A stretch of 61,665 nucleotides of DNA, filler included. It is 13 parts of 13 records of this genome, joined end to end, with 100 filler letters (N's around TTAATTAATTAA, not from the genome) between each part and the next. Parts side by side here need not be neighbours in the genome. Positions count along the whole stretch, not along the records: positions 51,714 to 56,310 come from SRR15195285_5860; 12 more parts are not named here. One strand, written 5' to 3'. Positions 1-61,665 of this stretch are shown here, one piece after another. The position numbers and the translations under genes are program-made. Within the stretch, counting starts at the first letter, position 1, and each line of letters begins with the position of its first letter. The notes under the pieces were generated by a model. It was not told the DNA's origin, made no database searches, and worked only from the letters and a program-made list of their open reading frames with translations.

Positions 1-25
1 GGGGGGGGGGGGGGGGGGGGGGGGG
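1..25. repeat. Poly-G run at contig start (possible artefact or assembly-breaking homopolymer); poly-C counterpart at 31209-31228
   Basis: 25 G and 20 C at contig edges. Confidence 0.9.
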
Positions 26-365
26 CTCGCTTCGTGCTGGACGGGCGGACGCATGCATTCCTCAGATCCTCACCGGCCGGCGCATCGGAGGAATGCGCAT
101 GGTCGCCAACCCGGTCCGCATGGAAATGGTACGAGTACTCAATTCGCATACATGTAGTACTACTATAGATCTCTAGACGGTACAATTACAATGCATATCC
201 GGCTAAGGATATACAGTACTATTCATAGTACATGTAGTAGTAGACACTTGATGACAGATGATTGTGACCCTCATGAAACATGATTGTATTCACACTTGCC
301 AGGGACAGACCGACAGTGACAGACTGACAGTGACACAAGCAGCCTCTAGGTCCGCTGTGCCGTTG

Positions 366-3300
366 TCACCGTGCGTTCCTCTCAAACTCCATCAAGATGC
401 GACCACGCCGCCTGCGACCATATGGCGCAGACAAACAAAGGGTGCCATCTGACATCAGCCTTCGCTCGTGGATGCCCTCTAGCCGCACTAGCAGGCGACT
501 AGCGTGGGCAGCGTTCGAAAGGAAGCGTTGCCATGGGCACTGATGCATACCGTTACAGATGACCAGCTTTCCTCCCGAATAAAGCAGCCAGCTCAGTTTG
601 ACGCCACCCGCATCACCGCCGCCATCGTTCAGCTTCGACGCGCGCGCCTTGCGATTTGCCTCCGCCTGGGCCTTGCTTGTTTTCGTGCCGCTAGTCATCG
701 AATCGTGCGCAGCGATTGCCAAAGCAGCGACTGCGTGGGCGGTCGGTGCGTCTAGCAACCGACGAGACCCTGATACAGACGATGGAAGTGTTATCAAATG
801 GCAACAGAGAACAGACGTACGGGCCAGCGCAAACGTGTTCCGAGTGTGAACACGGTTATTCCTGCGGTTGTAGCAGTGGCGGAGCTGGCGCACCGACACT
901 CAGCTCCTCCAGCAAAGCAGGACTGTGGACGAAAAGCATCTCTGGCGCCACATGCTGCGCCGCCGACATATCTCCCGCGCCACCCACTGATGCCACGCTG
1001 AGCAGCACCCCGCTGCCGCCTTCTCGAAGCTGCACTGATGGGCCAGTGTGCGCGGTGCCCTTCAACATTGGGATGGCCGAAGATGGCGCTTTCCCATCCC
1101 GTGGACAATGCGGAGCACGGTGAAGCACGACGTTCGGCAGCAGGTGGCGGGGGTCCTGCTTCGCTGCCATCCGTGCAAGAACAGCCTGAGGCGACCAAAA
1201 TGCACACCACATCGCCTTGACAGCATCGAAGATCAGGTCTTGCGCTGTCAGCACCTGTACAGCCTCTGCCACTTTTAGAACCAGCTCCTCTTCATCCGCC
1301 ATGCTGAGCAAATCCGCAATCAGCAACAGATGTCATCAGCACAGTCACGGTGACGGCGACACCGACACTTGTAGCTGAACCAAGATGGTTAGACGGAAAA
1401 TTCGATAGTGTACAGTACTCACAGAGCCACCAGCGCTTCAGTGCCCATCGGCATGAACATCCCCACAACTTTATTCGCGAGCTTTGGTGCGGTGGGTAAG
1501 ATCCGCTCTAGCAGACGCTCACCAATCAGCTGTCCTTGCTGCGAAGGCGGTACCGACGAAATCTCATCAAGCGTGAGCGGTGGCCCTCTGGCAGGACCTA
1601 CGACGTCGCTGCCGTAGTCCGATGGCTGGATAAAAGCAACTGGCGGCACTTCTGCACCCGATGTGTCGTTGCCGTCCAGCGCAGCAGAAGTGGTGGCAGT
1701 GCATAACCACGTTCCACCTGCACACCCAGCCAACAATGCTTAGTATAATGAGTTCAAGTTTCGCGCACGCTCTTCCTCAACGTGACATTAACGGCAGCGC
1801 TGTAGAACTGACCTGTGACAGGAACGCCAAGAACGGAAGCGCCCTCAAGCATATGGCTGAGGTCAACGTTCATAATCTCGTTTTGGATTTGCATCGCGAT
1901 TGAGAGCACCCAATTGGTGCGCTCGTGCTCCGGTACTTGCTGTGGTGGAGGTCCAGCTGCGAGCATTCCTGTGAGCTGACCGACGGCGGTCATGCCACAT
2001 AAGACTTGATACCATGTCGCAGACAAGCCCTCTGCTTCCTCATCTCGCTCAGCCGGCAGCACGCTCACCGTGCGGAGTGGGCCGCTAGAGCTACTGCTGC
2101 AGTGTGCAGCAATAGCTGTGCGCAACGCCGTGGCACGCTTGACCATATGCTTCCACTCGATGGTCTCAGTGAGTACCATGTCCGCCTCGATCGACTGCAC
2201 AGCGCACCGATGACGTTATGAGCGGAAGTGCAGTCCAGAAGTACAGAAACCATCAGCCGCCAAACAAAGTGGACAGCCAGGAAGCATGCAAGGCAATCAG
2301 TCAGGCAGGGCACCGGGCTGAGGGTTACCTCCGGCGGAGTGAAAGGAGCGTCGAAGCTAAACGGTGGTGTAGGTGTAGGTATCTGCTCCCAGCGAATGAT
2401 GGGCACAGCAGGTGTCATCGCAGCACCCGCACCGCTCGCTGTAGACACACAGCCACCCACATGGCAAAGCGCACGAATCAACCAGGTCAGAGCTCATCCC
2501 AACTCGTCAGGTCAGCCACCAGCCAGAGTACGAGGGACCTGATTGACAAGTTTTGAATTCCAAGGCTGGCAAGGGCGCACCGGCAGCGAGCGCAGCGTCG
2601 GCAGCGCCTACAGAAAATATGTAGCCAATGCTATCGAAGTTGTTGACCGCCATCGGGAGCTGCCCTCTGAGGCGCTCCAGCATTGCGGCAGTAAGCATCG
2701 CTGACTCTTGCGTCTCTTTCCAGTGGATGACGGCGCCCTGCGCTGTGCCATGAAGGTATATCGTATCGCACACCACTTCCTCCGGCAGTCCGCCGCCTGC
2801 CAGCTGTGCGCAGTAGGTCAGACGCTTCGCTACGATGGCGGCCAGTTCGTGCCCGCGCTTGGTCGTATCCAAAACGATCGCGTGCGTCAGGTCGGCGGCT
2901 TCGTATTTCGACTTCGCGGCGCTGTCCGCAAGCGCACTGGATTGCGGCGCGGTAACGAATGGTGAAATATTCATGAGCAGCATGTCCAACATCATGATTA
3001 CCGTTTCGATGTTCGGCGGCACCGTCGCCACAGAAGAGTTCGAGAAGATGTCCCACCCTGCCAACTGGAACGCATTTGTGAGGGAGCTGACGACTTCAGG
3101 GTGGAGCGTCGGGAGCGCTTCGCCCAGCCGTGCGCCCATCTTGGTGAAGAAGCCAGCAATCTGCGCGCCATTTGGCATCTGCCCGACTTGGATCTTGCCT
3201 TGCACGTAGGCGCGCTGTTCCTGCAGGTAGGCACAAATGGCCCCGACGCTATTGGCATCCATCTCGTCCGCCAGGTTGCAAAGTTCTGCAGTCACCGCAT

Positions 3301-4485
3301 CGTTTCGCTGCAACGAAGCAACCTCGGCGTCCAAGGGTGCAGGCAGCTCCGCCGCACCACCAAGCTCTGAGCGCAACGTCTCGCATCTTGGGCTGAGCGC
3401 CGCTGCCGTCAGCAGCCCCATGCGTAGCTCCGGGCAAGCGGCCAGGACAGTCTGCGACTCGCGTCGCTCCAGCAGCGCCGACATCTGCTTCTTGGAGTCT
3501 GAGGAAATGTCCCACGGGCCCGGCGCGAAGAGCTCGTCCGCACCATCCGCGAGCAGCGCTGTTTTCAGCTGTGCTGGAGTCAGCTCGGAGAGGAACGACC
3601 GTCCCTCAGCTGCATCGCGCAGCACGTGCGCCTCGCTGCCGATGCCTCCGGCACCGCACAGCAACGCTCGGCTGACGGCACTGTTCGGACGGATGAAGAC
3701 CGGGGTCACCTCCGTGACACACCCAAGGGTCGCGGATGCGGTCAGAGCAGCTCGCATAGGCTTCACCGCAGCGCTCAGGGCACCGGCGAGCGTCTCCATC
3801 CCGTCCGCCGAGAGGCCTGCGCTGTCGTCGCTCCCACTAGGCGTGGGCTGCAGTTCGCACACCCACAGATCACCGATCTCGTAGTGCAGGAGGCTGCCCG
3901 CCACCGTACCAGCCGTGTCCTGCGCCACAAGCACACGCAGAGCGCGCTTCTCCACGTCCGGCTCGGCCGGGAGCAAGCGTAGCACTGGCGAGCCGAGCGC
4001 ATCCTCGCCGAGCGAGAACATAAAGTCGAGCGCCCGGACTCTCGTACCGCCGAGCAGCGGCACCGTGTGTGCCACGCTCAGAGCTTCCCAGGAGGCCACG
4101 TTACTGACCGGCCCCGGCTCGATGGTCAGTGACGCGAGGGCGACCTGCGCCGCCGGCTGCGTCCCAAGCAAACGCGCACGGCCACGGGCGGTTGGAATCG
4201 CTGTGCAGGCTCCCTCACCACAAACAGAACACAAACTGGGTGCAGCAGACAGCAGACAACGGTGCGCACCGGCTCTGGCTCCGGCTCCTCGACCACCTCG
4301 GGCGCCGGCTCGTCGAAGCTCTCGTGATAGAGCGAGTCCTGCAGCTTCCGATCGTCCTCCTCCTCCTCCTCCGCCACCCCGTGCTTCCCACCGCCGTCCT
4401 TGCGCGTCCCGGACGCCGCAGCCGCCGACTTGGCCCGCGCCGCCTGCTGCTTCTGCCGCTTCTTCTTTTTGGCGAGCGCCGCCTT
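366..4485 (-). CDS. Large multi-exon protein, 5' partial. Contains an MLLE/PABC domain embedded in a degenerate PEP-synthase/glucan-water-dikinase-like (PPDK_N) C-terminal region
   Basis: Minus-strand ORFs 4126-4551, 2507-4807, 2065-2481, 1754-2200, 1419-1736, 856-1326 and 366-899 join through GT-AG introns. For example, intron 1304-1422 gives ...EALVALMADEEELVLKVAEAVQVL, and a GTGCGC..TATCAG intron gives ELSVGSRRLL. The MLLE-like string is PPSQQGQLIGERL...KVVGMF...KVAEAVQVL. The exact stop is uncertain (~366-400). Confidence 0.7.
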
Positions 4486-4700
4486 CTGCTCGCCAGACCC
4501 GAAGCGAACACGTGGCGAACACAGCACACGCACGCCCACAGCGAGAACCACCCGCCTCAGTCAGAGCTGCATGGACCGTGGCTCGGCACGAACAAGGCAA
4601 GGGGGTGCAGGAGGCGCGAATCGTTCGCGGTGTGGACACGTGGGGCCAGAGCCTCTCTTTCCAAACGGGCTGCGCCGTCTGCACTGCGGTTTGATGGCAC

Positions 4701-4880
4701 CGCAGCGACCACAGACAGGGGGAAGCTGGACTGCGGTGTGAGCGACGGGCGCGGCGGCGACGTGGAACAGCCCTGCGTTGGAACAGCTCTGCGGCCGCAG
4801 CGACCACAGACAGGGGAAAGCTGGACTGGGACCTGAGGGACGGGCGTGGCCGTGACGCGGAACAGCTCTGCGGCCGCAGC
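4701..4880. repeat. Minisatellite (~79-95 bp unit, two copies plus the start of a third), probably intronic, running into the contig end
   Basis: CGCAGCGACCACAGACAGGGG(G/A)AAGCTGGACTG...GGAACAGCTCTGCGGC starts at 4701 and 4796; CGCAGC restarts at 4875. Confidence 0.85.
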
Positions 4881-4980
4881 NNNNNNNNNNNNNNNNNNNN
4901 NNNNNNNNNNNNNNNNNNNNNNNNTTAATTAATTAANNNNNNNNNNNNNNNNNNNNNNNNNNNNNNNNNNNNNNNNNNNN
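4881..4980. other. Artificial contig spacer (44N-TTAATTAATTAA-44N). Identical spacers at 8542-8641, 13215-13314, 18051-18150, 24179-24278, 27700-27799, 31109-31208, 38824-38923, 42606-42705, 47919-48018, 51614-51713, 56311-56410
   Basis: Twelve identical 100-nt blocks with a six-frame stop linker are seen directly. They define 13 independent contigs. Confidence 0.99.
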
Positions 4981-4999
4981 GCATTAGCCCTAGTGTGCC

Positions 5000-5080
5000 C
5001 GGTTGGGCTTTGGCGTGCCACTGGGCGAAAGGCAAAAGGCCTTTTGCCCGGTGGCAACGCAGCACAGCACAACCCAGCCG
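5000..5080. repeat. Long imperfect inverted repeat / hairpin
   Basis: TGCCACTGGGCGAAAGGC (5016-5033) pairs with GCCTTTTGCCCGGTGGCA (5039-5056). Outer arms are CGGTTGGG and CCCAGCCG. Confidence 0.8.
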
Positions 5081-5300
5081 TTACCATTAAAATGCATTAG
5101 CCACTACCTTTTAAAGGTACCTTAAGGTACATGTGTAGTACATCTACGCGTTGCGCCGTAAAATGCCAATTTTTGCCTCCCTCGCGAGCGAGGCTCTGCG
5201 AGCTGCCATTATCTAGCGCATAGGCAGCGCGGTCGGCCATGCATCCAGCGCACCAACTTAGCGCCGCGGGGCCGCCCGGCGCGGGCGCGGGGCCGAGATC

Positions 5301-8077
5301 ATGGGCGCCGCTTCCCAGCAGCAGACTGCTGTACAACGAGTTGATGTAGTGGACCGCGCGGTGGGTACCTGGCGCTACCTTGCGCTGGAGAGCTCGTACG
5401 AGAGCGGTCCCGGGCCGCTTGTCTCGCAGCGGCGTTGGATCAGAAGCAGCGCAGACTTGGCCGCCGTGACATTCGTTCACGACTTCACCAGTCAGGACGG
5501 GCAGGCCAGCCACTTGGAGTTCACGGCCAGGTACGACGGACGACAGTACCCGCTGCACGGGAGCACGCTCTATAATACAGTTTCGCTGCACTGGATTAGC
5601 GAGCATGAGGTGCGGCAGATCTTCAAGTTGGACGGCAAGACGACAGTCGAGGCGACTCGCACTGTCTCACCAGATGGCAATCGTCTGACAATCGACACTG
5701 TGGGCACCATCTCCAGCACCAGCAAAGATTTCCGCAACCTGATCATCTATGAGCGCGTGACTGACCCAGCGACTGCTTTCACCGCCACTCTGATGGTAGA
5801 CGCGTTGGCAGAACAAGGCGTGGAGGTCTGCTTCACGAACCCTGGAACATCAGAGATGCACTTCGTCATTGCGCTGGACGACGCGGCAAAGGCGGACAAG
5901 ATGCGCTCGGTTCTTTGCCTGTTTGAAGGTGTGGCCACGGGAGCGGCAGATGGCTATGCACGAATGGCGGGAAAGCCAGCAGTGTCGCTCTTGCACCTTG
6001 GGCATGGGCTAGCTAATGGCCTCAGCAATTTACACAACGCGAAGTGGGCAAGGGTGCCCTTGATCAATATCGTCGGCGACCACGCCCGCCCACTGCAGCA
6101 GTACAACAGTCACCCTGGCGCGAGTCACAGCTCACCCTACCTAGGTGATATTGAGGGCTATGCAGGCCCCGTGTCTGGCTGGGTGCGACGTTGCAGGACG
6201 TCCGAATTAGCGGTCGCAGACGCACTCGACTGTCTACGTGCGAGTTTCGGGCCTGAGGGACAACCTCAGCAAGTTAGTACTCTCATCGTACCTGCTGACG
6301 TTGCCTGGGCTTCTCCATCTATCGGACAGCATCGAGTTTACTCTAGCCGTATTGCACCGACTCCACCAAATTCTGCTGCAATTGATGGCGCTACAGCAGT
6401 GCTTGCCAGTGGCGACTCTTGTTTGTTGTTAATCGGCGGGAACGCTTTGCTATTGCCGGGTCTTGTCAGCGCTGCAAAGGTGGCGGCACGCACTCGCTGT
6501 GGTCTCGTAACAGGCAGCAAGACGAACGCTGCCCGCCACCGTCGAGGTGCAGGCGCTCCAATTGTGCCAGCTCTGCCTTACTACTTCGATGATGTGAGTA
6601 TTCGCCGAAGCCACACGGAGAGCACTGCGGCTGTTGTACAAACTCGTTGTATCACCATTGTGGCTGTGAGCTCAATCAAGTGGCTAACAATGGACACGGG
6701 AAACTGTATCAGATACAACGAGACGTGGCAAAATATAAGCCTCAGCACCTTCTGTTGTGTGGTGGGGTAGTGCCTTACGCTGCCTTTGGATATCCCGAAA
6801 TGACCGAGGCAGACTATGCCACCCTGTTGCCTGCCAACTGCGCGGTAAATATTTTGAGACTTGTTGAACAGTTGACACGACGTGCACACAAGTACACTGA
6901 TCTACCGAGTCAATCGAAAGGATTGCGCAATGAAACATTGAGCTCGGCACTGCGTCTTCTGCACAGGTACATGTGCTTGCTACGCCATCTGACGACGCGG
7001 CGGCCACGCTCGCGCTGCTGGCAGAGGCGGTGGGTGCAGCAGATATGGAGCTACCTTCTGAAAGTGTCGCGCAATTCGCGCCGCCAGGTACGCTACAGGC
7101 TTTGCAGAGCACCTCCTTTTGTTTCTTCATCAACCAGACGGCTGTCACTGTACAACTACAGCAGGGATATGCCAGTCTCACCATCTTACGTGCACCGGAA
7201 CCCTGATTCAGCGAATTGTTTGTGGTGGATTGGTGTTGTGGCAACCAGTGCTCCCTGCTGAACCAGGTGTACCTCTTACAGCACGTTCCATCGGTCAGGC
7301 GGTCAGTGCACTGTTACCACAGGACGCCATAGTCATTGACGAGGCGATCACTGCTGCGGGCGGATTCTGGGAACACAGTGCAACTGCTGCCGGCCACGAT
7401 GTCCTCGCAGTAACGGGCGGCTCGATTGGTATAGGTCTACCATTGGCGGTTGGCGCGGCAGTCGCGTGTCCGGCTCGACGTGTCATAGCTCTGCAGGCAG
7501 ATGGCTCGGCAATGTACACCATCCAAAGTCTCTGGTGCGTTCTACTCTGAGACGCAATATCGCGTTTCTGCCCGTTTTCAACTTAAAGCTCTTCGTGAGT
7601 ACGAGTGGAACGCCAGCAAAGCGTACGCAGGAAATTACCATGTCAATGCCTGCACTCGGTCGGTCTTTGGCAGGACGATGGCGCGTGAGAAATTATCTGT
7701 CGTGATTATCTTGCTAGCGAATCAAGCGTATGGAATATTTGGCACGGAGCTCGACCGGCTTGGGCTGAACGATCGCAGTGCGCAACGCACGCGGCTGAGT
7801 ACTCCATTCGTCTTGTCCCAACTGCCCATATGTTAACGCTGACACACTGTCGCTATAATTATCTATCTCGTGATCAGTTGGATCGACGACGGAATCCATG
7901 GTTGAGCTTGACTCGCCACACCTCAACTTTGCCAAACTGGCGGAAGGGCATGGTTGCAAGAGTACGGTGGCGAGGACGGAAGCGGAGCTTGCGGAGCAAC
8001 TAGCGACAGCACTTGCGCAACAAGAAGGTCCATGGCTCATCGAGGCAGTGTTTGCCCGTGGTAGCGCCTCGCTGTAA
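5301..8077 (+). CDS. Thiamine-diphosphate enzyme (bacterial acetolactate synthase large subunit-like / benzoylformate decarboxylase-like group) with an N-terminal ~150-aa beta-rich domain; 5 introns
   Basis: Motifs CFTNPGTSEMHFV, LFEGVATGAADGYARM, LLHLGHGLANGLSNLHNA, TGGSIGIGLPLAVGAA, TPP motif QADGSAMYTIQSLWTMARE..N and C-terminal GPWLIEA. Five GT-AG introns restore the frame, and the protein ends ...ARGSASL* (TAA 8075-8077). Confidence 0.9.
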
Positions 8078-8982
8078 TGGTGCAGCTGTGAACCAGTTCC
8101 AAGAGTTGCCAGTTGGCCGTTCCTTGCAATGCACGTGACTGGTCATATGCTCGGGAATCATATGGCGTCCCAACTGGGAATCAAAACCACTTGTGGGTGT
8201 GTGGGTATCGAGCATTCTGTCGTAACAAATGTCCCACCTCGGCAAAAGAACACAACCCTGCTCTCGACTCGAGAATAACCAGGTGGGTTTGTAGGGCCTT
8301 TCATCTCATGTACTAGTACAGTACCAGTACTATCAATAGTAGCAGGTCGCCCCGGCTCAAGCGCCAGAGGACTCCGTGAATCACCAAACACCGTTGCCCT
8401 CTTGATTCGATTGATCATCCGCCCGCCACGGCGATGCGATTTTCGTTTTTTAAAAAAAAATAGTACGGGCCGGTACAGTATCACAGGCTGGGTTCGAATC
8501 GTGTGGAGTATGCAACACTCACTGATAAATACCGTGCACCCNNNNNNNNNNNNNNNNNNNNNNNNNNNNNNNNNNNNNNNNNNNNTTAATTAATTAANNN
8601 NNNNNNNNNNNNNNNNNNNNNNNNNNNNNNNNNNNNNNNNNCTGGGCACTGCTGCAGTCTCATCGACACCGTACATGTGTTAACACATGTACTAGTAGCT
8701 CCCGGCGCGCACAATCTGGGCGCTGCTGCAGCGTGAGACTGGGAGCGCGCGCGTGAGTGTGACGGACTGCAGCATGCAGCGGAGACTCACGCACATCGCG
8801 CCGACGCGACACCGCTGGCACGCGTAATGGCGGCGCCGCCGGGCGGGGCTCCGTCGTGGGTATATATGTGCCGATCGGCGGCCTACTTGTAGGCATGATC
8901 CTGCGAACTGATCCGCTCCTCAGGAATCAGGCCAGCCGCGGTATTCCAATATCGGGCCTGGTGTGCTGAGAGTGTCGAAGCG

Positions 8983-11474
8983 ATGGTAGCCCTCTTGACC
9001 TGGAAAGCTCTCTTCTGGCTGAACGCGCCACTGGTGCTGCTTGGGTTGCTCGCGGCGCCAGGCTGCTCCCAAGAAGGGAGCTGCGTTGTGAGTGAGCTCG
9101 AGCCGCTCTGTGGGCGCGCACGACGGGCAAACGTCGGCAACTGCCTTCTTTGCGTTCGCTCGCACCCAGACTTGCACGACTGTAGCGATGGGGTCGCCGA
9201 CCGCTTCTGTCAGGGCCAAACACCGCAGCGCGCGAAGCCGCACATTGTAATGTGTCTCGCGGATGACGTGGGCTACGCAAACGTGGGGTGGAATCGGCCG
9301 TCACCAACGTTGGACGTAAAGACACCAACGTTGGACTCCCTCGCCCGCGACGGCATTCAATTGACCGCGTTTTATGCGTTCAAATACTGCGCGCCTAGTC
9401 GGTCGGCATTCATAAGTGGGAGAGACCCGATCCACGTGAATGTTGTCAACGGTCAGACCACGTCGATCAATCCTAACGACCCTGTCTCCGGGTACACTGG
9501 GATCCCAACCGAGATGACCTCGATCGCGGAGAAGATGACGTCCGCGGGTTATCGCGCACATGCTGTTGGAAAATGGGATGGTGCGAGGCTGTCGCGACCA
9601 TGCGATTAATGTTGCGACTACCACTGTGTCTGAATACTAGTAACTATGCGTCTGCTGTGGTTGATCAGTGGGAATGGCGACGTTCAGACACACACCAGCG
9701 GGCCGTGGATTTGAGACTTGGCTTGGGTATTTTGGTCACTGCAATGACGTGAGTTCGCAATACCCAGTCGCGTTGCACTGCGGACTGACTATTCTGGCCT
9801 GCCGTGCACGCACAGTACTGGACACAGCTGGATAGATGCGGAATGAGCAGCTGCCCTGGGGATGCGCCAGGGACAAGCATAGACATGGTGGATCTATGGC
9901 AGCAGACTAACTTCGGGCAGTCATCGGGACCGGCGAACGTGCTCAACAATTCACAACAGTGCAGCCAATCGCATCAGGCTTCGTCGTGCACGTACGAGGA
10001 TGACATGCTGTACAACCGCGTGGTCACGGTACTCGACAATCACGCTGCGGCTGCACCGGCAGAAAGCCCTCTCTTCTTGTTTTGGTCGACGCACGCGTGC
10101 CATGGGCCGCTAGAGGTGCCGCAGGCTACGCTGAACCAGTTTAGTTTCATGTCCGACACACGGGCGCGACTGTACGCTGCACTGACGAACCATTTGGACT
10201 CAATGGTCAAGAATGCAGTTGCAGAGCTGCAGCGGCTGCACATGTGGAATTCGACGCTATTCGTGTTCAGCTCGGATAACGGAGGCGAGATTGATGCGGG
10301 TGCAAACAACTGGCCCCTGAGTAAGAGCATCAGCTGACCATAATTATCCTATCGCTACACACTCGCACTACCCGTCTACTTTTGCTCAACACTTTTGCTG
10401 ACTGTACGAACAAAACAACCAAATTCAGGAGGGGGCAAGTTCTCATCGTGGCAAGGCGGTATCCACGTCGTCGCATTTGTATCAGGCGGGTGGCTGCCCG
10501 CATCTCGCCGAGGGATCAAGGTAGATGGGCTGGCGACATTGTGGGATCTCTACGCTACGTTTGGGTGCATTGCGGGACTGATCCCCAGTGAGGCCACCGC
10601 AGATAGGCGTGCCGCCAGTGCAGATCTTCCTGCTGTTGACAGCGTCAACCAGTGGCCTTATTGGAGCGGCCAGAGCAACGTTCCTCCACGTTCGGAGATT
10701 GCTGTGGGAGCATCGATCGGGGGGCCGTTTGCGTCACACGGTGGTGGGGATGCATTTTTGACCACCGCTGTCGAAGGTCTCATCAGGGCCGATGGCATGA
10801 AGCTTATTATCACACAACCTGGCGAGCCCATCGATGAGGCTATTTGGACTGGCCCAAGTTTTCCGAACTCGAGCTTTCCACCCTCCTCAACAGCAAGAAT
10901 TCTGGCAACTAGCGTCGATTGTTCTCAAGGCTGCCTATTCAATGTGACGGCTGATCCATCAGAGTATCATGACCTCAGTCGGACGTTGCCGTTGATTGTC
11001 TCTCAGATGCGTGCGCGGATTGAGGAGCTCAATCGCACCACGTTTTCGCCACATCGCGGCTTACCTAGTGGCGCTGGATGTTACGTTGCCTTACAAAAGT
11101 GGGGCGGATTCTGGGGTAAGCCATTGACTTTTCCACTTGACGCACCATTCCAACGATCACTGCAATGTGATTCTAATTGTGAACTGGTCGCTGCACCCCT
11201 TTCGCGTTCTCCCTCCTGTTCAGGCCCCTTCGTTGGGATCCCAGGCGTTCCGTCGCCAGCGCAGCTGTGCGACAGCCAAATGGAAAAGGCGTGCCCGCTC
11301 ACAGGATTCACCAATTATCAAGATTGTAGGCAATGCCTCAAGGATGCCATCAACTCAAATGGTGGCGCAACAGTCAGTCACTGCAAACCAGCGGCGCCTC
11401 CGAAGTTCCAGGCCTACTGTTGCCACAGATTCGTTCCTACGGACCCAAGAGTCCATTGTGGTGATGCGCACTAG
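8983..11474 (+). CDS. Secreted arylsulfatase B/I/J-like sulfatase with Cys-rich modules at both ends; 4 introns
   Basis: Signal peptide; PHIVMCLADDVGY; formylglycine motif CAPSR (9388-9402); spliced GKWDVGMAT; FSSDNGG; spliced NNWPLRGGKFSSWQGG; CLFNVTADPSE; spliced FWGPF. Confidence 0.93.
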
Positions 11475-11765
11475 CTGAAAACCTGCCGAAGTAAGGTGCT
11501 CGCGCGACTCATTTGGATGCACGTACGCGCCCACAGAATAATGATGTCGGAATCTTGTTTTTGAAGGGCGCTAACTAAAGTTTGCGAAGCATCCAACCCA
11601 TAGGTAGGGCTAAGGAGAATAAACATTCTATGCCAAGATTCTCTTTCTTTCATTTGTCGCACATCATAGCGTCAAGTCGGCACACCGAACCAAACTGGTG
11701 CTGAATGTACGGCCGTACCAGCGATGCCTAGCGGCCTCCTTCATTCCGTCAAAGTGCAAAGCAAT

Positions 11766-13003
11766 TCACAATGTGGCTCTACACCTAGGTGGAGGTGGCG
11801 TGTCAATGGGGACGCCTCGAAGCTGTGGCCATGGAAAATCGGGATGGCTGCAAACATAAGCCGACCGGCATGCAACCGACCCACACGTCGATTCGCCAGC
11901 GTGTCAGACAGAGAGAGTGTCGCCACAACAACAGGGACATGCGACTGTTCAAACTGATCAACATTCAACGACAGCAGCAACAAAAGATTTGCGCACTCGA
12001 TATCCCGCGCGTATGGCCGTCCATCCTCGTGCTCCACCGACGGCACTGCCGCCCTCCAGTCGCAGTCAAATGTTTCCACCGTTGCCATCTCGTTGTCTGA
12101 CAGCTCGAAGTCAAACACATCGATATTCGCAGCGATTCGGGAAGCAGTCACTGACTTAGGAATGCAGCATATACCACGTTGAAGTTGCCATCGGAGAATC
12201 ACCTGGGCTGTCGTCTTTCCGTGACGAGTGGCGATAGCAGTCAGAGCCGGGTCCTCAAGCAGTCCGTTGCCAATCGATGTCCACGATGGCCCACCGAGTG
12301 GCGAGTAAGCTACGATCACGATGCGATGATCGGCGCACCAGGATCGCAGCGCCGATTGCGCGCAGTACGGATGGCATTCAACTTGGTTGACGGTCGGCTT
12401 GATCGACGTCGGGGGTTGGCAGAGCTGCTGAAGTTGTGCCTCGTTCATGTTGCTCACGCCGATGCTCTTACACAGCCCCAGTGGTGCGACTAGCCTCTCC
12501 ATCGCCAACCACGTTTCTAGCGGCGCAATTTCTGGCGCGTATAGCAACTCGCCGTCGGTGCCGCGTGGAAACAACACCTCACCGACCGCCTGAGGTATGT
12601 TCTGGAACGCATACGGCCAGTGCATCAAATACAGATCGACGTACCCAAGCCCTAGCAAAGCCAGAGAGCGGCGGCAGGCTGGCTCCACGTCCTCCTTGGC
12701 GTGGTGGCTGTTGAACAGCTTCGTCGTCACAAACAGCTCCTCGCGGCGCACCATTCCCTCCGCAAATACCTCGCGCAACGCGGCACCAATCGACGCCTCC
12801 ACTCCGTACACATACGCAGTGTCGATGTGCCGATACCCACAGGCGATCGCCTGCTTGACGGCGTCCTTGATCTCCTCGGACACGGGGCTCGGGCGTCCAC
12901 TCGCCAGGGCTTCGCCGGCAGCCTGCGCTGCCTGCGCGCCCGCTGCGGTGCCGAGACCCAAGAGTGGCATCGTGTGGCCGTTGTTCAGCTGCACGGTCAG
13001 CAT
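11766..13003 (-). CDS. Aldo-keto reductase (AKR1-like); 1 intron near the C-terminus
   Basis: MPLLGLGT, GYRHIDTAYVY, LFVTTKL, DLYLMHWP, KSIGVSN, NQVECHPY, AYSPLG, IPKSVT. A GTGCGC..TTGCAG intron gives the typical HPDFPW tail, with TGA at 11766-11768. Confidence 0.95.
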
Positions 13004-13128
13004 TTTCGAGTAGCGACTCCCTACCGTGACGTACGTGTGGCCCCGAGGCGCCTGGGCGTCGCACAGGGTGGCGTGGTCGGCGATCTTCGTCGCGCGCGGT
13101 TCCGCACCGAGACCCGCGCGCCGCCCGG

Positions 13129-13137
13129 TATATATAA
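13129..13137. promoter_or_regulatory. TATA-like island in a GC-rich promoter of the AKR gene; similar islands at 8861-8867 (sulfatase) and 27984-27989 (phosphatase)
   Basis: TATATATAA, TATATAT and TATAAA sit in CGCG-rich sequence ~90-130 bp upstream of start codons. Function is inferred. Confidence 0.5.
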
Positions 13138-13201
13138 GAACCCGCGCGGCCGCGCCGCCGGCGGCGCCGCCGCGCCGATGTGTCCGTCCCGACTAAGGCG
13201 C

Positions 13202-13214
13202 AGTACCCAGGTTG
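13202..13214 (+). other. Recurrent non-coding 13-mer AGTRCCCAGGTTG (also 13572-13584, 32609-32621, 56185-56197; truncated reverse copy 8642-8650)
   Basis: Exact copies read directly on four different contigs, all intergenic. Confidence 0.85.
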
Positions 13215-13314
13215 NNNNNNNNNNNNNNNNNNNNNNNNNNNNNNNNNNNNNNNNNNNNTTAATTAATTAANNNNNNNNNNNNNNNNNNNNNNNNNNNNNN
13301 NNNNNNNNNNNNNN

Positions 13315-13350
13315 CTGCTGCTGCTGCTGCTGCTGCTGTGCTGCTGCTGC
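13315..13350. repeat. (CTG)n microsatellite at contig edge; (CAG)n counterpart at 48019-48044
   Basis: Direct reading. Confidence 0.9.
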
Positions 13351-13386
13351 TCGACAGCGCGAGCGCCGAGCGATCCTCTCTAGCCT

Positions 13387-13557
13387 GTGAGCTCCCTGAG
13401 TCAACAGTCAACGGCCAGTGAGCTCACAGACCGTTGACTGCCAGTCTGTGAGCTCACAGGTCGCCCCGTGAGCTCACAGACCGTTGACAGCGACCCGTGA
13501 GCTCTCTGACCGGTGCGCGGATGGCCAGCGAGCTCACGGGTCGATCTGTGAGCTCAC
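13387..13557. repeat. Array of seven GTGAGCTCAC palindromes (four exact, three with 1 mismatch)
   Basis: Copies start at 13387, 13418, 13448, 13468, 13497, 13528 and 13548. Confidence 0.9.
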
Positions 13558-13875
13558 GAATCGACCCAGGAAGTACCCAGGTTGCGGGGGCTCTTGGGTC
13601 GCAACACATGCGCAAAACTGACCATGCGCACGCAGCCACGAGCTAGATCGAAAGATACGGCGCGCCGGATCGGCGTATCGCGCAGACGCGACGCGAGGGG
13701 TTCCATGCGTGACTCCGCTCCAGCCTCCACAGATCATCCGGCCTGATGGACACCCGGAGTACGGAGCAACTGATGATGAGGCCTCCACCTCGGGGCGGAC
13801 GGACGGAAGGGCGTGGACGTCCGAGGAGTTGAGGGACCTTGATTGCCCCACTGCATCATACTAGTACACGCGAAT

Positions 13876-15006
13876 ATGGACTCGGCGGAGTCTGCAGCGG
13901 AGAATTTGCGCCGGGCTATCTATTCCAGATCGCCAGGAAGCACAAGTTGGTCGATCTCCATGTTTGTAGACTCGGGTGCACCAGACCTCGCAAGGACTGT
14001 GTCGCCGACGAGGGACTCGAACACGCCGGCTGCATGGAAAGGCACTACGACAGTGACGCCACGTGGGACAGGGTCTCCACGGATCGCCAGCCCGAAACAC
14101 CCCACGACTTCTCCCCGCACGGCCATCTCGCAGAGCGCCGCCCGAAATGCGACATCATCAAGCACAGCTCGGAGGTCTAAGTCTGGCAAGTCCACTGTGG
14201 AATCAGACCTGGAGCTGCTGTCGATGGTAGCGTGTACCGAGAAGCCCGGCGTAAAGTACAAGATCCTGGTGACTTCCAACGCACCACGCAGCCGCGTTCA
14301 AAACGAAGCAGCAGCACTCTCATCTGAAGAGCCGTGCAGCCCGCGGATGCAAAGAATCCGAGGGGGTGTACTGCAGAACGAGGTGGATGCGTCGCCGAAA
14401 ACGGAGGGGGTGTCAACCAACGAATTGCGTGGAGTGCATTCGTCTCGGGTGCGGTCGCCACGCGCTGAGGCGGACAGAAAGCTGCGCGCTACACGAATGG
14501 TTCAGTCAGAAACTTCACGCCGCAGTTCTTCGGAGTTTTTGGCGATGCGTGCATCGCCCATGCACCAGCGTCGCAGAGCCAGCCCGACGAGCGAATTGAC
14601 CATGAAAGCGCGGACACCCAGCTTGAGTGTAGAAACAGAGATCAGGAGGGCCAAGGACGCCATACTTGCGACCGACAGGCGGTTGCGGGCGATCCGAACC
14701 ACGTCTGGTACGGATACCGACGATAGTCTTTCCCAGCGCAAGTCCAGCTCGGTTGCAGAAGAGATTGAGGAAGCACGCTCGCGTCTTTCTGCTAATCGCT
14801 ATGCACGCACGGGCAATGCACTGCTCGCGCAACTGTTGCCCGAGGTACAAAGCGCCACGCACACTGCTGGTGGGAGACGCTCCTCTGCAGTGACTTTCAT
14901 TGGACGGGGCACAACTAGTATCAGCCCCAGCACCAGCGGGAGCCCCAGCCCACGCACCAGCTTCGTAGGCCACGCGGGGGTCTCCCTTAGCTGGTCTCCT
15001 TCATAG
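13876..15006 (+). CDS. Hypothetical Ser/Arg/Pro-rich, probably disordered protein
   Basis: ~376-codon ORF from ATG 13876, convergent with the GH3 gene; no recognisable domain. Confidence 0.5.
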   Translation: MDSAESAAENLRRAIYSRSPGSTSWSISMFVDSGAPDLARTVSPTRDSNTPAAWKGTTTVTPRGTGSPRIASPKHPTTSPRTAISQSAARNATSSSTARRSKSGKSTVESDLELLSMVACTEKPGVKYKILVTSNAPRSRVQNEAAALSSEEPCSPRMQRIRGGVLQNEVDASPKTEGVSTNELRGVHSSRVRSPRAEADRKLRATRMVQSETSRRSSSEFLAMRASPMHQRRRASPTSELTMKARTPSLSVETEIRRAKDAILATDRRLRAIRTTSGTDTDDSLSQRKSSSVAEEIEEARSRLSANRYARTGNALLAQLLPEVQSATHTAGGRRSSAVTFIGRGTTSISPSTSGSPSPRTSFVGHAGVSLSWSPS

Positions 15007-15201
15007 GTAAAGTGCAAAATAGCTTCACTTGGTGCTGTGCAACCATCTGTCAGTGGCGCAAGCACTCGCTGGGCGTGGGCGAGGAGCACCTCCGAGAGGA
15101 TCTCAGGCTCTGCGATTCTATGCATCTATGGAGATAGTGGCAACGGCACTAGCGCAGTAGGCGGACTTTCTGCAGGACCAGTTACTGAACGTCAATTATA
15201 A

Positions 15202-17962
15202 TCAATGAAATAGCTGAATTGGGCTCCGTAACACGGGTGTGTTCATGAGCGTCCCCGTGAGCCGGATGTCTCGGCTGCTCGCCCCAACAGAGACAAAGAA
15301 TTCGCCACCAACTTCAGACCACTGGTGCCGCTGCGTATCCCATATAGAAAAGTCGCCGGGTCCCAATTGGAAGGTGACCATGCTGGATCTGCCAGCTTGC
15401 AGATACTGCTTTGTGAAGCCACGGAGTACCTGTGGAGGCTCACCAGCTGTCTCTGGGAAGCCTAAGTACAGCTGTACGATTTCAGCGCCATCCAGTTTGC
15501 CACTATTTGTCACTGTGACTGAGACAGACTTGCTCCCGTCTATTTTCAAGTCAGAGTATTGGAAAGTTGTGTAGCTTAATCCGAATCCAAAAGCGTACTT
15601 TGGCGTGACTTTGTGCGCGTCATACCCTATACGGCACGCGACGTGAGCAACGGGACAGACAGGTACGGGTAGAACGCACATCGGGTAGAACGCACAGCGG
15701 TAGCCGACTTCTAGTCTCTCTGTGTAATTGCTTTGCAGCCCGGTCGAGACAGGCACGCCAGGCCATTGCACCTGCGAAAAATTCATTTCGTTGTCTATGT
15801 TAGGGAACGTCAACGATAATCGCCCAGAGGGATTCACGTCACCGAACAGCACATCGGAGAGTGCGTTGCCCATCTCTAGACCGGGCATAAACATGGTGAG
15901 CAACGCCGAAACCTTATCAGCCCAAGGTGTTAGTACTGCACCAGGATTGACCATGACCACAACTGTTCTCTTCTGCACAGCGGCAACTGCGTCAACGACA
16001 GCATTCTGTGCGTCCGAAAACGACAAAGTAGACCGGTCAGAGCCTTCGGACGAAGTGGTCGACACAAACACAACAGCAATATCCGAAGCGGCGGCGACAG
16101 CTGCTGCTGCCGTGGGATTGGCACCGGTGTAGGTGGTCACAGTGTCAGTCCGAGGAGCCGGGGGGGCCGGGGGGAGCTTGCGGCAGGAACCGCTCTGAGC
16201 CCCAGCGTGCGATGATTTCCCATTGTTATTTTGATGGCACCAACAGTCTTTTCCATTGATCCACGTCGAAAAAAACCATTTTGGGTTATCTTTGCCGCAC
16301 GCCGCGCAACACTGGTCGAACGAGTCGAATTTGCCCTGCATCGACGCGGAGTCTGGCGTATTGAAGTCGAAATTCGCGTCTGTCATCCTACATAGCGTTG
16401 GCTCCGGCGCAGGTGGAGTCGGCGCTCCGGTGGAGCCGCTCATATATCCATCATGTGCATTTTTCTGGCCAACTCCAGTATGGCACCAACAGCCGTTGTC
16501 GCTAGTGCCTGTCCAGGTGAAATATGGAGCACTCACTTTGTTGCACCCATCACAGCAAGCCGTTGCAGTGTGGAATCCACTTCCAAGGCTTTGGCTTCCT
16601 GGCAAGTAGTAGTCGGTGTCTGTATCAAGAACCTTGCATTTAGCTGGCAGCCGAGGCGGCGGTCCCGACTGCGTTGGTTTGCCGGCATTCCTCCTCGAAA
16701 TCGCGTCAAATGGGCTGATCACGTACATAGCCTCAACCGAGCCAGAGCCCCCTCCATGGACCACAGGATTGACAGCGTCGATGCCAATCAGTGCTAGCTT
16801 TTGTCCGGGTTTGAGTGGCAGGATCCCATCCTCGTTTTTAAGCAGCACCGTACCAGCTGCGCTTACGTTGCGCGCAACGATCGAGTGTGCGAGAGAAGTG
16901 ACATCGTGCTGATGAGTGGAACCGTTCCACTGGTTCACGTTGTCAAACAATCCGAACTTGTACATTTGGCTTAGTATGCGGGAGACAGAGTTGTCGATGG
17001 TGGCATTCGACACCTTGCCGCTGAGCACGTCGGCCTTGAGAGCAGGCCCCATGAAGTCTTGCCCAGGCATCTCTTGGTCCAGTCCTTCGTTGATCGACGT
17101 GGAATGTGTGGCGCCCCTGTGAAGCCCAGCAGTGCAAACGGCAGCCCACTAAGACAGGGACGCACGGATGCCAGGCACAAAAAGCACAGCGCAAGAAAAC
17201 TCACGGTGCGGACAGTACCAGAACGAGCCAGACTTACCAGTCACTCATGACCCAGCCCTCAAAGCCTGCTCGCTGCTTCAGGTCAGTGTTCAGTGTCTCG
17301 CTGTTTCCGCAAGAGTAGTTTCCGTTCACCCTGTTGTAACTGCACATGATGGACCCCACCTCGGCCTTGATCGCGCCCAGGAATGGGGGGTAGTAGATTT
17401 CCCAGCGCGTCCTCTCATCCACGACTTCATTGCCCCCGGACCTGTCTGTCTCTTGGTTGTTGTTCACCCAGTGCTTGGCGTTGGCGATAACGCCCTTGGA
17501 CTGGATACCTTGGATGGCTGGCTGCACGAGTTCATAGCCGAGGAAAGGGTCCTCCCCTGACAGATACTCGAAGTTGCGGCCGTTTTTCGGAACGCGGGCT
17601 ACGCAGACCCCTGGCCCTAGCTGTACGTTCGCACCCTTGTCGAAAAATTCTTGGCCCATGGCCTCGCCCCACGCCCGCATAGCCGCGCGGTCCCAGCTGG
17701 CGCCCGCTGTGAGCCCGCTCGGGAATGCCGTGGTACCACCCGACCGAAACCCCTGGGGGCCGTCGTTCATCGTCAAGTGGGGAATGCCCAGACGTGGAAT
17801 GGCGTGCGTATTCCCGATGTAGCAGTTCCCGTCGCAGCCGCCGTGCAGCAATACGATCTTCTCATCCAGACTCATCTTGGCGAGCATCGCCGCCGCCGCC
17901 GCCTTCGGATCATCGGCGGCGACTACGAGAGCCGCCGTGCCGGCGAGCAGTAGCCTTAACAT
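15202..17962 (-). CDS. Secreted GH3 beta-glucosidase with two PAN/apple-like Cys-rich repeats inserted in the C-terminal domain and an Fn3-like tail; 2 introns
   Basis: Signal peptide; PRLGIPHLTMNDGPQGFR, GRNFEYLSGEDP, AKHWVNNNQE, MCSYNRVN; nucleophile motif VMSDWGATH across intron 17117-17237; PSGRLSLTFP, FGFGLSYTTF, EPPQVLRGF. Confidence 0.95.
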
Positions 17963-18936
17963 CGTCCGAATACGGGATAGCAGACAACTTACACCCCCTC
18001 AGGGCCGAGGCGTCGGCGCGCGGGCGGGCGCCGCGCGCGCGGACGTGCGGNNNNNNNNNNNNNNNNNNNNNNNNNNNNNNNNNNNNNNNNNNNNTTAATT
18101 AATTAANNNNNNNNNNNNNNNNNNNNNNNNNNNNNNNNNNNNNNNNNNNNATCTCTGACTCACAGCGGTTGGATCGAGCGACGGCCGAAAACTCAATACT
18201 CTCCGACGCATAGACTGCTCCTCGCAGAACACGTGTTGCCACACGCTTGTCCGTCCTGACCCCTGAGTGGAGGCACGACGCACGACATGGAATTCTGCCA
18301 GACCTGCGCACAGAATGTGCTTCCCTCGAAAAAAGAGTGTGCCCGGCTTGAATTGAACAAGAATGACAAATCGCCTCGGAGCACCTAATTGCGTTCACAG
18401 ATGCTACTGGAAAACCGCTTGATATTGCGAAAGTGAGCTGGAGTCACAGCAGACCCAATTCACCGTTCCCCTAGCAAGCCGCACGACTTTTTTTTCTGTG
18501 TCACCTGAGTGGGGGACGCGAGGAGTTCGAGTTGAGGACAGAGGGACCAAGAAGCGACGCAACGCCCTTGGTACAATGTCGTAGTGAATTCGAGGAGGAT
18601 TTGAGCGATTTTCTGCTGGTCACTACTCGCTGTCTTCAATTCCGACCCACCGTCGTGAATCACACTCCGCGGAGTGAAAGTAACACCAATTTCAATACTG
18701 ATACGCAACAAAAACCAGCGAACTCGAGGTGGTCAGAGCGGTGCCGTGCAGTTATCTATGAGTTTTATATACTTCTGACGAATCCAACCCAGCCTGTGAC
18801 GGGTGAAGAAATACGAGAAACTAAACGCGGTGCGTCGGAGCAACAAATTGCGTGAGAGAACACAACCACGGTAAAGCCACTTGAGTGGCAGCGCTCTACC
18901 GTGCTTTTGGTTGGTGGGCTTGGTTGGTGGGGAGTG

Positions 18937-21900
18937 ATGGCGATGAGGGTGGCGATGCTCATGGCGATGAGTGGGGTGGGCAGTGCGATCCCGACGATCG
19001 GACGGCAGCTGCAGTCGGCGGCGCCGGACAAGTGCTCCGACCCGGAGTCGTTCCAGGGTGCGTGCCGATCGTGCTGCTTTGCTGCTGCTCCCGCCGCTCC
19101 CTCTCGCCGCTCTCGCCGCCGCTCTCGCCACCTCTCCCGCCACCGCTGCCGCCGCCGCTCCCGCCGCCGCCGCTGCCGCCGCCGCTGTTGGTCCGGTACA
19201 GCCGCTGGAATGGCGGTCACCGCCGCAGCTACAGCTGCGTGCAGCTGAGCCACCCGTGCCCCCGCCGTGTACCAAGCTACGGCGCTGCCATATTCGTCAA
19301 GCATAGTCGAGCGTGCGTAGCGGAGCGAGCTCTAGAACGTGCACGGAGCTAACTCCTGTTGTGGCATGCTGGCGTGGAACAGCCTGGACCGCGCTGGTCA
19401 ACTCGGCGTGCTGCACGAATGCTGCGTCCGCGTGCACCAATGGCTTGCCCACGTCCTGCGACACTGAGTGCGCCAACGTGCTCACTCCGTACAAGAGGTA
19501 CTGCAAGACCCAGCTTCAGGCAGCCAATATGATGCAAGCTGTCAACGCCGCTACCGGCACCTGCCCCCATGTCCCCAAGAACACGCGGGGCTGCAGCAAA
19601 GACATCCCCAGCGTCAGCAACGCCCATGCCGTTCAGTCTTGCGCTGGCGGCTCGGGCTTTTGGCCCGTCGGAACCGCGTGCTCTGTCTCCTGCGCTGCGG
19701 GTGGCGGACACCGCCGTGCCCAGGCAGGTGCCGCCATGTACATGTGCACCTCTGGTGGCGACTGGCTCTCCCCAGCACCGATCCACTGCGCCAGCGGACC
19801 CCCTCCGCCGCCCGGCAGGTCCACCGTGGGACGTTTCAGCGTGAGCACCCAGCCAATGACGATCACCGACGCCGTCACGTACTGTCGCAATCAGGGCGGC
19901 TCGCTGGCCTCCATCCACTCACCCGAGGAGCAAGACCAAGCCGTCGAGGTTTGTGGCTCCGTGCGGACTGACGCGACCACCGGCGCAACCATCAACGGTG
20001 ACCAGGCTACGCATGGCGGCTACGGCTGCTGGATTGGTTTCGAGGACTCTGCCTCTGACGGCGGGTTCGTGTGGACTGACGGCTCAAACGTTGATTACGT
20101 GAACTTCTTCCCTGGCGAACCGAACGGCAACCGATGCGCCACCGCTGGCCACCAGGGCAACTACTGCTCCGCCGTCTCGATTGACATGCGTGGATTCATG
20201 GGCGACCTTGGGATGGATCTGGACCCATCAGCAGGTGCCCGCGGCCGCAACGGCGCCTGGAACGACGACTCGCGAAACTCTGGCACCATGCTGTACCTAC
20301 TCCGACCAATAGGTCTCTTGATAATTTGGTCACTTTCTTCTGTCGTTTTCACTGTTTTCGCTGCTGCTGATCAAGATGTTTATTAATGGGAGCAGGTACC
20401 CGATTTGCCAGAGCACCATTCCGCAATCTGAAATGTCGCCGACCGCCCGGCACATGTGGGGCAACGGCGCGTCAACCTCGTTCAACATCCGCGTGTGCGT
20501 AGAGGCGGACGACTACCTTTTCTTCCAGGTAGGGAATCCTTCTTCCAGTCCACCTGTGCCCGGCTGCCTGCCCTATACAGCCCGGCTGCTTGATTGCCTG
20601 GCTGCCTGGCTGCCTGCCTCCTCCCTGTCACCCTGAAACGGGCAGTTTCTGCAATCTGAGCAATGGATTGTCCACAGGATGACCGCCTGTGGATGCAGTA
20701 CGGTGGCAACTGGGCGGCTGCGGGCACGGCGCGTGGCGATGAGACCCTCGGTGGCACTGCATGTGGTGACGAGTATATTGGAACCGCGTTCGTGAACGAG
20801 CAACCTTGGGACATCTCAGGGCTTGGCGCCTGCCACCCTGGCTCAACCTGCCCCGTCTCTAGCACATTCACTGACATGGGATTCGACGTACCGATGGGCT
20901 GCGCTTCCGTGCAAGTCTCCGCCGTTCTCAACTCTGCACAGGGAACCGTCCAGGTCCAGCAGCCGACCCGTGCGAACGGGTGGCGGGGTGAGATCCTTCT
21001 ACAAGACCATTACGATGGCGAGGTAGTGCAAGATGTAACTGTGACTGCCACTTGCCAGGGCACTGCTGCCACTCATCAGGCGCGGCTCAGCTGTGTCCAC
21101 AACGCTGGTACGGATTCCTGCAACATGGGCCGGATAGAGGTTTTCAACAATCACATCACACGGCCTGGCTCTCCTTCCGCTGGCGCGTGGGGCACTGTGT
21201 GCGGACACTACTTTTGGGACAATGACGAACTTGCCAACATCGTCTGCCGCCAGCAGGGATACGCATCTGGCCAGACCTACACGTTTGGCGCAACGAACTT
21301 TCTGCCAACGCTTCCGATCGTTGCCGGGTGGAGGCTCTGCCATGGTGGGGAGCGAGACGTTTTCGCTTGCGAGGCGAAGGATGTAACGACTGCAGGCGAC
21401 CGTACGCAGGTGCAGGACCCCATTTGCGCCAATGGCTGCGTGGGACCGGACGGTCTACAAGGCACGGCAGACGACACGATCGACGAGACCTGCATCCATG
21501 CAATCGATCAGGGTGCCATCTGCTACGCTGACTCATCTCCCTCACAGCTGTCAGTTCCGGTATGCCGCGGTTGTGGCAGCGGCGGCTGTGCTCTTGCCGG
21601 CAACACCGACCAAGAAGTGATCTTCTCCTGCATAGACTATTACACAACGCAGTGCCAGTACGACGTTACTGGTACTGCCCTGAACATTTACGAAGGCACC
21701 CACGGCAACGTGTGGGAAGGCACTGAAGGATCGGGTGCGGGCACCTACATGTGGGCGATGCGCCAGTTTGCTCGATGTGCTGCAGTTAGCCCAGAGCCAC
21801 AGGGCTACTGTCACGGCGCAATCAACTCGGCAGACAAGCTAGCCAACCACGACATCTGCACGGACGGCGCGACGACGAACATTGGCTTCCACATCCGCGT

Positions 21901-24178
21901 GCCTTTCAAGGTCAATACTCCGGGTGACTTCCAGTTCCGCCTTCACGCCGATTACGGTACTGGTTCTTTCATCGGTGTGGATGGCAGCGAGTACACGCCC
22001 GGCAACTTGTGGGGACACGTCAACGTGGACGGGACATCTTTGACTGCGGGAGACCACGAATTCGGAATTCTCGGCTTCGAGGACTGTTGCGATGGTCACG
22101 CCGAGCTCGAAGTGCACCTGCCATGCGATGATGAGAGTTCTCCGTGGCGTACCGTCGTCCACGGTGAGTCCGAGTGCCTAACCTGCGGTGGTGCAGAGTT
22201 GGCACCAGAGTGCTCTATGGACACAGAGTCAGCAGCTTGCTGCGGTCAGAGCGGCCTTCATATCCAGTGTGGCACACCTGCCGACGGCACTGCATGCGGT
22301 GCCGGCCAGTGGGCTGACCCGCTTGGACAGGTCAATCCGGATGATATAGTGGGCCGTTTCGTCGCCGTGCCGGAGTCCATGAACATCCAGGATGCAATCA
22401 CTTATTGCAACACGCACTTCGCAGGCATTGCTAGCATCCACAGCGCCTCAGAGCAGACTCATGCACAGGCAGCGTGCACCAAGTACGCTGACGGGTCGCA
22501 GACCCCGGACGAAGAAACAGGAGCAGTGGCTCCTTACGGCTGCTGGATCGGCTTTCAAGACGAGGCAAGCGAGGGAGGATTCGCCTGGATAGACGGCACA
22601 CCGGTTGACTACGTTGCCTGGGCCCCGGGCGAGCCGAACTCGTACAGCGGCAACGTGGAGAACGCGGTGGAAATGGACTTCCGGGACTCCATCAGCAGGA
22701 GCGGGTACTGGAACGACGCACCGAATGCTCCGGACTATGGCATGTTCCCGCTTTGCCAGACTCAGGCACCGCTCCCACCGGCTCCAGGCCCCCCGCCTGC
22801 ACCGATGGTGTGGGGGACCGGGCAGACCTCGTCCTTCCAGTTGGCGGTCTGCATTGATCACGTCGATACTCTGTTTTTCCAGGATGACCGGCTTTGGTTC
22901 CAATACAACGGACAATGGGCAGCGGCCGGAACACACGGGAGCTGCCCTGACCGGTACAGAGGAAAAGCATATATCAACAATCAGCCGTGGGACATCAGCG
23001 ATCTGAGCCACTGCCATAGCGGTGTTGAGTGCCCGGTCTCGAAAACCTTTACGGATAGGCAGTTCGAGGTGCCGATGGGCTGCGGCAGCATCGACATGCA
23101 GGTCACCGTCAATTCGGGGCGTGGAACGCAGCCGCAGACGATTGCGCCGTCGCAAGGGAATAACTTCCGCGGCGAGGTAATTCTTAGCGATGATGGATTT
23201 GGAGGCGCTGACGTATACGACATCACTGTGACGCTCACCTGCCAGGGGACAGCCCCCAACCAATACGCCCGGTTGTCGTGCACTCACGCCACAGGCACGG
23301 AAGAATGCCACATGGGACGCATGGAGGTCTTCAATCATGGCGCAAGCCATGGTGACCACGAGTCTACTGGTGTTGGCGCCTGGGGCACTGTCTGCGGACA
23401 CTATACCTGGGATAACAACAATGCTGCAGACATCGTGTGCAGGCAGCTTGGCTTCGCTAGTGGGGAGGGCTACACCTTCGGAGCGACCAACCTGCTCCCG
23501 ACCCTCCCAGTTGTAGCGGGTTTCATGGCTTGTGAAGGAACAGAGGCCGACACGTTCCACTGCCCTCGCGGCGACTCTCGCCCTGGCCGCCCGGCGGACC
23601 CGTACTGCGCTATCGGTTGCCTCGGACCTGACGGAATCTACGGCACACTAGACGACACCATAGACTCCACGTGCACACACGCAATTGATCAGGGCGCCAT
23701 CTGTATGCGCGCGGACTCGATGCAGCAGCTGAACCCGGCTGTCCCCACCTGCCGAGCAGTCGGTGGGGGCGGAGTTGGCGACTCTGGAAACGCGCAGCAG
23801 CCCGCAGTTTTCGGTTGCTTTGAGTACTACACGACGAATTGCGTCTACGATGTCACCCACGCTGGTGTAACGGCTGGCCACGGCTCTGTCGGCTCATACG
23901 TGGACGCCATGCGTGCCTTCGCCACCTGCGCTGCGGTCGTGCCCGAAGTTGCAGGTTATTGCCATGGCGCTCTCCAGGACGGCTCGATGCTGTCCAACCA
24001 CATGGTGTGCATGTCCGGTCTGGCTGACGACCCCACAACTGAGGACGTCGACGAATCCCAGGGCGCAACTACGGACATAGGGTTCCACATCAGGATTCCT
24101 TTCCGCGTGAACGATGACGGGCTTTACACGTTCCGGTACCACATGGATATGGGCTTGGTGCGCATTCAATCTCCCCCG
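18937..24178 (+). CDS. Large secreted/surface protein, 3' partial: Cys-rich N-terminus, then two tandem units of C-type lectin - beta domain - SRCR - PA14/CCXG-like domain
   Basis: CTLD motifs LASIHS, CWIGF, F.W.DG, PGEPN and WND occur twice. SRCR motifs GR.EVF, WGTVCGH..WDN..A.IVCRQ.G and C.H..DQGAIC occur twice. GFEDCCDG is at 22073-22096. ORFs 19313-20386 and 20663-24226 are joined by introns. Confidence 0.88.
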
Positions 24179-24279
24179 NNNNNNNNNNNNNNNNNNNNNN
24201 NNNNNNNNNNNNNNNNNNNNNNTTAATTAATTAANNNNNNNNNNNNNNNNNNNNNNNNNNNNNNNNNNNNNNNNNNNNA

Positions 24280-24429
24280 CGGGCCTGGCTGCGCTGCGCG
24301 ATGCTCCCGTCGGAGCGCCGCAGCACCATGCGCGTCAACAAGGAGAAGCTCAAGGTGGCGATGGAAGCTGCCGATCGAGCCGAGGCGTCTGGAGCGGCTC
24401 CAGACGGGACCCAGCTACGCTGCGAGTGA
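24280..24429 (+). CDS. Possible last exon of a truncated gene
   Basis: GC3-rich open frame from the contig edge, RAWLRCAMLPSERRSTMRVNKEKLKVAMEAADRAE...CE*. Confidence 0.35.
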   Translation, partial: RAWLRCAMLPSERRSTMRVNKEKLKVAMEAADRAEASGAAPDGTQLRCE

Positions 24430-24912
24430 CTTGGGGTGATCCCGTGGAGCTGCGCGCTGGAAATGCAGGTGCTGTGTTCGAACAAGACGTCGGTGATCGC
24501 GCAGTCGAATTTGCACCAGAAAGATAACACAAGTAAAACATTGCGAGAGCCACCCGAATAGATTTACATTAGCTGAGCTGGAGCAACAGATTAGAGATGC
24601 GTGTCTTGTCATCGTACGTCAGCCGTCCTTTATCATGAAGCCCCTGGATATCGCCACATATTGTGTCTATGGTCACATCCAGTTCATCCAGCGCGGCAAG
24701 ATGAACGGCCTGCAGCGTGGCTTGCATCTGCGCGCTAACTGGCTTTGCTGCCACCGTGGCTGCCTGGGTCTCTTCAGTGGACACCCCCTTGCTCGCAGCT
24801 CGCAAAGCGACGCCGAGAATAGGCCACTTGTAATGAACCCGTAAGCGACCGTGCATGTTGCGCAGTAAGACGCAAAACCATTTAATACCTCTGCACACTC
24901 ACTGTCCCTTCG

Positions 24913-27085
24913 CTAACTCGACCCGGTCTCGCGCTCGAACATAGGGGAGGAAAACTCCCCGTCCATCGGGTCTTTTGATTTGAACTTTGCGAGCGCACCA
25001 GCCATGTTGCCTAGTTTCTCTACCTTAGAAGACTTGATGCGCGTTGCCACCGCCCATGCCTTTGCCTCGGAGCGTTTCTCCTCCACCTCTTTCTTCATTT
25101 CAACCATGTTGTCCTAAACGGTCGACAACAGCATTGAACAGTTGGACCAGCAGTGTAGACATAGCGCTCGTGAAATGGCATCTCTAGAGGCAGGCATGGA
25201 GGCGTGCGTGCTTTTACCAAAATAACACCAATGAAGAGATTCAGCATCAAAAATCCAGCAATGAAAATGTAGAGTCCAAAGTAGGCTATTGCGATAGTGG
25301 GAGACGGCTCGTGGTCGCAGTCTCCCCGCGCATCCAGTGGGGTAGCCGCTATATACGATGCGTAGCCATCGCCCATGCCTTCGCAACCGTACATTTGGAA
25401 GTAAAGGGGCCTGTGTGCACGCGGAAAACTTGAGAGGAGCAATATGTGTACACAATATCACTGATCTGTATCCCAACACCTGCTGCAATAGCCAAACACC
25501 GGCCAAGACCACCAGGCAACTTACTGAGTCCAACCTTCAAGCGTAGCTACTCTGAACAACGTTACCATAGCTAGCCCCAGATTGCCAAAGAAGAACGGAT
25601 CGTTCGACCCGAAGATGGTCACTGCGCGACAGGCGCCATCCATTGGCAACGAGATTCAGATGGAGAGTAATATCAGATCAGAATCAGATCTCCTCACCGC
25701 CAACGATAGCGAAGATGTACGAGATCAGCATCAGAAACGCCATGATGTACAACACGCTTGCAGTAGATCGTATCAATGTCTCAAGAACAAGTGTGAGCTG
25801 GGGGAAGACCCTGGCTGCCCGGAGGATCCGAAGAGCCCGCAATAGCCTCAAGATACGCAGCACTCGCACAGCCCCCGCGCCAGAACCGTTTGACGTCAGT
25901 GGCGTCAGGATGGCCAGCGCGACGAGGACAACGAAGTCAAAGCTATTCCATACGTCCGCAAAGAACGCAGCTATGGACGCGGCAGATCCACTGTCAGCGA
26001 GCAGCTTTAGCAAGCACTCAGCCCCAAACTGTGTGCACAACCACCACCAATAGGGTGCAATACCAATTATTTTAGCAAGTGTCTCACACGTATGGGCAGA
26101 CGGGTAGGTCGGCTTGCCGGTCCACTCACCATGACATTAGTAAACCATCCCAGAGTCATTGATAGAAGTGAGTTTTCATACTCTGGATACGTCTGGATCC
26201 CGCTGTTGATAGCTGACAAGCAGATACATATGTAGAAAACCGTCTCTACTTCTTTTTGCAAAACCAACATTCTGGGCTTTGCCCGGTAGAACGGAATCTC
26301 TGGACCGGTTACGTTGCCACCCACCTTGGCGCCATCAACTGGTGGCATCAACGCCATTGTTGGTCATGACGATCAGGCTGAAGGCAATTGGAGACAGATT
26401 GCGTGTATGCAGCTCACAGTGTACCCAGCGCATCATGGCGCCAACACCGTAAAACGAAATGTTCCCGAGCGAGCGACTCGACGTCGGGGCTTCTACTCTA
26501 TCTGCATCTACGGAGCTCGATTCTTTCGACACCTGATATGGCCAGCGGCGGAGCATTTGTCAGCTCTACGCGAGCTCTACGCAGGTGCTGATATGTAGAA
26601 CTAGTTGCACTCACCACCCTTTCATACACTATGAGGAACTCATTCAGCGTCAAGTCGCCGTTCTGATTCACATCCACCTCTGCGATCAGGGCTGCCACAT
26701 CTTCCTCCGTGGGACTCTCGCCGAGAAGCCTCAGCGCATCCATCAGTTCATCGTTGTCCATGCTGCCCGAGGAGTCCCGATCATACATGTCAAACAGCTC
26801 GTGGGCTTCCTGAATTTGCTCATGCGTCATTCCTGAGCCCTCCATACTAGTAAGGGTTTCCGCCAGCGGGAGGGCGGACGGCGGAGGCCCTCTCGGGCCG
26901 TCATCTCCTAGCAATTGATCGAGTTTCTGCTCAATCTGACCTCGCTGATCAGTCAGCAGATCCTCGAACTTTAGCGCCAGAGTGGCAAGAGTGATCTCTT
27001 CAGGGCTTTTCAGCCTGCGCAGCTCTGTCTTGAGCGCCTCCACTTCGGCGCGCAGCTGCGCATTCTCCTCCTTCAGCTGCTCCAT
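24913..27085 (-). CDS. Single-domain (6TM) voltage-gated Na+/Ca2+-type channel with an N-terminal coiled coil and EF-hand pair; multi-exon
   Basis: EF loops DRDSSGSMDNDE and DVNQNGDLTLNE; S2/S3 FGAECLLK, WNSFDFVVL; S4 RVLRILRLLRALRILRAAR; pore DPFFFGNLGLAMVTLFRVATLEGWTQ; S6 MLNLFIGVIL. The 3' end could extend into ORF 24569-24898. Confidence 0.9.
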
Positions 27086-27251
27086 CGCGCGCTGCTGAGT
27101 GCTGTGTATCACTCGTGTGTACTGCTGTGTATCGGCTCAGCTATATCTCATATCGTGCGACCGGGAGCCGCAGGGTGCGGCGCTACAAACCACAGCACAT
27201 AGCGTCGTTGCAGGGCGATTCACATTTGCACACAGTGCCGTTGATGGTGCC

Positions 27252-27316
27252 GTGGCAATGCAGTAGGACGTCCGCAACGCGGTGGCAATGCAGTATAGGA
27301 CGTCCGCAACGCGGTG
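27252..27316. repeat. Tandem duplication of ~30 bp
   Basis: GTGGCAATGCAGTA(TA)GGACGTCCGCAACGCG occurs twice. Confidence 0.85.
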
Positions 27317-28079
27317 CGTATGCGGTGCCCTGCATGCATGCATGTACAGGCACATGCACGCTCCTGTTTACTGATCAAGAGTCCTACACGTGATGGCCGC
27401 GTGCTCCGTCGGTGATCGCTGCACTAGAGTACCGTACGGCTCTACTAGATCTAGTACTATTCATAGTACATTAATGGATCTAGCTAGTACTACCATCAAT
27501 AGTAGCACAGCTGCTGCACATACGAGTACGCTGTACTATTATGGTACTGATACTGCCGCATACGTGATAGTATGCCCTATAGTATCGACATGTCAACCGT
27601 ACAGTATCAAAGTATAGTACCATTATAGGAAGTTCCTACCTACGTTGTTTGTACAATAAAGCGCCCGGATGCATTAAAAGTCAAGTGACAAGAAACACAN
27701 NNNNNNNNNNNNNNNNNNNNNNNNNNNNNNNNNNNNNNNNNNNTTAATTAATTAANNNNNNNNNNNNNNNNNNNNNNNNNNNNNNNNNNNNNNNNNNNNC
27801 GAAACGGTGTGTAGCTGCTTTGTACACAGCTGTTATTAAAGCCTTTCGAGTTTTGCGAGAGTCGAACTAGGGGGACCGTTTGTACTTGTAATTTTTTAAA
27901 AAACTGTAATCTGTAATCTCACCGACCTAGGAATCGCATTGTACATGTAGGCGCCCGCGCGCGCCCCGCCGCGGGCGCGCGCGTATAAATGGCGCGCGCG
28001 TATCGCGCCGTACGTACTAGATCTAGTACCGCACCATGCGTGCGCGTACGATTGCGCGGTATGCCGTAGCGATACGGGG

Positions 28080-30975
28080 ATGGCAAAGCTGACGCACCGA
28101 CTCGTGCTGGTGCTCGTGCTGGCGAGGTCAACTGCATCGCACGGCGATAGCCCGGCAGAGCGAAAGCGTCGCGGCGATTCTTTCTTTCTCGACGGCCAGT
28201 TCGACGGCTTCGCGCGGGACAGCACCCCGACGCCGGCTGCGTTCGAGGATCTGCGCCAGACCTACACACCTAGCATCAAGATCAATACCTCTTCTCCATT
28301 GCGCGCCGGCTCGTTCTGCGAGACCCCTGACCTGGGACCTCACGCTCCGGTTCACCCGTACGCTTGCGGCGAGAACGGAGCTTGGGTTGAGGTGTCCGGT
28401 CAATGTGCAACATTGAGCGGCGTCTGGTGGGCTGGAATCTTCCCTGCGTCTGCTCCGGCAAACATGCACACAATCAACCCTGACGAGCTCCCAGGTAACA
28501 ACAGCAAGTCGCCATGGACCCCGCCGTTCATGGTGCCCGCGCCGCTGAAGTTCTCAAGCGTGCACTGCTCCTCCAACCTCAGCAAGGGAGACACCAACGA
28601 TCCCATCTGGCGGCGGTGGTGGATCCCAAACACACGGCAGCCTGTCGTTTTCATTCTCTTCAACGGTTCTGAGTCCAGCGCTCACGAGACTGCGCGCAGT
28701 GAACCGATCAAGTTTGCTGATAGTGCCGCGCCGATGCACTTGCGGTTGGGTCGGATGCACAATGTATCTCAAATGAGGGTGTCGTGGACGTCGTCTTGCT
28801 CGCAAGACTCCGGAGACTTGGTGGTGAAGTGGGGGACAGATCCGAAGCAACTGGGTCACACGATCGCGGCAACATCTGCGACATGTGAGTGCAAAGCGCA
28901 CGTCTCGGCTCGCGCTGCGTATCGATATGCGTTTCGAGCCTGGGCCGTGTCTCACCAATCACACCGCTCGTTGGCTTCCTGTTGTTGTGGCTACATGCAG
29001 ACACTGCGGAGGACGTATGTGGCGAGCCGGCCAAGACTATGGGCTGGTGGGAGCCACACTGGCAGCACACAGCAGTCATTGACCTCATGTCTGCACAAAC
29101 AGAACCGGTGGCGATGTATTACTATCAGGTGACTGGGTGCGGATGGAGCTCCGAGATCAGCAGCTTTCGCCCACCGAATGTTGGGCATGAGCACACCCTG
29201 ACAGCTGTGCTGACGGCAGATATGGGTGCCACCACTCCTGATCGCATCAGCCAACGTGAGTCTTTGTCCGTCAGCATCTACCTTTCTCTTCTGCTTCATA
29301 ACCTGCGTGCCTCCTCGTTCTCGTTGTAAGTTCCCTCTCAACAGGTATTGTATGATGTTGTCCGATTGCAGATTGGGCAGAACCCGATGCCTTCCAAACT
29401 ACTGCCAACATGGCATCGCTTGTTGAGAACGGCTTCGCAGGGCGCCCTGTTGACCTCGCGTTCTGTGTTGGTGATCTTTCCTACGCCACAGGCTATCTAG
29501 GCAAATGGTAAGCACTGTAGACTACTGCTGTTGCTTTGCTGAAGGTGATTCCAATAGCGACTTCACACAAAAAGTGACTTGCCGAGGCCAACACTGTCCA
29601 CTGTCATTAGAATTCTCAGCTATGATGTTGACTGTGCATTGCTCCTACACTCGCAGGGAGACGTTTATGAATGCGATCAACCCGGTGAGTTCACGCGTCC
29701 CGTATATGGTTGGACAAGGAAATCACGAACAAGACTGGTACAACACAGAAACCATTGGGTCTGGCCAAGGGCCTGAGCTTGGGCGAGACTCTGGTGGGGA
29801 GTGCGGCGTCCCAACGTCTGCACGGTTCAAGATGCCGTCTTCCCCGACCGCGGCTGCCAGTCGACCCCGGCACCTGAAGAAGCAGTTCCACGACGATCCG
29901 TTCTGGTATTCGTTTGATGCTGGCCCCGTGCACATTGTCATGGCAAACACGGAGCTTCCTCTCAATCCACCTTCTCAACAGTGGAATTGGCTGGTCGCTG
30001 ATCTCGAGACAGTCGAGCGCACTACCACGCCGTGGATAGTCGTGATGGGCCATCGACCAAATTTCATGGAAGCAACGATTGAGGCACTGCTTTGGCAGCA
30101 CGGTGTTGACTTGACTGTAGCCGGTCATGTCCACTACGCCCAGCGTTCATGCCCACTGAAGGCAGGCAGCTGCATGAAGCCAAATGTGACAGGCGGATAC
30201 GACGGAGTCATCCATGTGGTAGCGGGAAATGGTGGGCAGGCCTTGAACAATGCTTCACAGTCTGGGTCAGTGACGAAACCCATTTGTTTTGGATTCGAAA
30301 AGTCTCTTTGCTAAGACCAATTCGCATTGGACACTTGACGGGTTGACTGGATTTTGTGTGTGCTGCAGATTTCCAAGCGTGAAGTGGCCATATGTCGGCT
30401 CCGGTTGTAACTGGAATGACCCAGGTGCAAATTGCACGGCGAGCAAGAAGCTGACTGGCTCCTTCCAGGGGAGCGGAACAGAGTTTGGGATGAGTGCGTT
30501 TGTTGCCAACTCCACAATGCTACGGTGGGCATTCATCGGCAACAACGACTCACAAGTCCACTACGAGTTCACGATTCACCGGGCATTCCCGCGTCTCCCG
30601 CCGCCGCCACCAGCGCCAATTCCACCACCGCCACCACCGCCACCACCACCGACACCAAATCCTGCCCCGGCCCCTCCTCCTCTAGGCGACAAGTGGGAAT
30701 GTCACGCTGGCGCGATGTCCTCGTCGCTTCCCTTAAAAGACATAGACCTAACACAACCACCTTTCGGCACCGCCAATGCCACTGTCGAGACATGCGAAGA
30801 GATGTGCAACGGGCGGCCGGACTGCGCGGTGGTGAACTGGCATGGCGCGGAAGTCAATGGCGCGATGGTCAACCACTGCCACCTCATGGTCGGCAAGGTG
30901 CCGCTGCGTGGCGCCTTCGCGCAGTCGCTCAAGAACATCAGTGGTTACACCGCGTGCATCCGCGCTGCCAGTTAG
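28080..30975 (+). CDS. Secreted purple acid phosphatase (metallophosphoesterase with Fn3-like N-domain), Pro-rich linker and C-terminal PAN/apple-like module; multi-exon
   Basis: Five metal motifs in order across exons: ADMG, GDLSYA, GNHE, VMGHRP, AGHVH. Also DSGGECG, FWYSFDAGPVH and MRVSWTS. Confidence 0.92.
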
Positions 30976-31284
30976 CACGCCGAAGTCGTAGTGCCCAGAC
31001 GTGGTCGGCGGAAGGGTGCATTCCGCGTTTGACAAAAACGAACTTGTGTACAATTCGAATAGCCCAAAGATCGCCCAATGATGGACCCATGTCTTGGTTC
31101 CCACGCGCNNNNNNNNNNNNNNNNNNNNNNNNNNNNNNNNNNNNNNNNNNNNTTAATTAATTAANNNNNNNNNNNNNNNNNNNNNNNNNNNNNNNNNNNN
31201 NNNNNNNNCCCCCCCCCCCCCCCCCCCCGCGCGCCCCCTGCCCTCCTCGTTTTTTGCGGCCTTACTCCAGAAGCCCATCGCAAG

Positions 31285-32292
31285 CTATAGTTTTGGTGAA
31301 ACCTCTGCGTTTCGCACGTCATCTGCCCAGTACTTCCACAAATCCTTGTTCGTAGCTACGCCGCCAGCGTCCGTCCGTTGCTCGTTGCCCCAGCGCGTCG
31401 TGTGAAATCGTGTGATAATCGCTTGCCGAACACAATCACTATGATTCGAGCTCGACGCGTGCACACACCAATGATGCCAGATCAGCACGTCACCCTTCTG
31501 CATGACTGCCTCGTGTGGGACGCCGTCGTAGCTGCCTGGGAGTGCTGAGTTCATGTAGTCTGCTGTCATCCCACCTGCTGAGCCACACGCAGGCACGCCA
31601 TGCACAGACGCCACGTCCAACTTGTCATTGATGGCGCCGCCAGAAGATAAATCATCCGGCCAATCTTGAAAGTACCGATGCACGGCGATGTGGCTCTTAG
31701 GCCATACATAAGTCGCACCGCCGCCCGTGGCTACGTCATCCAAGTACGTGGTCATTCCCACGAACCAGCGGCTCACGCACCCACCTTTGCGATCCGGTCG
31801 CATTCCCTCTACGTGCGGCTTGTGATACGGAACGATCGATCGCGGGGTATTTGCTTGCACAGGCCAATTGCATACAACAACGTCGTTTTCAAAGCCCGCC
31901 CCAGCGTCGCCTGGTGCGCCGATACCAGAGCCATACGTGCCCTCGCCGATGAGCTGATTGAGCGCAGCCCTGGCGTTCGGCTCATCAATGATCGCAGGCT
32001 CAATCGGAAAGGGGTCCGCTGCCGTGTCCTCGCCCGGAAATGGATAAACCAACCGCATCCGGGCCTCGGGAGTAAATATCGCCGTGTTCCGCGCGCCACT
32101 GTTCCGGACAGTGCCTGCGTACGTGCCAACAAAATCCCCCTCCGGCCAGTCATCTGGATCGACCGTTGTTGCTGCCCAGACCTGCTGGCGCCATCGATCG
32201 ACGGTCTCTATCGGGAAGAAGCGCCGAACGATGACGTATCCGTTCTCCTTGAACTCCAGTATCTGATCGAAGTTCAAGGGTCCCCCCGCCAT
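31285..32292 (-). CDS. Phytanoyl-CoA dioxygenase (PhyH) family 2OG-Fe(II) oxygenase with PTS1-like C-terminus (PKL); intronless
   Basis: FKENGYVIVRRF, PHVEG, TTYLDDV..GGGATYVWPKSH, KGDVLIWHHWCVHASSSN..R; ends SPKL*. Confidence 0.88.
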   Translation of the reverse strand: MAGGPLNFDQILEFKENGYVIVRRFFPIETVDRWRQQVWAATTVDPDDWPEGDFVGTYAGTVRNSGARNTAIFTPEARMRLVYPFPGEDTAADPFPIEPAIIDEPNARAALNQLIGEGTYGSGIGAPGDAGAGFENDVVVCNWPVQANTPRSIVPYHKPHVEGMRPDRKGGCVSRWFVGMTTYLDDVATGGGATYVWPKSHIAVHRYFQDWPDDLSSGGAINDKLDVASVHGVPACGSAGGMTADYMNSALPGSYDGVPHEAVMQKGDVLIWHHWCVHASSSNHSDCVRQAIITRFHTTRWGNEQRTDAGGVATNKDLWKYWADDVRNAEVSPKL

Positions 32293-32750
32293 CCGTGACA
32301 CGATCACGCACTATCGCCCAAGCGACTGGTTTGCTACTATTGAAACATCGGCGTGGCCAAGCGAGGAGGGGCTCAGAGTGTTTAGGTACTTGACTGACCC
32401 TGGTTTCCGCCCTGAGGTCGCCCTCCAGCCTCCCTAGAGCGTGGCACGATTCGTTGTCCGGCCTCTGCGCCCGCAGCCCGATCGTGGCACCAAGTGTATA
32501 CCGCGCGATGCGATCCTGCCCGCGATCAGGGGTGCCAGCGATCCGGATCCTGCCCGCGCGATCCTGATAGATGTATGCGCGTGCGCGCGTCGGGCAGCCC
32601 GCCGTTGGAGTGCCCAGGTTGGTACCCAGTCAATTGACTGAAGCGCGCCGCCCGCGGGGGATTGAGTAATTCATGCCCGCGGTTACTCTAGCTAGCTAGA
32701 TCTAGTAACTCGCGCGCGTTGTCCGGAGGGGTCCGCGTACCGTATTCGCA

Positions 32751-33958
32751 ATGGCATCATCGCGTCGGCTTGGCACCATCGCACAGCACCTCGCCCATCC
32801 ACGCGCCTGCAATACAGCAGGTGCTGCCACAGCACCTGCTGCACCTGGAACGCCGTTCGTCCCAGAGCCACTGCTCCCTGGTGGGCAGGTGCTGTCCCTC
32901 TTCGCACCTGGATCATCGATGCTCAACTCGGAGCGCGCCCATGAAGTCGAGTCCTACAATCACCGAGGTCAGTCCGCAGATGTAGCTGCTACGGCAGCTG
33001 GCCGTACCCGGACCGTGGTCAATGTGCACAATCCCACCATTGAGGCTCACATTCTGCCACCTGGACCTCAGAACGCTGGAAGTGCAATCATAGTTGTCCC
33101 TGGTGGAGGTCATCAAATCCTGATGATTGGGCCAGAAGGTGGCGACTGTGTTCCATTTTTTGCAAACTATGGGATCTCGACCATCATTCTTCGCGAACGG
33201 CTACGGATTGATGGGTGAGTGGACATGCTCCGTCATCATACCACACGTGTGCAGACTGTGGCCAGTTTTGCTAGAGACCGTTACACTGGCCTGATCGCCG
33301 CACTGGCGTTGCTTGCAGCTACGACATGACTACCGATGCAATGAACGACACGTACCAAGCGATTCGTCTTGTGCGCAGCCACGCGATCGGTTGGGGTCTT
33401 GACCCAAAGAAGATTGGCATCATGGGATTCTCTGCAGGGGCGGAGCTTGCAGCGACAGCAGCGCTGACCTACGATGAGTGGGATGTCGCGTACGCTGCCG
33501 TTCCCAGTGGGGCCGGAGAGTCGCTGATAGGCGTTTCATCTCGCCCCGACTTTGCAGCGCTGCTGTACCCGGGCCCGACGCCTTTCCGCAAAGACAAAAG
33601 CCCTCATGCCAAGCCTGAGGACTCAGTGCTTGAGCCACCACTTATTCCTCAGGATGTCCCCCCGACTTTCATCGCATCTCCAGGCACCGGCGACAGAATT
33701 CACGCAATATGGGCGACAGAGTACTTCAGCGCAATGTTGGAGGCTGGAGTGCCGAACATCGAAATGCACATTTATGGCAATGGTACACACGGCGGCGGGT
33801 TGACGTACAGGCATGGAACGCCGCTTGGAAGCTGGACCGATCGTTTCATTGAGTGGTTTGCGGACTTGGGGTTCATGTCGGTTCACCTAGCTGGAGAACA
33901 GACGAAGGCTGCCTTAGACGTGGCAAGCTTCGCGCGTGGAGAGTCTGTGCCACAATAA
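32751..33958 (+). CDS. Alpha/beta hydrolase (bacterial xylanase-B / BD-FAE-like esterase) with N-terminal PTS2; intron 33215-33318
   Basis: NVHNPTI, PGGGH, nucleophile GFSAG, RPDFAALLYPG, EMHIYGNGTHGGGL; RLGTIAQHL at the N-terminus; splicing gives RIDGYDM in frame. Confidence 0.9.
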
Positions 33959-34076
33959 CAAGCGAGAGCAGCCCTTCTATGATTGAGTACAAACAATGAT
34001 GCTGTGAACCACTACTTTCAGGTACTGCAATGCTGGTGGTTTTTGGACGAGATGTACCAAGCAACAGATGGCCCAC

Positions 34077-37000
34077 CTAAGACATACGCTGGAGGCTTGG
34101 TTCTAGATTAGACGCAGGAACTTGTGGCAGCCTCCCAGCTTCAGTGGAAATCCGGCCGAACGCTAGTAGTCCCTTGGGGCGGTCCGGCACACGCACGTGG
34201 CGTCTGCGCCAGGTCGATGTGGAAGGTTTGCCATTAGCTTCATCTGTCGCCACTTCATGAGCCCTCTCGCCGGAAGCATGCTCGACTAGCAATTTGATCA
34301 ACGCTCGACGCTTGTCACTCTCGTCCTCGTTGTCCAGGCTGGCATCTGCAACTGCTGTGGCATCCACACGCTCGATAAATGCTCTCTCCTGCAATCCAGT
34401 CACGCTTAGCTTTGCTAGCTCTCCACGCAGCGTCAGCTCAGCTTGGAGAGTAGCGTCGTCTGACTCCTGACCGTGCACGTCCTTCGGGACTGCAGACCAT
34501 TGAAAAGCCAAGCGCCGCCCCCTGGGCAGCATCACGGGCCGAGCTGGTGGTGGAACCTTGCGCAGCACAGGTGTAGGCCGGGAAACAACATCAGTTGTGT
34601 CGTCGTCGCTGTCGGTACCACTGGAGCTTTCCGCACTAGAAGTCTGGTCATTATCACAATGATCTGGTGGAAAGACCGACTGCTCACGCTCCGGCTGAGG
34701 TTGCGAGTGCATCGAGCCATCGGCCTCAATCTGTAGCCTGTCCGTCATCATTCGATCATCTCCTTTGTTTTCAAAACTGTGAGCCGTTTGGCGCAATGGA
34801 ACAAGCCCAGCAGACAGTCGCACCTCGTCCCGTAGACTCTCGTGTGCAGCAGCTGTGAAGGCTTCTTCCAGTAATTGATCGACATCGACTGACAACTCCT
34901 CATCAGTGGATCGGTCGGCAAAGGTTCTCAAATTGGACTTACTCGGCAAGGGTGGAGGAGATGGGCGAGCATCGGCTGCGTCCATGTCCTCCTCACTGTC
35001 ATCACTGCCACCGAGCGTGAGGACCAAATCCACACTGTCACTTAGTCTGTCCACCAGGTGCTTCCACATAGTGGGCTGCACAACACCATCGTGTTCGTCA
35101 AAACCAGGACCACCAGGCAGCATCGGGAACAGGCTACCAGCACCTGCGTGCCACTTGCACCCATCAAAAACCTCGGTCAACTCGCGAACCTTCCGGGTGT
35201 CTGCCGCGGCCCAATGGACTGCGATTCGCAAGGCCAGCTTCGATGCTGCCCCACCGTCGTTTTCAGTGTCACTCGCAGCAACAGCGGCAATTAGGTTGCG
35301 TGTCATTCTGGGAGATAATGCCTTTATCGCATCAGGTCCAGCTGCACACAGCTGTACTGCATGCTGTGTGATCCACCGCCAGCATCGATTTGCTATTGGT
35401 TGCCCATGTCGAGTTCGACAAGCTTTCATATAGTAGTTGACGACATTGTCCGCTCGGGTCAAGCGAATGTCTACTGCAGTCTCGGTACAGCTGTCGACCA
35501 AGTCTGGGCAGCCAAGGTCAACGGCCAAAGTATGAAGCATCAGCGCCTTTTCCCTGTCCAGTGTAAATTGATGGCCGTAGATCCAAGAGAGTGCCTGTGT
35601 GACGGACTCGACAGAAACCTGAGGTACTGTCGATGCTGGCAGGTGTACACTCTCACGGAGGAGTCGCGTGCTATAGCGTGGATCACGATTCCCAGTGAAG
35701 AGCGAGTTGAAATACCCACATCTGCTCAACATGGCACGATGACACCAGAACTTCATTGGTGCTGCATCTGCAGGCCCTTGTACAATCAGTTCAACATCGC
35801 TGCCCCGCTCCTGATCGAACTGCATGCCATACTCAAGCTGCTGAGGCGGCACAATGGTGAGTGAGTTGACTACGAATTCCCTCACTGGCTTCAGGTATCC
35901 TTGAGACTGGCGACGAGCCGCAAGGAGTTTCACTATCACAGGCAATGGTGCTGCATCGGCTAAGGCCGAGACGCTGGGTAGACCATTACTATACTGGCGG
36001 CGTAAGCTCGCCCGCTGAGAGTGTCCCCGCCATGCTGCAACAATCATCGCTGCTGCGTGTGCTTGTTGTTGCGAGCGAAACCATGCACGCACAATCCAAC
36101 CTCGCACAACTGGCTGCAGTCTCAGGCATGCCCATTCACGCTGACGATGCACGCGTGTCTGAGCACGCTGCCTCACAAATCGTTGCAAGTATCGTGCTGC
36201 AGACTCCCTTTGTCTACAAATCTGTTTATCTTGTCGCCAGCGCCATGCACGTTGAATGGTCCGTGCACAGAACGCATAGCATGATACCTCGGCCAGCCAA
36301 AAGCGTTCATTTGTCCCAGCAACTTGCAACGACCAGTTGACAGCGTCTACTAAATCGGAAGGAACTGTTGGGGTCGATCGAAATAAGGCACAACCGCGGG
36401 GGCACAGGAGCCTTGTTTGTGAGCCCCCAAGTCCTTCAGCATGAGGAGTCGGCGGCGATGACGCAAAAACTCCGTGGAGATCTCTGCCGCTGAATGCCTT
36501 GTCAGCACTCGAACCATCTCCAACCTCGAGATGGCAACGGAAGCTGCCTGCCATCAACCCACCTTGCTGCTGAGCTTGCACAACAAGGGACTCCCATGCC
36601 TCTGCCGCACTTTTTTCCATCGAACTCCGTGAGTGGCTCTTGTTGGCTTGTGCGTCCGATTTAGCTGGAGGCGGCAAGATTTCGACTTTCCAAGTCGAGA
36701 TCGGAGGCGGCGCCCTGTTTGCGAACGGCGGAATGCTAACTTCTGTGCCAAAAACTTGATTGCACTGCTGACAGTACCGGCACACTGAATCGTCGTCATT
36801 GATCAGTTTGGCCATCTTGCGCAACGACGATAGTGACACAGGTAGATGCGCAGAGAATGGCCACTCGTTTGCCACCAGCTCAGCCAAACCATTGCCAAAT
36901 GCCTCCACCGATCTATGCATCGGCTGCGGTGGACGTGGCGGACGTGGTGGACGTAATTTCAGAGTCTCAACCGGTTTTGTGGCTGGAGACAACAACTCGC

Positions 37001-38823
37001 TGACCTCAGACCAGTCATCAGACTCCGAAGTTGATGATGAAGACACCACCGTAGCCATGCCATTATACATATGAGTTGCCGCGAGCCAGTCGCCACGTCC
37101 ACCAATGCCGTCAAGGCCATGGCTGTAATAGTTGACGAGTGCATTCGGCAGTGGTCTGCTTGAAGCTGACGCGTAGAATGTAGCCAGGTTTGGCTCACTG
37201 CGCGCGGTCTGATGACCAGAATGATGGGAATTTCCGGGATCAGGCGCCACGACCTCATCTAGATCGTCCAGTCCAGCAAGGTCGTCTAGCTCAGCCAGCT
37301 CTGCAAGCGCTTCCAAGTCATCTATCTCACTCGACTGCGCATCTAGATCAGCTAACGCGTCGAGGTCTGCCAGATCGTCCAGTGCGTGGTCTTGGTGCAA
37401 ACGCTGCATCTCGGCCTCTGACGTGCTCAGGTTAGCTTTGAGGGCTGATGTGTCGGAGGAGTAGAAACAGATTATCGGGGGCATTGAAATGCGATAATAC
37501 CTCGAGAGCACCGGCTCGTCCCGCTCATGCGTCCCGATGTTTCTCAACGTTGCTTCCGCAGTCGTGGGCAGACGAAGTCTCTCTTCCGGGCTGACTGCCC
37601 GTGCAGCGGGAGATAGAACCCGGCTGTACCAATCCACTAACTGCGGCATTCCGTAGTAGGAGTGCACATTGACGGCCCTCGATCTGGACTCCAAGCTGGA
37701 CACCCAGCGCTCGTGTCTACGACACTCCTCGTCAGCCCAGCCCTCAAACGACGTGTCGCGTGATACACCCACATCAACCAGCTGGAGACCACCGCCAAGC
37801 TGACCATTCGGCACGGCTGCCTCGGCTGTATCTACTGCTCGCCACACCTGGCAGCTTTTGCGCAACGGTGTCCAGCCGTAGTGAGTCGTCGCAGGAACCA
37901 TATTGATCACGCGAGCTCCGCCCAAACGCATGTGAGGTTGGGTTTCTTCCGATGGATCCTCATGTTCGCCAGCGTTGTCTTCATCAGCGGTCTCGTCGTC
38001 ATCCGGTACCCGTGACTGACCTAGCTCGGCCGCGCGGATAGCTTGGGCGTGCACTTCGGCCTCATCGACTGCTGTCTGCGCCGCTCGCCTAGCACTCTTT
38101 GCCCTAAAGCCCATCGCCCTGCTACCATCGTGGCGCAGCAAATCGGCCTCAGCCTTCTCAACTTTCGCATCGGCCTCAGAAATCGCCGCCTCTCGAGCGG
38201 CTTTCGCCTCGGCATCTTTGTCAGTCACAGGTGCACACCGCGTCGCAGGCACGAAGCCGGGGTCCTTGACTCGGGATGCCAGCGTGCGCACAGCATCGAC
38301 AACGCTAGCGCGCGCATCGTCGTCGTCCTCCGGCGACACCTGCACCTCGAACATCACCTGCAACTGCCGCAGCGATAGCCACCCTGGCACGACGCTGCCC
38401 CTTCCACTCTGAGCCACGCGGAACCAGCTCGCACCCGCCGGCAGCAACCCAGGAATCCCGTCGGCGGTCGAGAAATCGTCCGCAACTTTGCGAATCGCCG
38501 CTGCACCGCCCCCGACATCCCAAGCTCTCCTCTCAGCCTCGAGCGCTCGCGACCGCGCTTGCTGAGCTGCCTGGTGCAGCCGTCTGCGTACCTCCTGCGC
38601 GTCGTCGCCCCCGTCCTCGCGGTCAGCCTGCGCATCGAGTCTAGTCTCGTAGTCGCGCAGCTGGCGCAGCAGCTCGTGCTTGGACCCCGCGAGCTCCAAG
38701 TCCCGCTGACGCGCCAGCTTCTTGATCTCGAACGGGCGCAAGCTCTCGAGGTCCTGCGGCAGCGGCTCGAGCGATGGATGCCCTAGCGCTGGGTCGGGCT
38801 CGGGCTCGGGCTCAGGCTCAGGC
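34077..38823 (-). CDS. >1550-aa protein, 5' partial: (PE)n, SAP-like motif, about four IQ-like motifs, BTB/POZ (+BACK-like) domain, C-terminal helical module
   Basis: The ORF is open to the contig edge (PEPEPEPEPD). EIKKLARQRDLELAGSKHELLRQL; TIQRAWRWR, LQRFVRQR, LQPVVRGWIVR, IVAAWRGH; SDVELIV..KFWCHRAMLSRCGYFNSLF. Confidence 0.82.
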
Positions 38824-39473
38824 NNNNNNNNNNNNNNNNNNNNNNNNNNNNNNNNNNNNNNNNNNNNTTAATTAATTAANNNNNNNNNNNNNNNNNNNNN
38901 NNNNNNNNNNNNNNNNNNNNNNNCAACATAATCAGCCCCCCTGATAACAAACGGTTCCACAACTGACTCCTGGAAACGAAAGTCTGGACCGTCGTCTCTG
39001 GACTCGCGTCGATTGACCCTTCATCGCCGAGGTTGCACACCGACATCCGTGACATCCGGATCGCCGTGCCTGGACCACAGGATCCATGACAAGATCCTCG
39101 ACGCATGCAGCTTCATACTCATCCGCGAAGAGATCTAGTTTCTATAATAGTAGGGATCCCTACCTTGTATTGATAAATGTTACTATCCGCGTACAGTGTA
39201 CCTACCAGAGGTACAGCGCGTACCTCCCGACGCGCCGGATTCGCGAGCGCGGGGCGTCGTCGCGAGCGCGCCCATGCATGCTATGATACTCTAGTCTAGT
39301 GTGTACACACGTAATACAAATGGTATACGTAATAGGCATGTTAATGTGCACGCGCACGACGCACGCGCGCGCCGCGGCGAACGCTCGCGAGCACGCATCC
39401 CGTCAGGCCTCAGGCGTCCGTCGCACGTTTCGTTCGCCCGGTACCGGTGAGCAGGCACGGCGGCACAACAGCG

Positions 39474-41835
39474 ATGGAGGCATCTTCTTCTCCTTCTAGC
39501 ATCAGTCAGGAGCCCGTGGTGATGAGCGCCGTATATCTGTTCGCTGGATGTGTACGTCCTCGATGGATCGCGGCCGGCCAGCATGAAGCCTTGCCACAGG
39601 TCCCTGCCAATCCCCGTCTCTGACCAGTGCACCCCAACCTTGTGCATGCAGGCAGCGATGAATTCGATCAACCTGGGATTCGACATCGGTGTGAACACCG
39701 ATGTCGGCCCCTCGCTGCTCGAGTCAGACTTGATGCAGCAAAGTGAAAAAAAGCTATCGCTGTTCATGGGATCGCTCAATCTGTGGGCAATCGGCGGCGC
39801 GTTTCTCGCATCTTTGCTAGCCGACCAGCTAGGACGGCGCAAGTCGTTCGCGGTGGCATCTGTGGGCTTCATCATTGGTGTCTTATGCATGGCCAGCGCG
39901 CAGAGCTTCACGGTGCTTATGCTTGGCCGGGTCGTGGTCGGTCTCGGCTGCGGCTTCGGCTTCGCTGTCGACCCAGTCTACATCAGTGAGATTAGTCCGC
40001 CACATGCACGCGGGCGGCTCGTAACGTGGTCGGAGATTGGCACCAATATCGGAATTCTGGTCGGCTGGTGCGCTGGGTACGCTCTGAAGGACCTCGACGG
40101 AGACCAGAGCTGGCGAGCGATGCTCGGGACTGGATGCGTCCTGCCTGTGGTCATGCTGTTTCTCGTCAAGTTCGTCATGCCGGAGTCACCACGCTGGCTC
40201 ATCCGGATGGGACGCATCCCGGAGGCCAAGGAGGTTCTCGTGCGACTGTACCCACCTGGGGAAGATATCGACGCGGTGGTCGAAACGATTGAAAACAACA
40301 TCGCTGTAGAGACTCGTGAGTCTGGGAGTGTGACCTGGACGCAGATGTTTCATCCGAACCCCGCGCTCAAGCGAATGCTGTTGGTCGGCATCGGAGTGGC
40401 AGTGTGCCAGCAAGTCGTCGGGATTGATGCAATCCAGTACGTTTATTCCGTCCAGTGGTAGTGAGTTTTGGCTGATGTTCTGAAACAGGTTTGCAGGTAC
40501 TTTCTCCTTTTCATCATGGCGCAGAGCGGCATTTGCTCAACGGAGCAGCAGTTTCGCTACCTCGTCATGATCGGAGTTCTCAAGCTCAGCTGCATATTTG
40601 TAGCGGGTGCGTTGTTTGACACTCGAGGCCGGCGGCCGCTGATGTTTTGCTCTTGTGCGGGAATGGCAGCAGCTATGTTGCTCTTGTCACATCGAATGTA
40701 CTCGCTAGACGAAGCTGCAGAAGCTGGCAAAGACCCCTGCGATGCATCAGTTGAAAGCGGCGGCGCGACCATCACATCATCAGCCAGTGGCAGTACTGAC
40801 GTGACAGTGCCAATCTTTGCTCTGTGTCTTTACATGGCTTCTTTCTCGTTAGGGATGGGTGTGTCCTCCCCGCCCTCAGCGCCTTGTACTGTGGTCTACA
40901 AGGAGATAAAATGCAGCCTGCACGATCATCATGAACCGCTGTAATCAGTGTGAGTGCCTGTGTATGCAGGGCCTGGTGCATGGTTGATACCGAGTGAGGT
41001 TTTCTCAAACGCAGTGCGAGCCAAGGCGATGTCAATGGCGACTGTTGCGAACCGCCTCGGTGAGAAACACTCACGCATGGATCTGCTAAAATTTCACTAC
41101 ACTAGACAGTGACGTGTAGACGCCACCTCAGAGAGTGTTGTTGCACAACGATGAACTCTAGACCTTTGAGTTGCTGCCGTGTGTGTTTGCACGTGCACAG
41201 CCGCGACGTTCATGTCGTCGACGTTCCTCATCGTCGCAGATATGCTTACATATGGCGGAGTGCTTATTGTGCTTGCGCTGCTGACAACTGGCTCTGCAGT
41301 TTTCATGTGCGCTACATTTCCACTATGTTTACTTCGCCCGCTGAGAACTCATTGTTTTCAATGCAGACAGACAAGCAGGCTGGGCCTGTGTGCACTAAAC
41401 ATTTCTGTTGGCTGCAATATTCTGCCTTCTACTAGGTACTTGTTCCTGCCGGAGACGAAGGGGAAAAGCCTCGAAGAGATGCTTCGATATTTCCAGGAGA
41501 TCACTAAGGAAAGCAAAGGGGGCGCTGTTGCTGGTGGGCTTCTGTCTGACCGAGGTAAGTGGGCTAGCCAGAGGCAGTTGGTTTGGTGCCCAGCAGTTCG
41601 GAGGAGCCGTCCCAACGTGCTGAATCATTGACTTGCTACTGCTGCTGTCTCCTTTCGACTAGACACCGCTGCTGCTGTGGCAGACAACGCTGCTTCCATG
41701 GCCAGTGGACCCAATGCCGGCATTGCCAACTCGCCGAGTAGCATGGAGGGTCTGCAAGAAGTTGTAGCGACGTCGCAGCCTCTTGTGCCATCAAAGGCTG
41801 AACAATCTGACGAAGCAGCAATCGCCAGTATGTGA
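39474..41835 (+). CDS. MFS sugar porter (polyol/inositol transporter-like); ~6 introns
   Basis: NLGFDIGV, ADQLGRRK, GRVVVGLGCG, PVYISEISPPHARGRL, MPESPRWL, QQVVGIDAIQY, DTRGRRPL, spliced GMGPGAWLIPSEVF, LPETKGKSLEE. Terminal exons are inferred. Confidence 0.92.
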
Positions 41836-42705
41836 TGTATGGGCTGGACTCAACAATTGAACGATTGGCCCAAAGCATACTCAAAGAGCAGGTCGTAAAT
41901 GATGGGAGGTGATCCCAGGAGAATGATGTTGCTGCTGGTGCTGCCAGGGTCATTGTAGCTATTCGTGTGATCATGACAACGTATCGCACTTTCGGCAACA
42001 TGAGTATCAGGCAATTGCACGGTACAAACAGCGTAAATCAGACGAGCGAAGGAGCCGAAATCGAAAAAAAATTCTTATGGTAAAGATGGAGATTTGGGTT
42101 GGTGTGTGAGACAGGGTCAAATGTAGATGTATGTGTGGTATCCCTCTCTACTACTCACTCTCTACCCACCCAGAACTTCCTCCTCTACTAAAAGCAATGT
42201 CATCAGTTTTGGGCCCCTCTGAGTTCATAGGTCGTTGGGTACAGCTTGGGCAACATGTGCATCCAGAACCTCCGCCCACCGGCACCCCACGTCATTCGTC
42301 ATTGAAATTCGGATTGGAGTCCCTGGCAATCACATCGTAATGGACGTCGACGTAGGCAGTAATGATCTCTACGGAGGCATAATCTACAGGAATGCTTTGG
42401 CCTTTCAAAGGCCGCTCAGCGCCACTCCACTCGCACAAGCACTGCGCGCGTACAGATAAGAGGATCGTCGCGAGCTCAGGCTGAGCAAAAAGAAGGTAGC
42501 AGTCATGAAGCGCGTGCGGAGCGCAGTGTGATAGCGGCAAACCAACGCTTCACCAGCAGGTATCATTCTCACCTCCCCACCTAGACGCGCATTGTCGTCG
42601 CCGAANNNNNNNNNNNNNNNNNNNNNNNNNNNNNNNNNNNNNNNNNNNNTTAATTAATTAANNNNNNNNNNNNNNNNNNNNNNNNNNNNNNNNNNNNNNN
42701 NNNNN

Positions 42706-42735
42706 GATAACGGCTGATAACGGCTGATAACGGCT
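42706..42735. repeat. (GATAACGGCT)3 tandem repeat truncated by contig start
   Basis: Three perfect 10-bp units at the contig edge. Confidence 0.9.
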
Positions 42736-42992
42736 CGGGAGGTGTCTGCTCTGGCGAGCGGCTGAGCGGTGGTGTGAGGCTGGGTGTGTCGAGCTCCGCG
42801 ACAGAGAGAGAGGGCACCCTGACCGGGAGGCGAGAACTCCGTACTGTAGCACTCCTTTTGCTGGCTTCGGCCGCCCTTTTGCACCACGTAGGTGTGATAG
42901 GAGAGGCGTCTACGTAGGGGCTTGGCGTTGGCGTTGCGGAGAGACACAGATAGGAAGAGAAAGAGACACAAGCGAGGTCAGGAGCGAGGAGG

Positions 42993-45900
42993 ATGCCGAA
43001 GGGTATGCCGCGCACGACCTCCGATTCGGGTGGCCACCACGGACGGCGCGGCTCCATCGATTCGGGTGGCAGTCGCAGGAAGAAGCGGAGCGTGAACCGG
43101 ACGATGACGGCGATCGGTATGGCCGATCCGGAAGAGCAGAAGTCGTCGATAGATACACCCGCTCCTGCTCCGGAGCCCGAGCCGGCTGCTACGGCTGCTG
43201 CGGATGCTGCGGATGCTGCGGATGATCAGGTGCGGGCGGGCGACACCCTTTCCCCTGATCGGCTGTGTGTGTGATAGTCATTGCCAGCGTGTGGCTACTC
43301 TGGTTGCAGGAGGGTGGCGAGCCGAAAGCGGCACCCAAGGCGATCAAGAAAAACCGGTCCGAGACGATCCAGGTCGGCATCCGGTGTCGTCCACTGATCG
43401 GCCGCGACGCCGGCCAGGTCCGCTGTTTCGACACGGCCAAACGCTCGCTGCAGGCTAACGACAACGCACCGATCAAGGAAGGCAAGGCAGCCAAGGACAA
43501 GCTGCCCTGGGTTTTTGACAACGTATTCGACGAACAATCGACGGTCCACGATATTCATCGCGACCTGACGACGGAGGTGATTGACTCCGTAATGGAGGGC
43601 TACCATGGCACTATCTTCGCCTACGGGCAGACCGGTTCCGGTAAGACGTACACGATGGTAGGCGACCGCGCGCAGGAGGTGCCCGGTGTCATGTCGCTTG
43701 GAACCAAGCAAATGTTCGAGTATATCAAAGACGATGGCTACCGCGACTACATGGTGCGCGTGTCGTATATGGAGGTCTACATGGAGCGCGTGCGAGACCT
43801 GCTCAACCCGGAGGCTATTGGGGAGGAGCTAAAGGTGCGCCAAGATGCAGGTGGAAAGGGCTTCTTTGTAGAGTGCCGAGAAGTTGTGGTGACGAACGAG
43901 GAGCAGATCTATGCTATGCTTGACGCGGTGCGCATGTCCGCGCCTGCTTGGTGGCAATCAGTCGCTTTCGACCTGTGTGTACGCGCTTGTCTCACGTTGC
44001 GCTCTGTGTTCGTGCTCACTTTGGGGGCAGGGAAACGAGCTGCGCACAGTCGGTGCGACTGATATGAACGCTCAGAGTAGCCGGTCGCACGCCATTTTCC
44101 GCCTCGTGGTCGAGAGTACGGTCAAGAAGGATGTGGAGCAAGTCGGCTCGGCAGAGGACAACGCCTTCCGTCAGTCATACCTGAACCTGGTCGACTTAGC
44201 AGGCTCCGAGCGGACAAAGGACACCGGTGCCTCAGGCCAGAGGCTGAAGGAGGCCGGCACGATCAACCTGTCACTGTCCTGCCTGTCAAATATTATCCGT
44301 GCGCTAAGTGAGAAGGGCAAGAAGAAAGGCAAGGTGCATCTGCCGTTTCGCGACTCCAAGCTTACGCAGATTCTTCAGCCTTCGTTGGGTGGCAACAGTC
44401 GCACAGCTTTCATCTGCACTGTGACGCTGGCTGCCAAATTTTTTGAGGACACCAAGTCCACATTGGCTTTTGCCGACCGTGCAAAGAAGGTTACAAACAG
44501 CCCTAAGAAGAACATCGTGGTGAATCAAAAGGCCATGCTAGCTGAAGCGCAGGACGAAATTGAGCAGCTCAAACAGGCTCTGAAAATGGCAGCTGGCGGT
44601 GACCTCCCGGCCGGCTTCGGTGGAGGCGGTGGCGGTGGCGAGTCTGAAGAGTCATTGAAGCAGAAGCAGGACATGGAAGCCAAGGTGAAGTTCCTTGAGA
44701 GTATGCTTGTCGGCACTGGAGCAGCGCAAGACCTTGAGACAATGCACCAGATCTGGACGCCCGAACTGGGCAGCTCCGCAATGGACGGTTCATCGGTGGC
44801 CAAAATGCTCGCGGAGGCGGAGAAGAAACGTGTTGAGGAGTGGCGTGCCGGGCAAAAACAGGAGATCGAGGAAGTGTGGCAGAAGGTAGATGAGGATGGG
44901 TCCGGTGCGCTAGACCCTGAGGAGATGCAGCATATGTTTAGTGCGATGGGCCAAAATGACATTGACGTGGAAGCTGCGATCAAAGAAATCGACGAAGACG
45001 GTGACGGTGAGGTCGACTTTGAAGAGTTTTTTGAGTGGTGGTGCACACGTTCCGTTGCTGATCGTGATCGCCTGAAGGGCAAGCAACATAAGGTGCCACA
45101 GGCGCGGATCCGCAAGCTCAAGATTCTCCTAAGAATTGGTGCGGGAATGGCAGGCTCTGTGCAGAAGAATGAGGCGCGCAATCGTACCGTCGGCTTCGCG
45201 CAGATAGCGCAGTCGATGAAGCTGGGCGGTGCCGGTAGCGCTGGTGCCGGCGGTGCAGCGATGAGCGCTTCTGCCAAACAAAAGTTCAACGAGCTGCGGC
45301 TAGAGAAGGAAAGGCTGCAGGTTCTATCGAACAGCCAGGCTGCAAAGCTTGAAGAGGTCGAGACTGCAGCACTGTTGGCGCAGCAGGAAGTGCAGCGCCA
45401 GCAGGAGGAGCTTCAGGCCACGCGCACCACGATGCAAACGACGATTGCAGAGCTTGAGGCAACGCTTCAGGCGACAAATCAAAAGCTGAGCAAGCGTGAC
45501 GAGCAGGTCAGCAGGTCACATTCGGACTTGGCTGTTTCGAAGGCAGAGGTTGAAGAGCTAAAATTGAGATTGGAGCAGGCAGAAACGAAGTCGGGCCTTG
45601 ACAAGCTGCGAGCCGACGAGGAGATTGCTGAGCTCCGAACTGGTCCGCAAATCCACACCTTGAATTTGAACTGACAACCGTGTCCTGAAGAATGAGAAGC
45701 TGTCTTCTGATGCACAGAGTGGTTCCTCTGACCGTTTCATTTTGTCTCCGCAGAGGTGGATGATAGGGAACGGACGATCCGGATGATTTCGGTGAAGTGT
45801 CAGCGCATGGAGTCGGAGGTGTCCGAGCTACAGGCTGCTGTGGTTGACTTGGCAGTTGATGAGCGCGTCATCGAGTCAGAGAAAGCTAGGACGGAGATGG

Positions 45901-46682
45901 AAAGCAAAAAACGCCAGGTGCGACCGTCAATGCCCCTGCGTCGTCTGCATTCTCGTCTCCTTGTCGTGCTGGCATTTCAATTTTGACGTCATATCGCTGA
46001 TCGTTGTTGCCTTGGTGCACTGGCACTGCCGCGATCAGACGGATGAGCAGGTTCAGCAACTCCGGATGGAAGTAGCTTCGGCCAAGTATATGCAAACATT
46101 GTACTGGGACAAGCGGAAATCTGCTGACCCATCTTCGACCGTGCTCGAGCGACCCGCGGGAGAGTTGCCCGACCCAGCAGCTGCAGCACAGCAGCTTGCG
46201 GTTCAACAGGCTCTGGCGACTGGTCAGGTGCCACCTTCGCCTGCAGCAGTGGCAGTGGCATCATCACCTGGTAGAAGATCAGGGGAACCAGTGCGTGCTG
46301 CAAAATGGCCGCTCACACCGGTGCTCGCACGGGCACGGTCCCGCCATGTCACAACTCCGTTCAGTCCATAGCGCAGCCACTGCGAACTCCCTAGCCGCTG
46401 CAGTGCTGACTGAGTCTTCGTTTTGTGGTGTTGCGTGTGGCGTTGACAAATGCACAGGTTCTAGACGCAGCGGACGAGATGCGGGCGCTGCTGGGACTGG
46501 AATCGTGGGACGCGGGTGCTTCTCCTGCAGGCGGGGGAGCGCGCTCAGCAACAGCAGGGGCGCACTCTGCCACGAGCTCACCGCGTCGCCCGCTGGCATC
46601 GCCTCGTGCGGGTTTGGGAGCAGAACCACGAACACCGCTGCGCAAGGCATGGCCAGAGGGCGATCCGCGCACGGCAAGATAG
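42993..46682 (+). CDS. N-terminal-motor kinesin (kinesin-7/CENP-E-like) with an EF-hand pair in the stalk and coiled coils; multi-exon
   Basis: P-loop FAYGQTGSGKT, switch I NAQSSRSH, switch II LVDLAGSER, HLPFRDSKLT, SLGGNSRT; EF loops DEDGSGALDPEE and DEDGDGEVDFEE. The 3' exons are less certain. Confidence 0.92.
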
Positions 46683-46952
46683 AGAGCCACTGGAAGACAG
46701 ATTTGGTGTCGAGACACCATCACAAGACGCGTTGTTGTGGTTGCTCAACAAAATTCTCTGCCTTTCTGATAGAGCAGTCTTGAGCAATCGTGTGCACATG
46801 CCATCGAGTGCGCTGACACCTATGACACTTCACCCATCGCGCGAGCTTGAGTGCGTGCGGGAGCTCTGAAGAGCTAGTATGTACAGACGCTGCATGTAGA
46901 GCGAAACAAACTGGAAACGTGCTGAGCCCGTCCCAGCGCACGTGGAACGGAG

Positions 46953-47855
46953 TCACCGCCGACCGCCCGGAGCCCCAAACGCCGCTAGCGGTCCGGCTGG
47001 ATTCCCGAACGCTGCCAACCCGCCGCCACCAACCGCCACGGACCCTTTTCGCTTTCCCGCGATCATCATGGACGTGCGCCTCATGTTGATCTCCATGTTG
47101 CTCTGCACCATCTTCGATTGCTGCTCTCCTTCCTCTTCCTCCTGGATCTTCTCACTTAGACGCAGGGCCATCCATCCGCTCACTACTTGCAAAACTACGT
47201 TGACAGCGATCACCACCAGCTTCACAGTCAGCAAGGCAAGCTGCGACGAGCAGGCCTGCAGCCCCGATAGGTTGGCCTGCTCCTCCGACGTTAGCGCATG
47301 GTTGCAGATGTCTGATTGCTTCGACTGCTCGAGGAAGTTGGAGTTGATGTTGGAGGTGGAGGACGCGATACCCCACATCACCAGCACAAAGTACAGCAGC
47401 AACACTCCCCGGTCCAGCTGCTTGGCCCCGAAGATCCCGAAGATGGCACTGACAGCTCCGATGACCGCGTACGTCAGGTCGCGTGCCATCGACACCGTGT
47501 CGGTCTGCATGGCGGACGTCACGATCGTCGCGAGGAACATGATCGACTACACCAACAGCACGACCTTTCAGCATGGCGCGAGAGCACGTAAACAGAGGCG
47601 CCGCGGGAAAGGACGGGGCGCATCTCGCGGCGGGCGGGCGGCGGGCGGCGGCAGCGGCGACGGAACACAGAGGGCGAGACAGACCTCCACAGCAGCGAGA
47701 AAAATCACTGCTTTGGAAAGCGCTTTGGAGGAGCCGTTCAGAATTGCGTGCGAGAACTTCTGCGTGGATCGGGCCAGCTTCTGGTGGAACTTCAGCTTTC
47801 TCGGCGGGCTGCCCGGCTTCTTCAGCGACTTGAGCGACGACAGCTGCATGTTCAT
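46953..47855 (-). CDS. Hypothetical ~4-TM membrane protein; 1 intron
   Basis: Exon MNMQL...FLAAVE splices (GTCTGT..GTGTAG) in frame to SIMFLATIV...; four hydrophobic segments with a Cys pair in the large loop. Confidence 0.7.
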
Positions 47856-48105
47856 CGCTGCCGCCAACCCGTTCGCCCTCTCACCTCTCGCGCCCGCGCT
47901 GTCTCCCTACTTCTCCACNNNNNNNNNNNNNNNNNNNNNNNNNNNNNNNNNNNNNNNNNNNNTTAATTAATTAANNNNNNNNNNNNNNNNNNNNNNNNNN
48001 NNNNNNNNNNNNNNNNNNCAGCAGCAGCAGCAGCAGCAGCAGCAGTGTGTGAGAACCATGAACGGCGCGCATCAGACGAGCGTTGAACCATCAGCGGCTG
48101 TGTAG

Positions 48106-51100
48106 CTAGGTGGCACACATGGAAGGGCTGAGCAGAATGAAACCAGCGTTAGTTACCCAGCTCCCAAGACGATTCTCTTTATGTGCCGGAGATGTCGGAG
48201 GCAGTTTCGCCGTTCCAGGCCAATGGATCAAAAACAGATCCAAGTAATCCACGCCAAGTCTATCGAGGGAAGCGCTGAATGCGTTCAGAGTTCTGTCGAA
48301 CCCAGCATCCTGTGGACGCACCTTTGAAGTGAGGAAAATCTGCTCACGCGGCACCGCAAAGTCACCCTTGAGACTTCCTTCGTCGCGGAGGACAGCACCA
48401 ATCTCAGCTTCGTTGCAGTAGCTCGCGGCAGTATCGATCAGCCGACAGCCCACGCTCAAAGCAGTTCTCACGACCTTGCTGACATCAAGATTACGCACAC
48501 GATATGTTCCTATCCCAACCAACGGCATCAAAACCGGACCCGCGTCCCGACTTTCGTTGACAACAGAACATGTTCCCTCATGTGGTGCTCCTACTATCGA
48601 TTCTTTCTGACGGTGCAGCTCCACGGCCCATTCAGGCTGCTCTAGACTTGGAAATGGTGTATCCCTTTTGTCTGATACAAAACGTGAAACCATTTCGCCA
48701 GCGCGTGCAGCAAATGCCACTTCGCAAGCTGATACTGCCTCCGCAACTTCAGACACTGTCACCAGATCCTCGCACCCAAGAGGCGTAAACCATACGATCG
48801 AGAAACGTTCCCCCTCGAACGGCAATGTCCAGTGGCGCTGATTCCAACCGTCAAACTCGAGGGCCTTGTAACGGATGTCGTTAACGCTCCCTTCGACCAC
48901 AAGTTCACCACCACTGTATTCTCCTAGTCCAACAATCATCGAGACATGTTGTCCCGCTCCCGCACCACTGTCCTTGTGTGGCTTAAACTGAGCGTGCTTG
49001 TTCACGACGATTGTTGAGCTTGCCGGGCGGCCGGGCAAGATAATGTGCTCCAACGCGATAGCAGCCTGCAGTAACTCCGGGAACACCTCGTTTGCGGTCG
49101 GCTGTTTGAGGTGACCTGGCATCCGGCCAAGGGCGAACGACTCCCCGAGGCGCGAATATTTATCGATGACGTTCCGACGACTGGCTGAGGAAGCAGGCCA
49201 GCGACCACTCTGCTCCGCCTCTCGGAGTAGGCACAGTATGTGGCGAAAAGCGGGAGGCACAGCTATTGAAATTGGCGGAAGGACACCTTCCAACGCTCCG
49301 TGCTGCTTGGATTGATAAAATCTCAGCTCGCGTGTCATACGTGTTACGCACGTGACCGAGGATTCGTCGTACAAAATGTTCTGAACCCACTGATCCCACC
49401 GACCGACACCCATTGCAGCTCCAGCTGCGCTTGCCGCTGTTTCTGCTTCAGAAAGGTCGATGGAGCGCTCTAGTTCGGCCATGTGTGCGTGCAGGGACGC
49501 TCTCCACGCAGCAGTCTCGTGCTGTCGATAGGAATTTAGAATGACGGCGTTGTCTCTGTCGTTTGTCGGTTCCTTGATTTCGCCTGGCTCATCGAGCTTC
49601 GCGCGCACAATCTTTCGATTATAAATGCAATCAACAATCGCACCAAGATGAGCTGGTGCGCACGGTACCGGCAGCACTACGTTCTCGTCCAAAGCAAGCT
49701 GGATATACGAATCCGATACGTCGCCCCGGGCGACGGTGACAAGCAGGCCCACGATCTTTCGAAGCTGCTTATACAAGAACCCGTCTTCAAGTGCTTGGAA
49801 CGTCAACACTACGCATTCGAGGCTTGGCCCAAGTTGCACAATCCCACGGCAAAAAAAGCGAAACCCTTTCGCGCGCTTCTTGGCACGCGATTCGGTCGAA
49901 GCTACTCCTTCAGAAAAATTGTGGTAGGCGTGCAATCGGTTGCCTTGAAACTGCTTGATTAGTCCCTTCAGCCGTGCGAGTAGACGAATGCGGTATAGAG
50001 CCCAGTGGCGGACCCCTGCTCCTCCCTGCGCTTGGGCGCCGCTGTCTTCCCGCTGCTCTGACTGCATCCCAACCTCGTCGGCGGCAGCCCGCATTCGCTT
50101 GTGGTCAGGAGAACAACCCTGCTCGTCCAGCACTGTGCTGCTGTCTAGTCTGTCAGTCGTTGTTGCCTCAGCATGCCAGGCGAACGGGCCGTGAAGCAAG
50201 CACTCGGCCAGCCGCAGATCCGAGAAGCGAAGTCCTGTTGCTTCCTTCTCTCTGCCTTGCACTCGCCAGCCAATGAACGAGATTACAGTACCACTCGGCA
50301 GCCGCTGCTCATTGGCCTTGCCAAGCACACTGCATGTAGCGCTGTCGAGGGACACCCACGTCATTCGTGCGGCAACTGGTTGGCAGATCAACAGCTCGCG
50401 CTGGTTCAGGCTATCGAGCGCGCTCGTGGTCTCATAGCGTTCAGCTGAGGCGTACCATACTACAGCGTCAGATACTGATGCCCCACTTACGCCGAAAACT
50501 AGCTGCACGGAAGGACCGAGGCCACCCCCGTCGATTAGCTGTTGCCACCATTCGGTATACACGTACTCTGACAGTGGCACGGGTCGCGGCAGCTTGCGGT
50601 GGGCGAACGCTGCTGCAGCGGCAGGTACATGTACGGACAGACCAGCAGCTGTGCAGCTGAGTGTTACAACGTCGCCACTGGACGGTGGCAACACCAGCGT
50701 CCAGCCCTTAGATTCTGTTGTGCACACGGATCGCTCCCACCGCCACTCGGCCTGGGAGCTGCGCTTCGCTACCTCGGCTGCCGCGACGGGGTTCTCTGCC
50801 ACCAGCGTGTGGAGCGGTACCATTATCTCGTAGCGCCGCCTTGCGACCGAGTTGTTTGCATGAAAATCGTTCTCCACCGGCCAACGTCCAAGCACACGAA
50901 TATCATCGGGCAGTTGCGCGTTTACGTGCTGCACCCAGGCCCGAGTGGCGGGAGGATCCACGAGCCTGTTGGCGTCGATACACACCACGTTACCGATCGA
51001 GTGCAGGCCACGGTCGGTCCGCGACGCCCGAGTGAATCGCGCAATCCTGCCGGGTGCGCCACCGGACCCGTCCACTGCGTTCACAGCCTTCCATAACAAG

Positions 51101-51510
51101 CCCTCTATCTCGCCGTGCACGCCATCCGACTGCCAGTGTGCGCCTTGATACACGGCACCGGCGCCAGTGTATCTCTCCCCCGCGTAGACCAGAAGCACTG
51201 CCACACGCTCTCTCCCTACCGATTCCAACAACACGTGTACACAGTCAATTGGATTGATGTAGCAGGTCGCGCGCGGCGCGAGCAGCGTCTACACATGTAC
51301 ACATGCCGGCGCACGTATCGTACGCTTGGGGACCGCCATCCCAGCATCCCGCGCCTTGGCCATGCAGTCCTCCCCACCTGGGCCGTCGCCGCGCAGGTGC
51401 TTGAAGAGCTTCGTCCGCGAGGGAAACACAGTGCCGCAGTGGGCGCATGAGTGCCCAGCAGCTGCGGCTTCCCCCTGCTTACAGCCAGAGCCACGTCCGA
51501 GCGAAGCCAT
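48106..51510 (-). CDS. Fusion protein, 3' partial: C2H2 zinc finger - TruA/PUS1-type pseudouridine synthase - 2OG-Fe(II) dioxygenase-like domain - aldo-keto reductase
   Basis: CAHCGTVFPSRTKLFKHL in exon 1. One uninterrupted 1042-codon ORF then carries RASRTDRGLHSIGNV, RRRYEI, YHNFS, GFLYKQLRKIVG; PHKDSG..GGEL..FDGWNQRHWTLPFEGERFSIVWF; and MPLVGIGTY, LIDTAASYCNE, FLTSK, DLFLIHWP. Confidence 0.88.
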
Positions 51511-51790
51511 ACGCGCGGGTATCGTACGCGTATCTACACCGCCGGTCGCGCGCGCGCTGCTTGTCGTGCACAGTAAGTACGAGTTTTGGGTCCTGAATCA
51601 GACCTCGAGAGGTNNNNNNNNNNNNNNNNNNNNNNNNNNNNNNNNNNNNNNNNNNNNTTAATTAATTAANNNNNNNNNNNNNNNNNNNNNNNNNNNNNNN
51701 NNNNNNNNNNNNNCCATCCCCCATTACTTGACTACAGGGTGCGGCGCGCGCTGCCGCCGGGGGCCCACGCAGAGGAAGCTCAGCACTGAG

Positions 51791-54583
51791 ATGGCGTATG
51801 TGGCTGCGCAGCTGCTGCTGGCCGCCGTCATCGGCAGCTCATCCAGCGACACCAGTGGTCCCACACCTGCTTGCAAGGGCCAGCGGACAGACGGTGCCTC
51901 ACGACGTGCCTGCACTGATACGATCGTGTCGAACGTCACCACTGCGGGAGACTGCGAGGCGCTCTGCTGCGCAGATAGCGTGGCACACCCGGTACCCTAC
52001 CCAGGCGCGGTGCCGGTTGGGTGTGTCGCCTGGTACCACAGCGAGTACTCCCAGTGTTTCATGTGCAACGGGCAACGGGGTGAACAGACACGGTAAAGCC
52101 GGCCCGTGGCCACCGGTCGCAAACGAAACAGACCCAAAGTGCGTGCCGAGGAAATCGTGGAAGAACCCGGGGACGGCTAATATCACTTGCATGACGGGCA
52201 CGATTACTCCCACTCCGGCACCACTCCCACCGAAACCGCCTGCAGTTTTCAAAGGGTTCATCGGGACGGAGGCCCATCCGGAGTACGTGGACGGCGCTGT
52301 AGGAATGCGCGCGCCAACTCGCGTCGGCAACAGCAGCGAGCCCCTGAACGCTACCACCGAGCTCACGGACAAGGGGTGGCCTAAGATGGACTGTGACATT
52401 ACGATCTTCGACCATCGACCAACGCACGCTTGGGCTCCACCGATGGACGACCCAGAGCACCGACAGGTCGACCTCTCTGGCACCTGGACCCTCAGTAAGA
52501 AATCAGCTGCCGTTGCTGTTGCCGTTGCTGCTGCCGTTGTTGCTGAGACTAATTCTTGCTGAAATGTTTGGGCGTGTCGCGTCACCATCACACAGCGCTA
52601 CGAGGCAATGCCAATGTAACGCTTATCGATCCGATTGGGATTTCACTCGGTGCTCCAAGCTACAGTAAAGAGACGAACACGCTGACACAATCAATTATCT
52701 TCGCCAAGGGTGGCTATCCGAAAGTGCAGAACCTCTTGGCACTAAGTTTTACCGACACGCGCGCGACGCCAGGCTCCGACGCTGGGTCGGGGTTTTCTGA
52801 GTTGAAGATCTACCGGCCTGGTTACGCGCCAGAGCTGCAGGACGAGGCGCCACCGCAGCTGTTCACGGATAATATGATGGCTTTGCTGAAGATTTTTGAC
52901 CACACGCGCTGGATGGGTACAACAGGACAAGAGTCTTATAACTTTCGTTGTGGCCCGCCGAATGCCGGGGCATGCTCCGCTGTCGCTTGGGACGAGAGGA
53001 TAATCCCAGACAGAGCGTTTCAGTCACCTACGTGGTGTACTGGTGAGTGCGGCGCCATAACACCATGGGAACATGTGCTGCTGGCTGCGAACGAGATCGG
53101 CTCAGATGTTTGGATCAACGTGCCCATCACAGCGACGTCCCCGAGCGGTGAGACTTGGATCGCAGTACACTGCCGACTTTGCATGATCGTTTGGTCGGAC
53201 GCTCGATAGTTTCTTGCATTGCTTTGATAGCTGACGGTGCTTGCATGAGTGCAGTCTGTCGGACAGATCCAAACGGTGACCATACTACGTGTCTCCCAGA
53301 GGCACCAGAGGAAACTTATGAATACCAGCTGGCAAAACTCTTCCGTGATGGCAACGAGTTCACTGGAAATGTTGGGTTGGACCCGAAGCTCAAGATTTAT
53401 GTCGAGCATTCCAACGAGGTATGGAATTATGGGTTCAGACAGCACGCCATTAATCAGAACATTGCGGACTTTGAAGTTTCGAATGGTTCCCTCTACCCAT
53501 CGATGAAGAAATCGAACTTGGCCTCCGCTGTCCTCGGGCGGGAGGATATCGATGCTCGGCAGCACTGCACAAATACAAGCGGTGTAGTCAACCCAAAGAC
53601 GGGTGAGTCCACACTCGTCGGTAGTGCTTGCTGGTCGAGGCGGCGACACGCGCGGAGGGTGTATGAAATCAGCCGAACCTTCCAATCTGTCTTTGGAGAG
53701 GGTAGCCTCGCAACACATAGCAATCCGAACGGTCGAGTTCGGATGGTATATGCTTCATGGGGGCTGGAGAACATGTTCCAGAATTACTACAACGACACGT
53801 TGTCGTGGCTTGAAGCGGAGTATGGCCCCGTGAGCGATTACCTTTATGCGATCAGCTATGCACAGTATTTCGCACCGTCTGGCTGCAATGATGGTCACTG
53901 CGAGGGTGGTGGCAGCGGGTTCAACTACTCGACCGCAAGCCTGCCTCAGGTCATCGATGGTTTCCACAACGGCACTAAGCTTGGCATCCCAGTGACCATG
54001 CAATTCGTCAAGTTCGCCAAGTCACTGCAGGTCAAGACTATGAGCTACGAAGGCGGTCCAGGCTATCATGTAGGGGCAGAGAAACCTGGTTCAAGCGGCT
54101 TGAACCTGATGATCGAGGGATCACGACTGCCCGGGATGAAAGCTGTGGTGATAGATCACGTCGATACCTGCTGGCAATACGGCTGGGACTCGTGAGCATT
54201 GAGCAGCCGCTGCATCCTCTGTCTCTGCTTGACCCTGTAATCTATGGTTTACTCATCGAAAGCACTGGCCTGTATCTCAAATTGGTTTAGGTACAACTAC
54301 TTTGCTGTAGTTAGCCCAGCATCTGAATACGGTTGCTTTGGGGCCACCGAGTCGTGAGTATTGAGCAAATGCTGCATCGTCTCTCTTTGCTTGACCCTGT
54401 ACTCTAAGGTTTACTCATCGAAAGAACATACTGGCCTGTATCTCAAATTGGTTTAGGTATGGGAACATCAACCCTGGGCCTCCAAAGCTGCAAGCGCTGT
54501 ACGAGCTGACGGGCCATTCTCCCGATGAGCTGGCGCAGTGGGCGGCAGATCGCGCGCGACCTCGTGCTAGGTCCTCGTACTAA
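51791..54583 (+). CDS. Secreted protein with a PAN-like N-terminal module and a bacterial-type clan GH-A-like catalytic domain; 4 introns; apparent frameshift at 52065-52078
   Basis: Signal peptide; PWEHVLLAANEIGSDVWINVP, YVEHSNEVWN, MSYEGG; exons joined by GT-AG introns including 54192-54290 and 54354-54456; TAA at 54581-54583. Confidence 0.8.
54192..54456 (+). mobile_element. Two near-identical spliceosomal introns (54192-54290, 54354-54456), introner-like
   Basis: 99 and 103 nt, both GTGAG..TTTAG, ~10 substitutions plus one 4-nt indel, separated by a 63-nt exon. Mobility is inferred. Confidence 0.6.
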
Positions 54584-54715
54584 TGGGCGTTTCAATCTCA
54601 TGTTCACCTGCCCAGCTCCAGGTCTTAGATCATAGAACCCTATTGGTGCCAGCGTGGATAGGCAGGTGCATACACTTTTGTGTTTGGTGTTTGAAGATGT
54701 CATTGTTCCAAAAAG

Positions 54716-56027
54716 TCAATGATTGTATACGCTCACTGTCGTTGGATAGCTAGCACCGATACCTGCGCCGCTGTCGCCTTGGAATGAATTCAGCAGCGAA
54801 CAGCGTGCAATTGGTTCCTCGTCACCTGGCTCTTGCTCTACTGGAGGAATGGAGACGGCATAGACTCGATGGACGCGATCAAACGGTTTGCCTTGCAACG
54901 CGAAGCTGAAACATGCGTAGAGCATTCGAGTAGTGTCGTCAAACTCGATCGCTTCTAGCACCCCTCCTGGAACCTGGAGCCCGCCAGACAGTCATGTGGA
55001 AGCCTCAGCGCGCACGCAGTAGAAATGGCACTAATTTCAATGCGTTACTCACACCACGTCCAGGAAGGCCTGTTGTACCACAGACCTTATTGAGACTTGG
55101 GACCACAACGCGTGGTGTCACGCTTTTGGACCCGAGATCCTGTAGCTTCAACGCCACGATGTTGATCGACAAGCCACCAGTCCCGTCTGAGGTAGACTGG
55201 TCTGTTAGTAGTTCGTCACGCCCGCGATCAGCTGCCAGTGTGTTCATCAGGAACCCCGCAACTCGTGGTGAGACTACTGTTTTGCCCCCAGCTCCAAGAG
55301 CGATCTGAGCGGCCCCGCCCCCCCCACCAGCGCAAAAGCAAGTGTCAACGTACGTGTCGCCTAGCACGACGCCGCGATTCGAGAGCGTGCAGTTCTGAGT
55401 GGTGTTTGCCGCCGCCGAGAGATCCGCATAGTCAAGTTTCGTGACGGGTGTGACGTGTGGATCTGAAGTCGACGGTGGCGACCAAAAGAGCTTGCCAGCG
55501 CCGATGCGATGCCCACCACTACTCGCACCCTGTGCGACCAGAGTTCCATCCGCAATGAGGACCCCACCGTTCCACACCCGCAGCTGTGTGATTGCGCCTG
55601 GCATCACACCTGGCAGAGCGCCTGTGCATGGGGTACTGGTTCCGAGCTGTAGCGCGCGGATGGCTGACAGCCCTGGATACCCTAGATTCGGCACTGCGGC
55701 GACATAGAGGCAGCCACTGGATGGTGATGCAGCGAGGGCGCCAGTCACCGCAACGGGGTGATAAGCCCAGCTTGTGTTACAGCTCCACTGGGACGATCCA
55801 GCGGCCAATGTACAGAGACCCACACTGTCCGGTGCCGCGGGGATGTACCGCGAAGTGGCGATGAAGACCCCTGGTGCCACACTGCCAGCAGCTGGCTGAT
55901 GCGATGGCTGATGCGTTGGCATCACCGACGACTGACCGCTTATCTTGCCCTGCACATGAATGCTGGACGAATGCACCAGCAGTACTAGTAGTGCGAGCGG
56001 GAGTGACGGCGGCATAACCAGCATCAT
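54716..56027 (-). CDS. Secreted hypothetical protein (beta-rich, possibly propeller-like); 1 intron
   Basis: Hydrophobic leader LPLALLVLLVHSS. ORF 55005-56078 splices (GTGAGT..CTCCAG) in frame to ORF 54716-54961. Confidence 0.65.
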
Positions 56028-56468
56028 CGGCCTTCGGGGGGCATCGCGGCGCGCTGGCCCCGCCGGCGCCGCCGGCATCCGCGCGATCAGGGCATTATGT
56101 ACTATTATATATAGCTACGTAGACGCACGCACGCACGCAGGCAGCGAGGCCAGATACAGTACTCTCGAGAGCTAGAGTAGCCGCAGTGCCCAGGTTGACA
56201 CGGCATGAGTCTCGCGCTGCTGATTCGTCGGATCCTCGTCACTCATGTTGCCCCGTTGGGAGTATGAAAAACTCACTGACAACTGCAGTGCACCCCTCTG
56301 ACCGCCTCGANNNNNNNNNNNNNNNNNNNNNNNNNNNNNNNNNNNNNNNNNNNNTTAATTAATTAANNNNNNNNNNNNNNNNNNNNNNNNNNNNNNNNNN
56401 NNNNNNNNNNGGGGTGGTGCGGCGTGGTGTTTTTTTGGTTTTTTGAGGGAGCAGCGTAATAGGCTGGG

Positions 56469-58952
56469 ATGGCTGGCGGGATGGCTGCGGTGAGCGTGGC
56501 GATGCTGGCGGTGGCCGGCGGCGGGCTGGTGCCGGGGGCGGAGGGGGCGGATGCGCAGCATCAGTTCTGCATCGTCGGGGCGGGTCCCGGCGGGCTGCAG
56601 CTGGGGCAGTACATGATGAAGGGAGGGCGCGACTACATGCTCTACGAGCGCAACCCACGCGCCGGGTCTTTCTTCGAGACGTACCCCATCCACCGCGGGC
56701 TCATCTCGCTCAACAAGCGTAACACAGGCCGCGATAACGCGATGTTCAACATGCGCCACGACTGGAACTCGCTCCTGGACACCGACGTCACGCCCATCAC
56801 CGAGCGCACCACCGACCGCTGGCCGCACGCGGACGTCCTGACCGAGTACGCTCGCGACTTTGCCGTCGAGCAGCACGAGAAGGGTCTCATCGCCTACAAC
56901 ACCGCCGCGAAGCACGTGGTGCGCGACCCGAGCGGCGGCTTCGAGATGACGCTGTCGCACAGGGACGAGAGCGGCGCAGAGACCCACACCTCGACGGTGC
57001 TCTGCGACGTGCTGATCTCGACCATGGGTCTGAGCGTCCCGAACAGTCCCGAGGGCATGGTGGGACTCGAGCACTGCGAGTTCTATGCCGACTTACCGGA
57101 GACCAAGGAAGCCTTCGAGAAGAAGAAGGTCGTGATCTTTGGGCTTGGCAACGCAGCGTTCGAAACCGCCAACGGCATGGCTCCGTATGTCGACTACGTG
57201 CACGTGTTCCCTGGCCGCAGCAAGGCCACGCACCCGCTCGTGAGCTGGGAGACACGATACCCGGGTGCTGTGCGGGCGATCAACGCCGACCTGCTGGATG
57301 CATACCTGCTGAAGTCTATTGATGGCGGCATGCAGCAGGGTCGTTTGTCCATGAGCGCCGACTCTTTGGCCGTGTTCAAGACCAGCCAGGGCCAGAAGGC
57401 GCTCTTCCCTTACCGTCGGGACGAGCGGAACAAGGCCGCAGCAGCCCGTTGGCCGACCGAGAAGACGATCACCGCTGGTTACTTCTGCACCGACAACGAG
57501 TGGGCATTGGGTTTCGTCAAGTCGCTGGGGAGCGATATCTTCAACACTGCGATGCAGAGCAACGTGACCCTCGCTGAGAAAGTGCACCAACCGAGCGACA
57601 CGGGCTCTATGACTATCGAGGAGAAGTTTGCCTTCTCTTGCACGGCTGCACAGCTTGTTGTGCCCGTGTCGGCTGTTAACGATGAGAACATCGATGACTT
57701 GGTACGCTTTGCCAAGGAAGGTGGGGACCCGTACCCGCTGACCTATGACAACGTGATTATCGCCCTCGGCTGGCACCAGGACCTGAGCATGTATGCTGAT
57801 GACATTAAGCCGATCATGATGCCGAACCAGAAGTACGCAGTGATGGACCACGAGTACCAGTCAATCAACGTGCCGGGATTGTATTTTGCTGGGGCCCTCG
57901 CCCACGGCAAGGACTTCAAGCGATCTGCTGGAGGCTTCATTCACGGCTTCCGATACACCGCGAAGGCCCTGTTCCGTATCTTCGAGGCTAAGTACCAGTC
58001 GAAGCCATGGCCGTCGAAGGAGTTCCTTTTCCAAGGTCAGAAGACAGACCTGGACAGCCTCGATATGCTGGTGAAGGATACAATGTATCGCATCGACAAC
58101 GCAGACGCGCCGTACCAGATGGTTGGCGCTCTGGGCGATGGGATCTTGTTCGATTGCCCGAAGAACGAGCTTGGGCGAGTGACCAGCCTGAAGGCAACAT
58201 ATCTTGAAGATGTCCCGGTGGCGTACTTCAACACGCTGCACAAAAACCAATCGCGTATCCTCTGGACGTATGGCTACAACGGCCAGCGACGCTCGCTCCA
58301 GCAGTCGATTGAGGGGGGCACGCTTTTCGAGGTGCACATGTGGAATTTCCAGGGTCACTGCGATCCGTTCAACGAATTGTCAATGGACAAGGACATGGGC
58401 AAGGAAGTAGTGGTGTTCACGGAGCAACTCCACACAGAGTGGGACCAGCAATTCAACCGGGCGGTCTTCCGGAAGCTGCTGCAAGGCAAACTTCAGGCAA
58501 TGTTTACAGGCAAGCCGCGCGACGAGGCAATGCGCCGCCCGACAGGGGAGGAGTACGACCGTGATGATTGGGTGCTGAGCGATATTTATGTGCACTTCAA
58601 CAACGACCTGGAGCAAGAGGTGCGCGTTATGCCGAAAAAGGGCGGCCTGGATCCGTTTCACAAGAGGGATCAAGAGATGACACTTGCACCTGGCCGTGGA
58701 AAGCAGCTGGTGGCGATTGACGGCCAAGAATGGACCATCGAAGTGTCCGGTGGCAGCCATCCGTGCGGCGGCAGAGCAGCGAAGACCTTCGATGTGTCGA
58801 TGGGCAAGGTACAGGATGCCCTGATCAGCAAGCTCCTCGAGGCACAGGAGATGTCTGGAGAGTGCCCGAAGAAACCGAAGGGTGCGAGAGGAGGCCGCCT
58901 GCAGCGTGCACGGGAGCGAGCTGAGGAGAAAAAGCTGAAGGGCAACCGTTGA
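56469..58952 (+). CDS. FOXRED2: FAD-dependent oxidoreductase domain-containing protein 2 (ERFAD) homologue; intronless
   Basis: Signal peptide; CIVGAGPGGLQLG, YPIHRGLISLNKR, FNMRHDWNSLL, GLGNAAFETA, SWETRYPGAVRAIN, RSAGGFIHGFRYTA are characteristic of FOXRED2. Confidence 0.88.
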   Translation: MAGGMAAVSVAMLAVAGGGLVPGAEGADAQHQFCIVGAGPGGLQLGQYMMKGGRDYMLYERNPRAGSFFETYPIHRGLISLNKRNTGRDNAMFNMRHDWNSLLDTDVTPITERTTDRWPHADVLTEYARDFAVEQHEKGLIAYNTAAKHVVRDPSGGFEMTLSHRDESGAETHTSTVLCDVLISTMGLSVPNSPEGMVGLEHCEFYADLPETKEAFEKKKVVIFGLGNAAFETANGMAPYVDYVHVFPGRSKATHPLVSWETRYPGAVRAINADLLDAYLLKSIDGGMQQGRLSMSADSLAVFKTSQGQKALFPYRRDERNKAAAARWPTEKTITAGYFCTDNEWALGFVKSLGSDIFNTAMQSNVTLAEKVHQPSDTGSMTIEEKFAFSCTAAQLVVPVSAVNDENIDDLVRFAKEGGDPYPLTYDNVIIALGWHQDLSMYADDIKPIMMPNQKYAVMDHEYQSINVPGLYFAGALAHGKDFKRSAGGFIHGFRYTAKALFRIFEAKYQSKPWPSKEFLFQGQKTDLDSLDMLVKDTMYRIDNADAPYQMVGALGDGILFDCPKNELGRVTSLKATYLEDVPVAYFNTLHKNQSRILWTYGYNGQRRSLQQSIEGGTLFEVHMWNFQGHCDPFNELSMDKDMGKEVVVFTEQLHTEWDQQFNRAVFRKLLQGKLQAMFTGKPRDEAMRRPTGEEYDRDDWVLSDIYVHFNNDLEQEVRVMPKKGGLDPFHKRDQEMTLAPGRGKQLVAIDGQEWTIEVSGGSHPCGGRAAKTFDVSMGKVQDALISKLLEAQEMSGECPKKPKGARGGRLQRARERAEEKKLKGNR

Positions 58953-59054
58953 TCACAGAGCGCATTTTGTTGAAGCTCAATAACAGAAATGGTTACTAGT
59001 CGCTCGCTAATACACGCGCACACGCACGTGCTCCTAGCCTGTCTCCCTGTTCAC

Positions 59055-61244
59055 TTATTGCTCGCTCGCAGGCTTCTTCTTTTTCTTCTTCTTTTTCTTC
59101 TTTTTCTCGTCCCCAGGCACTTCCAGCCCTGCGGCGAGATCTTCGGCCGGAGCTGCCGGCTCAGCACTCGCAGAGGCAACACCGTCAGTGCCCGATGCGC
59201 CCATGTCCATGTTGAGCGGCTTCTTTGTGACTTGGAAGAGCTGCTCGACCTCTTTGATCGCGTCTTTAACCATCGTGTACTTCTCACTAGGTGACTTTTT
59301 GGCGTCGTCCTCCGTCACACTCAGCACGATATTTGATTCGTCGCAGAGCTGGGCGTACTCGTAAAGACTTTTCTGCACTGCAGAAGGCTTCTCCCCATCA
59401 AGGGGGAACGAACGCAGCAAGAATCCAGCATTCGCCAAGTTCTGTCCGAGCATCAATCGCGCGTCGTGCGAATTCTTGGTCATGACCTCGGTCTTCAATT
59501 CCTCGATAAGTTGGCATCGCTGTGCGCCTGCGATGAAGGCGTCAGACACCAGACGTAGGCCCTTCGGCGACAGGCCAAGGTCGTCGCCTTTGCTTAACTT
59601 CGTCATTAGCTTCGCGTAGAAAACGTATGGCTCGACACTCGCTGGCTTAAATTCAATGATACGCTGCCACTGCTGTATGCCATCTTGCCATCTGCCTTCT
59701 TGCTTCATGAGCCATTTGCCGTATTCGATGTTGATTTCTATGTTAAGCGGGTCGGCACCGAGTGCGTTATGGAACGCAGCTTCAGCGTCCTTCGCCTCGG
59801 TCTTGCCATCCTCGCGCACGTGCATCCTGGCCTGGTACTGCGTCAGCTCTACGTCCGGATTGCCATGCTTTTCATTGAACGCTACTATCATTGCGTCGAC
59901 CTCCGCCTGCGGCAGCCCCAGGTCCTGCCCTTCGATGAAGTTCCCTTCCTTGTCGACGTGCTTGGGCGCCAGATACTTGTCTGCTTCTGCAATGATGCCA
60001 TCCTTCTCAGCAAAAAACTCATCCCAATCGTCAGTGCTCGCGACTGCACCAAGTGTCAAGGTCTCTCCGATGTTGAGGGTCGCACGGTAGTATGCATCAG
60101 GAATGTACAGTAGCTCGCCAGCTTCCAAGTTGCAGTACGATGCGGTCGTCCACTGAGTCTCGTAAAAAGATTCGGGGAGTTTCGTGGCCGACTCTGTGAC
60201 CCACTTCAGTTGGGACTTATCAGGACGATAGCCCTGTGGAGGCGCGCCTTGACCGGTTCCCGGCGACAACCACACCCTGCGGGCTCCTGTCATCACGAGC
60301 TGAAGCTCAGCCCCGTTCTGGTGAAACGCCATGCCCGTCCCCGAACCACCGAAGGAGAAATGCGGGTGACCCAGCCAGTCGTCCTTCTCCTTCGTCCCCT
60401 GCGATGCCCAGCTAATCGTTTCTGCTAGATCCTTCGGTGTAGACTCTTTCGCTGCTGTCTCGCACTCTTCGAACAGCTCGCTGCCAGTCAAAAAAAAGTT
60501 CTCATCGGGCAGGTTACCGCGCTGAGCCTTGAGGCCTAGCGGATCCGACGGTGGGTTTTCGATCCCGCCGTTGACGTCGCCTTTCTCCTCACTGGCACGC
60601 ACGCTGTCGATGTAGTCGGAAAGCACCGTCTCAGAAGCTGTGGACTCGTTTCGTACGAGGATCTGAGCTACCGTCCGCAGCGAGGTGGTCCAGCTACCGC
60701 AGTGGTACCGCAGGCCGTCGCGCGACCATACGGACGCGGAGCCTTGCATCGCTTTGGCGATTGTGGCTACGTCATCACTGTTGGCACCGAGCTCGGCCCA
60801 GTCCGTAGCGTCCATCTCTTGCGCGACGTATCCATCCACGGACTCTTTCGCCGCCTCCTCGGCCAGAGAGCTCAGTCCGAGCTCCGTGAGCCAAGCCTTG
60901 ACCTGGTCAGCATCGAATGCGTTCGAGAAGCTGCTTTCGTCCGCTTGTGCGGCGGACCTGTCCTTGGAGTAGTGGTACAAAATTACAGGCTTCGTGTCGA
61001 CGTATTTCTTGCGGAACTCGGCTGCGTCCAATGACTCGAAGGATCGGCGCTCGATGTTGCACTTCTTCTGCTTCAGAGAGTTCAAGGTTTTCTTCAGCGA
61101 TCTGCTGGCGGCAGAGCTTTCGAGCCAGCCGCCAGCTTCTCCGGCGACGAAGCAGTCTCCGGACGCTCCCGCAGCCTCCTCCCCCACAGCGCAGCCACTC
61201 AGCACAGCCGCTGCCACTACCAGCAGCCCGCGACGCATCATCAT
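59055..61244 (-). CDS. Signal-peptide JmjC (JMJD8-like) protein with a SAM-like insertion, TPR-like repeats and a poly-Lys tail; intronless
   Basis: CNIERR..LDAAEFRKKY..KPVIL; FSFGGSGTGMAFH; GARRVWL; CNLEAGELLYIPDAYYRATLN; SAM-like DQVKAWLTELGL..VDG...DWAELG; TPR-like AFHNALGADPLN. Confidence 0.8.
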   Translation of the reverse strand: MMMRRGLLVVAAAVLSGCAVGEEAAGASGDCFVAGEAGGWLESSAASRSLKKTLNSLKQKKCNIERRSFESLDAAEFRKKYVDTKPVILYHYSKDRSAAQADESSFSNAFDADQVKAWLTELGLSSLAEEAAKESVDGYVAQEMDATDWAELGANSDDVATIAKAMQGSASVWSRDGLRYHCGSWTTSLRTVAQILVRNESTASETVLSDYIDSVRASEEKGDVNGGIENPPSDPLGLKAQRGNLPDENFFLTGSELFEECETAAKESTPKDLAETISWASQGTKEKDDWLGHPHFSFGGSGTGMAFHQNGAELQLVMTGARRVWLSPGTGQGAPPQGYRPDKSQLKWVTESATKLPESFYETQWTTASYCNLEAGELLYIPDAYYRATLNIGETLTLGAVASTDDWDEFFAEKDGIIAEADKYLAPKHVDKEGNFIEGQDLGLPQAEVDAMIVAFNEKHGNPDVELTQYQARMHVREDGKTEAKDAEAAFHNALGADPLNIEINIEYGKWLMKQEGRWQDGIQQWQRIIEFKPASVEPYVFYAKLMTKLSKGDDLGLSPKGLRLVSDAFIAGAQRCQLIEELKTEVMTKNSHDARLMLGQNLANAGFLLRSFPLDGEKPSAVQKSLYEYAQLCDESNIVLSVTEDDAKKSPSEKYTMVKDAIKEVEQLFQVTKKPLNMDMGASGTDGVASASAEPAAPAEDLAAGLEVPGDEKKKKKKKKKKKPASEQ

Positions 61245-61665
61245 GCCCGCGGTCGTAGGCTCCGCCCCCGCAACCTCCCCTCACCCCACCACCCAGCCAC
61301 CCCCTACCCCCCACACCCCAGCTACTCCCTCCCCTCCCACCACGCCCTAACCCAACGAACAAGCCCCAGCAGCCCCCCAGCAAGGACAGGACAGCGCCAG
61401 CAAGCACGCTCTAGAGGGCGGCCAGGCACAGCCCAAAAGCGGTGTCTCGCCCCGAGCAGTCAGACGGTCGCCGATTGAGATACATATAGGGATTTATATG
61501 TATATGCGGCCGGGCGGCCTGCCTGCCTGCCTGCCACGCGTCGTGAACGAATCTCGACGAATCTCTGCGGTGCAGGTTCCTCTGCTCGAAGTGGTTCGGT
61601 CTGCCAGACTGTCGGTTCAGTCACCCGTTCATATTATGTTGTTTTCACGAGTTACTGCGCAATGC

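Follow-up and report, generated by a model that had tools for sequence, protein, structure and literature searches.

Two introns near the 3′ end of a marine protist gene are near-copies of each other, and they probably originated by local copying of one intron within its own gene, whether through DNA or through RNA. We read the event as a same-gene intron duplication without duplication of the exon, guided by a look-alike junction, in that (i) the likeness of the two introns runs from end to end, (ii) the flanking exons are not duplicated, and (iii) both positions are new compared with relatives. One intron would thus have been copied locally and the copy placed 63 coding bases away at a GA(C/G)TC-GTA look-alike (the hyphen marking the splice junction, here and below). 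The initial annotation of this DNA had offered two origins, a mobile intron-generating element and local copying, and the latter is the one that survives. New spliceosomal introns with a nameable source are rare, and the present case is unusually clean, with two new positions, an ancient exon between the introns, confirmed splicing, and a recipient site that is a unique look-alike of the donor junction. These features speak for copying under the guidance of short homology or of junction recognition, and against random insertion. The kind of event is already known, and rare; it reveals no new mechanism or mobile element.

The host gene and its contig

The window, i.e., the whole stretch of DNA that was analysed (61,665 bases), is made up of 13 contigs joined by 12 linkers, in each of which a 12-base six-frame-stop spacer sits between two runs of 44 N. 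N runs and linker sequence delimit the contig carrying the twin introns at 51714..56310. The host gene is on the plus strand, as are all gene features given below, with a CDS at 51791..54583 for which a homologue-guided splice search predicts a spliced product of 776 aa. Its start is the ATG at 51791 and its first junction lies near 52072-52150, where the best GT..AG candidate is just 52 nt long; the stop is the TAA at 54581-54583, a small correction to the initial annotation. Intron 2 (52495..52595, 101 nt) and intron 3 (53148..53254, 107 nt) are both in phase 1.

Sequence searches of Pfam, NCBIfam and the PDB returned no match for the host protein family, and a protein atlas supplied neither a name nor a taxon of use. 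The AlphaFold model of one homologue, P0001 (mean pLDDT 67.8), resembles TIM-barrel glycoside hydrolases of the clan GH-A type in Foldseek, matching GH families 10, 51, 5, 39, and 79 with E-values down to 5.5e-07 and low TM-scores of 0.20-0.30 on the query. Judged from this modelled fold, the host gene probably encodes a secreted, (beta/alpha)8 glycoside-hydrolase-like product of an unannotated family. An Rfam search of 54000-54700, up to E = 1, gave 0 matches, which leaves no known RNA, such as a snoRNA within the introns.

Introns A and B are alike from end to end

Intron A (54192..54290, 99 nt) and intron B (54354..54456, 103 nt) are located exactly where they were first annotated. Both are GT..AG introns in phase 2, after aa 713.67 and aa 734.67, respectively; both begin with GTGAG and end with TTTAG. 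The exon context GACTC (54187..54191) ends exon 4 and adjoins intron A, which splits a TC-G codon. Between the two introns is a 63-nt exon (54291..54353; 21 aa) that starts with GTAC, and the last exon (54457..54583), which holds the TAA, starts with GTAT.

In global alignment, intron B is an 87.4% copy of intron A, with 90 of 103 columns identical, 9 substitutions and 4 gap columns (86.4% identity by BLAST). The remaining 5 intron pairs of the host gene reach 54.5-57.4% in the same alignment, and intron A compared with shuffled versions of intron B gives a mean of 51.2 +/- 2.2% and never more than 58.8% (500 shuffles). Introns 2 and 3 are 56.2% and 56.1% identical to A and 54.5% and 54.6% identical to B, respectively, i.e., they have no relation to the twins, as had been reported. 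The longest exact run common to A and B is 30 nt (54264-54293 and 54430-54459); a 27-nt piece of it occurs 2 times in the window versus 0 expected from shuffles, and the A/B pair is the strongest self-match anywhere in the window. Gene conversion between two unrelated introns was considered as the origin of this likeness and rejected, since conversion needs prior similarity.

The introns are direct repeats whose starts lie 162-166 nt apart, and the likeness ends at their borders, as had been noted: in register, agreement outside the introns is limited to GA(C/G)TC on the upstream side and GTA on the downstream side, and the flanks of A and B are identical at 12/30 and 10/30 bases.

Splicing and assembly

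Four public runs (X1 and X3, DNA; X16 and X17, RNA) were compared with 53700-54700, using all contigs and a likeness of at least 80%. Both splices, for which an RNA check had been proposed, are seen in one 257-nt contig of the oligo-dT RNA run X17, which covers 54101-54191, 54291-54353, and 54457-54557; its joints, 54191>54291 and 54353>54457, skip 99 and 103 nt, both GT..AG. This splicing support is a single RNA contig at a depth of 3.6, in one of the two RNA runs. The joints listed include none at 54191>54457, which would skip the 63-nt exon, a negative that carries no weight with a single RNA contig; nor do the intervals left uncovered by RNA in X16 and X17 carry any. In the other run, X16, a contig at 54416-54601 retains the final 41 nt of intron B, which could be unspliced RNA or DNA carried over into the library. 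A predicted protein from another contig, P0132 (99% identical), ends in ...GWDS at the point where the donor of intron A makes a stop. Introns A and B are real, working spliceosomal introns, with intron A documented by the RNA joint, by spanning DNA contigs and by colinear homologues.

The window derives from a fragmented assembly of short contigs, in which two haplotypes or a collapsed repeat might be stitched in tandem. The probability of such an artefact is virtually nil here. An unbroken X1 DNA contig (4227 nt, 1 difference) covers 53700-54700, and X1 may be the source sample; an X3 DNA contig from a different study (1525 nt, 13 differences) covers the same interval unbroken, and each intron there carries a single change private to X3 (54200 and 54406). 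Both copies are thus spanned by independent contigs of two studies, which refutes the artefact and settles the question of misassembly that the initial annotation had raised. Furthermore, the RNA contig holds the 63-nt exon with both joints, and the reading frame requires the removal of both introns.

The exon between the introns

Across the two sites, no gap separates the spliced protein from any of the 10 homologues that reach them, of which 7 are eukaryotic (three of these being transcriptome ORFs) and 3 are bacterial; in P0002, residues 720 and 721 flank the site of intron B. The 63-nt exon also aligns gaplessly to 7 related loci. These alignments show the 21-aa exon to be part of an ancient, conserved protein core and not a duplicate.

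The direct orientation of the copies, with starts 162-166 nt apart, is what a tandem duplication of exon plus intron would leave behind, and an intron arising out of a duplicated exon (the AGGT-duplication model) is a related proposal. Both are very improbable. Gapless colinearity with the homologues across both sites excludes the tandem duplication: there are no extra 21 aa relative to the 10 homologues, and neither side of the 63-nt exon holds a repeat of it (12/30 and 10/30 bases in register). The AGGT model is contradicted by the intron itself, which resembles no exon in the window (matches of 12-14 nt at most). The one motif that the exon shares with its surroundings, AATACGGYTG (54176-54185 and 54326-54335), is out of register, its copies being 150 nt apart compared with 162 nt for the repeat, and it codes for Y-G motifs kept in homologues. 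The exon is therefore not a copy, in line with the initial annotation. That annotation had named one combined outcome as contrary to intron gain, i.e., an intron with no other genomic copies and an exon that arose by tandem duplication; the first half agrees with what our searches found, and the second does not, the exon being ancient.

Both introns are gains of the host lineage

A scan of metagenome contigs yielded 80 related loci, of which 12 were eukaryote-like (by identity or split matches) and were examined for introns; the other 68, at 24-38% identity, were left out of the intron comparison. Both sites are covered in 7 of the 12 (L001, L003, L005, L008, L019, L056, and L067), and none of these 7 has an intron at site A or site B, which answers the orthologue check that had been suggested. 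Frame-changing breaks elsewhere in 5 of the 7 identify those loci as genomic DNA with introns of their own. P0133, from a 14,977-nt contig, likewise reads uninterrupted through both sites. Since 0 of 7 relatives covering the sites carry either intron, A and B are both specific to the host lineage, i.e., gains. No examined locus carries just one of the two, and when each of the 12 eukaryote-like loci was compared with itself, no twin introns came to light. Intron positions differ among all relatives examined, from which it follows that introns come and go freely in this gene family.

The gains can be dated loosely, as the nearest relatives over the sites, L067 and L003, are only ~70% identical in that segment. 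Another gene of the window has closer relatives, at ~85-93% protein identity (P0013-P0016). Between A and B, 9 of 99 aligned sites differ (Jukes-Cantor distance 0.097), while the two populations sampled by the DNA contigs differ at 13 of 1001 bases (2/202 in the introns and 7/117 past the stop). The duplication is several times older than the split of the two populations, an estimate that agrees with the presence of A and B in both. The initial annotation had spoken of recent intron gain; the gain stands, given the empty sites in all 7 relatives, and the word recent needs qualifying, with 9 of 99 sites changed and both introns carried by both populations.

All 9 substitutions between A and B fall within the first 54 of the 99 positions (P ~0.004 if they were evenly spread), and the last 45 nt differ solely by a 4-nt indel. 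This clean 3′ half could be due to a later conversion tract or to constraint on the splicing signals at the 3′ end. The skew bears on another origin for the pair, in which A and B were two independent insertions from a third source, lost or unseen, and were possibly homogenized later by gene conversion: a recent conversion tract could leave just such a distribution. We regard this origin as improbable, because constraint on the branch-site and acceptor signals explains the clean half equally well, the X3 polymorphisms at 54200 and 54406 are likewise in the 5′ parts of the introns, and no third source was found in the window, the four runs, the 80 loci, or the viral or prokaryote contigs.

The two junctions are look-alikes

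The shared context GA(C/G)TC-GTA(Y), to which the initial annotation had drawn attention, is alike beyond chance: among 2322 positions of the spliced CDS, site B alone matches GACTC-GTA at 7 or more of 8 bases. Across the window, such junction look-alikes make up 33 of 120,866 8-mers, i.e., ~2.7 per 10,000 positions. The 5+3-base frame was picked after looking at the sites, and in wider frames other positions match as well (3 of 2321 with 5+4 bases and 30 of 2318 with 6+6); the likeness is tight and does not extend beyond -5..+3.

In the closest relatives, site A reads GAC GAG TAC (L003) or AAC GAG TAC (L067), and site B reads GAG ACG TAC (L003) or GAA ACG TAC (L067). Part of the junction likeness, to go by these relatives, pre-existed the gains. 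The split codon TC-G is found at both sites only in the host lineage, the closest relatives having GAG at site A and ACG at site B. This common TC-G is not explained by a simple microhomology model; it may represent flanking bases that were copied along with the intron, or a codon that was already there. The TC upstream (with 4 of the 5 bases of GA.TC) and the GTA downstream are common to the presumed template, a pattern that fits target recognition as well.

The transcriptome would offer thousands of equal sites, a number inferred from the window-wide 8-mer rate, and the only one occupied lies 63 nt away, which suggests that copying was restricted to cis. An ab initio scan of the window for GTRAG..YAG introns of 70-139 nt in open frames produced 79 overlapping candidates and was too noisy to give exon context; it missed A and B on account of the short 63-nt exon.

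Search for further copies

The copy search found no third copy of the intron in the 61,665 bases of the window, where matches elsewhere were of 12-14 nt at most. At a likeness of at least 80%, X1, X3, X16, and X17 contained no contigs that matched on intron sequence alone; the same comparison did report exon matches as short as 33-50 nt at ~80% likeness. Against the 80 related loci (358,308 bases) the intron gave one 13-nt match and nothing else, and exact scans with a 26-nt piece common to both introns gave 0 matches in viral and 0 in prokaryote genome contigs, where the organism is not expected, so that these two zeros have no weight. The copy count covers the window plus metagenome contigs at k-mer depths of 2.8 and 5.84, and it may miss parts of the genome.

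These results weigh against a dispersed family of introners or introner-like elements with a preference for GA(S)TC-GTA(Y) and with more copies elsewhere in the genome, the mobile element of the initial annotation. Such a family would account for two new introns with one sequence and one target context; the host is a marine protist, and introners are over-represented among aquatic lineages, having been reported from 17.0% of aquatic species versus 2.6% (in the available text of PMC9860276); and the search covered the window and contigs, not the whole genome. We nevertheless consider membership in such a family unlikely. Had a single burst produced further copies, these should resemble one another roughly as much as A resembles B and would thus have been detectable, and none appeared in the window or, at the likeness applied, in the contigs of the four runs; nor do the spanning contigs break at either intron. 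In the sections of PMC9860276 available, an introner family is taken as at least 4 similar introns in unrelated genes of one genome, compared with the two copies in one gene that are found in the window and the four runs' contigs.

The structure of the introns argues the same way. Of the introner marks tested on A and B, canonical GT..AG splicing is present; terminal inverted repeats, extra length and a stable fold are not. Neither intron, taken together with 10 nt of flank, contains an inverted repeat of at least 7 nt, consistent with the earlier remark that no terminal inverted repeats were obvious; the predicted folds are weaker than those of shuffled sequences (z +1.48 for A and +1.45 for B); and at 99 and 103 nt, A and B have the size of the ordinary introns 2 and 3 (101 and 107 nt). 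Of the flanking bases, none are repeated except the GT with which both the intron and the next exon open, and as this GT is the same at both sites, a target-site duplication is indistinguishable here from target preference. The window holds 0 unoccupied GASTCGTAY sites versus 1.23 expected, a count with little power.

How the intron was copied

Within local copying, we tentatively favour DNA-level, microhomology-templated repair for the copying step, to which we give slightly less than an even chance among all explanations. A break would have occurred at the second site, and priming would have taken place at the TC microhomology immediately 5′ of the first intron; extension through the intron and re-annealing on the GTA microhomology would follow, and selection would retain the event because the insert is a complete, spliceable intron. 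Templated break repair copies from nearby sequence, and we favour this route on that ground together with the occupation of the one site 63 nt away. Reverse splicing comes second, and the results obtained here fit both.

In the RNA version of the same step, the excised intron would have been reverse-spliced into a transcript of its own gene, reverse-transcribed and recombined into the genome. This is possible, with a modest share of the probability. It explains naturally that the copy spans exactly the first to the last G of the intron, and that the target is a unique look-alike of the donor junction, 1 of 2322 mRNA positions; it is also the classical proposal for similar introns (PMC3443670, PMC4122922, and PMC3514964, in their accessible portions). 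Against it, the recombination tract must spare not only introns 2 and 3 but also intron A, at a distance of just 63 nt, and no spread to other transcripts was seen despite look-alikes at ~2.7 per 10,000 positions. Reverse splicing of an intron into a new site is, in the available text of PMC3443670, without demonstration in vivo, which likewise counts against this route.

A more specific form is a junction-guided, cis-acting spliceosomal "retrohoming", whereby an excised intron would be reverse-spliced into the nearby RNA site that best mimics its own junction, in this case the one 7-of-8 look-alike of the mRNA. We hold it to be doubtful; if true, it would be natural evidence for sequence-guided reverse splicing in cis of a spliceosomal intron.

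Relation to known intron gains

The closest parallels to the copying proposed here are the fungal same-gene duplications (SGD) of Collemare et al. 2013 (PMC3609843), a class with few members that is kept separate from the high-copy introner-like elements. As given in the accessible part of that paper, it numbers 82 members from 24 fungi; in roughly half of these the flanking exons are not duplicated, and that half is explained there by transposition inside one and the same transcript. The A/B pair resembles them in that the similar introns are confined to one gene, here with no exon duplication. It differs in its source, an uncultured marine protist, in positions that are absent from relatives, and in junctions that are unique look-alikes; moreover, the fungal SGD introns are described there as near-identical, compared with 87% for A and B.

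With the introners of Micromonas, Aureococcus, fungi, and many aquatic protists, the pair has in common that canonical introns share one sequence, and introners are frequent in aquatic protists (PMC9860276 and PMC3609843, as far as their available text goes). Many introners carry target-site duplications or terminal inverted repeats, whereas A and B are two copies in one gene without such marks. Fungal introner-like elements are, in the same portion of PMC3609843, longer than ordinary introns and fold stably; A and B do neither. Transposition by reverse splicing, as described for Mycosphaerella and Oikopleura in the accessible sections of PMC3443670 and PMC4122922, is similar in that a new intron matches an existing one with exact boundaries. 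The cases given there mostly involve unrelated genes, whereas the copy here is 63 nt from its twin. By the count of a 2012 review, 14 intron transposition events were unambiguous (PMC3443670, in the part available).

Intron gain by break repair would share with the pair the short matching bases that flank the new intron and the local, DNA-level character of the event; in those cases the insert is usually of unknown origin, whereas here it would be templated by the neighbouring intron. An intron of Drosophila Xdh is said to derive from duplication of an existing intron, and would be similar in that a new intron came from a pre-existing one of the same gene, with the difference that here neither twin is old. 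On the reading of local copying within the gene, this mode of intron gain occurs outside fungi and animals, in a family with variable intron positions.

The source organism

A search of one literature collection found no paper joining "introner" with "Picozoa". Names of the COSAG06 type are used for Picozoa single-cell co-assemblies (PMC8599508, in its available text), and there is a hint in sequence likeness that the source organism may be a picozoan. On another contig of the window, a kinesin exon is 88% identical to a EukProt protein named COSAG06.... The stretch itself occurs in marine and seawater metagenomes of 12 studies.

Host protein family and intron positions

The gene that carries the twin introns (window 51791-54583, plus strand) encodes a protein which, together with the homologues P0001-P0011, forms one family common to marine protists and bacteria. 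Searches of Pfam, NCBIfam, and the PDB returned no sequence match for this family; structure modelling points to a glycoside hydrolase of the clan GH-A type, with a predicted TIM barrel and an N-terminal β domain. At the gene level, intron positions differ in practically every relative (metagenome-derived loci L003, L004, L006, L007, L008, L019, L056, L067, and L072). Introns 2 and 3 of the window gene are missing from L003, and L003 and L067 have one intron in common, at a place where the window is intronless. The host gene family has the appearance of an intron-turnover hotspot.

Two of these loci also contain repeats. The contig ends of L003 (1-158 and 4588-4745) are 99.4% identical over 158 nt, suggesting an artefact, either circular or of assembly; L067 carries a 62-nt direct repeat (1068-1128 and 1185-1246; 82%) around the gene end.

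Individual junctions of the host gene

At the first junction (window 52072-52150), overlapping homologue matches change from one frame to another. The strongest GT..AG candidate at this site measures just 52 nt, while the gene's four other introns are ~100 nt long. This junction could represent a short intron, or else a frameshift error in the assembly.

Within the 63-nt exon between the twin introns, the window has T at position 54308, which encodes Val. The same position is C (encoding Ala) in contigs from the public DNA metagenome runs X1 and X3 as well as in a contig from the public RNA run X17, with Ala also present at this residue in several homologues. Either the T in the window represents a minor variant, or it is erroneous. 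Downstream, a contig from a second public RNA library, X16 (window 54416-54601; depth 12.1), still includes the final 41 nt of intron B (54354-54456) and continues into the last exon; this contig is a product of intron retention, pre-mRNA, or DNA carry-over.

Window composition and source organism

All 12 linkers in the window (4881-4980, 8542-8641, 13215-13314, 18051-18150, 24179-24278, 27700-27799, 31109-31208, 38824-38923, 42606-42705, 47919-48018, 51614-51713, and 56311-56410) are identical filler, each consisting of a 12-base spacer that carries stop codons in all six frames, flanked on both sides by 44 N. The window is therefore a set of 13 separate contigs of ~3.3-7.6 kb each, and genes on either side of a linker are consequently not genomic neighbours.

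On one of these contigs, an exon encoding kinesin and EF-hand sequence (window 43893-45671) is 100% identical to the protein P0012 and 85-93% identical to P0013-P0016 from other assemblies; its identity to the EukProt protein COSAG06_... is 88%. These sequence matches hint that the source organism is a picozoan whose close relatives are represented in public data.

Elsewhere, an uninterrupted 1173-aa reading frame (20660-24178) encodes scavenger-receptor cysteine-rich and C-type lectin domains and contains an internal repeat (21181-21315 versus 23374-23508; 70%). A G+C-rich direct repeat with a 95-nt period (4700-4777 and 4795-4872; 86% identity) extends into a contig end, and a low-complexity, palindrome-like stretch (13384-13566), matching its own reverse complement at 70-74%, lies just past a contig start.
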